DNA of 64,000 nt from Cenarchaeum sp. (GCA_965242695.1 CBDESU010000002.1:352001-416000); one strand, 5' to 3'. Shown: positions 1 to 64,000, numbered from the stretch's first letter. The notes: generated from the letters alone by a model not told the origin. Program-made: numbers and translations.

Positions 1-1769
1 GGCACGTCCGCGCCGGCGACGAACCCGTAGACGTGCCGCCCGCCGACGTCGTACGCCGGCACCTCCAAGTCGACGGCGACGGGCAGGTGGTGGTATTGCA
101 GAGACGGCGACTCCTGCACGACGGCGGCCATAAAGTGCGCCCATCCCGACCGCCACGCGCAGCCGCCCTGTGCAACCGGCAGGTCGATGCGAAGGTGCGC
201 CGGGCAGGCGGCCTCGCTCCCGGCATTGCCGCCGCCTCCCCCCGGCAGGCCCGCAAGCACGTGGTGCATGTACACGTGCGCTATGGAGGCCGGCGAGGCC
301 TCGGCTCCGTGCCGCGCCCCCTGCCCGTGCACCGAGCTGACCGTCATTACGCCGGACGTGCGGTTGTACGACGAGGCCGCCGGCGATGCGGGGTCCCACC
401 TTGCGTCGGCCGCGGGGGCATCGTGTCCGAACTCGACGGCGATGCGGGCATGCGCCTCCCCGATCGCGCCGAGCACCCACAGGGCCCGCCTAAACTCGTG
501 GCCGTCCGGAACGGTGACGTTGAACCCCCTGATCGGATCCGAGAGGTCGCCCGCCGTCGCTGCGTGCAGCGCGTACGTCGCGTTGCGGGCGTCTGCCACG
601 CGGGAGTGGGGCGCGTCGGCCTCGAAGACTATGCGCAGGTCCACGGGGGAGGATGGATCGGTCGGGTCGAGCGTGAGCACGCTCATCTCGAAGAACCCCG
701 TGCGGTCCGTCGCGGTGCAGGCGCCGCGCGGGTCGGACGGGTCTGCAAGGTTGTCCAGCAGCGTCAGCGTGCGGTTGTCGTCCCCCACGTCGTACATGCA
801 GGCCGAGACGCCTGCCTGGCCGCGCACGATGCCGTCGGCATCGCGCGCGAGCAGTGTCCCGTACACGTACGAAGATATGGTCGGGAACTGGAACGCGCCC
901 GAGGCGCCCGAGGCGCCCGAGGCGCCCGAGGCGCCCGAGGCGCCCGAGGCGCCGGCAAGCCGGCGGTGCTCGGCGGCGACCGCATCGCGGTAGACTGCGG
1001 GGAGGTCGCCTGCATTATCGGCAAGCCACGCGGCGGCATCGGCGCCTGGAGGGAGCGCCCTTGCAAGGTGGGCGGCCAGGGCGTCGGGGGGAGGGAGCGA
1101 GGATGCGGAGCTTGAATCGCGGGGCATGTCCATGGCGGGGGCCGATTCCGCGGCGGTCGAGCTTGCGGCTGCCGCGTGTGCAGACCGAACGTCAAAGCGG
1201 ACGGCATCGCCGCTTGTCTCAAGCACTGCCAAGGCGCCGGCTACTGCCCCGCCGGCTCCGACCACGCGCACGTCGACAAAGTTCCGCGGAGGCGCAGGCT
1301 GCTCGGAGACCGTAATCGCGATCTCTGCGGTGCGGATGCCCTCGTCCTCGCCAGCGGCGGCTGCAGGCAGGGCCTTTTTGGCGTGGAATACCGCAAACTC
1401 GCCAGGCAGGCCACCCATCTCGACCGTTCCCGGATAGACCGTGTAGCCGGGCGAGGCCACCTCTATGCCGGCCGGAAAGCGCAGCAGTATGAACCCGCCA
1501 CCCGCGGCGGCGGTGTCCTGTGATGCGGCCAGGAAGGGGGCGGCCGTGTAGTTGACCGCGATCAGGCCCGTGCCGCCGACGGGCACGCTCGCCGGAAATG
1601 CGATCGAAGGAGGCGCGGTTGCCGCCTGCAGGCCGGAGAGCAGCTCGGCGGCATCAGCAACAGGGACGCCCTGCACAAGAAGGGCCGCGGCGGAGGCGAT
1701 CGCAACGGCGACTGTCACCATAGCGGCGGACCTAGCATGCGACCGATCTGCGCGTCTCCTTCCCAACAC
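1..1769 (-). CDS. Secreted/surface protein with degenerate zinc-metalloprotease-like motif (3' end runs off the window)
   Basis: Own translation; not in the ORF track because it has no stop in the window. Open minus frame from GTG1769/TTG1766 (alt. ATG1721) to the edge. Basic then hydrophobic signal-like N-terminus (GRRRADRSHARSAAMVTVAVAIASAAALLVQG), (GAS)6 linker, motif SIAHVYMHH at ~261-287, TTATTAAT box ~25 bp upstream. Confidence 0.7.
   Translation of the reverse strand, partial: MLGRRRADRSHARSAAMVTVAVAIASAAALLVQGVPVADAAELLSGLQAATAPPSIAFPASVPVGGTGLIAVNYTAAPFLAASQDTAAAGGGFILLRFPAGIEVASPGYTVYPGTVEMGGLPGEFAVFHAKKALPAAAAGEDEGIRTAEIAITVSEQPAPPRNFVDVRVVGAGGAVAGALAVLETSGDAVRFDVRSAHAAAASSTAAESAPAMDMPRDSSSASSLPPPDALAAHLARALPPGADAAAWLADNAGDLPAVYRDAVAAEHRRLAGASGASGASGASGASGASGAFQFPTISSYVYGTLLARDADGIVRGQAGVSACMYDVGDDNRTLTLLDNLADPSDPRGACTATDRTGFFEMSVLTLDPTDPSSPVDLRIVFEADAPHSRVADARNATYALHAATAGDLSDPIRGFNVTVPDGHEFRRALWVLGAIGEAHARIAVEFGHDAPAADARWDPASPAASSYNRTSGVMTVSSVHGQGARHGAEASPASIAHVYMHHVLAGLPGGGGGNAGSEAACPAHLRIDLPVAQGGCAWRSGWAHFMAAVVQESPSLQYHHLPVAVDLEVPAYDVGGRHVYGFVAGADV
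895..948. repeat. 9-bp tandem repeat (GCGCCCGAG)x6 encoding a Gly-Ala-Ser linker
   Basis: Directly visible; in frame in the minus-strand surface protein. Confidence 0.9.
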
Positions 1770-1968
1770 AGCGCCGCTAGGCGGCACATTAATAACCATT
1801 TAGCCGATCGGCCAAGCCTCACGCCTGCCCGGGAGTCGATTTCCGATCCGGGGGACGGTCAGAAGATCTTCGCCTCGTCTCCATTGTCTCGGGACCAGCA
1901 TCTCAGGCCGAGATCTGGTCTATCTGCATGCTTGCACACATATTAGGTCGTGGAAGTGGCGCCATGCA

Positions 1969-2613
1969 TTGGAATGGCTAGAAGGAGCATGGGAGTGGGC
2001 AAAAGTAGCATGGGAGTGGCCCTACTTTGATCAAGGTGTCGCCACCGTCACCGCATTCGCTGTCATAGGCGCACCCGCAGTGTGGGCGATCAAGCGGAGG
2101 TGGAACGGCCACCAGACCAGAAAAACGGTGGCGACGGGACTTTGCGCTGAACTCAAGGACGCGATGAGGGCGCTGGATGGTACAGATGGCCGCAAACGAA
2201 GGGAGGTAAGAATAGTAGATTCAGAGTCGTCGCGTCAGACTCCATCATATAAGAAAGTCAACTACACTCTGGCATTTCTAAATCATGATGCCTATGATAG
2301 CTTTTTGTACTCGGGGCACCTTGTAATGCTTAATTCAGAGCTAGTGCAGGATGTGCAAAACGTCTATCAGCGCATAAAGCACCATAACAAGTGGCTAGAG
2401 TACCTGATGCCTTTACTCGACAAGGAGTCTGAAACGGGTAAGAGCAATTTGGCCGTCACGAGCACATATTATGATATCCTTAGCAAATACGAGTCTGAGT
2501 TGTTGGATATGATACCGGCCCTGAAAAAAAGGCTAGAGGTGCTAGCTTCACTTCAGTCTCGACTTGGTAGGCTGGCCTGCCGGTTTCGGGTCGTCAAGCC
2601 CGCCCGGTGCTAG
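1969..2613 (+). CDS. Hypothetical protein with N-terminal transmembrane anchor
   Basis: 214-aa ORF, lower GC than flanks, hydrophobic GVATVTAFAVIGAPAVWAI followed by KRR. Confidence 0.75.
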   Translation: MEWLEGAWEWAKVAWEWPYFDQGVATVTAFAVIGAPAVWAIKRRWNGHQTRKTVATGLCAELKDAMRALDGTDGRKRREVRIVDSESSRQTPSYKKVNYTLAFLNHDAYDSFLYSGHLVMLNSELVQDVQNVYQRIKHHNKWLEYLMPLLDKESETGKSNLAVTSTYYDILSKYESELLDMIPALKKRLEVLASLQSRLGRLACRFRVVKPARC

Positions 2614-3282
2614 CATCCTGTGCATGGGCGCATCAACGCTTTCAGTGGCGCGGGCCGCGGCATATCCCCGTACCGAGCGCTTGCTGTTTGTGTCTGCCAC
2701 AGCGCCTCCCCACAGGACGGCTATAAAAAGGCAGCCCGGGACAAAAACGGCAGGGGCAAGCGGCGGGCAACCGTAGACGCTCGGGCGGACACTCAGATTA
2801 TTGTCGCCAGAAATGACACTTGTCTGGATGGCCCAGCTGACGGGAGCTGGCCCAGGCAGTATGTCCGGGCGCCATCGGCCGCTACTGCTTGCCGCGGCTA
2901 CCGGACTTTGGAGCGGGACGCTCTGCCGGACCCGGGTTCAGGGACACATCGGTGCCCCTAGCCGGATGCAACGGCGCATCCACACTTGCGGAGCGCATCT
3001 CAGAGCCGTCGCCGCCCTTCTGCGCCTTTGATTTAGTCATGCCTAGGCGCCGCGATCCAGGCTTTATTAGCGTTGCCCATGAAGTGCACCCGGAGACATG
3101 CAATTGTCGATAAATCACGCTCCCGCCGCGTCCCGATCTGGAACCGCGGGCCAGAACGTCAGGTGCTGTCTTTAGCATCAGTGCGATCACCGGCAACGCC
3201 GCCGGTCCTTCGGCATGCCTGCCGCTCATCCGAGGGTCGCAGGAATTCGCCTGACGCCATCCCCCGTCCCCCGGCGATGCAT

Positions 3283-4389
3283 CTACGACTTAGCGACTGG
3301 TAGCGACGCGGCGACGGGGTACCCGCGCCTCCTAGCGATCGCGTAGTGCCGACCGAGATCCCGCTCAAGGCCGCCCATCCTGCCCAGCTGCACGACGGGC
3401 GCCGCGCCCTTCCTCCTTTCGGCGTTCCTGCGCGCTAGCGCGTCGACGTACTCGGGAGGCGGGAGCATGCGCACCTTTTCGCGGCCGCATCCCTGGCATG
3501 CGAGGACGAGGTTCCACGCCCTGGCCCCGCCCACGTAGTCGGCCGGCAGGAAGTGGTCGATGCACATGCGCTCGTCGGGCCGTGGGCGCGCGTCGCAATA
3601 GAAGCAGTGTCGCCCCCCGATCTCCAGGCCGGGCAGGAACCCGCACACGCTCTCGCATCCGTCGTAGGCCGCGAGGAACCTGCCGGCCAGGTTGGGGGAG
3701 CCGGGGTTGAGCGAGTCGGTGGCCCGTAGCCATTCGAGTGCGACGGCCCTGCTCAGCGCCCCGTAGTTCTCGCGTAAGAACCGCGATGCGGCTCGGTTCA
3801 CCAGTATCCCGCCCCTCAGGTCGACCCGGCGACTGCCCTCCTTGTCCGCCGGCCCCGCCGCGTACTGGTAGAACATGCGCGGCTCCCTGCCGCCGACCTT
3901 TTGGAACCTGTAGACGACCTGCCTTGGCATGACCCTTGCGATCTCCTTTATGCACCGCCCGGTCCTCTCGGGCTCGTCGCGGATTGCCTGGCAGACCGAC
4001 TGCCCGTACTCGCCTTCTCCAAACTCCTTCTCGATCGCCGTCATGACCAGGGGCGTCTCGGTGGCGGGCCCCTGCCGGAGCCCCGCATTGCATGCAAGGG
4101 GCCAGTAGTATGCGAAAAAGTACCGCGCAATCTCGGCGTACCTCACCCTTATGCCGCCTGCGGTGTCGACCGCCCCCGGCGCTTCCTTGTCCCTCGGCCG
4201 CCCGTACATCCGCAGCACCATGCACGGATCGCAGCAGAGGTCGAGCAGGAACCGGGCCATTGCGAACTTGTACGTGTTGTTCCTCCTGCCCTCACTTGCG
4301 ATCGCGACGAACCAGTCGCGGAACTCCCCGTTGGACCATTTGGCAAAGCCGAACCGCTCGCGGCCGCCGCCCTCCTTTCCCCCAGCCAT
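3283..4389 (-). CDS. HNH endonuclease domain protein (TYKF-type N-terminal domain)
   Basis: NNTYKFAMARFLLD N-terminal motif; C-terminal CFYC...IDHFLP...WNLVLACQGC. Start moved to ATG4389. Confidence 0.8.
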   Translation of the reverse strand: MAGGKEGGGRERFGFAKWSNGEFRDWFVAIASEGRRNNTYKFAMARFLLDLCCDPCMVLRMYGRPRDKEAPGAVDTAGGIRVRYAEIARYFFAYYWPLACNAGLRQGPATETPLVMTAIEKEFGEGEYGQSVCQAIRDEPERTGRCIKEIARVMPRQVVYRFQKVGGREPRMFYQYAAGPADKEGSRRVDLRGGILVNRAASRFLRENYGALSRAVALEWLRATDSLNPGSPNLAGRFLAAYDGCESVCGFLPGLEIGGRHCFYCDARPRPDERMCIDHFLPADYVGGARAWNLVLACQGCGREKVRMLPPPEYVDALARRNAERRKGAAPVVQLGRMGGLERDLGRHYAIARRRGYPVAASLPVAKS

Positions 4390-4692
4390 CGAGCCGGCCG
4401 CTGGACGGCCCCAAAATAACCCTTGCGGCGCCCGTCCGGCCGGCGGCCCACGCGGCCCCATGCGGTCCCTCCCGGCTCGGCGGTGAAGAGGCCCCTGTCG
4501 GGGGCCGTGCCGGCCGGCGCGGCCCCGCTCGCCTCCGCCCCTCCCTGCGCGCCAGGGCGCCCCCGCGGCGGCGGCGAGGCGTATCGTCTCCTCCTGCCGT
4601 CCTTAGCCCACGTTTTACGCACTTATGTAGGGCATTCTGGCGCCCCCGCTCGTTGGCCCGCAGAAGTGGTGGCTCGACCCGTCTCGCCGCGG

Positions 4693-5379
4693 ATGCTCGG
4701 CAGCCAGTGGGCCTTTGTGTTCAGCCTGTTCCACGACCTTGAAGAGGTCGGCGCCAGCCTGGACCCGCTCATCCAAAGGTACCTCCCGATCGCCATCGCA
4801 ACGTGCCTAGAGCTGTTCTACCGCCAGGTCGGGCAGCGCCTGTTCAATGCCAGCGCCCACATGCACACCCCCGTCAACATCAGCATCACGCTCGCCCGCT
4901 TGGACGAGTTCCGGCGCGTCCTGGGCCTCTTTACGCAGGCCGACCTGTTCCGGCACAACCGCAGGGTCCAGGGCGTCGACGACATTAGGTCGATCCAGGA
5001 AGAGCTCGGCATGGAGAGCGTGTTCAAGGGAGACCCAAGGCTGCTCGATGTGTCGCACCAGATGTTCGGGGTGCGCAACAACAACGCACACGGGGCCGGC
5101 GCCGGGCGGTACGACGTGCGCCTGTTCCTGTGGGCGCTGCGCAGGCACCTTGAAAAGGTCCTCGGGCAGCTGCCTCCCATGCGCGCCGTCTTTTGGCTGA
5201 TCGGCGCGGGCAGGGCCGACCGGCGCGGCGACCGGGATGCCGCCCTCGGGCTCTGCCGCAGGGCGGCCGAGGAGGCAGACGCCGCGGCCGCGGCCGGCGC
5301 TGCGCGGGACACGGCGGTCGGCCTCGACTGCCTTTTGTCTGGGATGCGGCCGCAGGCGACCGCAGGCGACCGCTTCTGA
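4693..5379 (+). CDS. HEPN-domain protein, possibly C-terminally truncated
   Basis: IATCLELFYR helix plus RxxxxH motif RNNNAH (5074-5091). Ends in a short TPR-like helix pair. Start uncertain (4666 or 4693). Confidence 0.55.
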   Translation: MLGSQWAFVFSLFHDLEEVGASLDPLIQRYLPIAIATCLELFYRQVGQRLFNASAHMHTPVNISITLARLDEFRRVLGLFTQADLFRHNRRVQGVDDIRSIQEELGMESVFKGDPRLLDVSHQMFGVRNNNAHGAGAGRYDVRLFLWALRRHLEKVLGQLPPMRAVFWLIGAGRADRRGDRDAALGLCRRAAEEADAAAAAGAARDTAVGLDCLLSGMRPQATAGDRF

Positions 5380-5474
5380 TCGACATAGCCCATGTGGTCG
5401 CACCATACCTGAGGCACAAAACTGGTACAGTGCAAAGGGCTCTCTTCCGCTCTAGGAAGCTAGGACGGTCACAT

Positions 5475-8399
5475 TCACGGCTTGGCCGAGCCGCAGGCCA
5501 GCCCGCCGTCTTTTTTGCTGCGGGTTCTGGGCCGGGATCGCTTCATCACGCTCGGCTCTGCGCACCACAGCCGGGTGAGCTCCCTGTAGTCATACCCGGG
5601 CGCGCCGAGCATGCTGGTCACGGCCGCGCTTATTCTGTCACGCGCCTTGTCCCCATCCGACTGGTAAGCGGGGCGTAGTGATATGGGCCTTGGGCGGGCG
5701 TGCCCTTTTTGGCTTGTCCCCACGCGGTGTCGGGATTGCCGCACCAGCGGCCCCGCCATTTCGTCGAACTGGGCCGCCGCCGCGTCCAGCGCGTCGTCAC
5801 CAAGCTTGGCAAAGTCGGGGCACTGCACCTTTGCGACCGCGCCGACCTGCATCCTAGAGCGGGCGTCCTGCTGCGATCTCTGCCCGTTGGCCCAGTGTGC
5901 CACCATGCCGAACACGGAGTTTGCCCACAGCGCAAACGCCTTCATGACGCGCCTGTCGCCGTGCCGGAGCCCGACCCAGGCGCTCCCGCCCATCACCCTG
6001 CGCCTTGTCATTACGGCGACCATGGCCTGCGATGACCACGTCATGTTCTTCTGGAAGAACAGCGTGGTCCGCCTGCCCCACATGTCGCCGGCTCTCTGTC
6101 CGCCGTCGCCCCCGCCGTCGACATGCACTGTCCCCTTGTGGGTCGGCGTGGCCAGGAGATGCCTCTGCCTTTTTCCGTCCGACTTCCACATGGAGCGGTG
6201 CAGCCCGACCGCATCGGGCTTGCCAGTGACGGGCGTGAATGTGAATGCGCCGCGGGCGTCCCTTTTTTCCAGATGCCCTATGAGGTCGTGCGTGGGGCCC
6301 ACCTCGAACAGGTCCCCGATGGTGGTCATGTCGAACGTTGAGGCCAGATCGCCCTCCATGTCCAGCAGGCGGCCGCCAAGCAGTCCGTTCTTGATCATCT
6401 CTAGGACATCGCTGACCGACCCGACCGCGCTCCACGGCTCTCCCTCACGAGCCTCAAACGTGTGGGATACGCCGATCTCGTCGCCCCCCAGCGTTATGGT
6501 CCCCGCGTCCGGCCCCGCCATTACGGCCTTTGCCACCTCCGCCGCCTCGCCGACGCGCAGCACGGGCTCGTGGAGGGTCACGCAGCGAACGGGGGACGAG
6601 TCCTTGGACCTCTCGCCCCTTTTCGTGCCGACCAGCATTATTTCCTCCAGCATCGTGTCGGCCGATAGCGCATCCTTGCCCAGCGCCTTTCCCGGCGACA
6701 CTGCCACAACTGTAATGTCGGTAAACCACGCCTCGACCATCCTGCGCGTGGTCGCCCACACGTCGGAAAACGCCGCCGTCCTGGGAAGGACGAACCCTAT
6801 GCGCCCGCCAGGCCTTGCTTTTTTGCGCGCAATGCACAGGAACGTGGCGGCCATTCCCGCCCTCTTGTCGCAGTCCTCGCCCTTGATCAAATCGCCCCAC
6901 CTCTTTTTGCACGCCTTCTTCTCGTCGTCGGACAGGCCGTCCAGATCAAACGCACTCTGCCCGCCCCTCGTGCGCGAGTATGGCGGATTCATAAGCACTG
7001 CGGCTATTTCACCGTCCCTTACCACCACCGACTCGCCCGCGCCGCTGCGCCCCGTCGACAGGCCGAATCCCTCGGAAAAGAGGTCCTGTATGGAGTTGTG
7101 CCCGATGTACTCGATCGATCCCGTCCTGTTCTGGTTGCCGACCCCAACCCAGCCCACGTTTGTCTTTCCGTACGGCTGCCTTGACACCACGGCGAGGCTG
7201 GTCGATGTCAGGTGCGCCGCTATGGGCGATATGTCCGCGCCGTACAGACCCGCCTCCATCGCCCGCCGATGCAGGAGCTCTAGAGTTTTTGTCGTGCCGC
7301 CGCCTTGTTCATGATATAACCTCACTTGCCGGTATCCAAACCGCAGAAGTGTCCCGGTCCCGCACGACATGTCCGCAATTTTGAATGTTTCGAACAGATC
7401 GGGGCTGACCCAATCAGCCATGTCCTTTCTGATCGTGGCGTAGGCGAGGAACTCCGCCGTGGGCGGCTGGGTGTAGAATGCGGCAGACTCCTTTCGATCC
7501 TTGCTGAGCTTTGGGAACAGCTCGGCGCCTATGTTTATCTCGCTTCCGATCTTTGCCGCGTCTATTGTTGCGGCGGCCCTGTGGAGGCGGTCAAACGACC
7601 TGGCGACTGCGCCTGGCGCGATCAGCAGTAGATCATCCAGTATGCGGACGGCCGGCTCGAATATCGCCCTCCAGTTTATCTCGTATATTTTTTTCCACGC
7701 ATCGGCGCACTCGAGCGGGTTTTGCGACGGCTTTGGTATGTCGTAGAGTCCGCCATACAGCGCCTTTTGGACCAGGATCGCGTTGAGCCATAGTATGCAC
7801 GTGGTTTGCAGCCCGTTGAGCGCTGATCTCTGGTACAGGATTTGGGACAGGTTGCGCAGGTACTCGTCGTCTACTGCGCCATCCAGTATGTTGGCCGCCT
7901 CCTTGACGCACGTGGCCACATCCTGCGCCGCCCGTTCTACGTCCTCCCTTGGTACAGATGCGGACGAGACGAGCCGTGCGATGTCTTCGTACGATCCTTC
8001 TATGAAGCCGCGCGCGGGAAACCGGCGGTAGCCGTCTGTCGACGTCTTCTGATGCACGGCGTACCTAAGGACGTGCCGCTGGCTGAGGCGCGCTGTGTTG
8101 CGGTGGGACTTTTGAAGCTCGACCGCTATCGCGGTCTTGATTTCGTCCCCGTTCTTTGCGTAGTGCTTGCCAAGTCGCGCCTTGGCATCCTCGTCTGCAT
8201 CGCGGCGGACGTAGGACGTCTCGATCGCCACCGGAGGCATGTCTTGCCCGGCGACCAGTATGTCGACGCGCAGTGACTTTGACTCGCGGAGCAGGCGGGT
8301 CTCTTCGACGAATATGGACTTTTTCCACGCGGGCTTGGAGCCTGCGAGTGCATCACCGAGCGCGCGGTTGAATGCCTGCTCGCCCCTCAAGGCATGCAC
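5475..8399 (-). CDS. Type IIG-like fused restriction endonuclease / N6-adenine methyltransferase
   Basis: N-terminal PD-(D/E)XK-like RVDILV...VAIETS, AAFYT, motif I DMSCGTGTLL, motif IV NPPY, long C-terminal TRD-like region. Start GTG8399 or TTG8390. Confidence 0.88.
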   Translation of the reverse strand: MHALRGEQAFNRALGDALAGSKPAWKKSIFVEETRLLRESKSLRVDILVAGQDMPPVAIETSYVRRDADEDAKARLGKHYAKNGDEIKTAIAVELQKSHRNTARLSQRHVLRYAVHQKTSTDGYRRFPARGFIEGSYEDIARLVSSASVPREDVERAAQDVATCVKEAANILDGAVDDEYLRNLSQILYQRSALNGLQTTCILWLNAILVQKALYGGLYDIPKPSQNPLECADAWKKIYEINWRAIFEPAVRILDDLLLIAPGAVARSFDRLHRAAATIDAAKIGSEINIGAELFPKLSKDRKESAAFYTQPPTAEFLAYATIRKDMADWVSPDLFETFKIADMSCGTGTLLRFGYRQVRLYHEQGGGTTKTLELLHRRAMEAGLYGADISPIAAHLTSTSLAVVSRQPYGKTNVGWVGVGNQNRTGSIEYIGHNSIQDLFSEGFGLSTGRSGAGESVVVRDGEIAAVLMNPPYSRTRGGQSAFDLDGLSDDEKKACKKRWGDLIKGEDCDKRAGMAATFLCIARKKARPGGRIGFVLPRTAAFSDVWATTRRMVEAWFTDITVVAVSPGKALGKDALSADTMLEEIMLVGTKRGERSKDSSPVRCVTLHEPVLRVGEAAEVAKAVMAGPDAGTITLGGDEIGVSHTFEAREGEPWSAVGSVSDVLEMIKNGLLGGRLLDMEGDLASTFDMTTIGDLFEVGPTHDLIGHLEKRDARGAFTFTPVTGKPDAVGLHRSMWKSDGKRQRHLLATPTHKGTVHVDGGGDGGQRAGDMWGRRTTLFFQKNMTWSSQAMVAVMTRRRVMGGSAWVGLRHGDRRVMKAFALWANSVFGMVAHWANGQRSQQDARSRMQVGAVAKVQCPDFAKLGDDALDAAAAQFDEMAGPLVRQSRHRVGTSQKGHARPRPISLRPAYQSDGDKARDRISAAVTSMLGAPGYDYRELTRLWCAEPSVMKRSRPRTRSKKDGGLACGSAKP

Positions 8400-8505
8400 C
8401 CCCTGCAGGGATGCGCCCGCGTCCGTATGGGGCGGCCTGCCAGACGATCGCAGATCGCCCCTGAAACATCAGGGCGGCGCCTGCCGGGGGACTTGGAGCC
8501 TGTTA

Positions 8506-8840
8506 GCGGAGCGGAGCGGAGCGGAGCGGAGCGGAGCGGAGCGGAGCGGAGCGGAGCGGAGCGGAGCGGAGCGGAGCGGAGCGGAGCGGAGCGGAGCGGA
8601 GCGGAGCGGAGCGGAGCGGAGCGGAGCGGAGCGGAGCGGAGCGGAGCGGAGCGGAGCGGAGCGGAGCGGAGCGGAGCGGAGCGGAGCGGAGCGGAGCGGA
8701 GCGGAGCGGAGCGGAGCGGAGCGGAGCGGAGCGGAGCGGAGCGGAGCGGAGCGGAGCGGAGCGGAGCGGAGCGGAGCGGAGCGGAGCGGAGCGGAGCGGA
8801 GCGGAGCGGAGCGGAGCGGAGCGGAGCGGAGCGGAGCGGA
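8506..8840. repeat. Perfect pentanucleotide microsatellite (GCGGA)x67
   Basis: 335 bp of uninterrupted GCGGA, ~105 bp upstream of the R-M gene. Confidence 0.97.
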
Positions 8841-9053
8841 GCATGACTAGCATCGTACAATCGGGCGTACGCTGCGGCTTATTTATGACATGTCGTCCGC
8901 GCCTCGCCTTGCCTCCCCGTGAGCGTCTAGGCGCCTTCCCCACACGCGGGGCGACGCCACGCAGTCTGCGGCGACACGGACGCTAGATCGGGGCAAGTCG
9001 CGGGATTGAAGCGTCTGCCGGCATCCAGCCGCAACGCCACTGCATGGATTCAA

Positions 9054-9235
9054 GGCTGCAAGGGTCCGCGGCACCTCCACGGCATCGTGATAGCAGATAT
9101 GCTCCGGCCCGCAGGTTGAGCTAGGGGCTGCAAGGGTCCGCGGCACCTCCACGGCATCGTGATAGCAGATATGCTCCGGCCCGCAGGTTGAGCTAGGGGC
9201 TGCAAGGGTCCGCGGCACCTCCACGGCATCGTGAT
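9054..9235 (-). CRISPR. CRISPR-like mini-array: 3 x 38-bp repeats, 2 identical 34-bp spacers, no cas genes in window
   Basis: GGCTGCAAGGGTCCGCGGCACCTCCACGGCATCGTGAT at 9054, 9126, 9198 (period 72). On the minus strand it has hairpin CCGTGG-AGGTG-CCGCGG and ends CCCTTGCAGC, reminiscent of ATTGAAGC-type repeat ends. Identical spacers weaken the call. Confidence 0.5.
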
Positions 9236-9639
9236 CAAAGAAACATCCGCAAGGGGCTTGCCTCCGCTGTCGCAAGGAGCCTCCGCCTTCGCACCGCCTT
9301 CAATGGGATGGACGCACGGTTGCCAAAGGATTGGGATGATTGCGTTGCTAAAATCCAGGCGGTGGGCTAGCGCGCCGCTCATGCGGCCGAGATCAGTAGG
9401 CAGATCGTCGCTCGCATCAACGGGAAGATGGGAACCTTGCCGACGCCGGCGTGGCTCTCAGGTGTAGAACACGGGCAAGTTTTGCGATGCCATGCTGCCT
9501 CCATGACCCGCGCGGGGCAGACCCAACAAGGGATCGCAGGGGGGGCCGCTCCCCGCGCCCCGCTACGTCCAGAATTTGGCGTGGGGTGCACCCCTGCCGC
9601 CCTGCCGATAACATGGGCGCCTAGCCCGCCGTCATTCAT

Positions 9640-10785
9640 CTACCCCCCCCCCCCCTCGATTATCCCGAGCATCGCCTCTTGGAAGGCCTCCTCCGAGAAC
9701 CCCTGGACGTGCTCGCGCAGCGCCGGCAAGAGATGGTCGTACCGCCCGTCGAGCGCCTCCCTCACGATCCCTGCCGCCTCCTCCTCGGTCCCGTACCGCA
9801 GCTCGGCAAACGGCACCGTCTCGGGGTGCGCCGAGTTGTCTGGCACGACGGGCACACACCCCGCCGCGATTGCCTCTGCCACCGCGATCCCGAACGTCTC
9901 CTTTGACGCGTGCAGGTACACGCGGGCGCGGCCGAGCGCCTCGTCGACGGCCCCGGGCCCCTCGTTGAGGCGGAGGCGGGCGCCGATGCCGGCCGCCGTA
10001 CCGGCGACCATGCGGTGGTACTCTAGCTGGTACGAGTGGGCCGCGCCGCCGACGACCTCCCACCGCCCCGCTCCGGCCCTGGACATTATCCGGGCCGCGC
10101 CGACCAGGTTCTTTTCTGGGGCGTAGCGGGCGACCGTGGCCACAACGTCCTCCTTGGCGCGATGCCGCAGCGCCGAGTACCGCCGCAGGTCGACCGGGGG
10201 GTGCACCACCGGGCCGGGCTCCCTGCCGACCGCCCGCCCGACCACCTCCCTGGTGTCGGCAGAGTTTGGCACGAGCAGCACCCTCTCGCCGCGCGCTAGC
10301 CGCAGCACCCTCCTGTCGGCCCTCCTGGCCAGGTAGTACCGCAGGCGGGCCCTCGGCGACCGGCTCTTTCGGAGGTGGTCGATCCTTCCCTCCTCGCGCA
10401 GGGCCGCGTTGCAGTAGAGTATGACGCGCGGCGCGTCCGTCCTCTCGAGTGCGAATCCGCCGTCGGTCACGACGAGCGCGTCGGTCCCGGGGCCGGCATC
10501 GAAGAGGCCGCCGCGGCCTGGCGATGCGGTCCCGCCCTGCCCTGAGGCCAGGTCCAGCCGCACCCTGCGCAGCGTAATGTGGGAGGCGCGGCAGGCGGCA
10601 TCGCACGGGGACCACGGGAGGGCGGGGAACCGCTCGCCGCCGGCGAACCGCACCCCGTGCGGGGGATCGACGCACCGCAGCGCGACGTCGTGGCCCGTGC
10701 GGTCAAGCGCCTTGAGGAGCGACAGGCAGACGCGCTCGCCGCCGCCCGTGACGCCCAGGCTGCGGTGGACGACGGCGATCCTCAC
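9640..10785 (-). CDS. Glycosyltransferase family 4 (GT-B)
   Basis: GGGERV N-terminal motif, VARYAPEKN, ETFGIAVAEAIAAG (EX7E). Confidence 0.92.
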   Translation of the reverse strand: MRIAVVHRSLGVTGGGERVCLSLLKALDRTGHDVALRCVDPPHGVRFAGGERFPALPWSPCDAACRASHITLRRVRLDLASGQGGTASPGRGGLFDAGPGTDALVVTDGGFALERTDAPRVILYCNAALREEGRIDHLRKSRSPRARLRYYLARRADRRVLRLARGERVLLVPNSADTREVVGRAVGREPGPVVHPPVDLRRYSALRHRAKEDVVATVARYAPEKNLVGAARIMSRAGAGRWEVVGGAAHSYQLEYHRMVAGTAAGIGARLRLNEGPGAVDEALGRARVYLHASKETFGIAVAEAIAAGCVPVVPDNSAHPETVPFAELRYGTEEEAAGIVREALDGRYDHLLPALREHVQGFSEEAFQEAMLGIIEGGGG

Positions 10786-10807
10786 GGCGCCCCCCTCGGG
10801 AGGAGGG

Positions 10808-10814
10808 TTTATAA
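10808..10814. promoter_or_regulatory. Bidirectional archaeal TATA box (TTTATAA) shared by divergent genes
   Basis: Reads TTTATAA 29 bp before ATG10837 (+) and TTATAAA 29 bp before GTG10785 (-). Confidence 0.65.
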
Positions 10815-10836
10815 GGCCGCCCAGTCACGTCCCTGC

Positions 10837-10980
10837 ATGCCAAACATCGACATGGCAAGGTGCCCGCACTGCGGCAAGGCTGCAAGCGGGCACGACGAGG
10901 TCGCAAAGGAATTCGGCCTGCGAAACAGCAGGGGATACATCTGCGTCCAGTCATGGTGCAGGGCGTGCAGGTTCAGGTAG
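10837..10980 (+). CDS. Small zinc-finger protein (47 aa)
   Basis: MPNIDMARCPHCGKAASGHDEVAKEFGLRNSRGYICVQSWCRACRFR; two CxxC pairs; TATA box 29 bp upstream. Confidence 0.7.
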   Translation: MPNIDMARCPHCGKAASGHDEVAKEFGLRNSRGYICVQSWCRACRFR

Positions 10981-11267
10981 AACTGCGGCCCAATATCCCT
11001 ATTTTTTGCCGTTCGCCCTGAAGGGCGGCGCGGCGGCATCGACACTGCGGCCCCGCCTTGCCGGCCTGCTTGACGACCGTGCAGAGCGGCACCCGCGTCG
11101 ATCCCGCGGGGCATGCGGTTGGTAGTTGTGAAAAGTGTCTGCCGCGCCGTGCCAGCGCCCACTGAGTCGGCATTCGTCCCGTAATCTCGGAGGCCGCCAG
11201 CGCCAGCCCCGACTCGTGTTCCCGCGCGGGATGTCCTCTAGGCCCGCAGGCATCTCAAAGGCCCCCT

Positions 11268-11486
11268 ACCTTTGAAAACATCGGTGCATTCGACGACAAG
11301 TACGGAATAGGCAAAATTATGAAGATCATTTGTGGCCGATGTGCGCGGCGGGCATCGGTTGCCGCATGCGTCTGGGCGTTGTACAGGTGCAGGCGGTGCA
11401 AGAGCAGCGAGGATGCCGGCCGAAACGTAGACATACGGCCATGGACGATCTCCTTCCGGCGGCAGGCCAGCAGCCATCCGCGCTAG
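11268..11486 (+). pseudogene. Possible relic of IS200/IS605 TnpB C-terminus (zinc ribbon)
   Basis: Own translation: TFENIG...MKIICGRCA...YRCRRCKSSEDAGRNVDI, resembling TnpB CxxC...CxxC...D-x-D-x-NAAxNI; highly degenerate. Confidence 0.3.
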
Positions 11487-11556
11487 ACGCCGTGGAACGT
11501 GTCAACGGATGTTAGAAGTCCTTAAGGTCATATAGCGTCCAGTGCGGGCCGGCGGC

Positions 11557-12009
11557 ATGACCTGGCCGGATCTGCTGTTACCCATAGCCGTAAGTGTATC
11601 AACGATCCTTGCCAGCTTCTTTTCCGCCCAAGCTCTCCGGCATGCACGCCGCGAGTCGGCAAGGCTGGCCGACGTAGCATCGGCCAACCTTATTGTAACC
11701 CTGCGCAAACCTTGGTCAAAAAAACATTTCAAAGCTTTTTTGCATAATGCGGGAGAAGGCAGTTCGTTTGAAGGAAGGGAGGCGGAGATCGAAGGCTTTC
11801 TTAACCGCATGGAAATAATAGCCATATTCCTAGAACAAAAAACCCTAAAGGAAGTTCATGTTAAAGAGATCTTTGGATCACACTTTAAGCTAATTAAGGA
11901 CAACAAAGCCATAGAGTCATACTACAATAGACAAAGAGAAGAAAAGAAAAACTACAGGTTCACAAACATTGAAAAAGCATTAGTAAAGATGGAGGGATGG
12001 GGCGTCTAG
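11557..12009 (+). CDS. Membrane-anchored hypothetical protein (DUF4760-like)
   Basis: AT-rich ORF, N-terminal TM (LLLPIAVSVSTILASFF), FLNRMEIIA...FG...F.NIE pattern. Confidence 0.65.
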   Translation: MTWPDLLLPIAVSVSTILASFFSAQALRHARRESARLADVASANLIVTLRKPWSKKHFKAFLHNAGEGSSFEGREAEIEGFLNRMEIIAIFLEQKTLKEVHVKEIFGSHFKLIKDNKAIESYYNRQREEKKNYRFTNIEKALVKMEGWGV

Positions 12010-12405
12010 AGATCGCCGCCCCCGGTAGTCCCCTCAACGGCCGCCTTACGGACTTCCGGGTCGTAACCGCACCAAGAGCACGGCCAACGGGGCGTGTCCT
12101 TTCCGCAATTCGGACATCTCACGAGAGGAGGCACCTAGCAAGCCTATATCAACCTAGGCTGCCGCTTTTGCGAGGTCAAAAGTCCGAAGGATGGAGCACC
12201 GCGACGGCAAGGCGCTGTTGCGATCTGACGCGGGGCGGTCTGGCCGACCATTGGGCCGTTGCATCGGCCGCGAAGGGGTACACAAGATGCCGCCGCCTCT
12301 CCCCGCTGCACACGGCCGTTGCGCCCGGTGACCGGTCACCGAGCGGCACGGAAACACCCAAGGACGGCAGCCAAACCCTATAACCACCAGGGGGCGCGCA
12401 GGGGC

Positions 12406-13560
12406 GTGAGGATATCCGTAGTCCACCACAGCTTCCATGTCGCCGGCGGCGGCGAGAGGGTCACGCTATCCCTGCTGGGGGCGCTGGACCGGACGGGCCA
12501 CGACACGGAGCTGCGGTGCGTCCGGCCGCCGGCCGGCGTGCTGTTCAGCGGGCAACCCGAGCGGGAGCCAAGGGAGCGGGACGTGGTTGCACATCCGCAA
12601 TCCAAGTTCAGGAAGGTGCGGCTGACGCGGGTGCCCGAGGGAGGGATCGGCGGCGGCGCACCCGACTTTGGCGCCGAGGTGCGGGCGCTGTTCGGGGACA
12701 CGGGGAGCGACCTGCTCATCGTGACGGACGGCGGATTCGTCTGGGGCAGGACGGATGCGCCGCGCATACTGGTGTACGGCAACTCCGATCTGAGGGCAGA
12801 GTCGGAGGTGCTGCGCCGCCGCTGCCCCCGCTCGCTGCTGCGCTCGCCGCTGCGCGCCCTCAGGCTGCGCCTGGAGCAGGCGGCGTTTCGGAAGACGATG
12901 GCGGCGTTTCGCGACGGCCTGGCGGTGGCCATCCCAAACACGGAGAGCACCGCTCGGTCGTATGCCAGCCTGTTCGGGAGTGCCAGCATGGAGAGGGTAG
13001 TCTACCCGCCGGTCGACCTGGAGCGGTTCAAGGCCCTGCGCAGTGTCCCGAAGGAGGGCAGGGTGGCCACTACGGGCAGGTTCGCACCCGAGAAGAACTA
13101 CGAGTTTGCAGCCAGGGTGATGCGCAGGGTCGGGGCAAGGTGGGACGCCGTCGGCAACGCAAGGGGCCCGCTGCAGGAGGAGCACCTGGCGGCGCTACGG
13201 GCGGGGGCGGGGCCGGACATGCACCTTCACGTCAACGCAGGCGAGGGCGAGCTGGACCGGGCGCTAGGCGGGGCGAGGGCCTACCTGCATGCGCGGCCCG
13301 AGTCGTTCGGCATCGCCGTGGTGGAGGCGGCGGCGGCCGGCTGCGTGCCCGTCGTGCCCGACAACACGGCGCATCCCGAGACCGTACCGTTCAGGGAGCT
13401 GCGGTACTCGACGGAGGACGAGGCGGTCGCCAAGGTAGGGGATGCCCTCGGGGGCGGCTACGACCGCCTCCTGCCAGGCCTCGCAAGGCACACCGAGAGG
13501 TTCTCCGTGCAGGCGTTTCAGGCGGCCATGCTCGACATCATCGAGCGGCAGGGACCCTGA
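12406..13560 (+). CDS. Glycosyltransferase family 4, paralogue of 9640-10785
   Basis: VRISVVHHSFHVAGGGERV, GRFAPEKN, ESFGIAVVEAAAAG; GTG12406 with CTATAA upstream. Confidence 0.92.
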   Translation: MRISVVHHSFHVAGGGERVTLSLLGALDRTGHDTELRCVRPPAGVLFSGQPEREPRERDVVAHPQSKFRKVRLTRVPEGGIGGGAPDFGAEVRALFGDTGSDLLIVTDGGFVWGRTDAPRILVYGNSDLRAESEVLRRRCPRSLLRSPLRALRLRLEQAAFRKTMAAFRDGLAVAIPNTESTARSYASLFGSASMERVVYPPVDLERFKALRSVPKEGRVATTGRFAPEKNYEFAARVMRRVGARWDAVGNARGPLQEEHLAALRAGAGPDMHLHVNAGEGELDRALGGARAYLHARPESFGIAVVEAAAAGCVPVVPDNTAHPETVPFRELRYSTEDEAVAKVGDALGGGYDRLLPGLARHTERFSVQAFQAAMLDIIERQGP

Positions 13561-13784
13561 CGAGGCGACGCAGCTGGCAGGGGAAGCCGCCGTTGCATGT
13601 AGCGCGTGCGCACAGGCCCGCAGGGGCGCCCGCGACAGGTGCGCGGCCCGGCAACACGGTGCCGATTGATCTTGCATCAGGTGCCGCTGCACCGGGGCGC
13701 CCGGCGGAGATGTCCTAGTATCCAAGATCTTGAGCATCCGCCGATTTCTCATTTATATACACTCGGCGGCGGGCGGAAAGCGCA

Positions 13785-14459
13785 ATGGGAATCGTAGGCA
13801 GGGCCTGCGCGTACGTCGGGCGGCTCCGCGATCGGTCCCCTACAGGAGAGGGGCCCCGCGACAGGTCCCTCACCAAGGAATACTGGGAAGAGAAAGCGGG
13901 CGGAAGCGTGGAGGCCGCGGTCGACGCAATCTGCGACGGGTTCGACATGAAGCAGTTCGAGTCGCTCGGGGGAGTCCACTTTGACCCATCGGAGCTTGGG
14001 CCCGATATGGCCGTTCTGGACCTTGCCTGCGGAATGGGCCGCACATGCAAACAGGTCGCAGGGTTGGTCGGCGAGTACCACGGCGTAGACTTTGTCCCCG
14101 ACATGATAGCCAAGGCTCGCAGGTACAACGAAGGGGTCCGCAACGCAACGTTCCATGTCAACGACGGCACGACGCTCAAGGAGTTTGCAGACGGCACGTT
14201 CGATATAGTCTACTCGGAGCTGGCGTTCCAGCACATGCCCAGGGCCACTCAGAGGTCGTACGCGTCCGAGGCGGCCAGGGTGCTAAAGGACGGTGGAAAG
14301 TTCTTCGCGCAGCTTCCCAAGGAGGACTTTTACCCGGGCGCCGAGTATGCGCTGGCCGAGGACGAGGCGCGATCGCTCCTGTCCGCCTTTCGCGAGGTCG
14401 AACTCGAGGGGCACCAAGCCTACTGGCTGGCCAGGGCCGTGGCCGGCCGGAAGCGCTAG
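13785..14459 (+). CDS. Class I SAM-dependent methyltransferase
   Basis: VLDLACGMGR, GVDF, FDIVYS, RVLKDGG; TTTATATA upstream. Confidence 0.9.
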   Translation: MGIVGRACAYVGRLRDRSPTGEGPRDRSLTKEYWEEKAGGSVEAAVDAICDGFDMKQFESLGGVHFDPSELGPDMAVLDLACGMGRTCKQVAGLVGEYHGVDFVPDMIAKARRYNEGVRNATFHVNDGTTLKEFADGTFDIVYSELAFQHMPRATQRSYASEAARVLKDGGKFFAQLPKEDFYPGAEYALAEDEARSLLSAFREVELEGHQAYWLARAVAGRKR

Positions 14460-14480
14460 GGGAGGAGGGCGTGGGCAGGC

Positions 14481-15419
14481 ATGGCTCGGATACTGCTGAT
14501 CGGCGGCATGGGGTACATCGGCTCGACCCTTGTCGAGACGCTCCTCGGATCGCCGGCGGGGAACCACGCGGTCACGATCCTCGACCCCCTCCTGCACGAC
14601 ATAGACCCGGGGTACCTGCACCGAATGGTCTCGTCCGACCGCGTCCGGTTCGTGAGGGGCGACGTCTCGGACATGCGGCACACGTGGGGCATGGTGAAGC
14701 GGCACGACGCTACGGTGTACATGGCGGCCCTGACGCTGCCAAACACCGCCAAGGATCCCGAAGAGGCCATGCTGGTCAACCAGTACATGGCCGAGGTCGC
14801 CGGCGACTGCTGCGCCAAGTTTGGCCGGCGCATGATATTCATGAGCACGTGCAGCAACTACGGCAAGGCCGAAAAGCCGGTCGACGAGGACGGCGAGCTC
14901 TTCCCGGTCTCGATGTACGCCCTGACGAAGGTCAATGCCGAAAGGTACCTGCTGAGGACGGTGCCCGAGGCGGCCGTCCTGAGGTGCGCCACCGCGTACG
15001 GCGTCGGCGCCGGCCGAACCAGGTGGGACGTGCTGCTCAACGACCTGACCGGCGCCGCCCTTGCGACCGGAGAGATCGACGTGTTCCAGCCCGATGCCTG
15101 CAGGCCCGTCTGCCACGTAGAGGACATATCGCGGGCGATCGCCGGCGTGGTAGACGAGCCGTCCGCCAGGGGAGTGTACAACGTGGGATCCGACGCGCAA
15201 AACTACACCAAGGGAGAGCTTGCGGGGTTTGTCGCCGAGGCGACCGGCGCCTCCGTCAGGATCACGCACAGCGAGGACAACCGGGACTACCGCGTCAGCT
15301 TTGCAAGGATCAGGGACGCGATCGGGTTCGAGGCCAAGCACACGCCCCGCACCGAGATTCCGCGCCTGGCGGCCGAGTGGAAGAGGGCGCACGGCGACGG
15401 GGGGCAGAGGGCGCCATGA
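14481..15419 (+). CDS. NAD-dependent nucleotide-sugar epimerase/dehydratase (extended SDR)
   Basis: GGMGYIG Rossmann motif, STCSNYG, YALTK (YxxxK). Confidence 0.92.
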   Translation: MARILLIGGMGYIGSTLVETLLGSPAGNHAVTILDPLLHDIDPGYLHRMVSSDRVRFVRGDVSDMRHTWGMVKRHDATVYMAALTLPNTAKDPEEAMLVNQYMAEVAGDCCAKFGRRMIFMSTCSNYGKAEKPVDEDGELFPVSMYALTKVNAERYLLRTVPEAAVLRCATAYGVGAGRTRWDVLLNDLTGAALATGEIDVFQPDACRPVCHVEDISRAIAGVVDEPSARGVYNVGSDAQNYTKGELAGFVAEATGASVRITHSEDNRDYRVSFARIRDAIGFEAKHTPRTEIPRLAAEWKRAHGDGGQRAP

Positions 15420-16468
15420 CCGGCATGCCGCAGTTTGTCCCGTACTGGGGCAGGGAAGAGGCCGATGCGGTCTCAAGGGTGCTCGGCTCGGGCTACCTCA
15501 ACGAGCACGAGACGGTTCGCGAGTTCGAGCGCGAGTTTGCCGCGTTCGTCGGAGCCAGGCGCTGCGTCGCCGTGACGAGCGGGACGGCCGCCCTGTACTG
15601 CGCAGTGTGCGCCGCACTTGCCGGCAAGGGCGGGAGGGGCGGCATCCTCGTGCCGGCGCACGACGGCATATTCGCGTTCAACGCGGCCAAGGCGGCCGGC
15701 GAGCGGCCTGTGGTGTGCGACGTCGACGGGCGCGGCCTGCTCTCCGAGCCGGAAGCCGGAGGCGGCGCGGGGGAGGAGAGGCAGTCGATTGTAGTCCACG
15801 CCAACGGGCGCATATCGGATGCGGTGCGCCTCGTCGAGGACTGCGCGCAGGCCATCGACCACCACACCCCGGGCAAGATCAGCACGTACAGCTTTGCGTC
15901 GACAAAGCACCTGACGACGGGCGGGCAGGGCGGCGCCGTGTGCTGCGATGACGACGAGACGTTCGACCTCTTGGCGCGCCTCAAGGACCACGGCCGCAGC
16001 GACCGCCAGCACCTCAGGCCAATGTCGGACAACTACGACAGGTGGGGCATGAACTTCAAGATGACCGAGATGCAGGCGGCGTTCGGGCTTGCGCAGCTGC
16101 GAACGCTGCGGAGCCGGACGCGCCGCTTCGGCGAGATGTGCCGCATGTACAGGGACCTGCTCGGCGGCCTGGTCGGGTTCGACGGCGCAGAGCCGCGCTG
16201 GTACGCCGACGTGTTTACGCCGCATGCCCTGCATGTCAGGGAGTCGCTGCGCGCGGAGGGCATCCACTGCAGGCCCTACCCGAGGCCGCTGCACCTGCAG
16301 GGGGTGGCCAGGGGCTGCGCCTATTCTGAGCACGCGGGGGCGTTTGCCAATGCGGAAGAGAGGCATGCCGAGGGGCTGTACCTGCCGTCGACGACAAACC
16401 TGTCCGACGAGGACGTGCATCGGGTCGCAGCCGGGGTCAAGAGGGCCGTGGAGTCGGCCTCCGCATGA
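15416..16468 (+). CDS. DegT/DnrJ/EryC1/StrS PLP-dependent sugar aminotransferase
   Basis: EFEREFAAFVG, VTSGTAAL, EDCAQA, STKHLTTGGQGG (PLP lysine), GMNFKMTEMQAA. ATGA overlap with the epimerase stop. Confidence 0.92.
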   Translation: MTGMPQFVPYWGREEADAVSRVLGSGYLNEHETVREFEREFAAFVGARRCVAVTSGTAALYCAVCAALAGKGGRGGILVPAHDGIFAFNAAKAAGERPVVCDVDGRGLLSEPEAGGGAGEERQSIVVHANGRISDAVRLVEDCAQAIDHHTPGKISTYSFASTKHLTTGGQGGAVCCDDDETFDLLARLKDHGRSDRQHLRPMSDNYDRWGMNFKMTEMQAAFGLAQLRTLRSRTRRFGEMCRMYRDLLGGLVGFDGAEPRWYADVFTPHALHVRESLRAEGIHCRPYPRPLHLQGVARGCAYSEHAGAFANAEERHAEGLYLPSTTNLSDEDVHRVAAGVKRAVESASA

Positions 16469-16502
16469 CGCCGGTACAATCGGCGCGCGCGGCAATGCCG
16501 GA

Positions 16503-17000
16503 TCAGATCGCCATCTCTTCGTCGGTCATCATGCGCAGGAACCGCGCCGGGCTGCCGACCCACACCTGCCTAGCCGGTATTCGCGGCTCGAGGACGAGGG
16601 AGCCTGCGCCGATCGAGACGTGGTCCTCAAGCTCGGTGCATACGAGCATCGATCCCTGCCCTATGCGGCAGTCGTCGCCTATGCGGCAGGGCCTCTTTGC
16701 TATGTTCGACGTCCTGGCAGTCATGTGCTTTTCGTCGGCCGTCATCACGCCGGCCCCGAATATGCAGCCCCTGCCGACGACGGTGTCGCTGTTGAGCACG
16801 CAGTAGGGATTGAGCAGCGTGCCGTCGCCCACGGAGGCGCCCGAGTTTATCTCGCAAAAGTTGCCGACGACGGCATTCTCGCCGATTTCGACGCCGGGGC
16901 CGATGTAGCACCAGCCGCATATGCGGGCCGTCTCGGCGATCCTTGCCGACGGATGTATGTCGTTGTAGCGGCCGACCTCTTTCATGGCCGCTGCCCCCAT
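16503..17000 (-). CDS. Hexapeptide-repeat (left-handed beta-helix) sugar N-acetyltransferase
   Basis: IHPSARIAETARI, IGENAVVG, IGDDCRIG, IGAGSLV, WVGSPARFLR. Confidence 0.88.
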   Translation of the reverse strand: MGAAAMKEVGRYNDIHPSARIAETARICGWCYIGPGVEIGENAVVGNFCEINSGASVGDGTLLNPYCVLNSDTVVGRGCIFGAGVMTADEKHMTARTSNIAKRPCRIGDDCRIGQGSMLVCTELEDHVSIGAGSLVLEPRIPARQVWVGSPARFLRMMTDEEMAI

Positions 17001-17721
17001 CCTTTCACGCGGCGCGGGGGGAAGGCGCCCTTTTACATGTTTGCGAGCAGGCGCGGGCCCCGTCCGGCGCACTCTTGGCAACATGTCGTCCCGACATGCT
17101 CCCTGCCTCCTCAGCGCCCGCATTCGGGTGCGATCGTGCCGTGCCGGTGCAGCAGTGCCGCACCTGCGGCAGGCAGAGCCGTCAGACGCGGATGCGGGAG
17201 GATGGCGCCGGGGGGCCCTGCGCGGTGCGGGCGACGCATGCGCACGCCATACCCCGCTGCAAGCCATGCACTGTAGCGGCGGCTCTAGGCGGTTTCAGTT
17301 AGTCTGTGCGAGCTCTGGTGGGGTTTGATCGTCAAGGGGCACGCGCGGCCCTCACGTGCCCCCACAAACGCTGTCGCCCGTGTCCTAAAGAAAACGCAGT
17401 ATGAACACAGCAAAGTCCGTCGCCACAGTACGCGCGCCGGGCACGTGGAACGAAAGGTGCGGTGGACGGGAATGGCATGCGGAGGCAGGCTGCAACCTGC
17501 CCATATTGGGCAATACGCAGTTACTGGAATTCCATGGGGAAGGTAGCAGTGCGGCAAGATAGCCCGAGGCGACGCCGCGGTGCCGCCCGTTCACAGGACG
17601 CCGGCGCGTTGGGCATTGCCCTGCCAAAGCTTGCGAGGCGCCGGCGCCGCCGGCGTGGCGGCGCGCAGGGTCGGCGAAGGCCGGCAGGCGCCGCGGTGCG
17701 GCAACACCCCGAAGATCCCGG

Positions 17722-18702
17722 TCAAAAGCCCGTCCCCGTTCGGCTCCATTCCTTCAGCGCCTTGACCTGGCTTCCGCCGTATTTCAGGTTGTACTCGTCC
17801 CACGTGACGCCCGTCATGGATCGGACAAGCGCCGACTCGGGGTTCCTGACGGCATACCAGTATCCCCTCCACATGCCGTAGTACTGCGTCGTCCACATCT
17901 CGGGCAGCATCCCCAGCGCGGCCCTCAGCCAGAACGCCCTCCTAAAGGCGGCCTCGCCGAGCGCCTTCCTGATGCGCCTGAGCGGGCGGCTCTGGGCGTA
18001 CAGCGGCTCGCAGTTGGCGGCATAGTGCGCGCCGCGGCAAAACTGGCGCCACGGCAGGTCGTTGTTCTCGTAGTCCATGCACTTTGCGCCGACGGTGTGG
18101 CTGAAGACGCACTTGTAGCCACTCCTGAGAAACTGGAAGTATATGAGGGAGTCGAACCCGTTTGCAACGGCCTTGTACTCGTCGTAGTCTACAGCCTTGT
18201 AGAGGAACGGGAGGTATATCCAGTACGTCCCGGACGTGCCCTTTAGCGTCGCCTCCCTGCGCGTCTGCCGCTGAAAGTAGACGCGGCGTATGTAGTCCTG
18301 GATCGTCCGGACCTTGTGCCACAGGCTAAAGCTCATCATGGCCAGGTCGCCCTTGCCGACCAGGTCCCGGCCTACCAGCACGTCCTGCTGTATGATCGTG
18401 TCTATGTTGCATGCAAAGACTGCGTCGTGGCTGGCCGCCTTGAAGCAGTCCCACAGCACATGCGCTGTGTGCAGCCGCCAGGAGGGGTCGCGCACGACGG
18501 GAACCAGCGTATAGCTTCCGTAGCCGAGCTCCCTGAAGGCCTTTTCGACAAACCGATCAAAGTCTTTACCCCTGTCGTCGTCGATGCCGACGACGATCTC
18601 GTCGGGGTCTAGCGCCACCAGCGACGGGATTGACTTTAGCGCGTACTTGCGTTCCTTGGGCGTGTCCCTGAACAGCACGACTGCGGTGAATTTGCGAGCC
18701 AT
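17722..18702 (-). CDS. GT-A/GT2-like glycosyltransferase
   Basis: SIPSLVALDPDEIVVGIDD, ASHDAVFACNID; TTTATATA ~30 bp upstream of ATG18702. Confidence 0.65.
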   Translation of the reverse strand: MARKFTAVVLFRDTPKERKYALKSIPSLVALDPDEIVVGIDDDRGKDFDRFVEKAFRELGYGSYTLVPVVRDPSWRLHTAHVLWDCFKAASHDAVFACNIDTIIQQDVLVGRDLVGKGDLAMMSFSLWHKVRTIQDYIRRVYFQRQTRREATLKGTSGTYWIYLPFLYKAVDYDEYKAVANGFDSLIYFQFLRSGYKCVFSHTVGAKCMDYENNDLPWRQFCRGAHYAANCEPLYAQSRPLRRIRKALGEAAFRRAFWLRAALGMLPEMWTTQYYGMWRGYWYAVRNPESALVRSMTGVTWDEYNLKYGGSQVKALKEWSRTGTGF

Positions 18703-18877
18703 GCACCGCAGGGGGCCAGGCACGGTATATAAAATACAGGGGAGGGCGCGATTCGGTTAGCTGGATGCAGACACTAGGCGAATGCAGGCCCCGCGCGGCA
18801 GATTCCGGGAGCGTTCGGCGATCGATGCTCCCTGCAGGGCGGCCTAGCCGCAGAAAAGATGCGGAGGCCGAAGGGTC

Positions 18878-19771
18878 ATGAGGGGAGAGGGGGCCGAAGG
18901 GCCGCACGGCGCGAGCCGCGGCCTGAGGCGGCGGCTTTCCAACCCGACCACGCGCAGGGCAATGGCCGCTTGGAGGGGGGCGTCGGCCTGGGCGGTGGCC
19001 AACGCATGGCGGCGGCCGGCCGCGGCCATCGCATACCGCAGAAGGTTCGTCACGGGATACACCGCAGACTACTATACGGCCAGGCGCGAGATGCCCGAGA
19101 CCGCATCCTGGTACAGGGGCATCTTCGGGCCGGCGAACATGGGCGCGGCCCTGTGCTACGCTTTGGGCGCGACATCGTACGGCAGGGTGCAAAAGATACT
19201 GGACATTGACGACAACGAGTGCAGGGCCATGCCCGACAACACGTCCGCAAAGGAGCAGGCCGAGGCGATACGCACGTCGGCTACGCGGAGTCCAATGCTT
19301 GCGTTCGACATAGGGTGCGGCCGCGGCGAGATCGCCGCCACCCTGACGCACCTCGGAATCCGCGCCGTGGCGGTGGATCCGTCGGCGGCGGCAGGGGGGC
19401 TGGTCGAGCAGACGGCGGGCAGGTTCTACGGGATACCTCCAGGCGGGGTCGAGTTTGTACAGGCCACGGGACTGGCCGCGCTGCGCGGGAGCCAAGAGGT
19501 GCCGGACACTGTAATATTCTGCGAGAGCGTGGAGCACATACCAATGGGCGAGCTGCACGAGACGTTCGAGTGGATGAGGGACAGGGACAGCACCGCGGAC
19601 TGGGGGATCCGCGCGGTGATCACAAACTGGCCCGACTTCCATCCCATACGCGCAGAGCCTGGCGACTGGGATCACGTGCACGACGTCGACGACGAGCTGT
19701 ACGACCGCCTAGCATCGACGGCGAGGAGGACCGTAGTCAGGCACGGATCCCACCTCGTCCTGGACTTTTAG
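18878..19771 (+). CDS. Class I SAM-dependent methyltransferase
   Basis: FDIGCGRGE, AVDPS, FCESVEHIP. Start uncertain. Confidence 0.82.
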   Translation: MRGEGAEGPHGASRGLRRRLSNPTTRRAMAAWRGASAWAVANAWRRPAAAIAYRRRFVTGYTADYYTARREMPETASWYRGIFGPANMGAALCYALGATSYGRVQKILDIDDNECRAMPDNTSAKEQAEAIRTSATRSPMLAFDIGCGRGEIAATLTHLGIRAVAVDPSAAAGGLVEQTAGRFYGIPPGGVEFVQATGLAALRGSQEVPDTVIFCESVEHIPMGELHETFEWMRDRDSTADWGIRAVITNWPDFHPIRAEPGDWDHVHDVDDELYDRLASTARRTVVRHGSHLVLDF

Positions 19772-19846
19772 TAGCTTCAAGACTCCCGCACGGTGTACAT
19801 CTGGCGCCGGCCTGCCGGCAAGGGCGCAAATTGCCTGCAGTGGGCT

Positions 19847-20497
19847 TTAGCGAGTGTCCTGCGCGGCACTCCCGTCTCGCCCGGGTTCGCCCGGCGCGGC
19901 GGCGCCGGAGGTCTCCTTGCCGGGTTCGCCCGGCGCGGCGGCGCCGGAGGTCTCCTTGCCGGGGGCGCCCGGCGCTGCGGGCCCGTCCCACCTCCGGCCG
20001 CCGCCCGGCGTACCGGCGCCGGGCACCGTATGGCTGTCGGGGCTCCGCACCCCCTCCCTGTCGAGCGCGTCAGTGGCCGCCTCGCCCCCCCTGTACCTTA
20101 CAAGGGCCGCCTTGATCTTCACCAGCTCGTCCTTCATCTCGGGATGCCGGGTCGACAGGATCATCAGGTCCACCCACATGTGCAGGTACAGCTCGTGGAA
20201 GACCTCCTTCGAGTTGGGCACGATGGTGTTGATGTACGGATTGAGGTGCGTGAGGTTGCGCGCCTCGATCTTTTGCTGCGTGCGGTTGTGGCGGTGCCCG
20301 ACAAGGATGGACACGGGCACTATGACGGCCATCATGCCCACCGCGAACCAGATCACGGGATAGTCCTTGAACCAGTCGGTCAGGCCGTGGAGCAGCAGCA
20401 CGAAGTTGGCAAAGCCGAATATGAACGCCATGTACGTGCCGTATCCGATGCGCATCTCGAACCAGCGGCGGCCGACCCAGTCGGTGGTGACCCTCAT
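19847..20497 (-). CDS. Two-TM membrane protein, paralogue B (39-bp repeat x2 in tail, 19881-19958)
   Basis: MRVTTDWVGRRWFEMRIGYGTYMAFIFGFANFVLL...; closely similar to the adjacent ORF. Confidence 0.8.
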   Translation of the reverse strand: MRVTTDWVGRRWFEMRIGYGTYMAFIFGFANFVLLLHGLTDWFKDYPVIWFAVGMMAVIVPVSILVGHRHNRTQQKIEARNLTHLNPYINTIVPNSKEVFHELYLHMWVDLMILSTRHPEMKDELVKIKAALVRYRGGEAATDALDREGVRSPDSHTVPGAGTPGGGRRWDGPAAPGAPGKETSGAAAPGEPGKETSGAAAPGEPGRDGSAAQDTR

Positions 20498-20559
20498 GCC
20501 CCGGTAGCCTCCGCGCACTGGCAACGCCGTGCCGTCTTGTCGCTTACCAATGGTATCAC

Positions 20560-21024
20560 CTACAGTCCCTCCTTTTGGAGCGACTCCATGGCCCCCTCGC
20601 CGTCCAGAATCCTGCGGCATGCCCTTCCGATGGCCCTGATGCGCGCTGCCAGGTCGGGGTCGCCGAACTTTTCGGCCATCTCGGCCATCCAGGCCGCCTC
20701 GGTCAGCATTATGCGGATGGCAAACTCCTCCTTCGAGCCGGGTATGAGGTGGTTGATGTACGGGTTGAGGTGCGTGAGGTTGCGCGCCTCGATCTTTTGC
20801 TGCGTGCGGTTGTGGCGGTATCCAACTATGACGGCGATGGGAATGATGGAGGCCACGGCTGCAAGTGCAAACCAGTGTAGGGGGTAGTCCTTGAACCAGT
20901 CGGTCAGGCCGTGGAGGATGAGGATGAAGTTGCCGAACCCGAATACGAACCCCAGGTACGTCCCGTAGCCCATGCGCATCTCGAACCACCTCCGGCCGAT
21001 CCACTGCGAGTCCGGGCGGTTCAT
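20560..21024 (-). CDS. Two-TM membrane protein, paralogue A
   Basis: MNRPDSQWIGRRWFEMRMGYGTYLGFVFGFGNFILIL...HNRTQQKIEARNLTHLNPYIN. Confidence 0.8.
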   Translation of the reverse strand: MNRPDSQWIGRRWFEMRMGYGTYLGFVFGFGNFILILHGLTDWFKDYPLHWFALAAVASIIPIAVIVGYRHNRTQQKIEARNLTHLNPYINHLIPGSKEEFAIRIMLTEAAWMAEMAEKFGDPDLAARIRAIGRACRRILDGEGAMESLQKEGL

Positions 21025-21469
21025 CGCGGGATCCCTCCCGGTATAGCGCGGCTGCACCTCATTGCAGCTTGCCGGCCGCGTGGGCCGGCCGGATATACCT
21101 TGCGTGGGCCGGCGGGCCCGGGGTCCCCGCCCCACGGGACGGGCGCGGAGGGCGGGCCGCGGATGCGCCCGCGGCCCTCCCGGAGCGGGGCGGACGGCTG
21201 GGCCGCGCAGGCGATCGCCGGCGTTCGGGCCGCGTGCAGGTAGATCATGCGCCCGCCCTCCCATGCGCCTGCGGGCGCAGCCCGCGGCTCGGGCCGCATC
21301 GCGCCGCCGCGCAGCGCCGTGCGGGGCGCCGCGCCTGATGCGATCGCCCTCCCGGGGGCGGTGGCCCCGGGCGGATGCGATCGCCGGATGCGATCGCCCT
21401 CCCGGGGGCGGTGGCCCGACAGGGCGGGGCGCCGCCAGCGCCGGCGGCCGGCCCGCAGGGGCCGGATGC

Positions 21470-21990
21470 GGCAGCGGCGGACCGCCGCCCCGCACTGCCG
21501 GGATTAATGCCCGTCCAGCCGCCGCCCGGGGGCCCGCGGCGGGAACCTGCGCAGTGCCGGCAGCGGACAGGGGCGCCCCCCGGTGGCCGGCCGCCGCCTC
21601 CAACCCCACAGCCGGCAGGACTGCCGCGCCCGGGGCCTCTTTCCGGCCCGGCATCCGCCCGTTCAGGCGGCGCTACCACCGGGCGGAGCGATCGTGCCGG
21701 GCGGAGCGATCGTGCCGGGCGGAGCGATCGTGCCGGGCCCACGGGACGGCGCGCCGCGGCGGCGCAGGCTGTGCGCAGGGCGGCCCGCCTGGCGGGGCGG
21801 CGACGGCCGGCTTCTTGGGCGGCATGCTGCCCAAAGCTGAGGAGAGCCGTGCCGGCCGCCGGCTCCGGCAGGTCGGGCAGCGCTACAGGAGGCCAAGAGC
21901 GCCCCCGGTGAGGGGCAGGGTGCAGGGGCCTCAGGTTGAGCCCCGGCGGAGCGGCGGCGGCCGCCACACGCCCGCGCAGGAGCGCCCGTA
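21470..21990. repeat. Dispersed GC-rich element, copy A (3 x 18-bp core at 21679-21732)
   Basis: Aligns by eye with 47295-48010, 24585-24965 and 55088-55375. Confidence 0.75.
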
Positions 21991-22017
21991 GCGGGTCAGT
22001 GAGAGAGGCGCGACGGG

Positions 22018-24276
22018 TCATGCCCCGCTCGCCTCCCCGACAAGTTCCCGCACAGACCTGTAGAGGTCGGACAGATGGCGGCTGGGCATGTCGAGTATCG
22101 GCTCGTACATGAACGAGTTGATGTGGATCGCCTCGGGAGTCATCAGGGCCACGTCGTCGAGCGTCTTCAGCTCCCTGTCCTCTTGCTCGTTCAGGGAACG
22201 CCCCTCGGCCCTCGCCTTTTCTTTCAGCGCCTTCTTGTGCTCGTCTATCCAGTCGCGGATGTTGATCTCGTCGTGCACCGGAGGGGCGCGCCCTTCCAGC
22301 AGCCGGCCCGCAAGGAGGCGCGCGGCAAGGAGGCGCGCGGCTATGGAGAGGACGATCTTTTCCTTGAGCACGCCCTCTGTGCGCGCCCGCGAGCACCTTT
22401 CGGCCTCGCAGATGATCGTGTCAAAGACCGTATCGCCCCTGGGAATCCCCTTGTCGTGCACCTTGGCCTTGGGAAACGTCTTGTCAAGTACGTCCAAGAG
22501 CGCGCCGACGGTGGCCCGGTCCGTCCCCTCCCGCCAGTGCAGGAGGCGGGTAAGCTCTGTGTAACGACAGTCTTTTGCGCCGCGGGTGTACTCTACGATG
22601 TTTCTTGCGAATGCAATGGATGCGACCAGGTTGGCAGGCTTTGCCAGGTCGCCTATGAGCGCGTCCAGCGGGCTGTCGGGGATTTTGGCCGGCGCCAGGG
22701 TCGTCTTCCTCGCTTTCTTGTCGACAAGGAATATCTGCTTGCCGTCTACGATGTCACGGCTTTTGATCGTCCTTAGAAAGTCGAAGTTGTGCGTGAGTAG
22801 TACCATGTAAAAGTTTTGGTCGCTGAGAACCTCCTTGAGGTAGTGCACTATGGCGTACTTGTTCTTGTAGTCGAACGAGTCGACGAGGTCGTCGAGCACC
22901 ACGACTGTTTCCCTTCCCGTGCCGATCTGCCTTTTGACCTCAAAGAGCATGTTCAGTATGTACAGGGCGCGCCTCTCGCCGTCGCTGAGCACGACTTTTA
23001 GCTGCTCGCGCTTGACCTCCTTTCTCCGGGCTTTTTCCCCGTCTCCCGGGGCCTCGTCCCTGTACGTGAACTGGAGCGCTGGGATTTCCGTCCCGAGCAC
23101 CGCCTCGGCCTGGTTGGTCACGTCGAGCTCGAACGGGGCGTGGAAGCGGCGCCGGAACTCTGCTACGATCGACCTCCACTCGGTCTCCTGCGACCTGGCC
23201 TCATCGGCAATCTCGCCGAGCCTCTGCTTGACTTGGCGGTACTGCCCGCAGAGGGCTGCAACGGCGTTGTTTTCGGCCGCAAAGTACGATATCCACAGGT
23301 CCCTCTTTAGCGATCCGGGGTGGGCCAGCCTCGGAATAAGCCAGCGGTTTGCCGCCAGCAGCCGGCGAAAGTCGGTCAGCTTCGTGGTGCGCGCCAGCAG
23401 CTTGTCCATCTCGGCCCAGTCGTCGTCGAGCTCCTTTTCAATGGTGTCCAGCTCGCTCTTTATGAGGCCTTCGAGCTCTTTCGGACCTCGGATCTCCTCC
23501 GCCTTGTCGTCGCGTCCCTCTTTGGGGTTCATTACGATCATGTGCTTTGCGTCAAAGAACCCCGCATTTTTCAGGCTTTTCTGGATGCCCGTTGCCGCGT
23601 GGTGGTCGAACTGCCCGCTCAGGAACCGGGACGACTCCACCAGCATGTCGTGGCGCTCTACGTACCTGTCAAGGAGCCTCTGAAAGTCCGCGGTGCCGAA
23701 CACCCTCTTTGTGTCGTCGTTGAACACCTCCACGTACTTTATGGCCCTGATCTGCTCGGACTCTGACGGATCGTGGCCGTCGTGTCCTAGCAGCAGCTCG
23801 TAGATCTCCCCCTTGTGGTAGTCGATGCGGCAAAAGTCCTCTAGTATGGTGTCCGGCATGCTGGTCTTGACGACGCCGGACAGGGCGTTGAGTTGCACCA
23901 CAAGGTGGCCCAGGCCCTTCTTCAGGCCCGCCAGGATGTCGCCGTATTCCTCGCTCAGGGCCTTGTCGACCAGGATGCCCGCCGAGGCCTGCACCTCGTC
24001 TAGCGCGTCGGCCGGATCGAACACCATTATGGCATCGGGGTCGATCGCCACGCCGTCGCACTGAATTTCGTGGCTGGATATCTCGTCGGTGAATATCCTG
24101 TCCCTGTGCTTGTCGTTGTTTTTGTCCCTTGCGTCCTTGAAGACGTGCGCTAGCGACGACTTCATGGTCCCGTTCGATGCGTATATCGCCGCGTTGTTGC
24201 CGCTGTCGAAGTGGAGCGTGGCCTTCATGCTGCGTATGCCGTAGCAGTTTTTGATGTCCAGACTTAGTTTCTTCAT
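22018..24276 (-). CDS. RloC/PrrC-like (AAA_13-type) ABC ATPase, copy 1
   Basis: Variant Walker A YASNGTMKSS, coiled coil, signature LSDGERRA, Walker B VLDDLVDSFD, LTHNFDF, conserved C-terminus TPEAIHINSFMYEPILDM. Confidence 0.82.
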   Translation of the reverse strand: MKKLSLDIKNCYGIRSMKATLHFDSGNNAAIYASNGTMKSSLAHVFKDARDKNNDKHRDRIFTDEISSHEIQCDGVAIDPDAIMVFDPADALDEVQASAGILVDKALSEEYGDILAGLKKGLGHLVVQLNALSGVVKTSMPDTILEDFCRIDYHKGEIYELLLGHDGHDPSESEQIRAIKYVEVFNDDTKRVFGTADFQRLLDRYVERHDMLVESSRFLSGQFDHHAATGIQKSLKNAGFFDAKHMIVMNPKEGRDDKAEEIRGPKELEGLIKSELDTIEKELDDDWAEMDKLLARTTKLTDFRRLLAANRWLIPRLAHPGSLKRDLWISYFAAENNAVAALCGQYRQVKQRLGEIADEARSQETEWRSIVAEFRRRFHAPFELDVTNQAEAVLGTEIPALQFTYRDEAPGDGEKARRKEVKREQLKVVLSDGERRALYILNMLFEVKRQIGTGRETVVVLDDLVDSFDYKNKYAIVHYLKEVLSDQNFYMVLLTHNFDFLRTIKSRDIVDGKQIFLVDKKARKTTLAPAKIPDSPLDALIGDLAKPANLVASIAFARNIVEYTRGAKDCRYTELTRLLHWREGTDRATVGALLDVLDKTFPKAKVHDKGIPRGDTVFDTIICEAERCSRARTEGVLKEKIVLSIAARLLAARLLAGRLLEGRAPPVHDEINIRDWIDEHKKALKEKARAEGRSLNEQEDRELKTLDDVALMTPEAIHINSFMYEPILDMPSRHLSDLYRSVRELVGEASGA

Positions 24277-24584
24277 GCAGGGTCACTCCTGTAGCGGCCC
24301 TGCGGCGGGGGGAGGGGGCGACCAGCTTGAGAACGCTGCCCCTGCGGCAGGGGGGCGGCCGCGCGGGCGGGAGATCGGGCAGGCCCGTCCGGTCCATAGA
24401 TCGGCCGGGCGGGCGGGCGATCGCAAGCGCCCGGCCCGCCGCCCGGTGCCGCGCCGCCATGCAGGGAGCGCGGGGCGCGGGCAGAACGGGCGGCGCGGGC
24501 GGGCGGCGCCCCTGAAAGGCAACCGCCGGGAGGAGCCGCGGCCGCGCGGGCGGGCCGCTCCTCCCGCCCCCGCCCCGCCCCCAA

Positions 24585-24965
24585 TGGCCCGCGGCGCGGG
24601 TGCGCGCAACGCCGGCAGCGGACAGGGGCGCCCCCTGCCGTGCGCCGCCTCCGGCCCCCCTGCGGCCGGCCTGCCGCACACGAGGCATCCCCCGGCCCGG
24701 CATCCGCCCGCATCCGTCCGTCCCGGCTGCTCTACCGGGCGGGGCGATCGTGCCGGGCACACCGGACGGCGCGCTACGGTGCGGGCTGGACGGGGCGCGG
24801 GCGCGGGCGCTATTGCCGGCAGGAATGCCGCCGGAACTTGGATGTTGAGCGCGGGACGATCGCCTTGTGCCGCGGCGTGGAGGTAGGCGTCCCGGGCGGC
24901 ATGCAGCTCCAAGCTGAAGAGGGTCGCACCCCTAGCCGGCGCCGGCAGGCTTGACAGCGCGGCGT
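24585..24965. repeat. Dispersed GC-rich element, copy B (single 18-bp core at 24735)
   Basis: Shares GCCGGCAGCGGACAGGGGCGCCCCC and CCGGCCCGGCATCCGCCCG with copy A; 24810-24960 aligns with 55090-55240. Confidence 0.7.
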
Positions 24966-25475
24966 GATGGCAAAGGGGAACGGCGGCGCCCCGGACTGTC
25001 CAATTCGCGCGGGCCCGCCGGCACGTGGAACCTGCAAGGACTAACCTCTTCGCGGCCTGCACGGCGACGCGGAAGGCGGGGTCGTCGGACACACCAATCA
25101 CTGCCCTCCCACCTCTTTCCTGTTCGGCATGGCGGCGGCGCTGGTTGGCGCGCGGGCCCGCGAGGCCGCCTCGGGCGCATGCGCGCATGCGCGCTTGGCT
25201 CCGCCCGGGCCGTAGTACCGATACACGCGCTTGGCGGCATCGACGGCGCAGGCCGAGCGCGGCAACACTCCTGCTTGATGCCTCGATTCACACGTGGCGG
25301 CAGTGTAGCCGTAGCAGGATCCTGCGGGGGAGGCGATCATGAAATGCAGCCATGACGTGTGCACCCGCGCCGGTGCACTACCATACTTCCGCGCGTAGCA
25401 CCGCCCTCGCCCGTTGCCCAATGGCATTTTTACACCGCGAGGTGCGACCCAGCTGGTGTTTGCAACGCCGTCCAT

Positions 25476-26642
25476 CTAGATCATCCCCGAACCGGCCCCC
25501 GTGCCCGCATCCGTCTCATGGTAGGAGGGATCGTCGTTGATTGCTGATCTTATCCTGTCAATTATGCCATCCATGTCATCCCCGTCAAGCTTCCTATTGA
25601 TTATGTGAACGTCCCTCCGCTTGCCGCTGGATTCAAGCGTAATTTGACGCGGAAATTTTCCACTCCATCCGCCTTTGTCTTGGTATGTAGACTTCTCGTT
25701 CAAGGCGTTGCCCCTGAAATCGGCTGCGGCAGTGGGACTTAGCACGACTAGGGTCTTGCCGGCTTTTGCAAATTTAATCAGCCTTTCGCATATGTGCGGG
25801 TCTCTAAAGGAATATCCTATTACAATGCAGGCATCAAATGCCGGGAGGATATGTTCGAATCGGCGCAGGATTGTTGCGTACGGCTCTCTCTGGGTTGCTT
25901 CACCCTTGGTGTCCAGCGAGGGGCGTATGTATATGTCACGGGCGCGGTCGTCCGACGCGGTTGTGTCAGGCTTGTGGAGTATGGATCCTTGGTCGCCGGA
26001 GTCGTCTGCTAGCCAGCTCATAGATCCGTGTAGCTTGTAGAGAAACACTTTTGTGCTGAAATCATCGTTTTGGGGGGAAAACTTACCGTCCCAGATAAGA
26101 GTGCGTCTCGCAGCGTGGAGCTTGAAGCCGTCGACGCATTCAATGTCATGGTCGGGTTGTGCACAATATTCCTCTATGACTGTGTCGTAGTTTGTGGTAA
26201 AAACAGTAATGTGCCCCTTCCTTGATTTTGCAAGATCGAAAAGCGGCCGCAAAATTTTTTCGGCGCTCTCGTTGTTGGACACATTCCACTTGTAGTTCTG
26301 GGTTATCAGTCGCTCGATGATCTCTTTGGAGGCTTGGGAATCCTCTACGTACGTACGAAACCTTTCTACGGCAAGCATGTACGAATGTTTGTCGCGTGTT
26401 TCCTCACTAGGTGCGGTTTTTATGAACTTTTCGTAGAGCTGCCCTGCGGGGGAATGCATGAAGCCGAGTAGTTGATCAAGTGTGGATAGGACATGTTCAA
26501 TGTCTGGGAACCGGTCGGAGTCCAAGAGGTCCTCGCGAGGAAAGTCCGAATCGCCGCGCCTTATCTTGTCCCGCAGATCCTTCGTGGTCGGCATGCCGTA
26601 CGGGACGGACGCCCCTGCGCCCAGGAAGAGTGCGATTCTCAT
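25476..26642 (-). CDS. SIR2-like (SIR2_2) domain protein, putative defence NADase
   Basis: LFLGAGAS, FTTNYD, YKLHGS, IGYSFRD. Confidence 0.9.
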   Translation of the reverse strand: MRIALFLGAGASVPYGMPTTKDLRDKIRRGDSDFPREDLLDSDRFPDIEHVLSTLDQLLGFMHSPAGQLYEKFIKTAPSEETRDKHSYMLAVERFRTYVEDSQASKEIIERLITQNYKWNVSNNESAEKILRPLFDLAKSRKGHITVFTTNYDTVIEEYCAQPDHDIECVDGFKLHAARRTLIWDGKFSPQNDDFSTKVFLYKLHGSMSWLADDSGDQGSILHKPDTTASDDRARDIYIRPSLDTKGEATQREPYATILRRFEHILPAFDACIVIGYSFRDPHICERLIKFAKAGKTLVVLSPTAAADFRGNALNEKSTYQDKGGWSGKFPRQITLESSGKRRDVHIINRKLDGDDMDGIIDRIRSAINDDPSYHETDAGTGAGSGMI

Positions 26643-26824
26643 AGTGTTTCGGGCCTCCGTGCACGGCGCCGTGCATGCGTGCGGAGCGTGGCGATCCCCA
26701 CAATCGTCGTCTCAGGATCTCGGAACCGGCCCATCCTGCCGGGCGCAACCCGGTGGCACGGGACCGTGTCGCCGGCCTGCATGAGCAGTATCCTGCAAAG
26801 ATGACAAAGGGCCATGGGCATCAC

Positions 26825-29800
26825 CTACAGCACGTAGTGGTGGAGGGAGTAGTCCCCCTCCTCGCCCTTCACCGCGCCCCCGCGTATGTCCTCTATGAGG
26901 GACCTTACATTTGCCTCAAAGTCGGGCGAGGTCCCCTCGGTCGTCGTGACAAGGTCGGCTTCTAGGCCCAGCTGCCGGTACTCCAGCCTCTTTTGGCCCC
27001 ATCTGGCCATGTAGACGCTGCTGTGGGCAAGGCCTAGGTGCTCCAAGTAGTATCTGCCGTCGATCCTAAAGTCGGGCCTCATCCGGGACTCCTTGTACAG
27101 ATCGTCGGGCTCGTACTCGAAGTCGATGCCCGACTCGTCCAAGAGCTTGGCTATGATGTACTCGGCCTTTGACCGCACCTCGATGGAGCCGCCGCTACTG
27201 GTGGCAAGGCGGTACGACCTGAACGGCGAGCCCTTGGGGCCGAACATCAGCGTCCTCCTGCTGACGGTCGCAGAGTTCGCAAACGCCCGGCTGAACAGCA
27301 ACGGGAGCCTCTCGCGGAGGTCGCTCTTTACCAGCAGGCGCAGATCTTGCCTCGCGCGCGTCAGCGCGGTGTAGAGCAGCTCGCGGGACATGAACCTGCC
27401 CATGTCAGAGAGTACGAGAAAGACGTGGTCAAAGCCGCTGCCCTGCGCCCTGTGGACGGTTATGGTGTATCCCAGGTCCAAGTTTCTTTCTGCCCGCTCG
27501 TCCTGCGCCCTGTCCCCGCCGTCGATCTCCCTCTTCAGGACCCGGTCGTCTATGCTGTCGTAGTCTTTGCGGAGATCCTCGAGGTTGGCAAAGTGGGGCG
27601 TCCCGTTGCTCCTGACGTACCCCATTGAGCCGTTGGCCAGCCCAAGAACGCGGGTCCTGCGCGACTGCCGCACGGCGTACATGTACATGTTCTTTTCGCA
27701 GATAATCTTCGCACCGGGCCCGAGCGCGGGCCACCTCTCGTCGATGCGCTGGTTGGTGGCCGCCGTCCCAAACGGGCCGACGCGACGAGGCGAGAGTATC
27801 TGGATCTTGTCAAGATCCTCGCCCGCCGCCCCGGTTCCGGCGATAATTTCCCGGATCAGGTCGCGAACCGGCGCGGTGCCGGCCTGCCCGCCGCGGCCAG
27901 CTATCGTCGACAGGCCCCCCGACATGGCCCTCTCCAGCCCGTCAGCGTCGTCAAAGTACGCGATGGCCAGCGACGCGTCGGGGCTGGCGCTTTCGCCATC
28001 CTCCGCGCGCGCTATGGCGTGCTTGATCTCGGGCAGGGACGGCTCCTTGTCGTCCTCGAACAGCGCGGCCAGGCCGCCTAGCGCCGTGTCAGTGCTGAAC
28101 CTGAGGTTGCCCTCGAGCCGCAGGTGGCGCTCGTCGCGGTCCGTCTTCTTCAGGTGGTGTATGATGTCGGTAAACGGCGAGCCGTATCCGATGGGCGGAA
28201 GCTGCCGCTCGTCGCCTGCAATCATCAGGTGCTTCAGCTTCTGGCGCGACACGACAGACAAGAGTGCCGCCATGTGCTTTTGATCCACCATCGAGGCCTC
28301 GTCGATGATCAGGGCGCGCGGCGTAATCTGCACCTTGGATGCATACTCCCGAAACTCGTCAAAGTGTGACGGCCCCAGGTCTAGAAATGCCTTCAGCGAC
28401 TCTTTGTAGTTTTTGTACAGGCCCGGAGTAGGGCTGTGCTTTCCTACCGACACGTACAGGAGGCGGTCTATGGTAGTGACTTCGACGGAACCGCCCTCGC
28501 CGAGCTGCCCGTCCTTTTTGAGCCTGGCGGCTATGACAAGGGCCGCCTTGCCGGTCGGGGTCACTACGTAGATGGGCCCGACACCGTCCCTCCTAAGCCT
28601 CTTTATGATCGCGGCGATCGCATCTGTCTTTCCGCTGCCCGCCTTGCCGGATAGCACAAACAGCCCGCCGGAGAGCGCCGCAGAGTAAGCGTCTTTGCGG
28701 CGCTGCACCTCCTCCGCGGACAGAGATTTGAGGGCATGCGCCGACAGGTCGTCGTTCTGCCAAGGACTATCCAGATCGTGGTTTTTTGCCAGCATTCCGC
28801 CGACGAACTTCTCGATAGACTCTTCCATGCGCCTCATGCCCCCGAGCTGGTAGTGCGCACTCTCCTTTGAGCCGGGGTCGTCGGACACCGCAAAAGCCGA
28901 CGTAAATGTGGGGTCCTGTTCAAGGGTCTTGAGGCGGTTGCGCCCGACGCTCAGCTTTTTCCGTATGTAGTAGAGGGGGTAGTCCTCAAGCCCCTTTGCA
29001 ACTCCGCCTCGGTCCATGTACGTGGAGCCGGTTTCGTCGGCGTTGCAAACCAAAATATCCGCAACTGCAGCTCCAAGACGCTCTGGCGATTTTGCATCAA
29101 ACCCGTAGTCCCACGATGCGTAGTCGGGGTCGGGCAGCATGGCCATGTCGATCTGGTACAGCGAGAGGCCGCAGTCGAGCTCGTTGGCGTCCCAGTGGTT
29201 TTTGTTGCAGGCGCGGCGCTCCGCCAGCAGGTATGGGTTGCCCATCAGATCGTCAGATCCCTCGTCGTCAATCCGTTCCACTATGTAGATGGCCTGTGGC
29301 GCTGAAAGATCCAGGCGCGCACAAAACTCGAGATCGCCCCGCCGCCGTTGCAGCACCCTGTGCGCCTGCTTAAAGACGCCCTGTCTGGAATTGGCTCCCT
29401 GCTGCGGGTCGGGGGCAAGCGCACCGATGATGGCATCCATGTCGTTGTGCGATCTACCAGCTTCCACAATGTGGGGGATGACAGCCCCGAGTGCATCCTC
29501 GCCGAGAGTGTCCTTCAATATGGCGGTGGCCACGTTTCCAAGGCCCGGGTAGCGCCCGCGCTCCCGCCACGCAGACTCTAGCATGCGGTTCAACTTTTTC
29601 TCCATATCGTCTAGCCGGGCCGTCTCCACCACGCCGTCATTCTTCATCTGCATGACTGAGCGTTTCATCGTATAGAGGATGTAGAGGGCCTTGTCGGCCG
29701 GAATGTGCATCGAGGTGTACTTGAAGTGGGGCACGAGGTTGGGATCGGCCACGGGTATGGACACGTCCTTTAGACTGTCTTGTCTTTTTGTTTGCTCTTC

Positions 29801-30538
29801 AAAGTCGCGTGCGGATTCGCACCAGCGGAGGTACTCGTGGTAGGGAAGTACTACGGTGCATCCGGGATCAAGGTTGACTTTAAACTGCCAGGCGGACTCA
29901 GGAAAGTTCTCCATCCCCGGCTGGGCGCGCATGTGGCTGACGAGCTCTGGGCTCATCTTGTAGTCTTTTGGCATTGATGCCCGGGTTATCAGTCCGGCGC
30001 CGACTAGAAGGGAGCGCCGGTCATCCCCGGTGACCGGGTTGTTAGGCGTGCAGTAGATGAACGCTACTGAGGAGCCGCCCTGCAGGCTACCGACAAAGGA
30101 CGTTATTCGCTTCTGCACTTCGTCAGGCTCTACGTACCGCGATCCTAGCTTAGAATGCGGCCATACCATGGCGAACGGCCATGTAAAGGCCGAAAACGGA
30201 TCCAGATCGTACTCGAGGGGCGGCACGCTGTTGAACAGCCCTTCCTCGCTGTGCACGTCAGTAAACGGATGCGTGTCGGTAATCTTGGAAGAGTCCATGC
30301 CGGCCGCGTTGATCGACCAGTAGCATGGCGGCAGATACCCCGCCCGGACAATCTCCGAGACGGGCCTTCCCCTGAACTTTGTCTCAAGATCGAGGTCGAT
30401 GCGGCGTCGGATCCGGTCTGCAAGAAGCGATCCCGGCGCGGTGCAGTACTTTGTGTTGGCACGCGGATCGGCGCAAACCATGCCGCTCCAGCCTAGGTCG
30501 TGCCACGCAAGGCGCACGGCCAGGTGCCTAGTCTCCAC
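26825..30538 (-). CDS. RecD-like SF1B helicase fused to C-terminal PD-(D/E)XK-type nuclease
   Basis: GKAGSGKT, TPTGKAA, IIDEASM, GDERQLPPI, TVHRAQGS, LYTALTRAR; C-terminus VRSKAE...PDF...YLEHLG. GTG30538 with TTATATT upstream. Confidence 0.88.
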   Translation of the reverse strand: METRHLAVRLAWHDLGWSGMVCADPRANTKYCTAPGSLLADRIRRRIDLDLETKFRGRPVSEIVRAGYLPPCYWSINAAGMDSSKITDTHPFTDVHSEEGLFNSVPPLEYDLDPFSAFTWPFAMVWPHSKLGSRYVEPDEVQKRITSFVGSLQGGSSVAFIYCTPNNPVTGDDRRSLLVGAGLITRASMPKDYKMSPELVSHMRAQPGMENFPESAWQFKVNLDPGCTVVLPYHEYLRWCESARDFEEQTKRQDSLKDVSIPVADPNLVPHFKYTSMHIPADKALYILYTMKRSVMQMKNDGVVETARLDDMEKKLNRMLESAWRERGRYPGLGNVATAILKDTLGEDALGAVIPHIVEAGRSHNDMDAIIGALAPDPQQGANSRQGVFKQAHRVLQRRRGDLEFCARLDLSAPQAIYIVERIDDEGSDDLMGNPYLLAERRACNKNHWDANELDCGLSLYQIDMAMLPDPDYASWDYGFDAKSPERLGAAVADILVCNADETGSTYMDRGGVAKGLEDYPLYYIRKKLSVGRNRLKTLEQDPTFTSAFAVSDDPGSKESAHYQLGGMRRMEESIEKFVGGMLAKNHDLDSPWQNDDLSAHALKSLSAEEVQRRKDAYSAALSGGLFVLSGKAGSGKTDAIAAIIKRLRRDGVGPIYVVTPTGKAALVIAARLKKDGQLGEGGSVEVTTIDRLLYVSVGKHSPTPGLYKNYKESLKAFLDLGPSHFDEFREYASKVQITPRALIIDEASMVDQKHMAALLSVVSRQKLKHLMIAGDERQLPPIGYGSPFTDIIHHLKKTDRDERHLRLEGNLRFSTDTALGGLAALFEDDKEPSLPEIKHAIARAEDGESASPDASLAIAYFDDADGLERAMSGGLSTIAGRGGQAGTAPVRDLIREIIAGTGAAGEDLDKIQILSPRRVGPFGTAATNQRIDERWPALGPGAKIICEKNMYMYAVRQSRRTRVLGLANGSMGYVRSNGTPHFANLEDLRKDYDSIDDRVLKREIDGGDRAQDERAERNLDLGYTITVHRAQGSGFDHVFLVLSDMGRFMSRELLYTALTRARQDLRLLVKSDLRERLPLLFSRAFANSATVSRRTLMFGPKGSPFRSYRLATSSGGSIEVRSKAEYIIAKLLDESGIDFEYEPDDLYKESRMRPDFRIDGRYYLEHLGLAHSSVYMARWGQKRLEYRQLGLEADLVTTTEGTSPDFEANVRSLIEDIRGGAVKGEEGDYSLHHYVL

Positions 30539-30641
30539 GGCCCGCGTCGTGAATAGGGCAATATAACGTTTCAAATGTCATCTAGCCCGTGGGCGGCAGG
30601 TACCCTAGTCGGACTCCAATCTAGGTGTGAACAAGCACGGG

Positions 30642-30751
30642 GAGGCAACGCCGTGGAGGCGCCGAGGGTCATGGTGCTTGTGGTCTTGCCGGTGATCGCC
30701 AGCGCGCTCTCGTAGAGGCAACGCCGTGGAGGCGCCGAGGGTCATGGTGCT
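30642..30751 (+). CRISPR. CRISPR-like repeat-spacer-repeat unit (37-bp repeats, 36-bp unique spacer)
   Basis: GAGGCAACGCCGTGGAGGCGCCGAGGGTCATGGTGCT at 30642 and 30715. Shares core GCCGTGGAGGYGCCGMGG with the reverse complement of the 9054 repeat; followed by GCCGCGGCAATGAAGC. Confidence 0.5.
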
Positions 30752-30999
30752 ATAGGCAGAGCCGCGGCAATGAAGCCAACGTGACAGGTAAATCGTGTCG
30801 CGGCAACTTGGCAGAGGGTGTGCAGGAGCATGCGCGGTGAGTCGACATGGGCGACGACATGGGACGGAGGAGTCCAGAAGGGGTCGGTGCCCTGTGCATG
30901 TGGTCGACAGAGTGTCGCCTGACCATGCGGCAAGGCAGTACGGCGATGCGGTGCACGTACTCCAGATGTTCCGCGCGGGCACATCCAGCCGCGGCTCGT

Positions 31000-32220
31000 C
31001 TAGCCACTATGCAAACCCGCCTGCCGGACTAGCCCCAGCAACTTCTCAAAGCTCCGCGCTTGGACGATTACGACCTGCCACTTCGTCAGGGAACGTACGT
31101 GTTGTCGCCTGTCAAGATGGGTCAGCTGGTGCGGGAAGGCCGTGGTGATCGGTGCGGGGCACTCGTAGATCAAAAACTCTTCCTTTCTTAGATTTCCCTT
31201 TGAAACCAGCCCGGTCGACATTTCAAAGTCGTCTGGGTCGTACCTGCACGAGTGGAGATTTGCCGTGGTCACGACGATCGGAATGTAGCACTGTGAAGTG
31301 TTGTAGCCAATACCAGTGGAAACCTGGTGAATTAGCTTATTCGTTATCAGTCCAAACGTGCCTTCGACAACCTGTGTTGCCGCCTCGTTTAAGGATCTAT
31401 TTTTAAAGTCGTATTTGGATGATTTGTTTAACATCAGCGGCACGGCGCCGTCGTAAATGTTTGTCGATATTGACGGGATACTTATCCTGGCTTTCTCCAC
31501 GCGTAGTGGGCGAGAATCCAAGTCGGATCCCGGAATCCCAAAGAGCAGCAGTCCATCCAAGTCATGGGTCGATATCAGCGTAGCGATCATACTGGTCTTA
31601 CTTGTGTTGTAGTTCATGAATACCCAGTCGGCATATCCGGGATCGGCCTTTTTGACTTCGATGGGAAGGATCAGCTCGAGTGGAGGCACTATTGGAGTGG
31701 CAGCCACTATATCAACTACCCGTTCCTTGGCGAGTCCGGTTTGTTGGCTTTCGGCTAGCGCGCGCTGGAACTCGGCGGTGACGGTGACGGGGTGCACAGA
31801 GTGTTCCTCATTTTTTAGGGCCCGTGGGCGCTTCAAGGGGTCCTGCACAAACGGCGCGACCTGGACGGGATGCTCGGCGGTTGCGCGGTATCCGGAACTT
31901 CTCAATATCCGGTAGACTTCGGCATGCAGGAACGTGCCGCTCTTGTTGAGTGCGCTCATCTTGTCGTCTAGGCCGGGGTCGCACTCGGGGCAAGGCAAGA
32001 GCGGCGGTGGTGCCTCACGTGCAGCGTCAAACATGCTTGCGTACCAGCACCAGTTTCCAACAGCTGATTCGGAACCGCCGGGAAGTGCCGCCTCGTCTAC
32101 GACATGGCAGACCGGCACGTGGATGGTCGAGCCGTTGTGAGAAGGAACTGCAAGGACGCCCTTGGATTCGCTGCGGATTTTCCGCAGTTCGGCCACCCCC
32201 TTGATCCGTTTGCAGGGCAA
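31000..32220 (-). CDS. PD-(D/E)XK-like nuclease with N-terminal His/Cys metal-binding domain
   Basis: KSGTFLHAEV...EHP...VDIVA...IEVKK; N-terminus IHVPVC...WYAS...A...PCPECDP. TTG start with TTTATTAAT upstream. Confidence 0.68.
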   Translation of the reverse strand: MPCKRIKGVAELRKIRSESKGVLAVPSHNGSTIHVPVCHVVDEAALPGGSESAVGNWCWYASMFDAAREAPPPLLPCPECDPGLDDKMSALNKSGTFLHAEVYRILRSSGYRATAEHPVQVAPFVQDPLKRPRALKNEEHSVHPVTVTAEFQRALAESQQTGLAKERVVDIVAATPIVPPLELILPIEVKKADPGYADWVFMNYNTSKTSMIATLISTHDLDGLLLFGIPGSDLDSRPLRVEKARISIPSISTNIYDGAVPLMLNKSSKYDFKNRSLNEAATQVVEGTFGLITNKLIHQVSTGIGYNTSQCYIPIVVTTANLHSCRYDPDDFEMSTGLVSKGNLRKEEFLIYECPAPITTAFPHQLTHLDRRQHVRSLTKWQVVIVQARSFEKLLGLVRQAGLHSG

Positions 32221-32268
32221 TGGCGGGGCCTTTTAGCCGCCATTAATAAACCCAAGGGGCGGGCAGGT

Positions 32269-34962
32269 GCGAGAGCTCAGGTCTCACCCATGCCACTGAC
32301 GCCTGACGGGAGGGGGGGCGAGGCTGCTTGCAGGTGGTGGCAGGTGCACTGGCACAGCCTGCCGACGACATGCCGCGGCTGCGGCAGTTCGGCGGCGCCG
32401 GGCACCCGAACCTGGCGCCAAGGATCCAAACCTTTATCGATCAAATTGGTTCGGCGCGCGGCCATGGGATCGCCGTCCGAGGTCACCCTGCTCCGCAGGG
32501 AGCTTGCGAATGTGCACCGCAGGCATGACGCCGAGACGGAAACCCTCAACGAGACCATCCGCCAGCTTGTGTCCAATCTGTCGGAGGTCACCGCGGAACG
32601 GGACGGCCTGAGGATCACCTGCCGCCTGCAGAAGACGGCACTGGCCACCTCGGCCGGTACGAGCGCCGAGCTGTCGGAAAGATGCAGAAGGCTCGAGGAG
32701 GATGTAGAGGGCATGCGCACCCTGCTCCGGCGCCATGAAAACCCCAACAGCCCGACCTCGTCGCGGGCGATATGCCACAGGGAGCGCGACAGGCTGCGCG
32801 CAAAGATCGGATCGTACAACGAGGGGGACGACGGCAGGCGGAGGGGCGGCGGCAGCGGCGGCGGCGGCAGGGACAAGAACGCGGACTCGCCGGAGCGGGG
32901 CCTGGAGGGAAGCGGGAGCCGGCGGAGGGGCGGCGACAGCGGCGGCGCGGCGGCAGGGAGGAGGGGGAGGAAAAAGGGGGCCGAATCTCAGGCGGCGACG
33001 GCGGTGGCGGAACCGGCGGCGCCCTCCAGACGCCGCCGCCGCCGCGGCCCGGGAAAGTCGAACAGCACAAAGACCGAGTGCACCCTGGCCGTCCCGCTCG
33101 GGCCCTCGTGGTGCTGCGGCGCCGACTATGTCGTAATCGGGTACGCCGTCAAGCGGCTCTACGACCTGATCGGAGGATGGCTCTTGGAGTTTGAAGCGAC
33201 CGACGGCAGGGGCAGGCGCCTGCAGGACCTTGCCAGGGAGGCCGTCCGGATCGGCGGCGTCGGGCGAGGCTGCGCCGTAGCGCTAAAGCTCGAGGTCGGC
33301 TGCTGCTCGGCGTGCGGGCTGCCTTGGAAGGCGAGCACGCCGATCTCGATCCCCGGAACGGCGCTCGGCGCGATCATCAGGGAGCGCCTGCTGGACCTGA
33401 CCGAGCACATGTCCTACCAGGATGCGGCCAACTACATCCGGTGGTACTACGGGATCGACGTGTCCGAGAATGCGGTCGCCAACGCCGTGTCGGCGAGCAT
33501 GGACGCCGCGGCCCACCTGATCCCGCGGATAGTCGAGCGCATATGCGCCAATGGCTACGCCGTGATCGACGAGACCATGGCGCGTAGCATGGGCAGGTGG
33601 GCGTACATCGTGGCCGCGTGCAGCGGCGATGCCGTGCTGATCACGGCCGCCCCGAGCAGGTCTGCGGCATCGCTCGAAGAGGCGCTCGGCCCGATCTGGA
33701 GCCTCCCAAAGGTCACGGACGAGCACGGCGCCTACCCCGACAGGAACAGGCAGTCCGACTCGGTGCACAACCTGCGCAGCGCCGAAGAGCCCGTCTACGT
33801 GTGGCTCACCCTGTTTGGGGACTACGCCGAAGAGGCCGGCATAGACCCCGGCGCCGAGTTCAGGGCCGTCGAGAGGGCTGTAATCCCCCCGCTCGTCGAC
33901 ATGATCAGGTCCAATCCGGACGTCCGACTGGTGGACGGCGCCGAGCTGCCGTCCGTCGAGCCGGCCGACGGCGGCGGATGCGGCCGAGACACTGTCAAGG
34001 CCATCCGCTCGATCCTGCCCGCCGCCTCCGGCCACCCGGATGCCGCCGCGCCCCTCCCGCCTGCCTCCCTTCCGCGGCCGCCGCGGGCTGGAGACATTGC
34101 GCTCAAAAAGAGGGGGAAGGCGGCAGGAGGGGTGCGGCGCCCGAGGCGCGGCGGGCTTGCGGAAATAATTGATCGCGACGTGGCATCGGGATCGCCGCCG
34201 CCGCCGCCGCCGTCCCGGCCGCGGTCGGGGCGCAGGCCGACCGCCAAAGAGATCGCGGGGTACCGCAGGGACTCGACCACGTACTTTGGCCTCCTGTGCC
34301 TCTACAGGGTCAGCTCGCGCATCGACACGGCGCCCCCGATCGTGGCCCTCGCCCTGCAGCGCGCGATGTGCGCCATACTCGAGGGGTACGGGGACAAGCA
34401 TCCTGTCAGGACGCGGTACGAGAATGCGATGCCGTGCCTGTTCTACCACACGCAGGTCGACGGCATGCCGGCGCACTCGAACGACGTGGAGAGGGTCATA
34501 CGCAACGTCGCAAAGCGGTACATGGATGCGCACGTGCAGTTCAAGGGGCACCGCGGCATGGTCGTCGGGTCGGGAAAGATGACGATCGCGGCCAATGCCG
34601 GAAGGCGGGGCATGTCGCTGGGCAGGGCCGTGACCTACGCCATTGCCGATCCCAGCTGGAACATACTCGACGGGCCGCCGGCAGGGGAGCCGCCGGCATG
34701 GATGCCCCCGGGCGGCGGCGGGGCAAGGAGCAGCGGCGCCGGATGAAGGAAGCCGGCAGGCCGGGGGCAGGATCCGGCCGCGTCCTCGGCGGCCCCTGCC
34801 CCCCTCCCTGCCGGCGCCGCGGGTTGATGGCAGGCTGATGCGTCCCGCCCCAGCCGCCGCGCGGCGGGCATGCACATGGCCTGTTCTCCGCCCCCTGCCG
34901 CTCTTCTCCAGTGCCGCCGCCAAGTCGACCGCCACGGCCCGCCCTAAGACCTGAGCTCTCGC
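32269..34962 (+). mobile_element. IS66-family-like insertion sequence, single ORF, 16-bp TIRs, 8-bp TSD
   Basis: TIR GCGAGAGCTCAGGTCT (32269-32284) and its reverse complement (34947-34962); direct repeat GGGCAGGT at 32261-32268 and 34963-34970. Confidence 0.9.
32464..34746 (+). CDS. IS66-like DDE transposase (TnpC-like)
   Basis: N-terminal coiled coil, ENPNSPTSS, Cys cluster, IDET, VTDEHGAY, SNDVERVIR; long low-complexity insertions. Confidence 0.82.
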   Translation: MGSPSEVTLLRRELANVHRRHDAETETLNETIRQLVSNLSEVTAERDGLRITCRLQKTALATSAGTSAELSERCRRLEEDVEGMRTLLRRHENPNSPTSSRAICHRERDRLRAKIGSYNEGDDGRRRGGGSGGGGRDKNADSPERGLEGSGSRRRGGDSGGAAAGRRGRKKGAESQAATAVAEPAAPSRRRRRRGPGKSNSTKTECTLAVPLGPSWCCGADYVVIGYAVKRLYDLIGGWLLEFEATDGRGRRLQDLAREAVRIGGVGRGCAVALKLEVGCCSACGLPWKASTPISIPGTALGAIIRERLLDLTEHMSYQDAANYIRWYYGIDVSENAVANAVSASMDAAAHLIPRIVERICANGYAVIDETMARSMGRWAYIVAACSGDAVLITAAPSRSAASLEEALGPIWSLPKVTDEHGAYPDRNRQSDSVHNLRSAEEPVYVWLTLFGDYAEEAGIDPGAEFRAVERAVIPPLVDMIRSNPDVRLVDGAELPSVEPADGGGCGRDTVKAIRSILPAASGHPDAAAPLPPASLPRPPRAGDIALKKRGKAAGGVRRPRRGGLAEIIDRDVASGSPPPPPPSRPRSGRRPTAKEIAGYRRDSTTYFGLLCLYRVSSRIDTAPPIVALALQRAMCAILEGYGDKHPVRTRYENAMPCLFYHTQVDGMPAHSNDVERVIRNVAKRYMDAHVQFKGHRGMVVGSGKMTIAANAGRRGMSLGRAVTYAIADPSWNILDGPPAGEPPAWMPPGGGGARSSGAG

Positions 34963-35340
34963 GGGCAGGTCGTGCTCAATCCTCGGCCGGTATTCGCCAC
35001 GGGCATTGGCAGCCGGCCAGGCCACAGCGGCCTCGGTCGCCTGTGAGTCGCGGAACAGCGGCGCGGACTTGATTCCGCTAGCGTCAGCGCCGCCTTTCTC
35101 CCGGGGCAGGCTGCCAAGCGCGGCCCTAGCCTGCACTGCATCCAAACGCGTGCCCGGTGGCGCCTACGGTTTGGCCACATCTGTTAGTGTCCCTATGCCA
35201 AAAGGCCGCTGGTGGCAGGCCCCGCCCTAGCGCACCTGCTACCTAGCCATACCTGCCGCCACGGCTTAGCCTGCCCCTTGCCTGCCAGTCCGGCACCACG
35301 TTGATCAGCGGCAAACCCCATCCTCAAGCGCCGTGTCAGA

Positions 35341-38157
35341 CTAGCCGACAGGATAGCCTATGTCGTTGCCTTCTGCATCGGCCGTCAGTTCGCTTTCCAG
35401 TTCTATTGCAGATTGTCCCGTCGTTTTTTGGTCGGAGGCCAGCCCCTGCCGCTTTATTTTTACGTAGTCGGGCGTTCTCCTTGTGTCGAGCGGGATGCAT
35501 GTGCTACCGGCCCTAATGAAAAAGTCGTGTTTTCCCTCTATGCGCTTTCGTAGCTTAACAGGCCCGGTCGTAGACGCGGTGACGGCGCAGTGCAGGATGT
35601 CGGTGCCGTCGACCGCCACAATCTCGCGGTCAAAGTTGCCGTCGTGTTCGGGCCCAAGGTATCCCACTATTACGTTTGTTAGCCATGTCAGGACCCTGTC
35701 CCTCTCCCTGCGAGACAGCCGCCCACCGCCGGGCGCGAGCCCCTCCACCTTGCCGTCGTCGCCGATGCCGATCAGCAGATCGCCTCCCTTTGTGTTCACA
35801 AAGGCGCACAGCTCCCGGGCTACTTTTTCTTCCATTTTGCCAGGCTGCCAAGTGCGCTCTTGGCGCGAGGCGGGCCACGACTTGAATTCTAGCACCTCGG
35901 ACTCGTCCTTGGGCAAGAGTGACTTGACCAGCTGTTCGCGGCCGCCAGATGGCGTGGCGGCCGACGCTTGCGCGTGCGGATCAACAACGCTAGGAGCGGC
36001 TCTTCTAGGCGGTGGCTCGGCAGGCCCGAGCGACTCGCGCGCGTAGTGGCCGATCGCTTCGTCAGGCGCTCCAAGCTCGGACAGGCAGGAGAGCCGCCCG
36101 ACGTACGCGTCGGCGTTGCCGGGATCCAGCTCGATCGCCCGGTCAAAGTGCGCGAGTGCCTCGCGGTGCAGCTTTAGGCGCTGCAGGGAAAGGGCCTTGT
36201 TGCTGTGCAGCCTAAAGTTGCCCGGATCGAGCTTGATCGCCCTGTCAAAGTACTCAATGGCCTCGCCGTCCCTGCCCAGCTCCGCCAGCACGATTCCTCC
36301 GTTGTTGTGCGCCCCGGTGTTGGTGGAATCCAGCTCGGCGACCAGCCTGTACTCCTCCAACGCCTCGCCGAAGCGGCCCATCTCCTGTAGGGACAGCCCG
36401 CGGTTGTAGTGCAGGACGGCCTGTTTCGGTTTGATTCGGATCGCCCTGTCAAAGTGGTCTAGCGCCTCCTCGTGGCGGCCTAGCTCCGCCAGCATGCTCC
36501 CCATGTTCGAGAGCGCGGGCGGGTCGTCGGGCCGGGCCGAGACGACCACCTCGCAGTGCAGTGACGACTCACTGAACCGCCCCAGATCACGCAGCAGGTA
36601 GGATGCAAGCGTGTGAAAGTCCATTTTAGAAAGATCACGTCCTAGGGCTTGGAAGCAGTAAGACAGCGCCTCCTCAGGTCGGCCCAGCGCGCGCAGAGAG
36701 AGCGCCATGATGAAGTGCGGCCGGGGATCCGAATCGTTCGCCGCGATGGCCCGGCCGCACAGATGCATGACCTCCTTGTGGCGGCCCAGCCTCTGCAGCA
36801 GGGCCATTAGCGGGATGTACGAGTCGACTCGGCCTGGCGCGACCTTGATCGCCCTGCGGCCGGGGCGCATGGCCTCCTTGTACTGGCCCAATTTTGACAG
36901 GCAGGTGGACACCCTCTCGTGGGCCAGGGGATCCTTTGGCGCCATCTTGGTCACCCTTTTCGCATGCCTCAGGGCCTCTTCGTACCGCCCCAGCTGGAAC
37001 AGGGAGAACGACGCGTTGTGGCGCGCCTGCACTCTGCGGGGATCGAGGCGCGCCGCCCTCAGGTGGCACCGCAGGGCCTCGGCGTGGCAGCCGAGGCGGT
37101 TCAGGACGATGCCGCGCATTGAATGCGCCCGGGGGTTGGACGGATCCAACACCACGGCCCGCTTTGCACAGCGCAGGGCCCTAGAATGGCGGCCCAGCAT
37201 GGACAGACAGCGGGCCATGGCAATATGGCCGTCGGCCCGCGCGGGATCCGCCTTGATTGCCTCCCTGCAGTGCCCTAGCGCTCCCTGGTAGAGCTCCAGC
37301 TCGCCCAGGCAGACGGCCATTTTGAGTTGCAGGTCGGCATCGGGCGAACCCAGCCTCGAGGCCACCGAGTAGGCGGCATACGCCCTGTCGTACACCTCTT
37401 CCCTGAAGAATCGGTCGCCGCGGTCCACGTACCTCTGGCGCCTTGCCGCTTTAGATTCGCCGCCGCTGCCGCCGCCGGCGACGGGCGGGTTGTCGGGGCC
37501 GGGTCGCCCGCCCTGGCCCCCCGGCGGCGCCTGCGGGCCGCCCTTCAAGAGCGCTTCGTTGCGGGTGCACTCGGGATCAGCTGCGGCGCCTGGCGGCGGC
37601 GCCGAATCCCGCTCGGCCCCCTTTTGCAGGGGCGCCCGCCCCGCGCCTGCCGGGAGCGCGTCCCGCCTTTCCCTGATGCGGGCGCGGCGCCGCGGCGCGA
37701 GCTCGAGCCGCACGGCGCCCGCATCCCCTCCGCCGCAGCCGCCGCCCGTTATCTTCACGCTGTTCGGGAGGGAGGGGCCGTCCAAGGCGCGCTCTGCGTC
37801 CCCGCTGCGCGGCCCGCCCTGCCCCCGCCCGGACACGGGCGGCTCGACGCCAGGCCCATTTGGCATGCCCTTTAGGGCCGGGAGGGCAGCGCCGGGCGGT
37901 CGTCCCATGCCTTCGACGGGGTGGTCGGCGGCGCCCATGACCAGTAGGACGGCGCCCCCTGCGGCGAGCGGCGCGCCAGCGCGCCGGGCAAGCCCGATCC
38001 CCCGCGGCGGGGGCAGCGCCGGGCGGCCGGCACCGGGTTCGAGCATGCCCGGCCCGGCCCCCCGAGGGCGCGGCGGGAAGTGCCGCAGGGCCCGCCGGCC
38101 CCCCGGTCGGGCAGGACAGGCGGCGCAGAACGGGCACGGGGCGGTGGGACGATCCAT
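35341..38157 (-). CDS. TPR-repeat protein with C-terminal Schlafen/AlbA_2 domain
   Basis: Many TPRs (e.g. NMGSMLAELGRHEEALDHFDRAIRIKP), then ESEVLEFKS...AFVNTKGGDLLIGIGDDG. ATG38157 with CTTATTA upstream. Confidence 0.88.
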   Translation of the reverse strand: MDRPTAPCPFCAACPARPGGRRALRHFPPRPRGAGPGMLEPGAGRPALPPPRGIGLARRAGAPLAAGGAVLLVMGAADHPVEGMGRPPGAALPALKGMPNGPGVEPPVSGRGQGGPRSGDAERALDGPSLPNSVKITGGGCGGGDAGAVRLELAPRRRARIRERRDALPAGAGRAPLQKGAERDSAPPPGAAADPECTRNEALLKGGPQAPPGGQGGRPGPDNPPVAGGGSGGESKAARRQRYVDRGDRFFREEVYDRAYAAYSVASRLGSPDADLQLKMAVCLGELELYQGALGHCREAIKADPARADGHIAMARCLSMLGRHSRALRCAKRAVVLDPSNPRAHSMRGIVLNRLGCHAEALRCHLRAARLDPRRVQARHNASFSLFQLGRYEEALRHAKRVTKMAPKDPLAHERVSTCLSKLGQYKEAMRPGRRAIKVAPGRVDSYIPLMALLQRLGRHKEVMHLCGRAIAANDSDPRPHFIMALSLRALGRPEEALSYCFQALGRDLSKMDFHTLASYLLRDLGRFSESSLHCEVVVSARPDDPPALSNMGSMLAELGRHEEALDHFDRAIRIKPKQAVLHYNRGLSLQEMGRFGEALEEYRLVAELDSTNTGAHNNGGIVLAELGRDGEAIEYFDRAIKLDPGNFRLHSNKALSLQRLKLHREALAHFDRAIELDPGNADAYVGRLSCLSELGAPDEAIGHYARESLGPAEPPPRRAAPSVVDPHAQASAATPSGGREQLVKSLLPKDESEVLEFKSWPASRQERTWQPGKMEEKVARELCAFVNTKGGDLLIGIGDDGKVEGLAPGGGRLSRRERDRVLTWLTNVIVGYLGPEHDGNFDREIVAVDGTDILHCAVTASTTGPVKLRKRIEGKHDFFIRAGSTCIPLDTRRTPDYVKIKRQGLASDQKTTGQSAIELESELTADAEGNDIGYPVG

Positions 38158-38617
38158 GGCAGGCAGGCTGGAGTTTGGGGTAATAAGGTAGGCGCCAGTG
38201 CGGGTCGTTTCGCCCGCCAGATTGCTAGGAGGTGGCAGAGCGGGCGGCGCCCGGGACGGCAGTGGGCGGCCCGGAGCGCGCGGGCGGGAGGAGAGCCCAG
38301 CCGTGGTGAGGTCGGGGGAGGCGGAAGAGGCGGTAGGAGGCGCGGCAGGCGCGTTGGACGGGGGCGCTACGGCGGCGGTGCGCAGGAGTAGGATCGGACA
38401 GGATGCGCGATCGCGGCGCCGGCGCGGCCTGCCGGGCCGGCGGGAGCCTTGTGGGCTGCCATGCCGCCCCATGCGCGTGGCGACATCAGCGGCCCGCGGG
38501 GTGTCCGGCAACCAAGCAGCTCGGCTCGGGACCAAAAGCCGGCTGGGCATCCCCGCGGCGCCATCCATGGCGGGCAGGGGCCTTCGCGTCTGGATACGGC
38601 TGCGCTACAGGCCGCTA

Positions 38618-41600
38618 CTAGTCCCGCCGCCCCATCTCTGAGAGCAGCTCCAGGGCGGGCGGCCACCCCGCGGCGGCGAACGCGTCGAGCACGTCGACGC
38701 ATCGGTTCCACTCGCTGTCGTACAGCGAGTGGTGCTGCAGGAGCCCCGCCAGCGCGTTCAGCGAGGATTCTGCCGCGGGCGGGTCGGACGCCACGGCGTC
38801 GCCGTGGTCTTTTACGGCCCCTTCCAGGTACGCCAGGGCGGCATCGGGCGCCTCCTTCCAAAACCTCTCGAAGAAGCCGGCCAGTATCTCGGCAATGGAC
38901 AGGTCGAACGCGGCGCCCGCCAGTAGGTCGGTGATGCGCGCAAGGTGCAGCGCGATCTTTGCAATGTACTCGCGGTTGTCGATGTCGGGATTGTCGTCAA
39001 AGCCGTTGAGCGTGAAGAACGCCGCATTGTGGCGCACCTCTCGCAGGGGATCGTGCAGCATCCGGTAGAGCAGGTCGAGGGCGGCATCCTGGTGCCCGGT
39101 ACCGAGGAATCTTTCCTTGAGAATAAACGGTATGCGCATGCGCAGCTCCTTGCTGAACGCCCCCTCGTCGGCGATGCGGTCGAGCATGCCTGCCGCGTGG
39201 GGCTCCCTCAGTTCCACCGCCAGGGCAAGCAGGAGCGGCGCCACGGTCTCAGGCGCCTGGCCGGATGCCGCCAGCATGTTCTCGATCATCGACGATGCCG
39301 ACGCCGGATCCTGCCGCAGTATGCGGTACAGCGCAGGGGGAAGAAAGGACTGCACGCGAGGATCGGGATCGCGGCTGTACGACAGCGCTATTGCGCGCGC
39401 CGCGTCGTAGTGGGCAGGCAGCATGCGCGGAAGGGATCTGGCCACGTCGCTGCGCACCAGGTTGACGCGGTCGTCCGAGAGGTCGCGTATGGCATCGAGT
39501 GCGTCCCCGCTCTTGCGGTGCGTCAGTATGGCGATCAGGCACTCGGCGACCAGGCCGCGCACGCTTTGCACTGTCGCCGGCGAGTCTCCAAGCGGGGGCG
39601 GCTCGTCCCGTTCCGGGTCGGGATCGTCCTTGCTGCGAAGCAGGAACGACTCCATTTTGGACAAGAGGGCCTCGTCCGGGCGGGCTCCGTCCTTGCCGGT
39701 CAGCGCCTTCAGCATGCTGTCGAGCAGCTCAATTTTCCTGCCGCGATCTAGGTCGGCCTCCACCAACTCCCTTACGGCCAGGAGCGGCTCCTCTGTCCCC
39801 TCCCAGACAAGCATGTCCTGGATCGGGCCGTGCGCAATGGGCTGGGCGTCCTCCAAGGCTGGCCGCGGGTGCCTGTCCACCACGCGCGCGTCCTCCCGGG
39901 AGAGGAGCGAGCGGGGCAGCTCGGAGAGGAACGCGGCGCGCGCCCTCTCGCTTCGCAGCATCTCGCCGTCCGTGCTGTCGCGAGGCGCGTTCGAGGCGGC
40001 GATCGCCTCGTAGACCCGCGCCGCCTGCGGGTCGGAGAGGAGGGGAAGGGCCTGCCGCAGCGCGTTGCCGACGCTGCGGCGGAGACCGTAGGGATTGTAC
40101 GTCTGCGGGTCGGAGAGTAGGGCGGCAAGCTCGCCGGCAAACACGGGGGCCCGCCTTGCCATGCCGTCAATCCGCATGCGTAGGAAGGGAACGAGCCTCG
40201 TGCTCGCCAGCAGGGAGGCCAGCCTCGAGAATGCCTCGTCGCCGCATGCGTCTACGTGCTGCTTGGCGGCGCTCAGTATGGATCCCTCGCGGCCCGAGAG
40301 GCCCGCGGGGTCGGGCCAGTCTACCAGCTGGCCGCTGGCGGGGCCACTCCAGGCATCGGGCACGGCGCGGCGGCTCATGCGCTCTGCGGTCAATATTGCG
40401 GCGCGCAACATGGCGGGCGGGTCTACCTCCATCAGGCGGGGGAGCATCTTGCCAAGCTTCCACCGGATCGTGTCGTTGTACTGCGCCGGCGCACCTATCG
40501 TCCTAGTCATCCCTAGCGATCCAATCCCCATTTCCCCACCCGACGGCTCTTCGTGCGTGTAGAGGGCGCAGAATATGTCAGGGACCGCGTCCGCCTCGGC
40601 CTCTAGGAGGCGTAGCAGATTGGCCGCCACGCCCATGCGCACGAGCGGATCGGCGTTGTCCGACATTGTCCCCAGCCATGCGGCCTTGCCTTCGGCGTCG
40701 ATGTCGGTAAGCATCGCGACTGCCCTCTGTCGCACCCTTCCGTTCCTGTTTCCCACGGCAAGGGCCCTAGCGGCGGCAAACACGCGGTCGTGGTGCCGCG
40801 CATCGGCGGCGGCTGCTGCTTCTAGGCAGGCAATGATGAACTCGCCGTTGGGGTTGTCCGGATCCTCAGCCCAGCCGGTGATGGCCTCGCCCCACACGCG
40901 GAACCACGACGCATCCGGGCGCTTTGCCAGCGCCATGAGGAAGTGGCGCTGCAGGATCGGGTGTTCCGAGAGCATGCCGGCGAGTCCGGCGCATGCGCCG
41001 CACCCTTTGCCGTGCTCCATGTTTGCTAGCGCGGCAACGGCGGCGATCTTCCAGTGGTGCTTGACGTCGGCGCCGGCCACGCCCGCTACGATCGATGCAA
41101 ACTCGTCCGCGTCCCGCTCGTGCGCCATGGCCAGCGCCATGGAAAGCGTCGGGCGCAGGAAGACGTTGTACTCGTCCGCGCGAAGGTATGCCTCTATGGG
41201 CCGGTGCCTCTCAAGCAGTGCCCTCGACATGGCGTAGTCCATGTATGCGTGGTGGAAGTACCGGATCATGCCGCCTGCGCCGGCGCGCCGCAGGATGCCC
41301 GCGCTCAGCGCCGCATCGGCCGCCTCTTGGTCGTCGGGCTCGTAGGGGACCATGGTCCTGCGCGCCTTGGACATGCCTTCGGCTGCGGCGTAGAGGATGT
41401 TCCTGACGCGCGGGCCGAGCGGCCCCGTTTCCACATAGTGGCGCCAGTGGGCGTCGTACAGGCCGATCTCGTGCCTGATCGACGAAAGGTCAGCGCCAGG
41501 CGACCCTTTCAGGATGAGCGTGTACAGGCTCAGGTTGAGGGGGTTGGCCAGCAGGCCCTTCAATCGGGCCGGGATGCGGGGGCTGTCAGTCCCGCCCAGT

Positions 41601-43228
41601 ATGTCGTCGATCTCTGCATCGGAGAGCGGCCCAAGCTCGTACCTTTCGCCCCAGTCGATGGCCCCGAGGGCGCGGGAGTACTTGTAGTCGTAGCTTCGCA
41701 CGGTGACGACGGTCCTGGCGCCTGCGGCCCAGACCTGCTCGATCAGACGCTTGAACGCCCGCACGGTCCCCTCGCTGCGGACTGCCGCGTCGAGCGAGTC
41801 GAATATCACGGTCATGCCCCCCTCCTCGCCCAGCGAGTGGCGGCCGGCGAGTCCGACAAGGAGGTGGCCAGGGACAATGGACCTGTCAAGCTCTTCGGCG
41901 GACTCTATGCCGAGAAAGTCGTCGCAACGGACGAGTAGGGCCGGCCCGTGCCTGGCAAGCTCTTCGTACAGGAGGCACGACAGGACGCTCTTTCCAGAGC
42001 CCTTGTCTCCCGTTATGGCGACCCGCCCGTTGGACTCGAGCAGGCCCCTGACCGCGGCGACCTCCCTGACGCGGCGCAGGGTCGCGCCGTTGATCGTCCT
42101 AGGAATGCCCGTTGCGGCGCCGCGGCTTGCCTTGTCGAGCGGCCCCGGGTCGGCGGCATCGCCCGATTCGGCGGAGGTTGTCGGCCTCCCTGCTTCTCCC
42201 AAGCCTTTCACTTTGTCAGCGATCCTGTCCATGAGGGATCCGGGGTCACTGTCCCATTTGTTCATGAACTTGCCGGCAAGGGCGGGCAAGTTTAGTGCGA
42301 CATCGTCAGGGTCGGTTTTGTGGAAGATTACGATGATTCTGTCCTTGTAGTCACCAAGCACGATCCTTCCTATCTCCATAAGCGTGTGCCGTCCGTCATA
42401 GTATGCGGGCGTAATGACGACTATGGCATAGCGCGAACCGTCGAGCCCGGCCTTGATCTCGTCGTACATGAGGCCGCTTATCGACAGTTGGGACTCGTCG
42501 CGCCAGACGCTCAGGCCCCTGGCGACAAGCCCCGCATCAAGCTGTGCCGCAACGACCTCTCCGTCCACATGGGCGTACGATATGAACGTGTCGTAGCGGC
42601 GATCTGGTTCCATACTTTTGGGCAGCAGTGCTGCCGGGCGGCCTGCCTGCTCCGGGAGCGTTCCCGGGATCGCGCCGCTGTCGTCACCCGCGTCATGCCG
42701 CATCCGACTTGGCGGTTCGCCGCCAGCGGCAGCTGGATCGGGGCCGACCTCCGGGCCTGCGGGCGCATGCCCGGCCGGCGCGGCGCCCGGATCGGAGGGA
42801 TCCACATCTTTTGTGGGCGTTGATGTTGGGCGGCAATATTCGCCACGGTACCACTTGACGAGACGCCGGTAGCCTGCGGGTATCTCATCCTTGTCAGGTT
42901 CTGCCTGACCGCCTTCTCTAGCAGGATCATAGTCGTCGCCGTCTCTGTATAGCCTGTACCTATTGTACCTGCCGGTTTTCTCGACACGGTATAGTTTGCG
43001 GTGGGTATAACCTGCGTCAGCATTATGGTTTGCCACGCAGTATGTTGTAATGTTGCAGTCAATTGACCCGTCATTTGTGCTGCCGATTTTTTGTTCCTTG
43101 ATCATTTTACGTATATCTTCTGTAGTGAAGGTCTTGTCGACTCCTCGGTCACGGTGCAGCGTCGCAGTCGCCACCCAGACGGCAACCGGCAGGTTGTACT
43201 GGTAGGAACTACGATTCGGCACTGACAC
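38618..43228 (-). CDS. TIR-STAND (NACHT/Avs-like) NTPase with helical-repeat sensor and extra N-terminal domain
   Basis: TIR: YDTFISYAH...GLSVWRD...SRYAIVVITP...TLMEI. Walker A GDKGSGKS, Walker B VIFDSLD, NPLNL, YFHHAYMDY; HEAT-like C-terminus. Confidence 0.88.
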   Translation of the reverse strand: MSVPNRSSYQYNLPVAVWVATATLHRDRGVDKTFTTEDIRKMIKEQKIGSTNDGSIDCNITTYCVANHNADAGYTHRKLYRVEKTGRYNRYRLYRDGDDYDPAREGGQAEPDKDEIPAGYRRLVKWYRGEYCRPTSTPTKDVDPSDPGAAPAGHAPAGPEVGPDPAAAGGEPPSRMRHDAGDDSGAIPGTLPEQAGRPAALLPKSMEPDRRYDTFISYAHVDGEVVAAQLDAGLVARGLSVWRDESQLSISGLMYDEIKAGLDGSRYAIVVITPAYYDGRHTLMEIGRIVLGDYKDRIIVIFHKTDPDDVALNLPALAGKFMNKWDSDPGSLMDRIADKVKGLGEAGRPTTSAESGDAADPGPLDKASRGAATGIPRTINGATLRRVREVAAVRGLLESNGRVAITGDKGSGKSVLSCLLYEELARHGPALLVRCDDFLGIESAEELDRSIVPGHLLVGLAGRHSLGEEGGMTVIFDSLDAAVRSEGTVRAFKRLIEQVWAAGARTVVTVRSYDYKYSRALGAIDWGERYELGPLSDAEIDDILGGTDSPRIPARLKGLLANPLNLSLYTLILKGSPGADLSSIRHEIGLYDAHWRHYVETGPLGPRVRNILYAAAEGMSKARRTMVPYEPDDQEAADAALSAGILRRAGAGGMIRYFHHAYMDYAMSRALLERHRPIEAYLRADEYNVFLRPTLSMALAMAHERDADEFASIVAGVAGADVKHHWKIAAVAALANMEHGKGCGACAGLAGMLSEHPILQRHFLMALAKRPDASWFRVWGEAITGWAEDPDNPNGEFIIACLEAAAAADARHHDRVFAAARALAVGNRNGRVRQRAVAMLTDIDAEGKAAWLGTMSDNADPLVRMGVAANLLRLLEAEADAVPDIFCALYTHEEPSGGEMGIGSLGMTRTIGAPAQYNDTIRWKLGKMLPRLMEVDPPAMLRAAILTAERMSRRAVPDAWSGPASGQLVDWPDPAGLSGREGSILSAAKQHVDACGDEAFSRLASLLASTRLVPFLRMRIDGMARRAPVFAGELAALLSDPQTYNPYGLRRSVGNALRQALPLLSDPQAARVYEAIAASNAPRDSTDGEMLRSERARAAFLSELPRSLLSREDARVVDRHPRPALEDAQPIAHGPIQDMLVWEGTEEPLLAVRELVEADLDRGRKIELLDSMLKALTGKDGARPDEALLSKMESFLLRSKDDPDPERDEPPPLGDSPATVQSVRGLVAECLIAILTHRKSGDALDAIRDLSDDRVNLVRSDVARSLPRMLPAHYDAARAIALSYSRDPDPRVQSFLPPALYRILRQDPASASSMIENMLAASGQAPETVAPLLLALAVELREPHAAGMLDRIADEGAFSKELRMRIPFILKERFLGTGHQDAALDLLYRMLHDPLREVRHNAAFFTLNGFDDNPDIDNREYIAKIALHLARITDLLAGAAFDLSIAEILAGFFERFWKEAPDAALAYLEGAVKDHGDAVASDPPAAESSLNALAGLLQHHSLYDSEWNRCVDVLDAFAAAGWPPALELLSEMGRRD

Positions 43229-43506
43229 GGGCCTTCAGAAAAAAATGGGCCTTATATGCTCTGTGCCATGACAGATCGCACTCAGGCGGGCATTCAGACG
43301 CCTAGCCTCCCGCGCACGCATAGACGATCTAGAAGGAGCGGGAGCGGCCACGGAGCACATCCACAGGTGTCGGGCAACCTAGCCCAAGGCAGTGTGTGGC
43401 AGATGCCGGCGGCGACATCCGGCACGCATCACCCTGCGCCCACAGTCGGCGATGCACGACGCGGCCGCCCTGCCGCGCCAGCTCCGTCCAGCCAAGCGCC
43501 AAGGCC

Positions 43507-44124
43507 TTAACATCCCGGTGGACAGGGTAGTTTGGGCCAGGCGGTCGGACGCACATGCGATCCCAAGCCCGGCCACAGCGGCGCTTGCACGCGGGAGACG
43601 CCTCCGCCCGCGGCCGGCCCGCCCCGCGCCATCCTGCGCGTCGCCGGCGAGCACTCCCGCCTTATGATGCGGGCAAGATCCTCGGCGTTGTAGCGCGACA
43701 GCACGGTGCCGGCCCAGCCAACGCACTCCTCCGGCTCGGCGCCCGGCGGCAGGCTTGCCGGCCACAGCCAGACCCACCAGACATGGCCGTCCGTGACCGC
43801 GCCGATCCATCCGCGCTCGCTCATGCCGCCGTCCGAGTAGAGCCTCTCCTGCCCCCTCTCCCCCGCCATGTACCGGCCAACCTGCTCGTACGCCGACTCG
43901 CTGCGGCCCGATCCCGTGCCCCTTTCGTACGGCCCCCTGGTGAGCCTCCCCTGCCGCTTGACCTCTATTATGACGCGCTTGTCGAGGAGGTAGAGGTCCA
44001 TCCGGTTGGGCGGGCGGATCGCGGCGCCGGCCGGCTGCTCCTCCGCCCTGATGTCGGCGTCCGGTATGCCGATCTCGTTGAGCCAGGAGCGCACGTGGTA
44101 GCTGCAGTCCGTCTCATTGCGCAT
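43507..44124 (-). pseudogene. Orphan N-terminal restriction-endonuclease domain (HSDR_N/Type IIG-like), probably truncated
   Basis: RMDLYL...IIEVKR...AYEQVGRY...GAVTDGHVW; no methyltransferase follows. Confidence 0.6.
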
Positions 44125-45123
44125 GGGGCAGGACAGCAGGGGCGTCGCGGCGCGCCGTCCCCAGGCGCTCATGCCGCCGCGCACGGCCCGATCCACCCCC
44201 TGCATACCCCGGTAGCGTCGTCTGTACGGACATGCAGGGTCTCTGCACACATGCGGTCCGCGGAGACAAAGCGAAAGCCCGGCAGGGGAGTCGTCTCCGC
44301 CAGGACGGCGGCCGAGCCGCACGCATCGGGGAGCGGAGGCGCCGGCCCCGCCTGCAGCGCGTTGACAACGTGCCCGTCGTCCGTCTCGAACACGAGGGAT
44401 GCCATCCTGCCGAACATTGCGGCGGCGCCAGGTGCCGCGCTGCATTCGTAGGGCAGTGGACGCCCGCCCACGACGCGGGCGATCCTGGAGCCGTTCCGCA
44501 TGCGGCGCCGCAGCCATTCCTGCTCAAGGAATCGAACAAGGCATGCGAAGGGGCGGCCGGGCGGCGCCCGTATCAGCATCCAGCCACTGCCGGGCGCCAT
44601 CTCCCGCCAGCCAGGCGAGACGAGGATCAGCACCGCATTGCCCGCGCCGCGGCGGCCGGCGGAGGCAGAGGCGGCCGGCTGGCAGCGCCGGACGTGGCGG
44701 ATCATGCCTGCCGGCCCCTCCCATTGCCCGCAAGAGCAGCACCTTGCCCGCCGTGGTGCGCAGGAACCGCCCCACGCGGCGGCGGCCCCTGCGCCGCAGC
44801 CGAGCCCCCGTGCGCCGCCCCTGTCCGCTGCGCTCCGCTCTGCTCCCGCCGAGCCGGTTCCCCGCCTGGCACGCCCCCTGCCGCTGCGCGGTGCAGGCCG
44901 GGGTGCGCCTCTTGCCATGCGGCCGCGAGCCGGCCGGCTGCATATAACGTGTTCTTGGATCCGCGGGTGTCAGCTTGGGCGCGGCGTTGCTCGCAGCGCC
45001 GGGACGGGCTGCCTCCCATGTCGACCTGAGGCGGCGATCGCGGGCGGTGGGCAGGCCCCGGGCGCGCATCACTACATGGCCGCCAGGCGGCTGTAGCGCG
45101 GCGGCCGGCGACCCGGCCGTCTA

Positions 45124-45612
45124 CTATCCCGCCCGTCCGCCTCCGCGCACGTAGCAGCCGCGGCTGTCGTCAAGATGGCTACCCGGCAAGCGCCCCTTCA
45201 GTTGGTCTATGCGGCCGTCAAGCTCCCCGATCATTGCATCGCGCACGTTCTGCGGTACGGCGCCAAACGTATGGGCGCCAGGGCCGCCTCCCGCCCTAGA
45301 CACCCATTTCTCGACAAGGCGGGGATTGCATTCAATGGCTGCGTACAGGTGCGTGTACGGACCAAGATATGGCGTGTTGTACATTTCCTGGTGGTCCACA
45401 AACACGACGTTGTTCTGGGCGGCGGCCCTAAGCGCGAGGGACGCCTCCCTGCCCCTTGAAGACAGGCCCGCATCCTCCAAGAGCTGCCCCAGCGGGATGC
45501 TGTCCACGCCTTCGACGGCGCGCCGCACGGCGGCGAGCTCCAGCAGCGTCCTGCGAAGTACGAGGGGGGAGGCATCCTCAAGCCCGTCCATGTCGGAAAA
45601 TATCGCGCCCAT
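45124..45612 (-). CDS. Hypothetical protein, paralogue 1
   Basis: MGAIFSDMDGLE...QNNVVFVDHQ...AIECNPRLVEKWVSRAGGGPG; upstream CTATATGG box duplicated with paralogue 2. Confidence 0.72.
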   Translation of the reverse strand: MGAIFSDMDGLEDASPLVLRRTLLELAAVRRAVEGVDSIPLGQLLEDAGLSSRGREASLALRAAAQNNVVFVDHQEMYNTPYLGPYTHLYAAIECNPRLVEKWVSRAGGGPGAHTFGAVPQNVRDAMIGELDGRIDQLKGRLPGSHLDDSRGCYVRGGGRAG

Positions 45613-45739
45613 GAAGGGCGCGGTACAGGCCTGCCATATAGTCCGTTCGCCACAGCCAAGCGCATCTACGGCGGGGTGCATCCCTTTATTCCCACGGCCG
45701 CGGCCGGCGGCAGGCAATCCTCGCGCGCCTGCCTTCCGA

Positions 45740-46168
45740 TCAGCGGGGCAGAACGCCGTAAGGAGGCTTCAGCCTGGCCCTTGCCGTCCTTTCGATGCGC
45801 CTCCTGCGGAGGGCGCCGTCCATGTACAGGACGGCAACTGCGGGCGCGCCCTCTGCGTGGCTGCGCCAGCAGCGCTTGCGGTCGCGGGAGGCCACCCTTG
45901 TGCGGATGCCTTTGGACGTGCCCGCGTCGACGCACCCGTACTTGCGTCGGCCGCGCCGATCGCGCCGCACATCCAGCACCGCATAGACGCCAGGCGCGTC
46001 GCACAGGTCGGCCGTGGTATAGTAGGCCCCGCCAAAGAGCATCCCGGCCACATCCAGCACGCGGCCGGGCGCGGCGGGCAGACTGCGCCAGGCATGGCGG
46101 CCCATTCCGAGCGGATCCCGCTCCCAATGCCCGCAGTTGCCGCACCTTGTCCATGCGCGTTCCGCCAT
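45740..46168 (-). CDS. Small GIY-YIG-like protein
   Basis: PGVYAVLD...YGCVDAGTS..IRTRV..DRKRCW...RRRIE; CTTATAT 29 bp upstream of ATG46168. Confidence 0.55.
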   Translation of the reverse strand: MAERAWTRCGNCGHWERDPLGMGRHAWRSLPAAPGRVLDVAGMLFGGAYYTTADLCDAPGVYAVLDVRRDRRGRRKYGCVDAGTSKGIRTRVASRDRKRCWRSHAEGAPAVAVLYMDGALRRRRIERTARARLKPPYGVLPR

Positions 46169-46512
46169 GCGGCTGGGAGCCCACCTGGCGCATATAAGGA
46201 TAGGTAGGATCCACGGATCCCGCTTGCGCACGGCTTCCGCCGGCGCATCCGCGGCACCCCGGATGCCGCGAGCCATCGGGGTGTCCAGGGGTGCAGGGGG
46301 CATTACGGCCGGGTTTGCGTCACGACATAGTCCGGAACCAGGGCGCGCGAAGATTGTCAGCCCACTCCCGTCCGCATAGAAGGCGACATCGGCGCGCTCC
46401 GGCGCAGGCGCGATGTGGGACAGGCGTGCGCGCGCGCGGATCCCCCCGCATGCCCTGCCTGCTCCCGCGATGCGGCGGCAGTGGCCCTGCCCGCGCGGCG
46501 GGCCGACATCGG

Positions 46513-46953
46513 TCAGGGCCGGCGCGGCAGGCGCTCCTTCAGCAGGCCGATGCGGCCGTCAAGCTCGCCGGCCATCTTGTCGCGCTTGTCCTGCGGGACG
46601 GCGTCAAACGCATAGGCGCCGGGGCCGCCCCCCGCCCGTGACACCCATTTTTCGACAAGGCGGGGATTGCACTCGATGGCCACATCGCATCCTAGGGTCA
46701 AGCCAAGAGTGAACGTGTCGTACAAGTCCTGGTGATCCACAAACACGACATTGTTTTGCGCTACCGTCCTGAGCACAAGGGATACTTCCTTGGGATCTTT
46801 CGACAGCCCCGCATCCTCCAGGAGTTGCCTCAGGGGGATGCCGCACTTGCCCCCGACGGCGCGCCGAACGGAGGCGAGCTCCAGCAGCGTCCTGCGAAGC
46901 ATGGGGGGCGGGGCCCTTTCGAGGCCGTCCATCTCGAGGAATATCGCGCCCAT
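46513..46953 (-). CDS. Hypothetical protein, paralogue 2
   Basis: Clear homologue of 45124-45612. Confidence 0.72.
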   Translation of the reverse strand: MGAIFLEMDGLERAPPPMLRRTLLELASVRRAVGGKCGIPLRQLLEDAGLSKDPKEVSLVLRTVAQNNVVFVDHQDLYDTFTLGLTLGCDVAIECNPRLVEKWVSRAGGGPGAYAFDAVPQDKRDKMAGELDGRIGLLKERLPRRP

Positions 46954-47294
46954 GCGGGGCGCGCGGCGAGCCGGCCATATAGGCTGTTCGCCTGCCGCCT
47001 AGGCGCAGGTCCGGCGGGCGGCGCGACCCTCCGCCTTCTCACGGCCCCCGCAGCGGCAGGCAGTCCGCAGCGCGCCGAGCCTGCCGCCCTGTCCGCACAT
47101 GCGGCAGGCGGCGGGTGCGGGCAGCCCGGTGGCACCTAGTCCCGGCCGCCAGACATGTCACCTTGGAGGCATCTGCGGCAGGCTCCGCCGCGGCGTCATC
47201 TGCCGCCTTGCCGCCTTCGTCCCCGGCGCGAAGTGTCGGCCGATCGCCGGCCGCCGCCGTACCGGCCGCCGCGGTTCGTGTCCGTGCGGGTACG

Positions 47295-48010
47295 GCGGCA
47301 GCTGAGGACCGCCGCCCCGCACGGCCTGGATCGATTCCCGTCCCGTCCCCCGGGGGCCCGCGGCAAGAACCCGCGCAGTGCCGGGCGCGGACAGGGACGT
47401 ACGCAGGCGGCGGTGGCCGGCCGCCGCCTCCAGCCCCCCAGCCGGCAGGACTGCCGCGCCCGGGGCCCCTTCCCGGCCCGGCATCCGCCCCGCATCCGCC
47501 CGCTCGAACGGCGCCGCCGCCGGGCGGGGCGATCGTGCCGGGCGGAGCGATCGTGCCGGGCGGAGCGATCGTGCCGGGCGGAGCGATCGTGCCGGGCGGA
47601 GCGATCGTGCCGGGCGGAGCGATCGTGCCGGGCGGAGCGATCGTGCCGGGCGGAGCGATCGTGCCGGGCGGAGCGATCGTGCCGGGCGGAGCGATCGTGC
47701 CGGGCGGAGCGATCGTGCCGGGCGGAGCGATCGTGCCGGGCGGAGCGATCGTGCCGGGCGGAGCGATCGTGCCGGGCGGAGCGATCGTGCCGGGCGGAGC
47801 GATCGTGCCGGGCGGAGCGATCGTGCCGGGCGGAGCGATCGTGCCGGGCGGAGCGATCGTGCCGGGCGGAGCGATCGTGCCGGGCGGAGCGATCGTGCCG
47901 GGCGGAGCGATCGTGCCGGGCGGAGCGATCGTGCCGGGCGGAGCGGACGGCGTGCTGCGGCGGCGCAGGCCGTGCGCAGGGCGGCCCGCCGGTCGGGGCG
48001 ACGGGGCGCG
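47295..48010. repeat. Dispersed GC-rich element, copy C, with 18-bp VNTR (GCCGGGCGGAGCGATCGT)x23 at 47519-47945
   Basis: Directly visible; flanks align with copy A. Confidence 0.92.
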
Positions 48011-48200
48011 ATTGCCTGCGGCCCCCCAGCCGCATGTCGACGACCGCCCTGGCGGCCCGCCGGGCGGGACGGCGGGACGCGATCGCCCGCGGCCGGGGGC
48101 GCGGCGAGGTAGGAGTCCGAGCCCGCTTCGGGAACCGGCCCGCCGTCCCCATTCTGCACTAGGCCAGGCCGCCCTGTACGGCAGTCGGCAGCATCGCGGA

Positions 48201-49982
48201 TCACGGCGGGTTCTCGCCCCCAGTGTCACCGCCCTCGGCCGGTCCGCCGTCGCCGCCCTGCCCAAAGTGGTCCGCGGCCGCCCGCAGCGCGGACTTGATC
48301 TCGTCAGGGATGGCGCCGCTTGGCAGGCCGGCAAGCAGCTTTGCAAGATCGACCTTGTTGAAGACGTGGCCGGTTTCCTGTAGCCAGCGCTCCTCCAGCA
48401 CCGCATCCACGCGCCGGCCTTTGGCCCTCTCGGCGTCAAGATCGTCCGCGGTCAGGGAAAATTTGCATCCATGGTGCATGCACATCCCCTTGACGGCATC
48501 CATGATCGTGGCGCTCGCAAACGCGTCCTCAAAGCTCTTGTCGAAGATAAAAAAGTTTTTGTCGAGTGGGCTGTTTTTCGCCAGCTTTTTCGTGTATGAA
48601 TGCGTTTTTTCGTCGTTGTCCAAGATCACAAAAACCCTGCGCCCGTCGGCCTTGAAGTACCGGAGCAGCAACGGCAGGTGCCTGATCCTTCCCGCCCCGC
48701 CAAGGTTGAAGACAGCGGTCTTCGGCGCAAGGTCGTACCCGAGCGCCGACATGAATCTCGGGAGCGCAACATGCTCGGAATCACCCTCTACGAACAGAAT
48801 GTTTTCGTGGTGCAGCGAGTCGCTGTGAGCGACTCCCAGCTCGTGGCGGATCACGTCTAGGTTGTCGGGGCCGATCGGGGTCACGTGCGAGGACCCCTCG
48901 GACTTGGTGATCAAGAGGATGGCCTCGCCGGGACCCGCCCCCAGGAATATGGGCGAGTGCGTTTCGATGACAATCTGCAGTTGTGAGCTCGCATCCTTGA
49001 GCCTCCTCCGAACCTGCCTTTGCGCCTTTGCGTGCAGGTGGAGCTCGGGCTCGGTCAGGATGAAGGCGGTGCCCGGCCTGGCGAACAGCTGCATGGCAAG
49101 GAGAACGAGCTGCTCTTGGCCGCTGCTAAGGTCCGCGCTAGGCGTCCTTCTGCCCAGGCCCGGTTCGGCCGCCTCGAGTACCAGCTCGGAATCTTTCATG
49201 CTGGCCTCGATGCCGGAAATGGATCCGCCTGTTATTGATTCTATAAACTTGTTGAATTCAATCTTCTTTTCAAGAGGCAGGCTGTTCACCTCGTTCAAGA
49301 GGTTGCTGCCGTCGGGGGTTATGCCGTGGCTTTCGTGGGGGCTGCTGCTTTGGGGAATGCTCCTGCCCATGCCAATGTCTGAAATGCCTGAAAACATGTC
49401 CTTTATGATGCTGATGAGGGGTTTGTCGATTTCTCCAAGGAGATAATCAATCTTAGTTGAGGTTAGATGGAAGGGTTCGAGGTCGGGCAGAGCCTTGCCC
49501 ACCGTGTCGATCATGTCGATGTCCCGCCGTTGGGCGGTGTACTTTCCGTCGTCCTGCGTCACGCTTGCGAATACGTGGTAATCCGCATCCGTGAATGTCA
49601 GTGAGACGGCGTGGGTTTGGGAGGCGTTCCCGAGCGATACTTCGTACTTGAGGCGCTTGAAGAGCCATTCGCCAAGGTCGCCATGCAGAGGAGCGGCGGC
49701 GGGGGCATCTATGTGCTCCGCCATGTACTTGCGCTCGTCGTCGGACAGCTCCACTACAACGGCTAGCTTCATCTCTCTGTCCGTGTCGTTGTTGAAATAG
49801 TCCCCCGGCTCTGGCGCATAGTAGATCCCCGCAATGATGGACGAGAGCGTCTTCAGCCCGTGCAGGATGTTGGACTTGCCGGCGCTGTTCGGGCCGATCA
49901 GGCAGGTGGTCTGGCTCAGCGGTATCACGGCCTCGTCCCTAAAGCTCTTGAAGTTCTCGAGCGAGATGCTGTGCAGCCTCAA
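48201..49982 (-). CDS. OLD-family-like ATP-dependent nuclease (ABC ATPase + TOPRIM)
   Basis: LENFKSF, GPNSAGKS, LSSGQ, LTEPELHLH, ETHSP, LFVEGDSE, ILDND; TTG49982 start. Confidence 0.87.
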   Translation of the reverse strand: MRLHSISLENFKSFRDEAVIPLSQTTCLIGPNSAGKSNILHGLKTLSSIIAGIYYAPEPGDYFNNDTDREMKLAVVVELSDDERKYMAEHIDAPAAAPLHGDLGEWLFKRLKYEVSLGNASQTHAVSLTFTDADYHVFASVTQDDGKYTAQRRDIDMIDTVGKALPDLEPFHLTSTKIDYLLGEIDKPLISIIKDMFSGISDIGMGRSIPQSSSPHESHGITPDGSNLLNEVNSLPLEKKIEFNKFIESITGGSISGIEASMKDSELVLEAAEPGLGRRTPSADLSSGQEQLVLLAMQLFARPGTAFILTEPELHLHAKAQRQVRRRLKDASSQLQIVIETHSPIFLGAGPGEAILLITKSEGSSHVTPIGPDNLDVIRHELGVAHSDSLHHENILFVEGDSEHVALPRFMSALGYDLAPKTAVFNLGGAGRIRHLPLLLRYFKADGRRVFVILDNDEKTHSYTKKLAKNSPLDKNFFIFDKSFEDAFASATIMDAVKGMCMHHGCKFSLTADDLDAERAKGRRVDAVLEERWLQETGHVFNKVDLAKLLAGLPSGAIPDEIKSALRAAADHFGQGGDGGPAEGGDTGGENPP

Positions 49983-50409
49983 CGTACAGCACCTCCGGTG
50001 CGCGCCGGTGCGCGTATTCCACGGGCGGGGCGGGCGCCCGCGGGCGGCGGCGTACCCGTCCCGCTCAAGCGGCGGTTCCAAGCCGCGCGCGACAGGCGGG
50101 GCGCGCAGCCCCGATGTCCGATGCGGCGGCGTACCAAGCACACAGCCGGCCCGCGCGCCGAGGGATGGCCCCTTCCCGTGCCGCCCCCTCTGCGCGGCCG
50201 CTGCGGCCCACCGCCCGCCGGCCGAGGCGGCCTTGCCCCCGCCCCTGCGGGCGCCGCATCGCACGGGCATGCGGGGCCCCGCACCCTGCCGCCGCCCGCG
50301 GTATGGCGCGATCGGGACAGGACATGGGCGGGGCTGGCCATCTGCCCGAGCGGCCCGCGGGTCGCCCCGGAACCGCCACCAGCGCTACGAGGGGCGAATG
50401 TCCTGGGCC

Positions 50410-51096
50410 TCATGGCCTGAGCTCCCTCCTGATTGCGCCAAATGCCGCCTGTGCTGATCCCAGCGGGTCTCGGACGGCGCGATTTGCCATGTGCTTGGCC
50501 AACTCGTACTCCCTCTTAATGCGCAGCGTAAACGCGCGCTCCCGGCGCGACCGCCAGCCCAAGCCCTCCCATGCGCTGACCAGCAGGTTCCCGTACTCCT
50601 CCGCCCTAGCTGCGCTGACCATGTGGTACGTGTTGCGCATCGTCACCGGAACTCCGTCCAGTATAAGCGCGCCGCCGGGCGCACAGCACCTAGCGCACGC
50701 CCTAACCAGCCTTTTCTGTTCGTGGGGTAATGCAAACCGCATGAGCCGGGCGCACAGCACAATGTCGAACTTCTCGTCAATTCGGGCATCTTCAATGTTG
50801 CCCTCGTAGAATCCGTCTAGGTTGCGCCTCGCCTCCCTGGCGACTTCCGGCGCCAGATCTATGCCGGACATACTTACTTTCAGCCCCGCTTCGAGCAGCT
50901 TTTCCTTTAGATGCGCGGCGGCCTCCCCGTCGGAGCACCCCACATCCAGTATGCGGATCGTGGCCCCTGCGATGCCATGGGCGCGCTCCCTTACCAGCTC
51001 GAACATGTCGCTGCTGCCGTCATACCGCCAGCAATAGTCCGTGTACCGCGTCCGGCACGTGCGGGTTGGGTGCCACCGGTACGGCTTGTCCGTCAT
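50410..51096 (-). CDS. Class I SAM-dependent methyltransferase
   Basis: ILDVGCSDG, GIDL, KFDIVLC, APGGALILD; CTTATAT upstream of ATG51096. Confidence 0.8.
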   Translation of the reverse strand: MTDKPYRWHPTRTCRTRYTDYCWRYDGSSDMFELVRERAHGIAGATIRILDVGCSDGEAAAHLKEKLLEAGLKVSMSGIDLAPEVAREARRNLDGFYEGNIEDARIDEKFDIVLCARLMRFALPHEQKRLVRACARCCAPGGALILDGVPVTMRNTYHMVSAARAEEYGNLLVSAWEGLGWRSRRERAFTLRIKREYELAKHMANRAVRDPLGSAQAAFGAIRRELRP

Positions 51097-51806
51097 GTAC
51101 GCTTGGCGGGTCAAAGTACGGCATATAAGCATTATCACGCCAGCTGGCAGGTGTCGAGCCAGCCGCAGGGGCGGGGGCGGCGGCGCGCGGCCCGGCGGGA
51201 TCGGGCATCGCAGATGGGTCGGAGCCGGGCTGGGCAGAGACGCGGCGGCGGGCGCTCGGCCGGGCAGAGCGATGCCCGTGCGGCGTGGCCTGCGCCAGGG
51301 AGCGTTCCGGACGGTGCGGCTGGCGCGGATGCGTCCCGGCCGCAGCAGGGTGACCAAGGAGACAGGCGGCAAGAGGCAGCTGAGCTGCGGACATACGGAG
51401 GACGCCCACGGCCCGCATGGCGCGCGCCGGCGTGCGGTGCGCTCTTGGGCCCTCGGGCAGGCGCCCCCCTTAGGCATGCGAGACGCCGCAACGGGGTGCG
51501 GCTGCTCCCCCTTGCATCCCGCCTCTGCATTCCGGCCGCCCGCTACCCCGCCTAGCTGCGGGCGGAGAGGAGCAGGGCGGGCTAGGGAAAGGCGTATGAG
51601 CGCGCTGGCGCAGTCGTGGCACCTGCGAGGGGCGCCCGCGTTGCCAGACAGTTTTTTGTCGGCATGCGGCCTTGTCGTGCCGAGCCCGGTACGGCATGGC
51701 TTGCAGTGCCAAGCGGCGATGCAGGGTGTGCGGTCGCGCCGGTCGCGCCGGCCCCGGCGGCGCGCCGGCCCCGGCGGCGCGCGGATCGCGGGGCGCAAGG
51801 CGCCTG

Positions 51807-54467
51807 TCAACTGCCCCGCCCCCCTTGTGCCGGTCCGCGGGACAGATGGGTGTGTCCGCCCTCGCCGCCGTCTGGCGTGGGCCCGCCGCCAGCGCTGCCG
51901 GCGTCGCCGTCGGCCGGCATCCGGCCGTCCGCCCCATTTTCTGGAAGGGTGTTGCCCCCCGGAGGGTCGAGCACTTGCACCTCCCGGGAGGCGGGAGGGG
52001 AGTACGCAATTGGATCGTCCAAGCTCTTCCAGAGGAAGACGGTGGCGACGCATGCTCCCGGCCAACGCGGGGTCCACGAAAACGTGTGCGTTGCATAGCC
52101 GCCTAGCCCCGCTGTCAGTGGCTGGTCCTGCAGCTCCATCGTCACCCCCTCCAAGTCGGAGACCTGCAGGATTGCCGTAAAATGGATCTCGCGTTCGGGG
52201 TTTTTTACCCTGATGGCGACCTCTGCATTGTCGCCGGCGACTAGCGCGCCCCCCGTCTTTTTGTTTGTGATGCGCATGTCGTCCACCACGAGCCTCGCAA
52301 GAGGGCTCGCCTTCTTTTTGCTTGTCGTGATTGAGGCGGCGGAGTTGATGGCGATGGAGTCGTTGCAGGCGTACGGATGCGGCAGCGTTTCGTCGATGTA
52401 CTCGGCAAAGACTACGTCGCCGTCATTGGCCTTGAGGACGAGCTGTTCTGGGAGCGATCGATCTTCGCTGGTGGTAAACTGCCCCTCAAAGATGCCCGAT
52501 TCGCAGCCAGTCTCTCGTATCGGCACCCGGATGCCTTCCCGGTCGGAATGCGACCACGCCCTGACTTGAGACAGGTCTGGCCTGTCGTCGTTGAGGCTCA
52601 TGTCGCGGTCTGTGACGCGCACTGTGACTTCCTCGCCCGGCAGGTATGCGGCCTTGGAGAAGCGGATTTCCCCTATGTGCCAGCGGATCGGCGCAGCTTG
52701 GATCACTGGCCCACCAAACGCAGACGCAAAGGACACCTTCAGCTCGTCGTACGGCCCGCATGCAAGCGCGCCGTCGTGCGGCCCCGATCCCCCGGTGCGG
52801 CCGTGTTCCAAGTCATTGGAATTCTTTTTGTCTCCCATGCCGGCAACGCCCGTAAGGGACACGGTGCCCATGAATTTGCCGTTGCCCTGCCCTGCTTCGA
52901 CGAGGCGGTAGCCTTCAAGCGACCCCTCGCCGGTCGAGACGGTCAGCCAGCAGTCGCGGCGGTCGTCCCCTATTGTTGCTGGCCGGCCGCTGCCGCCGTC
53001 GGGGGCGAGATCGGGCGAAATAACGCCTATTTTCACGCGGTCAAGGCACGTGTACTCGTCTCGGTTCAGCTCAAGGACAGAGCCAAACCCCCCGACAATG
53101 ACCGATGTGGCCGCGGTTCCAGACTCGTTTGCGTACTTGATGTGGATCAGCTGGCTTGGCCCGCACGGTATGACGCCGTCTTCCGGGCCCTTGCCCCCGG
53201 CCTTGGCTACGTGCGTGCCGCCGAGCAGGGTCCTGCGCACGGAGCCGTCGTTGCGGACGGCCGCGCACCTGATCGTCCCTTGGAACACTCCGGACGATGG
53301 CTCGGTTTCCTCAAGCTGGTACTTGCCTATTCTTCCATGGGGGGACTCTATGACAAGACGCGATTTTTTCGTGTATCCCACGTGTCCCTTCTTTGAGCTG
53401 CTCGTGTCCGCGGTTGGGTCCATGACGGTTACGAGAATGTCGCTGTCCATGAGGTATATCGACTTGTCGGTTTCTATGTCGGGGGGGATCTCGTCAACGG
53501 CAAACACGGCCTCGGCGGCCAGGCCGCCGCACACAGCCTGGGCAATGTACTCTTTTCCCACTGCCATGCCACTTGGCCTTACGTCCACCACGGTGACATT
53601 CGGGCCAGGTTGGCCCGTCTCAGGCACGGGCGCCCTCTCGGTTGTTTTGGCCAGAGTTGCTAGGTTTTCATCCAGTATGGCAACGGTGACTTTCTTGCCG
53701 GGAAACGGTCCGTCGAACGCCACCGACGCGCGTACTGTCGCGTTGGGGGGGTAGAGCGCTTGGTCTAGCCTGATCTCAAAGGGGCCCGAGCTGCCCGACG
53801 CTGCGGCTGTCGGGAAGAGCGGCGAAGTGGCATGCGGGGCGGCGTTGAGGCGGCGGTCGAGCCTGAGCAGTACGGGGCCCAGCATGTCCGCCGCGCGCTG
53901 GTACCGGCCGGTGTCGACCGTCCTGCCGTCCTCGTCCACATGGATCGCATCCCCAAGCTGGTCGACTGCCTCCGTAATGGCATCGTACGTGTAGTCGTCG
54001 ATGTAGTCCATCCCGTCCAGATCGCGCCTTACCCTGCCGACAGATGCCTTGATGCGGTCGTCCAAGGAGACAAGGCCGTCCCAGAATTGCGGCCATTGAT
54101 TGGGGTGCGTTTCGGTTGATTTGCTGCCCGCCTCAACCAGCGTTAGGCAGTCGCTTTTCACGGCATTCATGTCGGAGCACAGGGCGCGGCTTTTACGCAG
54201 CTTTTTTGCCTGCTTTGCCTTTTCGTTGCGCTCTAGCATCGACCAGACTTTTGCCAGGTGGCCCCGTATCGACCGATCGTTTTTTTGGGAGTAGAGAAAG
54301 ACGATCGCGGCAAGGTAGGCGGCAAGAATCACTTCTGCAAAGAATATTACCCTGTCGCCAAATTCGAACTTTGGGTCTGCTAGGAGCACCCGGTCTACTA
54401 GGAGCATGGCGACGATCGGGCAGCCACAAATTGCGACAAGCAGGAGTGCGCCTCGAAGGCTAGCCAT
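51807..54467 (-). CDS. Membrane-anchored protein containing Nitrosopumilus-type S-layer domains
   Basis: Two N-terminal TMs; repeated ET...SG.F.G motifs, VTDRDMSLN, EYIDETLPHPY; C-terminal ILQV.D.EGVT...SWTP...TVFLWKSLDDPIAYSP like the thaumarchaeal S-layer C-terminus (recalled, not searched). Confidence 0.75.
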   Translation of the reverse strand: MASLRGALLLVAICGCPIVAMLLVDRVLLADPKFEFGDRVIFFAEVILAAYLAAIVFLYSQKNDRSIRGHLAKVWSMLERNEKAKQAKKLRKSRALCSDMNAVKSDCLTLVEAGSKSTETHPNQWPQFWDGLVSLDDRIKASVGRVRRDLDGMDYIDDYTYDAITEAVDQLGDAIHVDEDGRTVDTGRYQRAADMLGPVLLRLDRRLNAAPHATSPLFPTAAASGSSGPFEIRLDQALYPPNATVRASVAFDGPFPGKKVTVAILDENLATLAKTTERAPVPETGQPGPNVTVVDVRPSGMAVGKEYIAQAVCGGLAAEAVFAVDEIPPDIETDKSIYLMDSDILVTVMDPTADTSSSKKGHVGYTKKSRLVIESPHGRIGKYQLEETEPSSGVFQGTIRCAAVRNDGSVRRTLLGGTHVAKAGGKGPEDGVIPCGPSQLIHIKYANESGTAATSVIVGGFGSVLELNRDEYTCLDRVKIGVISPDLAPDGGSGRPATIGDDRRDCWLTVSTGEGSLEGYRLVEAGQGNGKFMGTVSLTGVAGMGDKKNSNDLEHGRTGGSGPHDGALACGPYDELKVSFASAFGGPVIQAAPIRWHIGEIRFSKAAYLPGEEVTVRVTDRDMSLNDDRPDLSQVRAWSHSDREGIRVPIRETGCESGIFEGQFTTSEDRSLPEQLVLKANDGDVVFAEYIDETLPHPYACNDSIAINSAASITTSKKKASPLARLVVDDMRITNKKTGGALVAGDNAEVAIRVKNPEREIHFTAILQVSDLEGVTMELQDQPLTAGLGGYATHTFSWTPRWPGACVATVFLWKSLDDPIAYSPPASREVQVLDPPGGNTLPENGADGRMPADGDAGSAGGGPTPDGGEGGHTHLSRGPAQGGRGS

Positions 54468-55087
54468 CAGAGAGTCACCCTGCCATGCACGCTAGGGGGT
54501 TCATGCGACTTCCACGCCCTTGCCAGCCTAGCGGTTGAGCGTGCGGAGTGTTCGTGCCGCCGGCATCTGCCGGCTTGTCTACAGTTTGTGTCTGGCGCAC
54601 AGCAAGGGAGGGGGGCGGGGGCAGGATGCAGGCCGGCCAGACTGCTCGCCTGGCGGGACGACGTGGTGCGGCCGCGCTCGCCTGTAGCCGAGGGCGCCAA
54701 ACCTGCCCCCCGTCCTGCCTGTCTAGTGGCCGTGCTCCATGCCCTGCCGCGCAAGCCAACATGATCCGTGTCGCCCGGCGGCGCCAAGAGGGATGCCGAG
54801 GGGCAGGTTCCCAGGACGGCCGCGCGCCGGGCGATCGCCGTTCCCACTGGGCCGTGTCTAGGGACGGCGACCGCGCCGGCCTCCGGAATGCCGTTTTTCG
54901 CCGGGACAGGCAACGGCACCTTCCCGGCTAGAGACGTGAGCGCGCGGGCGGACGGGGCGCCGCCGCCCGTATGGCGCCTTTTGATGCCTGTCTTGACGGA
55001 TGCCTCCGGGCCGCCGACGTGGAGGCCCGCGGAACGCACGGCGTCCGTGCGGATGCGCGGCGCAATCCAACCGCCGGACTCGTGTAC

Positions 55088-55375
55088 GGGCGCCGTTGCC
55101 GGCAGGAATGCCGCCGGAATTTGGATGTCGGGCGCAGGGCGATCGCCTTGTGCCGCGGCGTAGCGGCCGGCCTCCCGGGCGGCATGCAAGCCCTGGCCGA
55201 GTAGGGTCGCGCCCCTAGCCGGCACCGGCGGGCTAGGCAACGTGACAGGGAGCCAATGGCATCCGCGTCGTAGCACAGGGGGCGGGGGCACTGGCCGCGG
55301 CCCCGGCGGAACGGCGGCCGCCGCACGCCCACGCAGGGGCGCCCGTAGCCGGCCAAGGGGGGCGGCGCGACAAGT
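55088..55375. repeat. Dispersed GC-rich element, copy D (partial)
   Basis: 55090-55240 aligns with 24810-24960; 55240-55375 aligns with 21880-22017. Confidence 0.7.
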
Positions 55376-55530
55376 CAAGCCCCGCTCGCCTCCCCGCCGA
55401 GCCCGCGCAGACGTGAGATCGGCCAGGCGCCGGCCCGACATGCCTGGGATCGCCTCGCATGTGAACGAGTGGATGTGGATCGCGTCGTGCGTCATCAGGG
55501 CCATGTTGTCTAGGTCCTTCGCCTCGCTCA
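55375..55530 (-). pseudogene. Relic 3' end of the RloC/PrrC-like ATPase gene
   Basis: KDLDNMALMTHDAIHIHSFTCEAIPGMSGRRLADL versus KTLDDVALMTPEAIHINSFMYEPILDMPGQHLVDL. Confidence 0.78.
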
Positions 55531-55734
55531 TGCCGCCCCCCTCTCCGCTACCACGCCTGCAAGGATACGGATCGCGGTGGAGCAGGGGGGCCACAGGGCT
55601 CTCGGCAGGGCGGCGGGCGCCTGGGTCGGGGAGATGTGGGACGCGACCGCGGATCGGCGCGCACGGGACGGCCATCTGGCCAGCCGCCCCAAGTCCATAG
55701 CGCATCATGCCGCACTTGGGCATCTTACGGCGAT

Positions 55735-57528
55735 TCAACATTCGTGCACCTCGCGATGATCCGGCAGTAGGCTTACGATGTACTCGACCAGATCCTTAAA
55801 TCCGGCGAACTGTTCTCGGGTCGGATTGGACGTCATCCTGGCTCTGAATACCGCCTTCCGGTCTGTGTCGAAGGACGTCTCCACGGGGCGGTTGGGACGG
55901 TCAAGGTGCGAAAGTTCTGCGTTCGTAAAGCACGCTGCGGTAAACAGGGACTCTATCCCCCTCTTCGCCCTGCTGTTTTGGTTGCTGGCAAGCACGAACG
56001 GGTATGTGTTGTTGGACGGGGTCAACTTCACCCCCTTGGAGCTATAGTCAGGATCCCAGACTACCACAATTGGTGTCTTGTGGTTGGCACGGGAGAAAAA
56101 CTCAAAGAGCGTCCTGAGCTGTCCGTCGCCGCTGTTGGCGCGGATTTTGTCGTACACGTCGATCTTGTCGGCGTCGTCGGGCGCGAAGAGCCTGATCGCC
56201 GCCTCAATGTACGCTACGTTGTCCCCCTCGGAGACGACTATGAGCTGCCTCGAGGTCAGCTGGTCGAGGAGGTGCAGCCCCTCGTCAAGAGTCATGTATC
56301 CTTCGGTCAGTACTGCGACAGCCTTGTTTTTTGGTGACTTGACGATCCGGTCCTCACCTTCGGGGTGGACCAGGTATGTGCAATCATCTGGCGCCAGCGC
56401 TACCGTGGTCGGCGAGTGGGTGGCCAGAACAACCCTAGTGCCCTTTTTGTTCAGCACGCCCGTGATTACCCGCAGTAGGTTTTTTATCATGGAGGGATGC
56501 AATGTGGCGTCAACCTCGTCGAGCAGCAGTAGCTTGGGAAAGACGGACTCTGACTCGGCCTTGAACATGCACAGCGCCAGCATGAGCAGGACTTTTTCGC
56601 CCGACGAGAGGCTGTCGTAGTCGATCTCTATGTTTTTCTCGGCGTTTCTCATCTGGGGCCTGAACGATCGCGATCCGTACGCGACGTCGCGGGATGTGAG
56701 CGGGGGAGGAAACGTGACGGAGTACCTGCCTCCCGTGTACGCCGCAAGGAACTGGTTGATTATTTCCCATGGAGGTATCGTTTTGTTACCGGTTCGGCCA
56801 TCGGGTTGGCCCGGCTCGTGCTGCTCGGGGGCGGGGTCTGTGCCGTGGCGGCGCTCGTCCGTGTCAACGTACTCGGTTAGCCTATAGTTCATGAATACGG
56901 ATCCAAGCTGCGCGGGAAGGAAGTCTTCCTTTAGCACAGTCGCATCGTAGTCGTGGACAAAGCGGGACTTGTCGATCTCGTCTATGAATATGTCAAGTTT
57001 TTCAGCAAGTCGTCGTGTGTTTTCGGCCCGGAGATCGTTTTTTAGGTCATCGCTGGAAAAGATCTTGTGGAATCTATCCTTGTATTCGATAAATTTTGCA
57101 GCAAGGGATTCGTCCATGAAGTCTGTCGCCTCCACCTGCATGACGGGCTTTGAGTCGTAGGCCGCCAGATCTTTGATAAAAGTTTTTTCGGCCTTTGTCA
57201 AGTATTGATCGGCCAGACCGGCCAGAATCTTGATGTTGTATATCGTGTTTTGGTTCTTGCCACCAAATACAGACCACGCGTTGTTCTTTTCTTCGGTGAT
57301 CTTACGAGTCTCGTACTCTGCCTCGTTTTCGATCGTAAAGGCAATCAAGTCAAACAGGACTATATCACGGGTGTCGATCGAGTCGATTCTACAGGATCCA
57401 CGCTTTATCGACTCTAGCAGGTGGGTTTTCCCCGAGCCGTTCTTGCCGGTGATGATGCTAAACTGCTCCAGATCCACGGGGTTGAATCGCCCGATGGACT
57501 TGTACTCGCAGTCAAACTCTAGCTTCAT
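55735..57528 (-). CDS. ABC ATPase + TOPRIM-like (OLD-like) protein
   Basis: GKNGSGKT, LSSGEK, LLLDEVDATLHP, ATHSP, VVSEGDN, VVWDPD. Confidence 0.85.
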   Translation of the reverse strand: MKLEFDCEYKSIGRFNPVDLEQFSIITGKNGSGKTHLLESIKRGSCRIDSIDTRDIVLFDLIAFTIENEAEYETRKITEEKNNAWSVFGGKNQNTIYNIKILAGLADQYLTKAEKTFIKDLAAYDSKPVMQVEATDFMDESLAAKFIEYKDRFHKIFSSDDLKNDLRAENTRRLAEKLDIFIDEIDKSRFVHDYDATVLKEDFLPAQLGSVFMNYRLTEYVDTDERRHGTDPAPEQHEPGQPDGRTGNKTIPPWEIINQFLAAYTGGRYSVTFPPPLTSRDVAYGSRSFRPQMRNAEKNIEIDYDSLSSGEKVLLMLALCMFKAESESVFPKLLLLDEVDATLHPSMIKNLLRVITGVLNKKGTRVVLATHSPTTVALAPDDCTYLVHPEGEDRIVKSPKNKAVAVLTEGYMTLDEGLHLLDQLTSRQLIVVSEGDNVAYIEAAIRLFAPDDADKIDVYDKIRANSGDGQLRTLFEFFSRANHKTPIVVVWDPDYSSKGVKLTPSNNTYPFVLASNQNSRAKRGIESLFTAACFTNAELSHLDRPNRPVETSFDTDRKAVFRARMTSNPTREQFAGFKDLVEYIVSLLPDHREVHEC

Positions 57529-57627
57529 ATCAAGCCACCGCCCCTTGCCCTGCCGGGGCATGCGCGCAAGGCGACCGTGCGCAGTCGGAAGAGTGGTCGC
57601 ATCCGGCGGAGGAACAGGTATGTCCGG

Positions 57628-59865
57628 TCATGCCCCGCCCGCCTCCCCGCCGAGCCCGTTCACAGACTTGTAGAGATCGACCAGGTGCTGGCCGGGCATG
57701 TCCAGTATCGGCTCGTACATGAACGAGTTGATGTGGATCGCCTCGGGCGTCATCAAGGCCACGTCGTCGAGTGTCTTCAGCTCCCTGTCCTCTTGCTTGT
57801 TCAGGGAACGCCCCTCGGCCCTCGCCTTTTCTTTCAGCGCCTTGCTGTGCTCGTCTATCCAGTCGTGGATGTTGATCTTGTCGTCCACCGGCGGGGCGCG
57901 CCCGCCCAGCAGCCGGTTCGCAAGGTGGCGCTCGGCAAGGAGGCGCGTGGCTACCGAGAGGATGATCTTTTCCTTGAGCGCGCCCTCTGTGTGCGCCCGC
58001 GAGCACCTGTCGGCCTCGCTGATGATCATGTCAAAGACCCTGCCGGCTTCGGGGCTCGCACCCGTGTCGGGCAATTCGGCCTTGGGAAACGTCTTGTCAA
58101 GGATATCCAAGAGCTCTCCGACGGTGATCCGGTCCGTCCCCTCCCGCCAGTGCAGGAGGCGTGTAAGCGCTAGGTAGCGGGGATGCTTTGTGCCGCGGGT
58201 GTACTCTATGATGTTCCTTGCAAATGCAATGGATGCGATCAGGTTGGCCGGCTTTGCCAGGTCTCCTATGAACTCGTCCAGCGGGTTGTCGTGAATTTTG
58301 GGCCGCACCAGGGCCGTTTCGCTGTCCGTTTTGTCGACAAGGAAGATCCGCTTGCCGCCTACGATGCCCCGGCTCCTGATGGTCCTGAGAAAGTCGAAGT
58401 TGTGCGTGAGTATGACCATGTGGAATCCGGGGCGGTCGAGCACCTCCTTGAGGTAGTGCACTATGGCGTACTTGTTCTTGTAGTCGAACGAGTCGACTAG
58501 GTCGTCGATGACGACCACGGCCTCCTTGCCGGAGTCGATCTGCTTGCGCACCTCGAAGAGCATGTTCAGTATGTAGAGGGCGCGCCTCTCGCCGTCGCTG
58601 AGGGTCGTCTTGAGCAGCCCGCGCTTTACCACTTTGTCCCCGCCCGCGCCCCTGTACGTAAATACGGGGACGGGCACGCTGATGCCGAGCAGTGCCTCGG
58701 CCTGGTTGGCTATCCCCACGCTGAACGGGACGTAGAACCGGCGCATGAACTCTGCCACGATGGAATTCCACGCGGGCCGCTCGGACTCCGCCTCCTCTAC
58801 GATCTCGTCGAGTCGGGCCTTGCCCTGCTCGTACTTTTCGCGCACGTCAGCGACAAGGCCTTGCTCCAGGGCCAGGTAGGACGACCACAGGCGCCTCTTG
58901 AGGGCGGCGGTGTCGTCCAGAAGCGGGATCAGCCACTGGTTTTCGGCCAATAAGACGCGGAACGCGTTGAGGCCCACGGTGCGAGCCAGCATCTTTTCCA
59001 TGTCCTTCCAGTCCTGGTCGAGCTCCTTTTTGAGCTCCTTCTTTTGGTTTTCAATGATTTCGGTGTACTTTTTCACGGTCCTGGCCTCTTCGGGGTCTCC
59101 CTTGTGCCCCTTCTTTGGGTTGAAGACGACCGTGTGCTCTGCGTCAAAAAACCCCGACTTGTCCAAGGCGCTTTGGACGCCGCCCGCGGCGTGGTGGTCG
59201 AACCTGCCCTTTAGGAACTTGGACTTACTGACAAGCTTTTCATATCTCTTCATGTACTGCTCTATGAGCCTTTTGAATTTGGGGTTCTTCAGCAGGTTTT
59301 CGGTGTCGCCGTTGAACACCTGGCTGTATTTTACGTTCTTAAGATCTTCTGGCCCTTCATGTTCCACGGCATCACCGGAGCGGGACAGGAAGAGCTGGTA
59401 TATGTGGTCGTCTGGCCGGCCGCCCATGCCAAAGTCGGCGAGCATAGTGGAGGGGATGCTGCCCTTGACCACGCCGGACAGCTTGTTCAGGCGCCGCACT
59501 AGGTGTCCAAGGTCGTCGCGCATCCCCGCTATGATGGAGTTGTACTCGGTGCGAAGCCTGTTGTTTACCAGGATTCCAGCCGAAGTCTGGGCCTCGTCCT
59601 TTTCGTCGGCCGGATCGAACACCAGGATGGAGTCTGGCTCGATCGGCTTGCCGTCGCACAATATCTGGTACTGGCCGGGCACGTCGTATATGCGATCGCT
59701 CGGGATGGCGCCGCCCTTTGCGTCCTTGAACACGCGCGCTAGCGACGACTTCATGGTGCCGTTGGAGGCGTAGACGGCGGCGTTCCTGCCCTTTGAAAAG
59801 TCTAGTACGGCCTCTAGGCGGCGTATGCCGTAGCAGTTCTCGAGGCTCAGCTTTAGCTGGTTCAT
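57628..59865 (-). CDS. RloC/PrrC-like (AAA_13-type) ABC ATPase, copy 2
   Basis: Same motifs as 22018-24276 (YASNGTMKSS, LSDGERRA, IDDLVDSFD, LTHNFDF). Confidence 0.82.
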   Translation of the reverse strand: MNQLKLSLENCYGIRRLEAVLDFSKGRNAAVYASNGTMKSSLARVFKDAKGGAIPSDRIYDVPGQYQILCDGKPIEPDSILVFDPADEKDEAQTSAGILVNNRLRTEYNSIIAGMRDDLGHLVRRLNKLSGVVKGSIPSTMLADFGMGGRPDDHIYQLFLSRSGDAVEHEGPEDLKNVKYSQVFNGDTENLLKNPKFKRLIEQYMKRYEKLVSKSKFLKGRFDHHAAGGVQSALDKSGFFDAEHTVVFNPKKGHKGDPEEARTVKKYTEIIENQKKELKKELDQDWKDMEKMLARTVGLNAFRVLLAENQWLIPLLDDTAALKRRLWSSYLALEQGLVADVREKYEQGKARLDEIVEEAESERPAWNSIVAEFMRRFYVPFSVGIANQAEALLGISVPVPVFTYRGAGGDKVVKRGLLKTTLSDGERRALYILNMLFEVRKQIDSGKEAVVVIDDLVDSFDYKNKYAIVHYLKEVLDRPGFHMVILTHNFDFLRTIRSRGIVGGKRIFLVDKTDSETALVRPKIHDNPLDEFIGDLAKPANLIASIAFARNIIEYTRGTKHPRYLALTRLLHWREGTDRITVGELLDILDKTFPKAELPDTGASPEAGRVFDMIISEADRCSRAHTEGALKEKIILSVATRLLAERHLANRLLGGRAPPVDDKINIHDWIDEHSKALKEKARAEGRSLNKQEDRELKTLDDVALMTPEAIHINSFMYEPILDMPGQHLVDLYKSVNGLGGEAGGA

Positions 59866-60445
59866 GCGCAGGCAGCCTCCGTGGGGCGGGCGGCGGGAGG
59901 GTGCGCCCGATCAGGCCTGCGAGCACGGGACTCCGTCCTGATGCTGGGGGTGTGGTAGGACGGCAGGACGGCAGGGCTGTGGGCCCGGCAGGGGCTGTGT
60001 CTAGAAGGGGGACCGGCGGCATGCGTGGCCCGGCCAAGGAGCCTAAGCGCCCTTTGCCCGCCCTGCCGCCCCCGCCCGACAACGGAAGGCATCCTTGCAC
60101 CGCGCGCATCAAGCACCGAAAGCTCGGCATGTAGGAGCCTGTGTGCCGCCCTGCGGCCGATGCTAGGCGGCGACGTTGTGGCCACGCCGCGGCAGGGGCC
60201 TGCGGGATCCGCCGGCGGCCCTTGGACGGCGGCGGGTGTGCCTCCTGCCTTACGCCTTGGCCAACCCGCCGGCCCGCGCAGGGTGCACACTCCAGTGCGG
60301 CAGCCGCCGCTTGGGGTCGGCTTTCCGTCCCAGACACGCATGCGGCCGGGCAGGCCGTGCGCAGCGGTGTTTTTTGCACCAAGGGGGGCCAGTAGGATGC
60401 CGTCTACGCACAGCAGAAGGGGGCCCGGACGCCTTGTACTGCACA

Positions 60446-62884
60446 TCAACTAATCGTCCCCAAGGAAAAGAAGACAGCACATCTGACAGATTCGAACAAT
60501 ATGCCCACTGCTTTGTCGCTAGACCGGGCCAGCGTAGCACGGGCCGCATTGATGCACAGTCTTCGGGCCGCATTGATGACAAGCTTGCCTTTCGTCTTGT
60601 CGTGTGCTAGCGCACCGTGGCTTGTCGACGTGTTGGTACAGGCGGCACAGACAGTGCAGTTCCAGACATCGCTGTTGCAGGCACAGGGGCCATGCGCAGG
60701 AAAGGTATTTTCGCTGTTCTGCATGAATTGCCTGCACGGGGTGCCGCCGCTGCGAATGCGGGCAGGGTCTTGCAGGGCGCGCCGTCCGACGCATTCTTTC
60801 CTAGAGCTTGGCCTGCCGGGCTTGTCTTTACGTTTGGTGGCAGAGGCCATCATAGATGCCACCTCCTTTTCAACCCCGGCCACGCGGGCCTCAACCCCGG
60901 CCACGCGGGCCTCAACCCCGGCCACGCGGGCCTCAACCCCGGCCACGCGGGCCTCAACCCCGGCCACGCGGGCCTCAACCCCGGCCACGCGGGCCTCAAC
61001 CCCGACCCACGCCGGACGTTCCAGCGCCTCCGGTGCATCAGTTTGCAGGATCTTCTGGTCGGGCAAGTCCTCGCTTTGTGCAAGGTTCGTCAAGACTGAT
61101 GCCTGCGCGTCTTTGGTCATCTGGATCGGGTACCCGAGATGCAACAATCTCGGCTGGCGGGTGTGCAAGTCCGAGCGCGGCGCCCACGGCGCGGCAAGGG
61201 CCGCGGCCGCGGCCACCGCCTCGTCCTCGTCGCCGTAGCCGGCCGCGGCCACCGCCTCGTCCTCGTCGCCGTAGCCGGCCGCGGCCACCGCCTCGTCCTC
61301 GTCGCCGTAGCCGGCCGCGGCCACCGCCTCGTCCTCGTCGCCGTAGCCGGCCGCGGCCACCGCCTCGTCCTCGTCGCCGTAGCCGGCCGCGGCCACCGCC
61401 TCGTCCTCGTCGCCGTAGCCGGCCGCGGCCACCGCCTCGTCCTCGTCGCCGTAGCCGGCCGCGGCCACCGCCTCGTCCTCGTCGCCGTAGCCGGCCGCGG
61501 CCACCGCCTCGTCCTCGTCGCCGTAGCCGGCCGCGGCCACCGCCTCGTCCTCGTCGCCGTAGCCGGCCGCGGCCACCGCCTCGTCCTCGTCGCCGTAGCC
61601 GGGAAGATCCCCGTAGTCAAAAGCCTCCAAGAACCGGTTTCGGGGCCGCGGCAAGTACGACATCAAAGGGAGGCACAAGGCCGAGCGCGGCGACCATGTC
61701 GCGGCAGGGGCCACCCGGAGATAGTCCGCGGACGGGGACAAGGACGGGTTGCGCACACCTCCATGCCGCCATGCGGCCGCCAGCGGGTCCGACCCTCGCG
61801 CCAGGCCGTCGCGCCGCCATGCGGCCGCCAGCGGGTCCGACCCTCGCGCCAGGCCGTCGCGCCGCCATGCGGCCGCCAGCGGGTCCGACCCTCGCGCCAG
61901 GCCGTCGCGCCGCCATGCGGCCGCCAGCGGGTCCGACCCTCGCGCCAGGCCGTCGCGCCGCCATGCGGCCGCCAGCGGGTCCGGCGCGCCTTCCCCTACG
62001 GCCTCGACCTCCTCCATCGCCGACCTGAGGAGGTCATCGTACGAAGGCAGGGGAGGTGGCGGGGGAGGGGCGTGCGGCGCGACCTCGGGCGCCCATGCGC
62101 CCGGCGGCATGCCCGGCGCGCCTTCCCCTACGGCCTCGACCTCCTCCATCGCCGACCTGAGGAGGTCATCGTACGAAGGCAGGGGAGGTGGCGGGGGAGG
62201 GGCGTGCGGCGCGACCTCGGGCGCCCATGCGCCCGGCGGCATGCCCGGCGCGCCTTCCCCTACGGCCTCGACCTCCTCCATCGCCGACCTGAGGAGGTCA
62301 TCGTACGAAGGCAGGGGAGGTGGCGGGGGAGGGGCGTGCGGCGCGACCTCGGGCGCCCATGCGCCAGGCGGCATGCCCGGCGCGCCTTCCCCTACGGCCT
62401 CGACCTCCTCCATCGCCGACCTGAGGAGGTCATCGTACGAAGGCAGGGGAGGTGGCGGGGGAGGGGCGTGCGGCGCGACCTCGGGCGCCCATGCGCCAGG
62501 CGGCATGCCCGGCGCGCCTTCCCCTACGGCCTCGACCTCCTCCATCGCCGACCTGAGGAGGTCATCGTACGAAGGCAGGGGAGGTGGCGGGGGAGGGGCG
62601 TGCGGCGCGACCTCGGGCGCCCATGCGCCAGGCGGCATGCCCGGCGCGCCTTCCCCTACGGCCTCGACCTCCTCCATCGCCGACCTGAGGAGGTCATCGT
62701 ACGAAGGCAGGGGAGGTGGCGGGGGAGGGGCGTGCGGCGCGACCTCGGGCGCCCATGCGCCAGGCGGCATGCCCGGCGGCGCCTGTTCGCTGTGTACGTC
62801 CCAACGCTGCCGCGCCGCGCCGGCGCTTCTTCCGCGCCTCCTCCTCTTCCGCCGCCGCGCCCCGGATGCCACGCCCCTGCCCAT
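60446..62884 (-). CDS. Tandem-repeat-built hypothetical protein (812 aa)
   Basis: Open through four in-frame repeat blocks; starts 7 bp after the upstream gene's stop. Confidence 0.55.
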   Translation of the reverse strand: MGRGVASGARRRKRRRRGRSAGAARQRWDVHSEQAPPGMPPGAWAPEVAPHAPPPPPPLPSYDDLLRSAMEEVEAVGEGAPGMPPGAWAPEVAPHAPPPPPPLPSYDDLLRSAMEEVEAVGEGAPGMPPGAWAPEVAPHAPPPPPPLPSYDDLLRSAMEEVEAVGEGAPGMPPGAWAPEVAPHAPPPPPPLPSYDDLLRSAMEEVEAVGEGAPGMPPGAWAPEVAPHAPPPPPPLPSYDDLLRSAMEEVEAVGEGAPGMPPGAWAPEVAPHAPPPPPPLPSYDDLLRSAMEEVEAVGEGAPDPLAAAWRRDGLARGSDPLAAAWRRDGLARGSDPLAAAWRRDGLARGSDPLAAAWRRDGLARGSDPLAAAWRHGGVRNPSLSPSADYLRVAPAATWSPRSALCLPLMSYLPRPRNRFLEAFDYGDLPGYGDEDEAVAAAGYGDEDEAVAAAGYGDEDEAVAAAGYGDEDEAVAAAGYGDEDEAVAAAGYGDEDEAVAAAGYGDEDEAVAAAGYGDEDEAVAAAGYGDEDEAVAAAGYGDEDEAVAAAGYGDEDEAVAAAAALAAPWAPRSDLHTRQPRLLHLGYPIQMTKDAQASVLTNLAQSEDLPDQKILQTDAPEALERPAWVGVEARVAGVEARVAGVEARVAGVEARVAGVEARVAGVEARVAGVEKEVASMMASATKRKDKPGRPSSRKECVGRRALQDPARIRSGGTPCRQFMQNSENTFPAHGPCACNSDVWNCTVCAACTNTSTSHGALAHDKTKGKLVINAARRLCINAARATLARSSDKAVGILFESVRCAVFFSLGTIS
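60870..62779. repeat. Four tandem arrays: 21 bp x6 (60870-60995), 36 bp x11 (61205-61600), 48 bp x~4.5 (61765-61983), 132 bp x6 (~61981-62779)
   Basis: Directly visible; all unit lengths are multiples of 3. Confidence 0.93.
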
Positions 62885-62890
62885 GCCTCC

Positions 62891-64000
62891 TCACCCGCGC
62901 CCCGGGAACCTGTCCCGAATGTAGTCGGTGGCATCTTTCGTGTTGAGCAGGATGCTGGCCGTGTCGTTGCGCACCACGAACTCGCCCTTGCCGTTGGGAT
63001 CCAGGTACGCGGGGCTCGCCCCGCGCCGCACCTCGATCCGCGCGATCGTCTTGCCGTCGATCTTGACGGGCCCGCTCGAGACGTTCCTGGCCGCTGCCGC
63101 GCCGAGCGTCTTGACCGCGTTCGTGAGCGCCAGCGACCACTTGTCCCATCCGGCCCTCTTGCCGAGCAGCCTCATGTCGCGCTCGATGCCGAGCAGCGCG
63201 CCGTCGTCGGACACGCCGACGTAGATTGTGCCCCCCTTGGTGTTCATGAGGGCCACGATCTCCTTTAGCAGCGCCTTCTTGAGCTCGGCGTTTGCCGTGC
63301 CGTCGCCGCGCTTGTGGTCGTACAGCATCGACGACTTGAGCTCCACCGTGGCCGACTCGCCGCCGGCGATCTCCTCCCGGCACCTCTCCGGCAGCGGCGA
63401 GCCGCCCGGCTCGACGAGCGAGTTTATCGCCGCGGCAAGCGCCTCCCTGCGCGCGGCAAGAAACTCCTCGTACCTCCCAATGTCCCACAGCGCGGGGTCG
63501 GCGGGGATGCACTGCGCCTCGAGGGCGTCGGCCCCCACGCGGCGGGCTACCCCCGGCAGGTACTCTACCGGCATGCCGCTCCTCGAGCCGGCCGCGTGGC
63601 CTAGGCTGAACGCGGCGTTGGCAATGTCCCCCGCCAGCCGCCCCGCCCCCTTGGCGCCGTGCCTTTGGCGCAGCGCAGAGACGACGGCGGCGCGCGGGAA
63701 CACCTGCCTGCCCATCGCCCTAAAGCTGTGGTCGTCGTCGATGCCTAGGGCCAGCCCGGACCCCCAGTCCCGGGCGCCCGACTTTCGTGCCAGCACGTAC
63801 ATCATGTTGTAGAGCGAGCTCTGCTTTGTCTTGCCAGCCAGGTCCTCGGCCTTGACCGTAAGCCTGCCGGACTGGCGGCGCACCCTGTCGATCATCTTGT
63901 CCACCGGGTCCTTGGAGTCGCGCAGCAGCGCCAGGTCCTCGTCGAGTATGGTCTCCGTGGCGCCCCTCGAGTATCGCCCCCAGATGAGGGCCACGTAGAG
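62891..64000 (-). CDS. GmrSD/DUF262-like protein C-terminal half fused to Schlafen/AlbA_2 (5' end outside window)
   Basis: WGRYSRGATETILDEDL, ARDW, degenerate HNH region (RQVFP...DIAN), QCIP...YEEFLAARR; then ESATVELKS...ALMNTKGGTIYVGVSDDG. Confidence 0.78.
   Translation of the reverse strand, partial: LYVALIWGRYSRGATETILDEDLALLRDSKDPVDKMIDRVRRQSGRLTVKAEDLAGKTKQSSLYNMMYVLARKSGARDWGSGLALGIDDDHSFRAMGRQVFPRAAVVSALRQRHGAKGAGRLAGDIANAAFSLGHAAGSRSGMPVEYLPGVARRVGADALEAQCIPADPALWDIGRYEEFLAARREALAAAINSLVEPGGSPLPERCREEIAGGESATVELKSSMLYDHKRGDGTANAELKKALLKEIVALMNTKGGTIYVGVSDDGALLGIERDMRLLGKRAGWDKWSLALTNAVKTLGAAAARNVSSGPVKIDGKTIARIEVRRGASPAYLDPNGKGEFVVRNDTASILLNTKDATDYIRDRFPGRG

Follow-up and report, generated by a model that had tools for sequence, protein, structure and literature searches.

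A perfect pentanucleotide microsatellite separates a TATA-like box from the start of a type IIG-like restriction-modification (R-M) gene in a 64,000-nucleotide stretch of DNA from Cenarchaeum sp. (GCA_965242695.1 CBDESU010000002.1:352001-416000; hereafter the window), and we tentatively interpret this arrangement as a contingency, or phase-variation, locus. In this interpretation, which is put forward as possible rather than probable, a hypermutable tract would lie in the transcribed leader of an R-M gene acquired horizontally by a Nitrosopumilaceae-type archaeon. Judged from the sequence, the likely read-out of the locus is the frame of an upstream open reading frame (uORF) combined with stop/start coupling. 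The wider proposition, that sponge-associated Nitrosopumilaceae hold a large repertoire of horizontally acquired type IIG R-M enzymes partly under stochastic simple-repeat control through a leaderless uORF and a modulo-3 switch, is more doubtful.

The repeat was delimited by Tandem Repeats Finder (TRF) at 8505-8842 on the minus strand, with a period of 5, 67.6 copies as assembled, 100% matches and a score of 676, in agreement with the (GCGGA)67 microsatellite of the first-pass annotation. Its 338 bases consist of the unit CTCCG on the minus strand (AGCGG on the plus strand), and it is the largest microsatellite in the 3.89-Mb genome. The TATA-like box TCATAAATAAG, a candidate archaeal promoter, is located 46 nt upstream of the repeat at 8888-8878 (-), where an AT-rich box preceding TTG8860 and ATG8853 had been annotated; an A/T scan confirmed it and found it to be the sole stretch of at least 7/8 A/T in 1281 nt of the sense strand (9640 to 8360). 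On its other side the repeat ends 114 nt before TTG8390, the start of the R-M gene, and the intervening spacer (8391-8504, minus strand) contains no 7-mer with at least 6/7 A/T, its sole AT-leaning stretch being GATGTTTCA, which is altered in the strain of run X6. With the only TATA-like box ahead of the repeat and no other between repeat and gene, the repeat is probably transcribed. What is expected of a contingency locus, a long, perfect, non-triplet repeat between a TATA-like box and a start codon, is present. An Rfam search of 8200-9700 returned zero matches, and a bacterial promoter scan around the locus, which uses a bacterial model irrelevant to archaea, returned 0 sites. A single terminator-like hairpin was observed at 9261-9249 (-).

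Across the genome, pure A/T 7-mers peak at positions -32 to -27 relative to the first ATG in a set of 623 high-confidence ORFs, and this rule of a TATA 7-mer some 30 nt ahead of the ATG indicates leaderless mRNAs. In the window, ATAAATA starts 33 nt before ATG8853 (8851-8853, minus strand) and 25-26 nt before TTG8860 (8858-8860, minus strand), the latter spacing falling at the margin of the peak seen across the genome. By this spacing ATG8853 appears the better fit for a leaderless uORF start, TTG8860 being the start that had been proposed at first pass. The corresponding minus-strand ORFs are 8503..8943(-), which shares the frame of ATG8853, and 8387..8860(-), which encodes 157 aa from the TTG. 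The R-M gene is itself preceded by a Shine-Dalgarno-like GGGGGTG (8397-8403, minus strand), 6 nt before TTG8390, which pairs with the 16S 3' end (...GGAUCACCUCCU) over 7 positions, one of them G-U. Shine-Dalgarno-like motifs are rare in this genome (56/554 genes vs 35/554 control windows). The motif makes independent initiation possible, and with a strong sequence of this kind of its own the R-M gene may not need coupling.

Frame analysis upheld the stops that had been annotated for the three frames. The TTG8860 frame remains open through all the repeats until TGA 8389-8387, which overlaps TTG8390 to form the 4-nt stop/start TTGA (8387-8390, minus strand), while the frame of the gene closes at TGA 8471-8469 and the third frame at TAA 8505-8503. 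Expressed relative to the gene, the downstream frames end 115 nt before it (TAA), 81 nt before it (TGA) or, in the +1 frame, at the overlapping TGA, and the 4-nt overlap occurs in one of the three frames only. With a unit of 5 nt it follows arithmetically, as claimed earlier, that one repeat number in three brings a given start to the overlap. ATG8853 would need 66 or 69 units to be in the coupled state, and TTG8860 the present 67; the ATG8853 frame ends at TAA 8505-8503 in the assembled allele, which would thus represent the uncoupled state. A change in repeat number can neither fuse nor break the enzyme ORF, since the frame of the gene is closed by TGA 8471-8469; a reading in which the enzyme extends N-terminally across the repeat was ruled out on the same ground.

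That a "leader ORF" is open is, taken by itself, close to what chance would give. No stop codon occurs in any frame of (CTCCG)n, and every unit permutation (20/20) is stop-free, so that stop-free repeat units were discarded as uninformative about coding. The 114-nt spacer is open in the TTG8860 frame in 49% of shuffles, and the shuffle probabilities multiplied over five leaders amount to 0.035. Given this product, and because (CTCCG)n is stop-free anyway, little weight can be given to the open +1 frame; the NTGA at the start is itself accounted for by the conservation of the family's second codon as Lys/Arg. The possibility that the leader ORF encodes a genuine protein was also rejected, its match to Extensin_1 being of low complexity (46.5 bits vs a cut-off of 105).

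In the contingency model, transcription would start about 10-15 nt before the repeat, judging from the position of the TATA-like box at 8888-8878. Initiation would then be leaderless, the usual mode in this genome, with ATG8853 (or, with lower likelihood, TTG8860) as the first start codon, and ribosomes from the uORF start would translate through the repeat. Replication slippage by one 5-nt unit would shift the uORF among the three downstream frames and hence among the stops described above, and termination-reinitiation, onto a weak TTG, would take place at the overlapping stop only. Since this stop alone would pass ribosomes to the TTG, about one repeat number in three would correspond to high expression, and the Shine-Dalgarno-like sequence of the R-M gene may provide a basal level in the other states. 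The first-pass annotation had proposed a switch of this kind, operating by coupling rather than by frameshifting of the gene. The layout of box, repeat and gene, the TTGA, a uORF at the related locus L108 and the repeats of the gene family speak for the coupling switch, while the better fit of ATG8853, and with it an uncoupled assembled allele, speak against its proposed form. Likewise, the closed gene frame bears out that the enzyme is not frameshifted, while the gene's own Shine-Dalgarno-like sequence, and an array at locus L163 that has no start codon before it, weaken the claim that coupling takes the place of frameshifting.

The analysis supports the downstream gene (5475-8390, minus strand; 971 aa from TTG8390 or 974 aa from GTG8399) as encoding a type IIG-like R-M enzyme, with its activity predicted, and the R-M identity assigned at first pass was borne out by BpuSI matches of the whole chain and of the N-terminal domain, by the NPPY motif and by homologs. 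TTG8390 aligns with the first Met in 14/15 homologs, the 15th record being N-terminally truncated. NPPY, at residues 471-474, is invariant in 16/16 aligned sequences, and sequence and model together point to the gamma-class N6-adenine methyltransferase expected of a type IIG enzyme. A whole-chain Foldseek search placed the type IIG enzyme BpuSI at the top (E = 1.4e-13), followed by DrdV (1.2e-11), LlaBIII and BrxX. The Pfam Eco57I match is weak (19.1 bits, below the 25.3 cut-off), and homologs of the gene carry precomputed PF02384/PF07669. The model of residues 1-137 (pLDDT 91.2) found its best VIA match in the BpuSI nuclease domain (3s1s_A 18-159; Z 8.5, rmsd 3.2, 113 residues), after which the list contains restriction-endonuclease-like folds, HsdR and Hjc, and is consistent, with Z near the chance level of the tool. 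The same polypeptide is thus predicted to contain the other type IIG hallmark, an N-terminal PD-(D/E)xK-type nuclease domain. D43, E57 and S59 are invariant across homologs and are candidate catalytic residues only; a K is usual in nucleases of this type where this protein has S59. Model confidence falls below a pLDDT of 50 at residues 703-808 and in other C-terminal parts, where a type IIG enzyme, which cleaves DNA some way from an asymmetric site, would have its target-recognition domain. The repeat units might include recognition sites of the enzymes themselves. A search of the family profile against PDB sequences gave 0 matches, and an NCBIfam search of the protein gave 0 families. The homolog P0003 is 90% identical to the protein, and the GC3 of the gene is 0.78 vs about 0.9 in typical genes.

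A close paralog (G000:C1:673043; 58% identity) has a layout like that of the window but with an 8-nt repeat, its leader running in the order TGAAATA, 30 nt, ATG, (GACTCTAC)18, a 120-nt spacer, GGGGGTG and TTGA. TATA spacing puts both ATG8853 and the paralog's ATG 672766 in the frame that ends just past the repeat, so that both assembled alleles would be uncoupled. A TTGA is found at two further loci, L016 and L108. At L016, in genome G002, (TCCCCGATCC)5.2 is followed by a 40-nt spacer and the TTGA, and at L108 (50% identity) the leader is devoid of a repeat, with TTAAATA 30 nt before ATG2903 and a leaderless 31-codon uORF from ATG2903 ending in a TGA that overlaps the R-M gene's TTG. The +1 frame of L037 is open over at least 63 codons up to an overlapping TGA. 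At L017, in genome G004, 13 nt separate the end of (CGCCCTC)79.7 from the ATG; the TAA of a uORF (839..1462) lies 5 nt before this ATG and a TGA abuts it. The leaders of four loci yielded no meaningful alignment. At L163 the array is situated at the predicted transcription start and is not preceded by a start codon, which leaves a frame-independent leader effect equally open.

Such an effect would be a rheostat in a transcribed leader, either untranslated or translated incidentally, in which repeat length, and not length modulo 3, sets expression by way of mRNA stability, premature termination or pairing of the CUCC-containing, pyrimidine-rich repeat with the G-rich ribosome-binding region; taken as a whole, we consider it rather unlikely. 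The array of L163 and the position of the TATA box, upstream of the window's repeat with none downstream, would agree with it, as would the sense units of three loci (CTCCG, CGCCCTC and TCCCCGATCC), which are pyrimidine-rich with CUCC/CCUC and accompany G-runs before the starts. The paralog's unit, (GACTCTAC)n, is however not pyrimidine-rich, and while the minimum-energy fold of the window's leader does pair repeat units with the start-codon region, it has no more stability than shuffles (MFE -74.7 vs a mean of -75.7 kcal/mol, z = 0.26), nor has that of the paralog (z = 0.62). A precedent is Haemophilus influenzae hmw1A, where, according to an excerpt of PMC12721329, an (ATCTTTC)n heptamer in the transcribed 5'-UTR tunes expression in inverse proportion to repeat number. 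As in hmw1A, the repeat of the window is non-triplet and placed between the promoter and the start codon; the two differ in copy number, in the class of gene and in domain of life. Furthermore, hmw1A forms a long hairpin of repeats and a G-rich region that is processed by RNase III, whereas a stable long hairpin of repeat units and a downstream G-rich region was found neither at the window nor at the paralog. The 67-80 copies observed far exceed the requirement of a modulo-3 switch, which favours a rheostat, but the uORFs with stop/start overlap at L108 and L037 would be left unexplained by it.

Returning to the contingency model, an unbiased family set of 20 genes (E <= 1e-50), 19 of them with upstream sequence, was assembled from 401 Nitrosopumilaceae-family genomes. 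Perfect non-triplet arrays within 400 nt upstream were present at 5/19 family genes, with periods of 5, 8, 10, 11 and 14, compared with a background in the window's genome (G000) of 15/623 genes for any such array and 5/623 for non-triplet ones. Five different repeat units in one family indicate that the arrays arose independently. G/C homopolymers of at least 9 inside the ORF occur in 4/20 family genes (background: at least 9 in 6/623 genes, at least 15 in 0/623); those of G148/L108 (G17) and G104 (C9) sit at frameshifts, and the bacterial homolog L115 has a G25 homopolymer inside its ORF. Among the non-triplet arrays of G000 with a period of up to 10 and at least 100 bp, 3/4 lie upstream of such R-M genes. 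Other observations stand against the contingency model. A 940-aa paralog has a canonical TATA (TAAAAAT at -33) between its array, (GGC)71(GGCA)50, and the ATG, and of the 27 large methyltransferase ORFs of G000 a long array is found within 700 nt upstream of 3 and of none of the other 24, with minor upstream arrays, (CCG)10.7 and G13, at 2 more. A general rule that every R-M methyltransferase gene here has repeats was rejected on these 3/27.

The arrays could also be neutral by-products with no regulatory role, tolerated in the weakly constrained flanks of recent R-M genes by a lineage devoid of loop repair. We regard this as fairly improbable, and it is a serious rival because this genome is prone to repeats in general. 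TRF lists 1729 rows across its 3.89 Mb, perfect arrays also precede housekeeping genes (PALP enzyme, GINS/MCM, SAM synthetase region, HisRS), and a MutS_V domain was not found in G000, which is 96% complete, a result that counts in favour of the contingency model as well. The low GC3 of the R-M gene and the 24/27 methyltransferase ORFs with no long array point the same way, as do a (GGGC)67 array in G004, found on the 3' side of a methyltransferase gene and on the 5' side of a BtuF-like one, and (GGGCCTTGCC)26 after an ATP synthase D gene. Against neutrality stand the family enrichment (5/19 vs 15/623) in five units of independent origin and the G17 or C9 tracts at in-ORF frameshifts of homologs, which are a classical contingency signature. 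The placement of the arrays also differs: at 5/6 other array-bearing genes examined, namely four with housekeeping Pfam domains (HisRS, LSm/SAM synthetase, GINS and RNR) and a 468-aa ORF that has no Pfam hit, an AT-rich box lies between the array and the start, whereas at the window, the close paralog, L017 and L016 the array lies between an upstream AT-rich box and the start.

It is very improbable that the repeat lies upstream of the real promoter, where any effect it has would be on the initiation of transcription, through spacing or DNA structure. The TATA of the 940-aa paralog, a CTATACA directly after the 8-nt repeat of the close paralog and AT-rich stretches between array and start at L165 are as such a model would have them; against it, 7-mers with at least 6/7 A/T are absent from the spacers of both the window (114 nt) and the close paralog (120 nt), the array of L017 is only 13 nt from the ATG, and the one AT-leaning stretch in the spacer of the window differs in the X6 strain.

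Simple-repeat phase variation is textbook bet-hedging in host-adapted bacteria. A closely similar enzyme is Cj0031 of Campylobacter jejuni, described in an excerpt of PMC8713573 (citing Anjum et al. 2016) as a phase-variable type IIG R-M enzyme with a poly-G tract. Like it, the window's gene combines nuclease and methyltransferase in a single polypeptide with a simple repeat, and homologs of the gene also have in-ORF homopolymers; unlike it, the window's repeat is a 5-nt unit present 67.6 times, lies in the leader outside the ORF and belongs to an archaeon, and is known here from sequence alone. In phasevarions, R-M methyltransferase genes are switched ON/OFF by simple-repeat slippage (PMC13076061, in part), the compared examples being Type III mod and Type I hsd genes of Neisseria, Haemophilus, Helicobacter, Moraxella and Streptococcus. 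The association of a simple repeat with an R-M DNA methyltransferase is common to both, but in phasevarions the repeats belong to the coding sequence, where they shift the frame of the enzyme itself, whereas that of the window cannot fuse or break the ORF. Termination-reinitiation coupling at 4-nt ATGA-type overlaps is reported for Haloferax volcanii and E. coli in the relevant part of PMC6728339, and an overlap or very short gap is needed, about 20 nt abolishing coupling, in that of PMC10666635. The TTGA of the window is comparable, and so strict a distance dependence, established in Haloferax volcanii, would silence two of the three frames; the known coupled pairs are, in contrast, fixed pairs of protein-coding genes, and no repeat shifting an upstream frame into or out of an overlap was found in the literature searched. 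The Helicobacter pylori tlpB leader offers another variable-type simple repeat in an mRNA leader, a G-repeat targeted by the sRNA RepG for post-transcriptional modulation (excerpt of PMC8295292), but tlpB needs this trans-acting sRNA.

The locus, together with the similar repeats of related genes, suggests a switching of defence genes as in some bacteria, the host being a sponge-type ammonia-oxidising archaeon. If this is correct, ammonia-oxidising archaeal symbionts would vary anti-viral defence, and possibly the methylome, by means of hypermutable repeats, and their populations would be mixtures of cells with different active restriction/methylation specificities, an archaeal counterpart of phasevarions. 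The repeat would act from a translated leader via stop/start coupling with the enzyme not frameshifted, and 67-80 copies would be compatible with function. One HiFi read can report repeat number and m6A state together. Part of a 2025 phase-variation review (PMC11868660) names the distribution in archaea as future work, and a paper linking simple repeats to Thaumarchaeota R-M genes was not found in the literature, mostly as judged from listings.

The repeat was also traced in other samples, although exact-pattern scans of metagenome contigs for the upstream junction and for the start region gave 0 matches each. An artefact of assembly, in the array itself or in its length, formerly a ground on which the claim was to fall, is hardly credible: contigs do not span the repeat and its copy number comes from the assembly alone, but contigs of 4 runs from 3 studies enter it, those of X2, X4 and X6 ending 34-36 nt past 8498, about 30 nt inside the repeat, and that of X1 extending 260 nt past 8498, and arrays of a similar kind are present at related genes of four further genomes. 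The X6 strain has 3 changes and no indels in the spacer, which speaks against the contingency model: two of the changes alter leader-frame residues, a rate of change in the leader frame about the same as that in the R-M gene.

Tandem Repeats Finder placed the repeat at 8505-8842, where the first-pass annotation had put it, with a period of 5, 100% matches and 67.6 copies as assembled. The array reads (CTCCG)n on the minus strand and is the longest microsatellite in the 3.89-Mb, two-contig genome. The ORF described as running through it (8387..8860(-), 157 aa, TTG start) was present in the ORF list, and frame analysis recovered all three minus-strand stops assigned to the region beyond the repeat: TAA at 8505-8503, the first of the three frame ends, TGA at 8471-8469 in the R-M gene's own frame, and TGA at 8389-8387, which overlaps TTG8390 as TTGA. 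Since the TGA at 8471-8469 closes the frame of the R-M gene, a leader-enzyme fusion is impossible at any repeat number. TTG8390 is a better start for this gene than the GTG8399 of the ORF list, because 14 of 15 homologs have their initiator Met aligned with it. The open leader frame does exist, but carries little weight alone: stop codons are impossible in (CTCCG)n in any frame, as 20 of 20 unit permutations are stop-free, and 49% of shuffles left the 114-nt spacer between repeat and gene free of stops in the frame concerned.

The earlier label of R-M gene is fair, with nuclease activity predicted from structural models. Pfam and PADLOC gave only weak matches to the protein; its homologs are full-length (~950-1000 aa), the NPPY motif is invariant in their alignment, and the AlphaFold model (pLDDT 68.8) had as its top whole-chain Foldseek match the type IIG enzyme BpuSI (E = 1.4e-13), followed by DrdV, LlaBIII and BrxX/PglX. 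Residues 1-137, modelled separately (pLDDT 91.2), best matched the BpuSI nuclease domain (Z 8.5, rmsd 3.2 over 113 residues), and further restriction-endonuclease-like folds ranked lower. The archaeal model gave the genome's single SSU rRNA 1450 bits, the bacterial model 1086, and the nearest archaeal homolog loci bear Nitrosopumilaceae or Thaumarchaeota MAG titles. Elsewhere the gene family occurs in MAGs with names suggestive of sponge symbionts (Poribacteria, Rhodothermales and Poriferisodalaceae among them); some runs holding the window are labelled sponge metagenome. Type IIG-like genes are greatly expanded. The two large genomes of the genus gave 22 (this genome) and 23 (G004) matches to PF02384 (N6_Mtase), and G002, G001 and G003 gave 5, 1 and 1; the majority were ORFs of 800-1200 aa, and together with P0001-like genes this genome holds 27 large methyltransferase ORFs.

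A promoter rule was derived from 623 high-confidence ORFs of the genome itself. Pure A/T 7-mers concentrated 32-27 nt before the first ATG and Shine-Dalgarno-like motifs were hardly enriched (56/554 genes versus 35/554 control windows), indicating that most mRNAs of this organism are leaderless; several methyltransferase genes free of repeats have TTAAATA ~29 nt before the ATG, which is the exact leaderless pattern. The AT-rich box annotated before TTG8860 and ATG8853 was found again as TCATAAATAAG (8888-8878). It precedes the repeat by 46 nt and is the sole such box in the 1281 nt leading up to the R-M gene. No AT-rich box occurs in the spacer, whose only AT-leaning stretch is changed in the diverged strain of sequencing run X6. 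The A/T 7-mer begins 32-33 nt before ATG8853 and 25-26 nt before TTG8860, and this spacing predicts a transcript start ~10-15 nt before the repeat; both start codons named in the first-pass annotation are present, but ATG8853, not TTG8860, fits the genome's spacing and is predicted to be the better leaderless start. Six nt before the enzyme TTG lies GGGGGTG, which pairs with the 16S 3' end (...GGAUCACCUCCU), a signal unusual for this genome. A perfect or near-perfect 72-mer array (x2.5) occupies 9054-9235, just upstream of the promoter-like box.

The reading that we tentatively prefer, as a possibility, is that the repeat serves as a switch, acting through the frame of a leader uORF and stop/start coupling. 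Each 5-nt unit gained or lost would move the uORF by one frame step. The frame arithmetic behind the earlier claim that one repeat number in three permits coupling holds, and from TTG8860 the present 67 units would lead to the overlap with TTG8390; read from ATG8853, 67 units would end at -115, 68 at -81, and 66 or 69 at the overlap. According to the abstract of a study in Haloferax volcanii, termination-reinitiation coupling needs overlap and is abolished by a distance of ~20 nt (PMC10666635), and stops at -81 and -115 would thus be uncoupled. Against such a switch stand the R-M gene's own ribosome-binding sequence and the X6 strain, in which two of three spacer substitutions alter the putative leader peptide.

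The strongest support for the uORF idea comes from L108, a related locus in genome G148 without a leader repeat, where TTAAATA lies 30 nt before ATG2903 and a 31-codon ORF has its TGA overlapping the enzyme's TTG start. A paralog in the same genome as the window (C1:673043, 58% identical) has the window's layout, in the order TGAAATA, an ATG 30 nt after the 7-mer start, (GACTCTAC)18, a spacer of 120 nt lacking any AT box, GGGGGTG and TTGA. Two further loci, from sister genomes of the same genus, were found by searching near R-M-type genes and are not an unbiased sample: in L017, 13 nt separate the end of (CGCCCTC)79.7 from the ATG, a uORF of 207 codons stops 5 nt before that ATG and one TGA abuts it, and in L016, (TCCCCGATCC)5.2 is followed by a 40-nt spacer and then TTGA. 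At the Nitrosopumilaceae locus L037 no stop interrupts the +1 frame over at least 63 codons before an overlapping TGA, and the start position (2995-2997) reads CTG in place of the relatives' TTG; the database entry P0058, a protein of that contig, takes a later Met as its start. Locus L114 is plainly leaderless and has no uORF. The leaders of these loci were not alignable, and the common architecture is therefore not simply inherited sequence. Statistically the uORF architecture is weak: multiplied over five leaders, the shuffle probabilities of an open +1 frame gave 0.035. At a distant 940-aa paralog in the window's genome, N6_Mtase/MmeI-like, (GGC)71 and the adjoining (GGCA)50 (C1:1890382-1890789; 5382-5789 of L027) lie ~300 nt upstream with the gene's own TATA in between, which places that array outside the leader. 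On its other flank is a divergent 1038-aa ORF with no match in Pfam or PADLOC, and next after this a 1028-aa MmeI/Eco57I-like methyltransferase gene.

Every gene reaching E <= 1e-50 in 401 family genomes, 20 in all, went into an unbiased sample, arrays being counted at >=4.5 copies and >=95% matches within 400 nt upstream. A perfect upstream array was present in 5 of the 19 genes having upstream sequence (periods 5, 8, 10, 11 and 14, one being a 14-mer of 78.5 copies) and a G/C homopolymer of at least 9 inside the ORF in 4 of 20, so that 8/20 had at least one of these features. Background rates in the window's genome were much lower, at 15/623 genes for upstream arrays of any period, 5/623 for non-triplet arrays, and 6/623 and 0/623 for in-ORF homopolymers of at least 9 and at least 15. 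There is good support for an association between hypermutable repeats and this R-M family in Nitrosopumilaceae. The G17 tract of G148 and the C9 tract of G104 are the exact reading-frame break points, where homopolymer-length errors of assembly are possible. Of 79 loci from the wider family, most of them bacterial, repeats were seen only in two bacterial members, in L059, with a small array, (GCAGCCC)4.6, right at the start (2948-2979), and in L115, with G25 within the ORF (4144-4168); L059 also has a 13-mer x14.5 farther upstream (711-898). In L165 of genome G178 the perfect 14-mer array (126-1224, 1099 bp) stops ~157-176 nt before the family member's start, with AT-rich stretches between.

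A frame-independent effect of the repeat in the leader, as the abstract of a study of hmw1A describes (PMC12721329), seems doubtful; it is favoured by locus L163, where no start codon precedes the array and the array's beginning coincides with the predicted transcription start, but a special RNA structure was looked for in the leader and none was found. We likewise consider it unlikely that the repeat is a neutral by-product. This would agree with the abundance of perfect arrays throughout the genome (1729 TRF rows), with the absence of a long upstream array at 24 of its 27 large methyltransferase ORFs, with the position of (GGGC)67 in G004, 3' of a methyltransferase gene, and with the lack of a MutS_V domain match in this 96% complete genome, where the sole NucS_C match (C2:763219-763437) was weak. 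These two results might help to explain the high frequency of perfect arrays in this genome. The (GGGC)67 array (L153 6449-6717, contig C2) abuts the stop of the 1119-aa methyltransferase gene and precedes another ORF, which by eye looks like a BtuF-type binding protein. Beside six other genes examined, an AT-rich box separated array and start in five (HisRS, LSm/SAM synthetase, GINS, RNR and a 468-aa ORF without a Pfam match), so that those five arrays lie upstream of the promoter; that the window repeat acts on the promoter is very improbable. The most improbable reading is an assembly artefact: contigs of runs X1, X2, X4 and X6, from three studies, enter and attest the array (those of X2, X4 and X6 stop 34-36 nt past 8498, ~30 nt inside the repeat, and that of X1 extends 260 nt past 8498), and the array was not invented by assembly. 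The probabilities that we assigned to the five readings sum to just short of certainty.

Set beside the SSR phase variation already known for R-M genes, the proposed uORF switch would be new in its domain of life, the Archaea, with far higher copy numbers and with the repeat in a putatively translated leader, not in coding sequence. No description of this arrangement was found in the literature searched, mostly at listing level.

Other perfect or near-perfect arrays in the window are a 9-mer x6.6 (895-953), an 18-mer x23.7 (47519-47945) and a cluster of 21-, 36-, 48- and 132-mers (60870-62784). Elsewhere in the genome, a G22 tract (C2:1408915-1408936, locus L029) lies in a 248-aa ORF that overlaps the next, 253-aa ORF in another frame; Pfam gives no match for either, and the pair could be a single gene that the tract divides. 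A 517-aa ORF with a DDE transposase domain contains a C34 tract (C1:1176688-1176721, locus L028) 81 nt from its start, and other G/C tracts of 20-27 stand 50-670 nt upstream of unrelated genes, such as G20 before a 723-aa ORF without a family match and G21 before a PIN-ATPase-KH protein gene.
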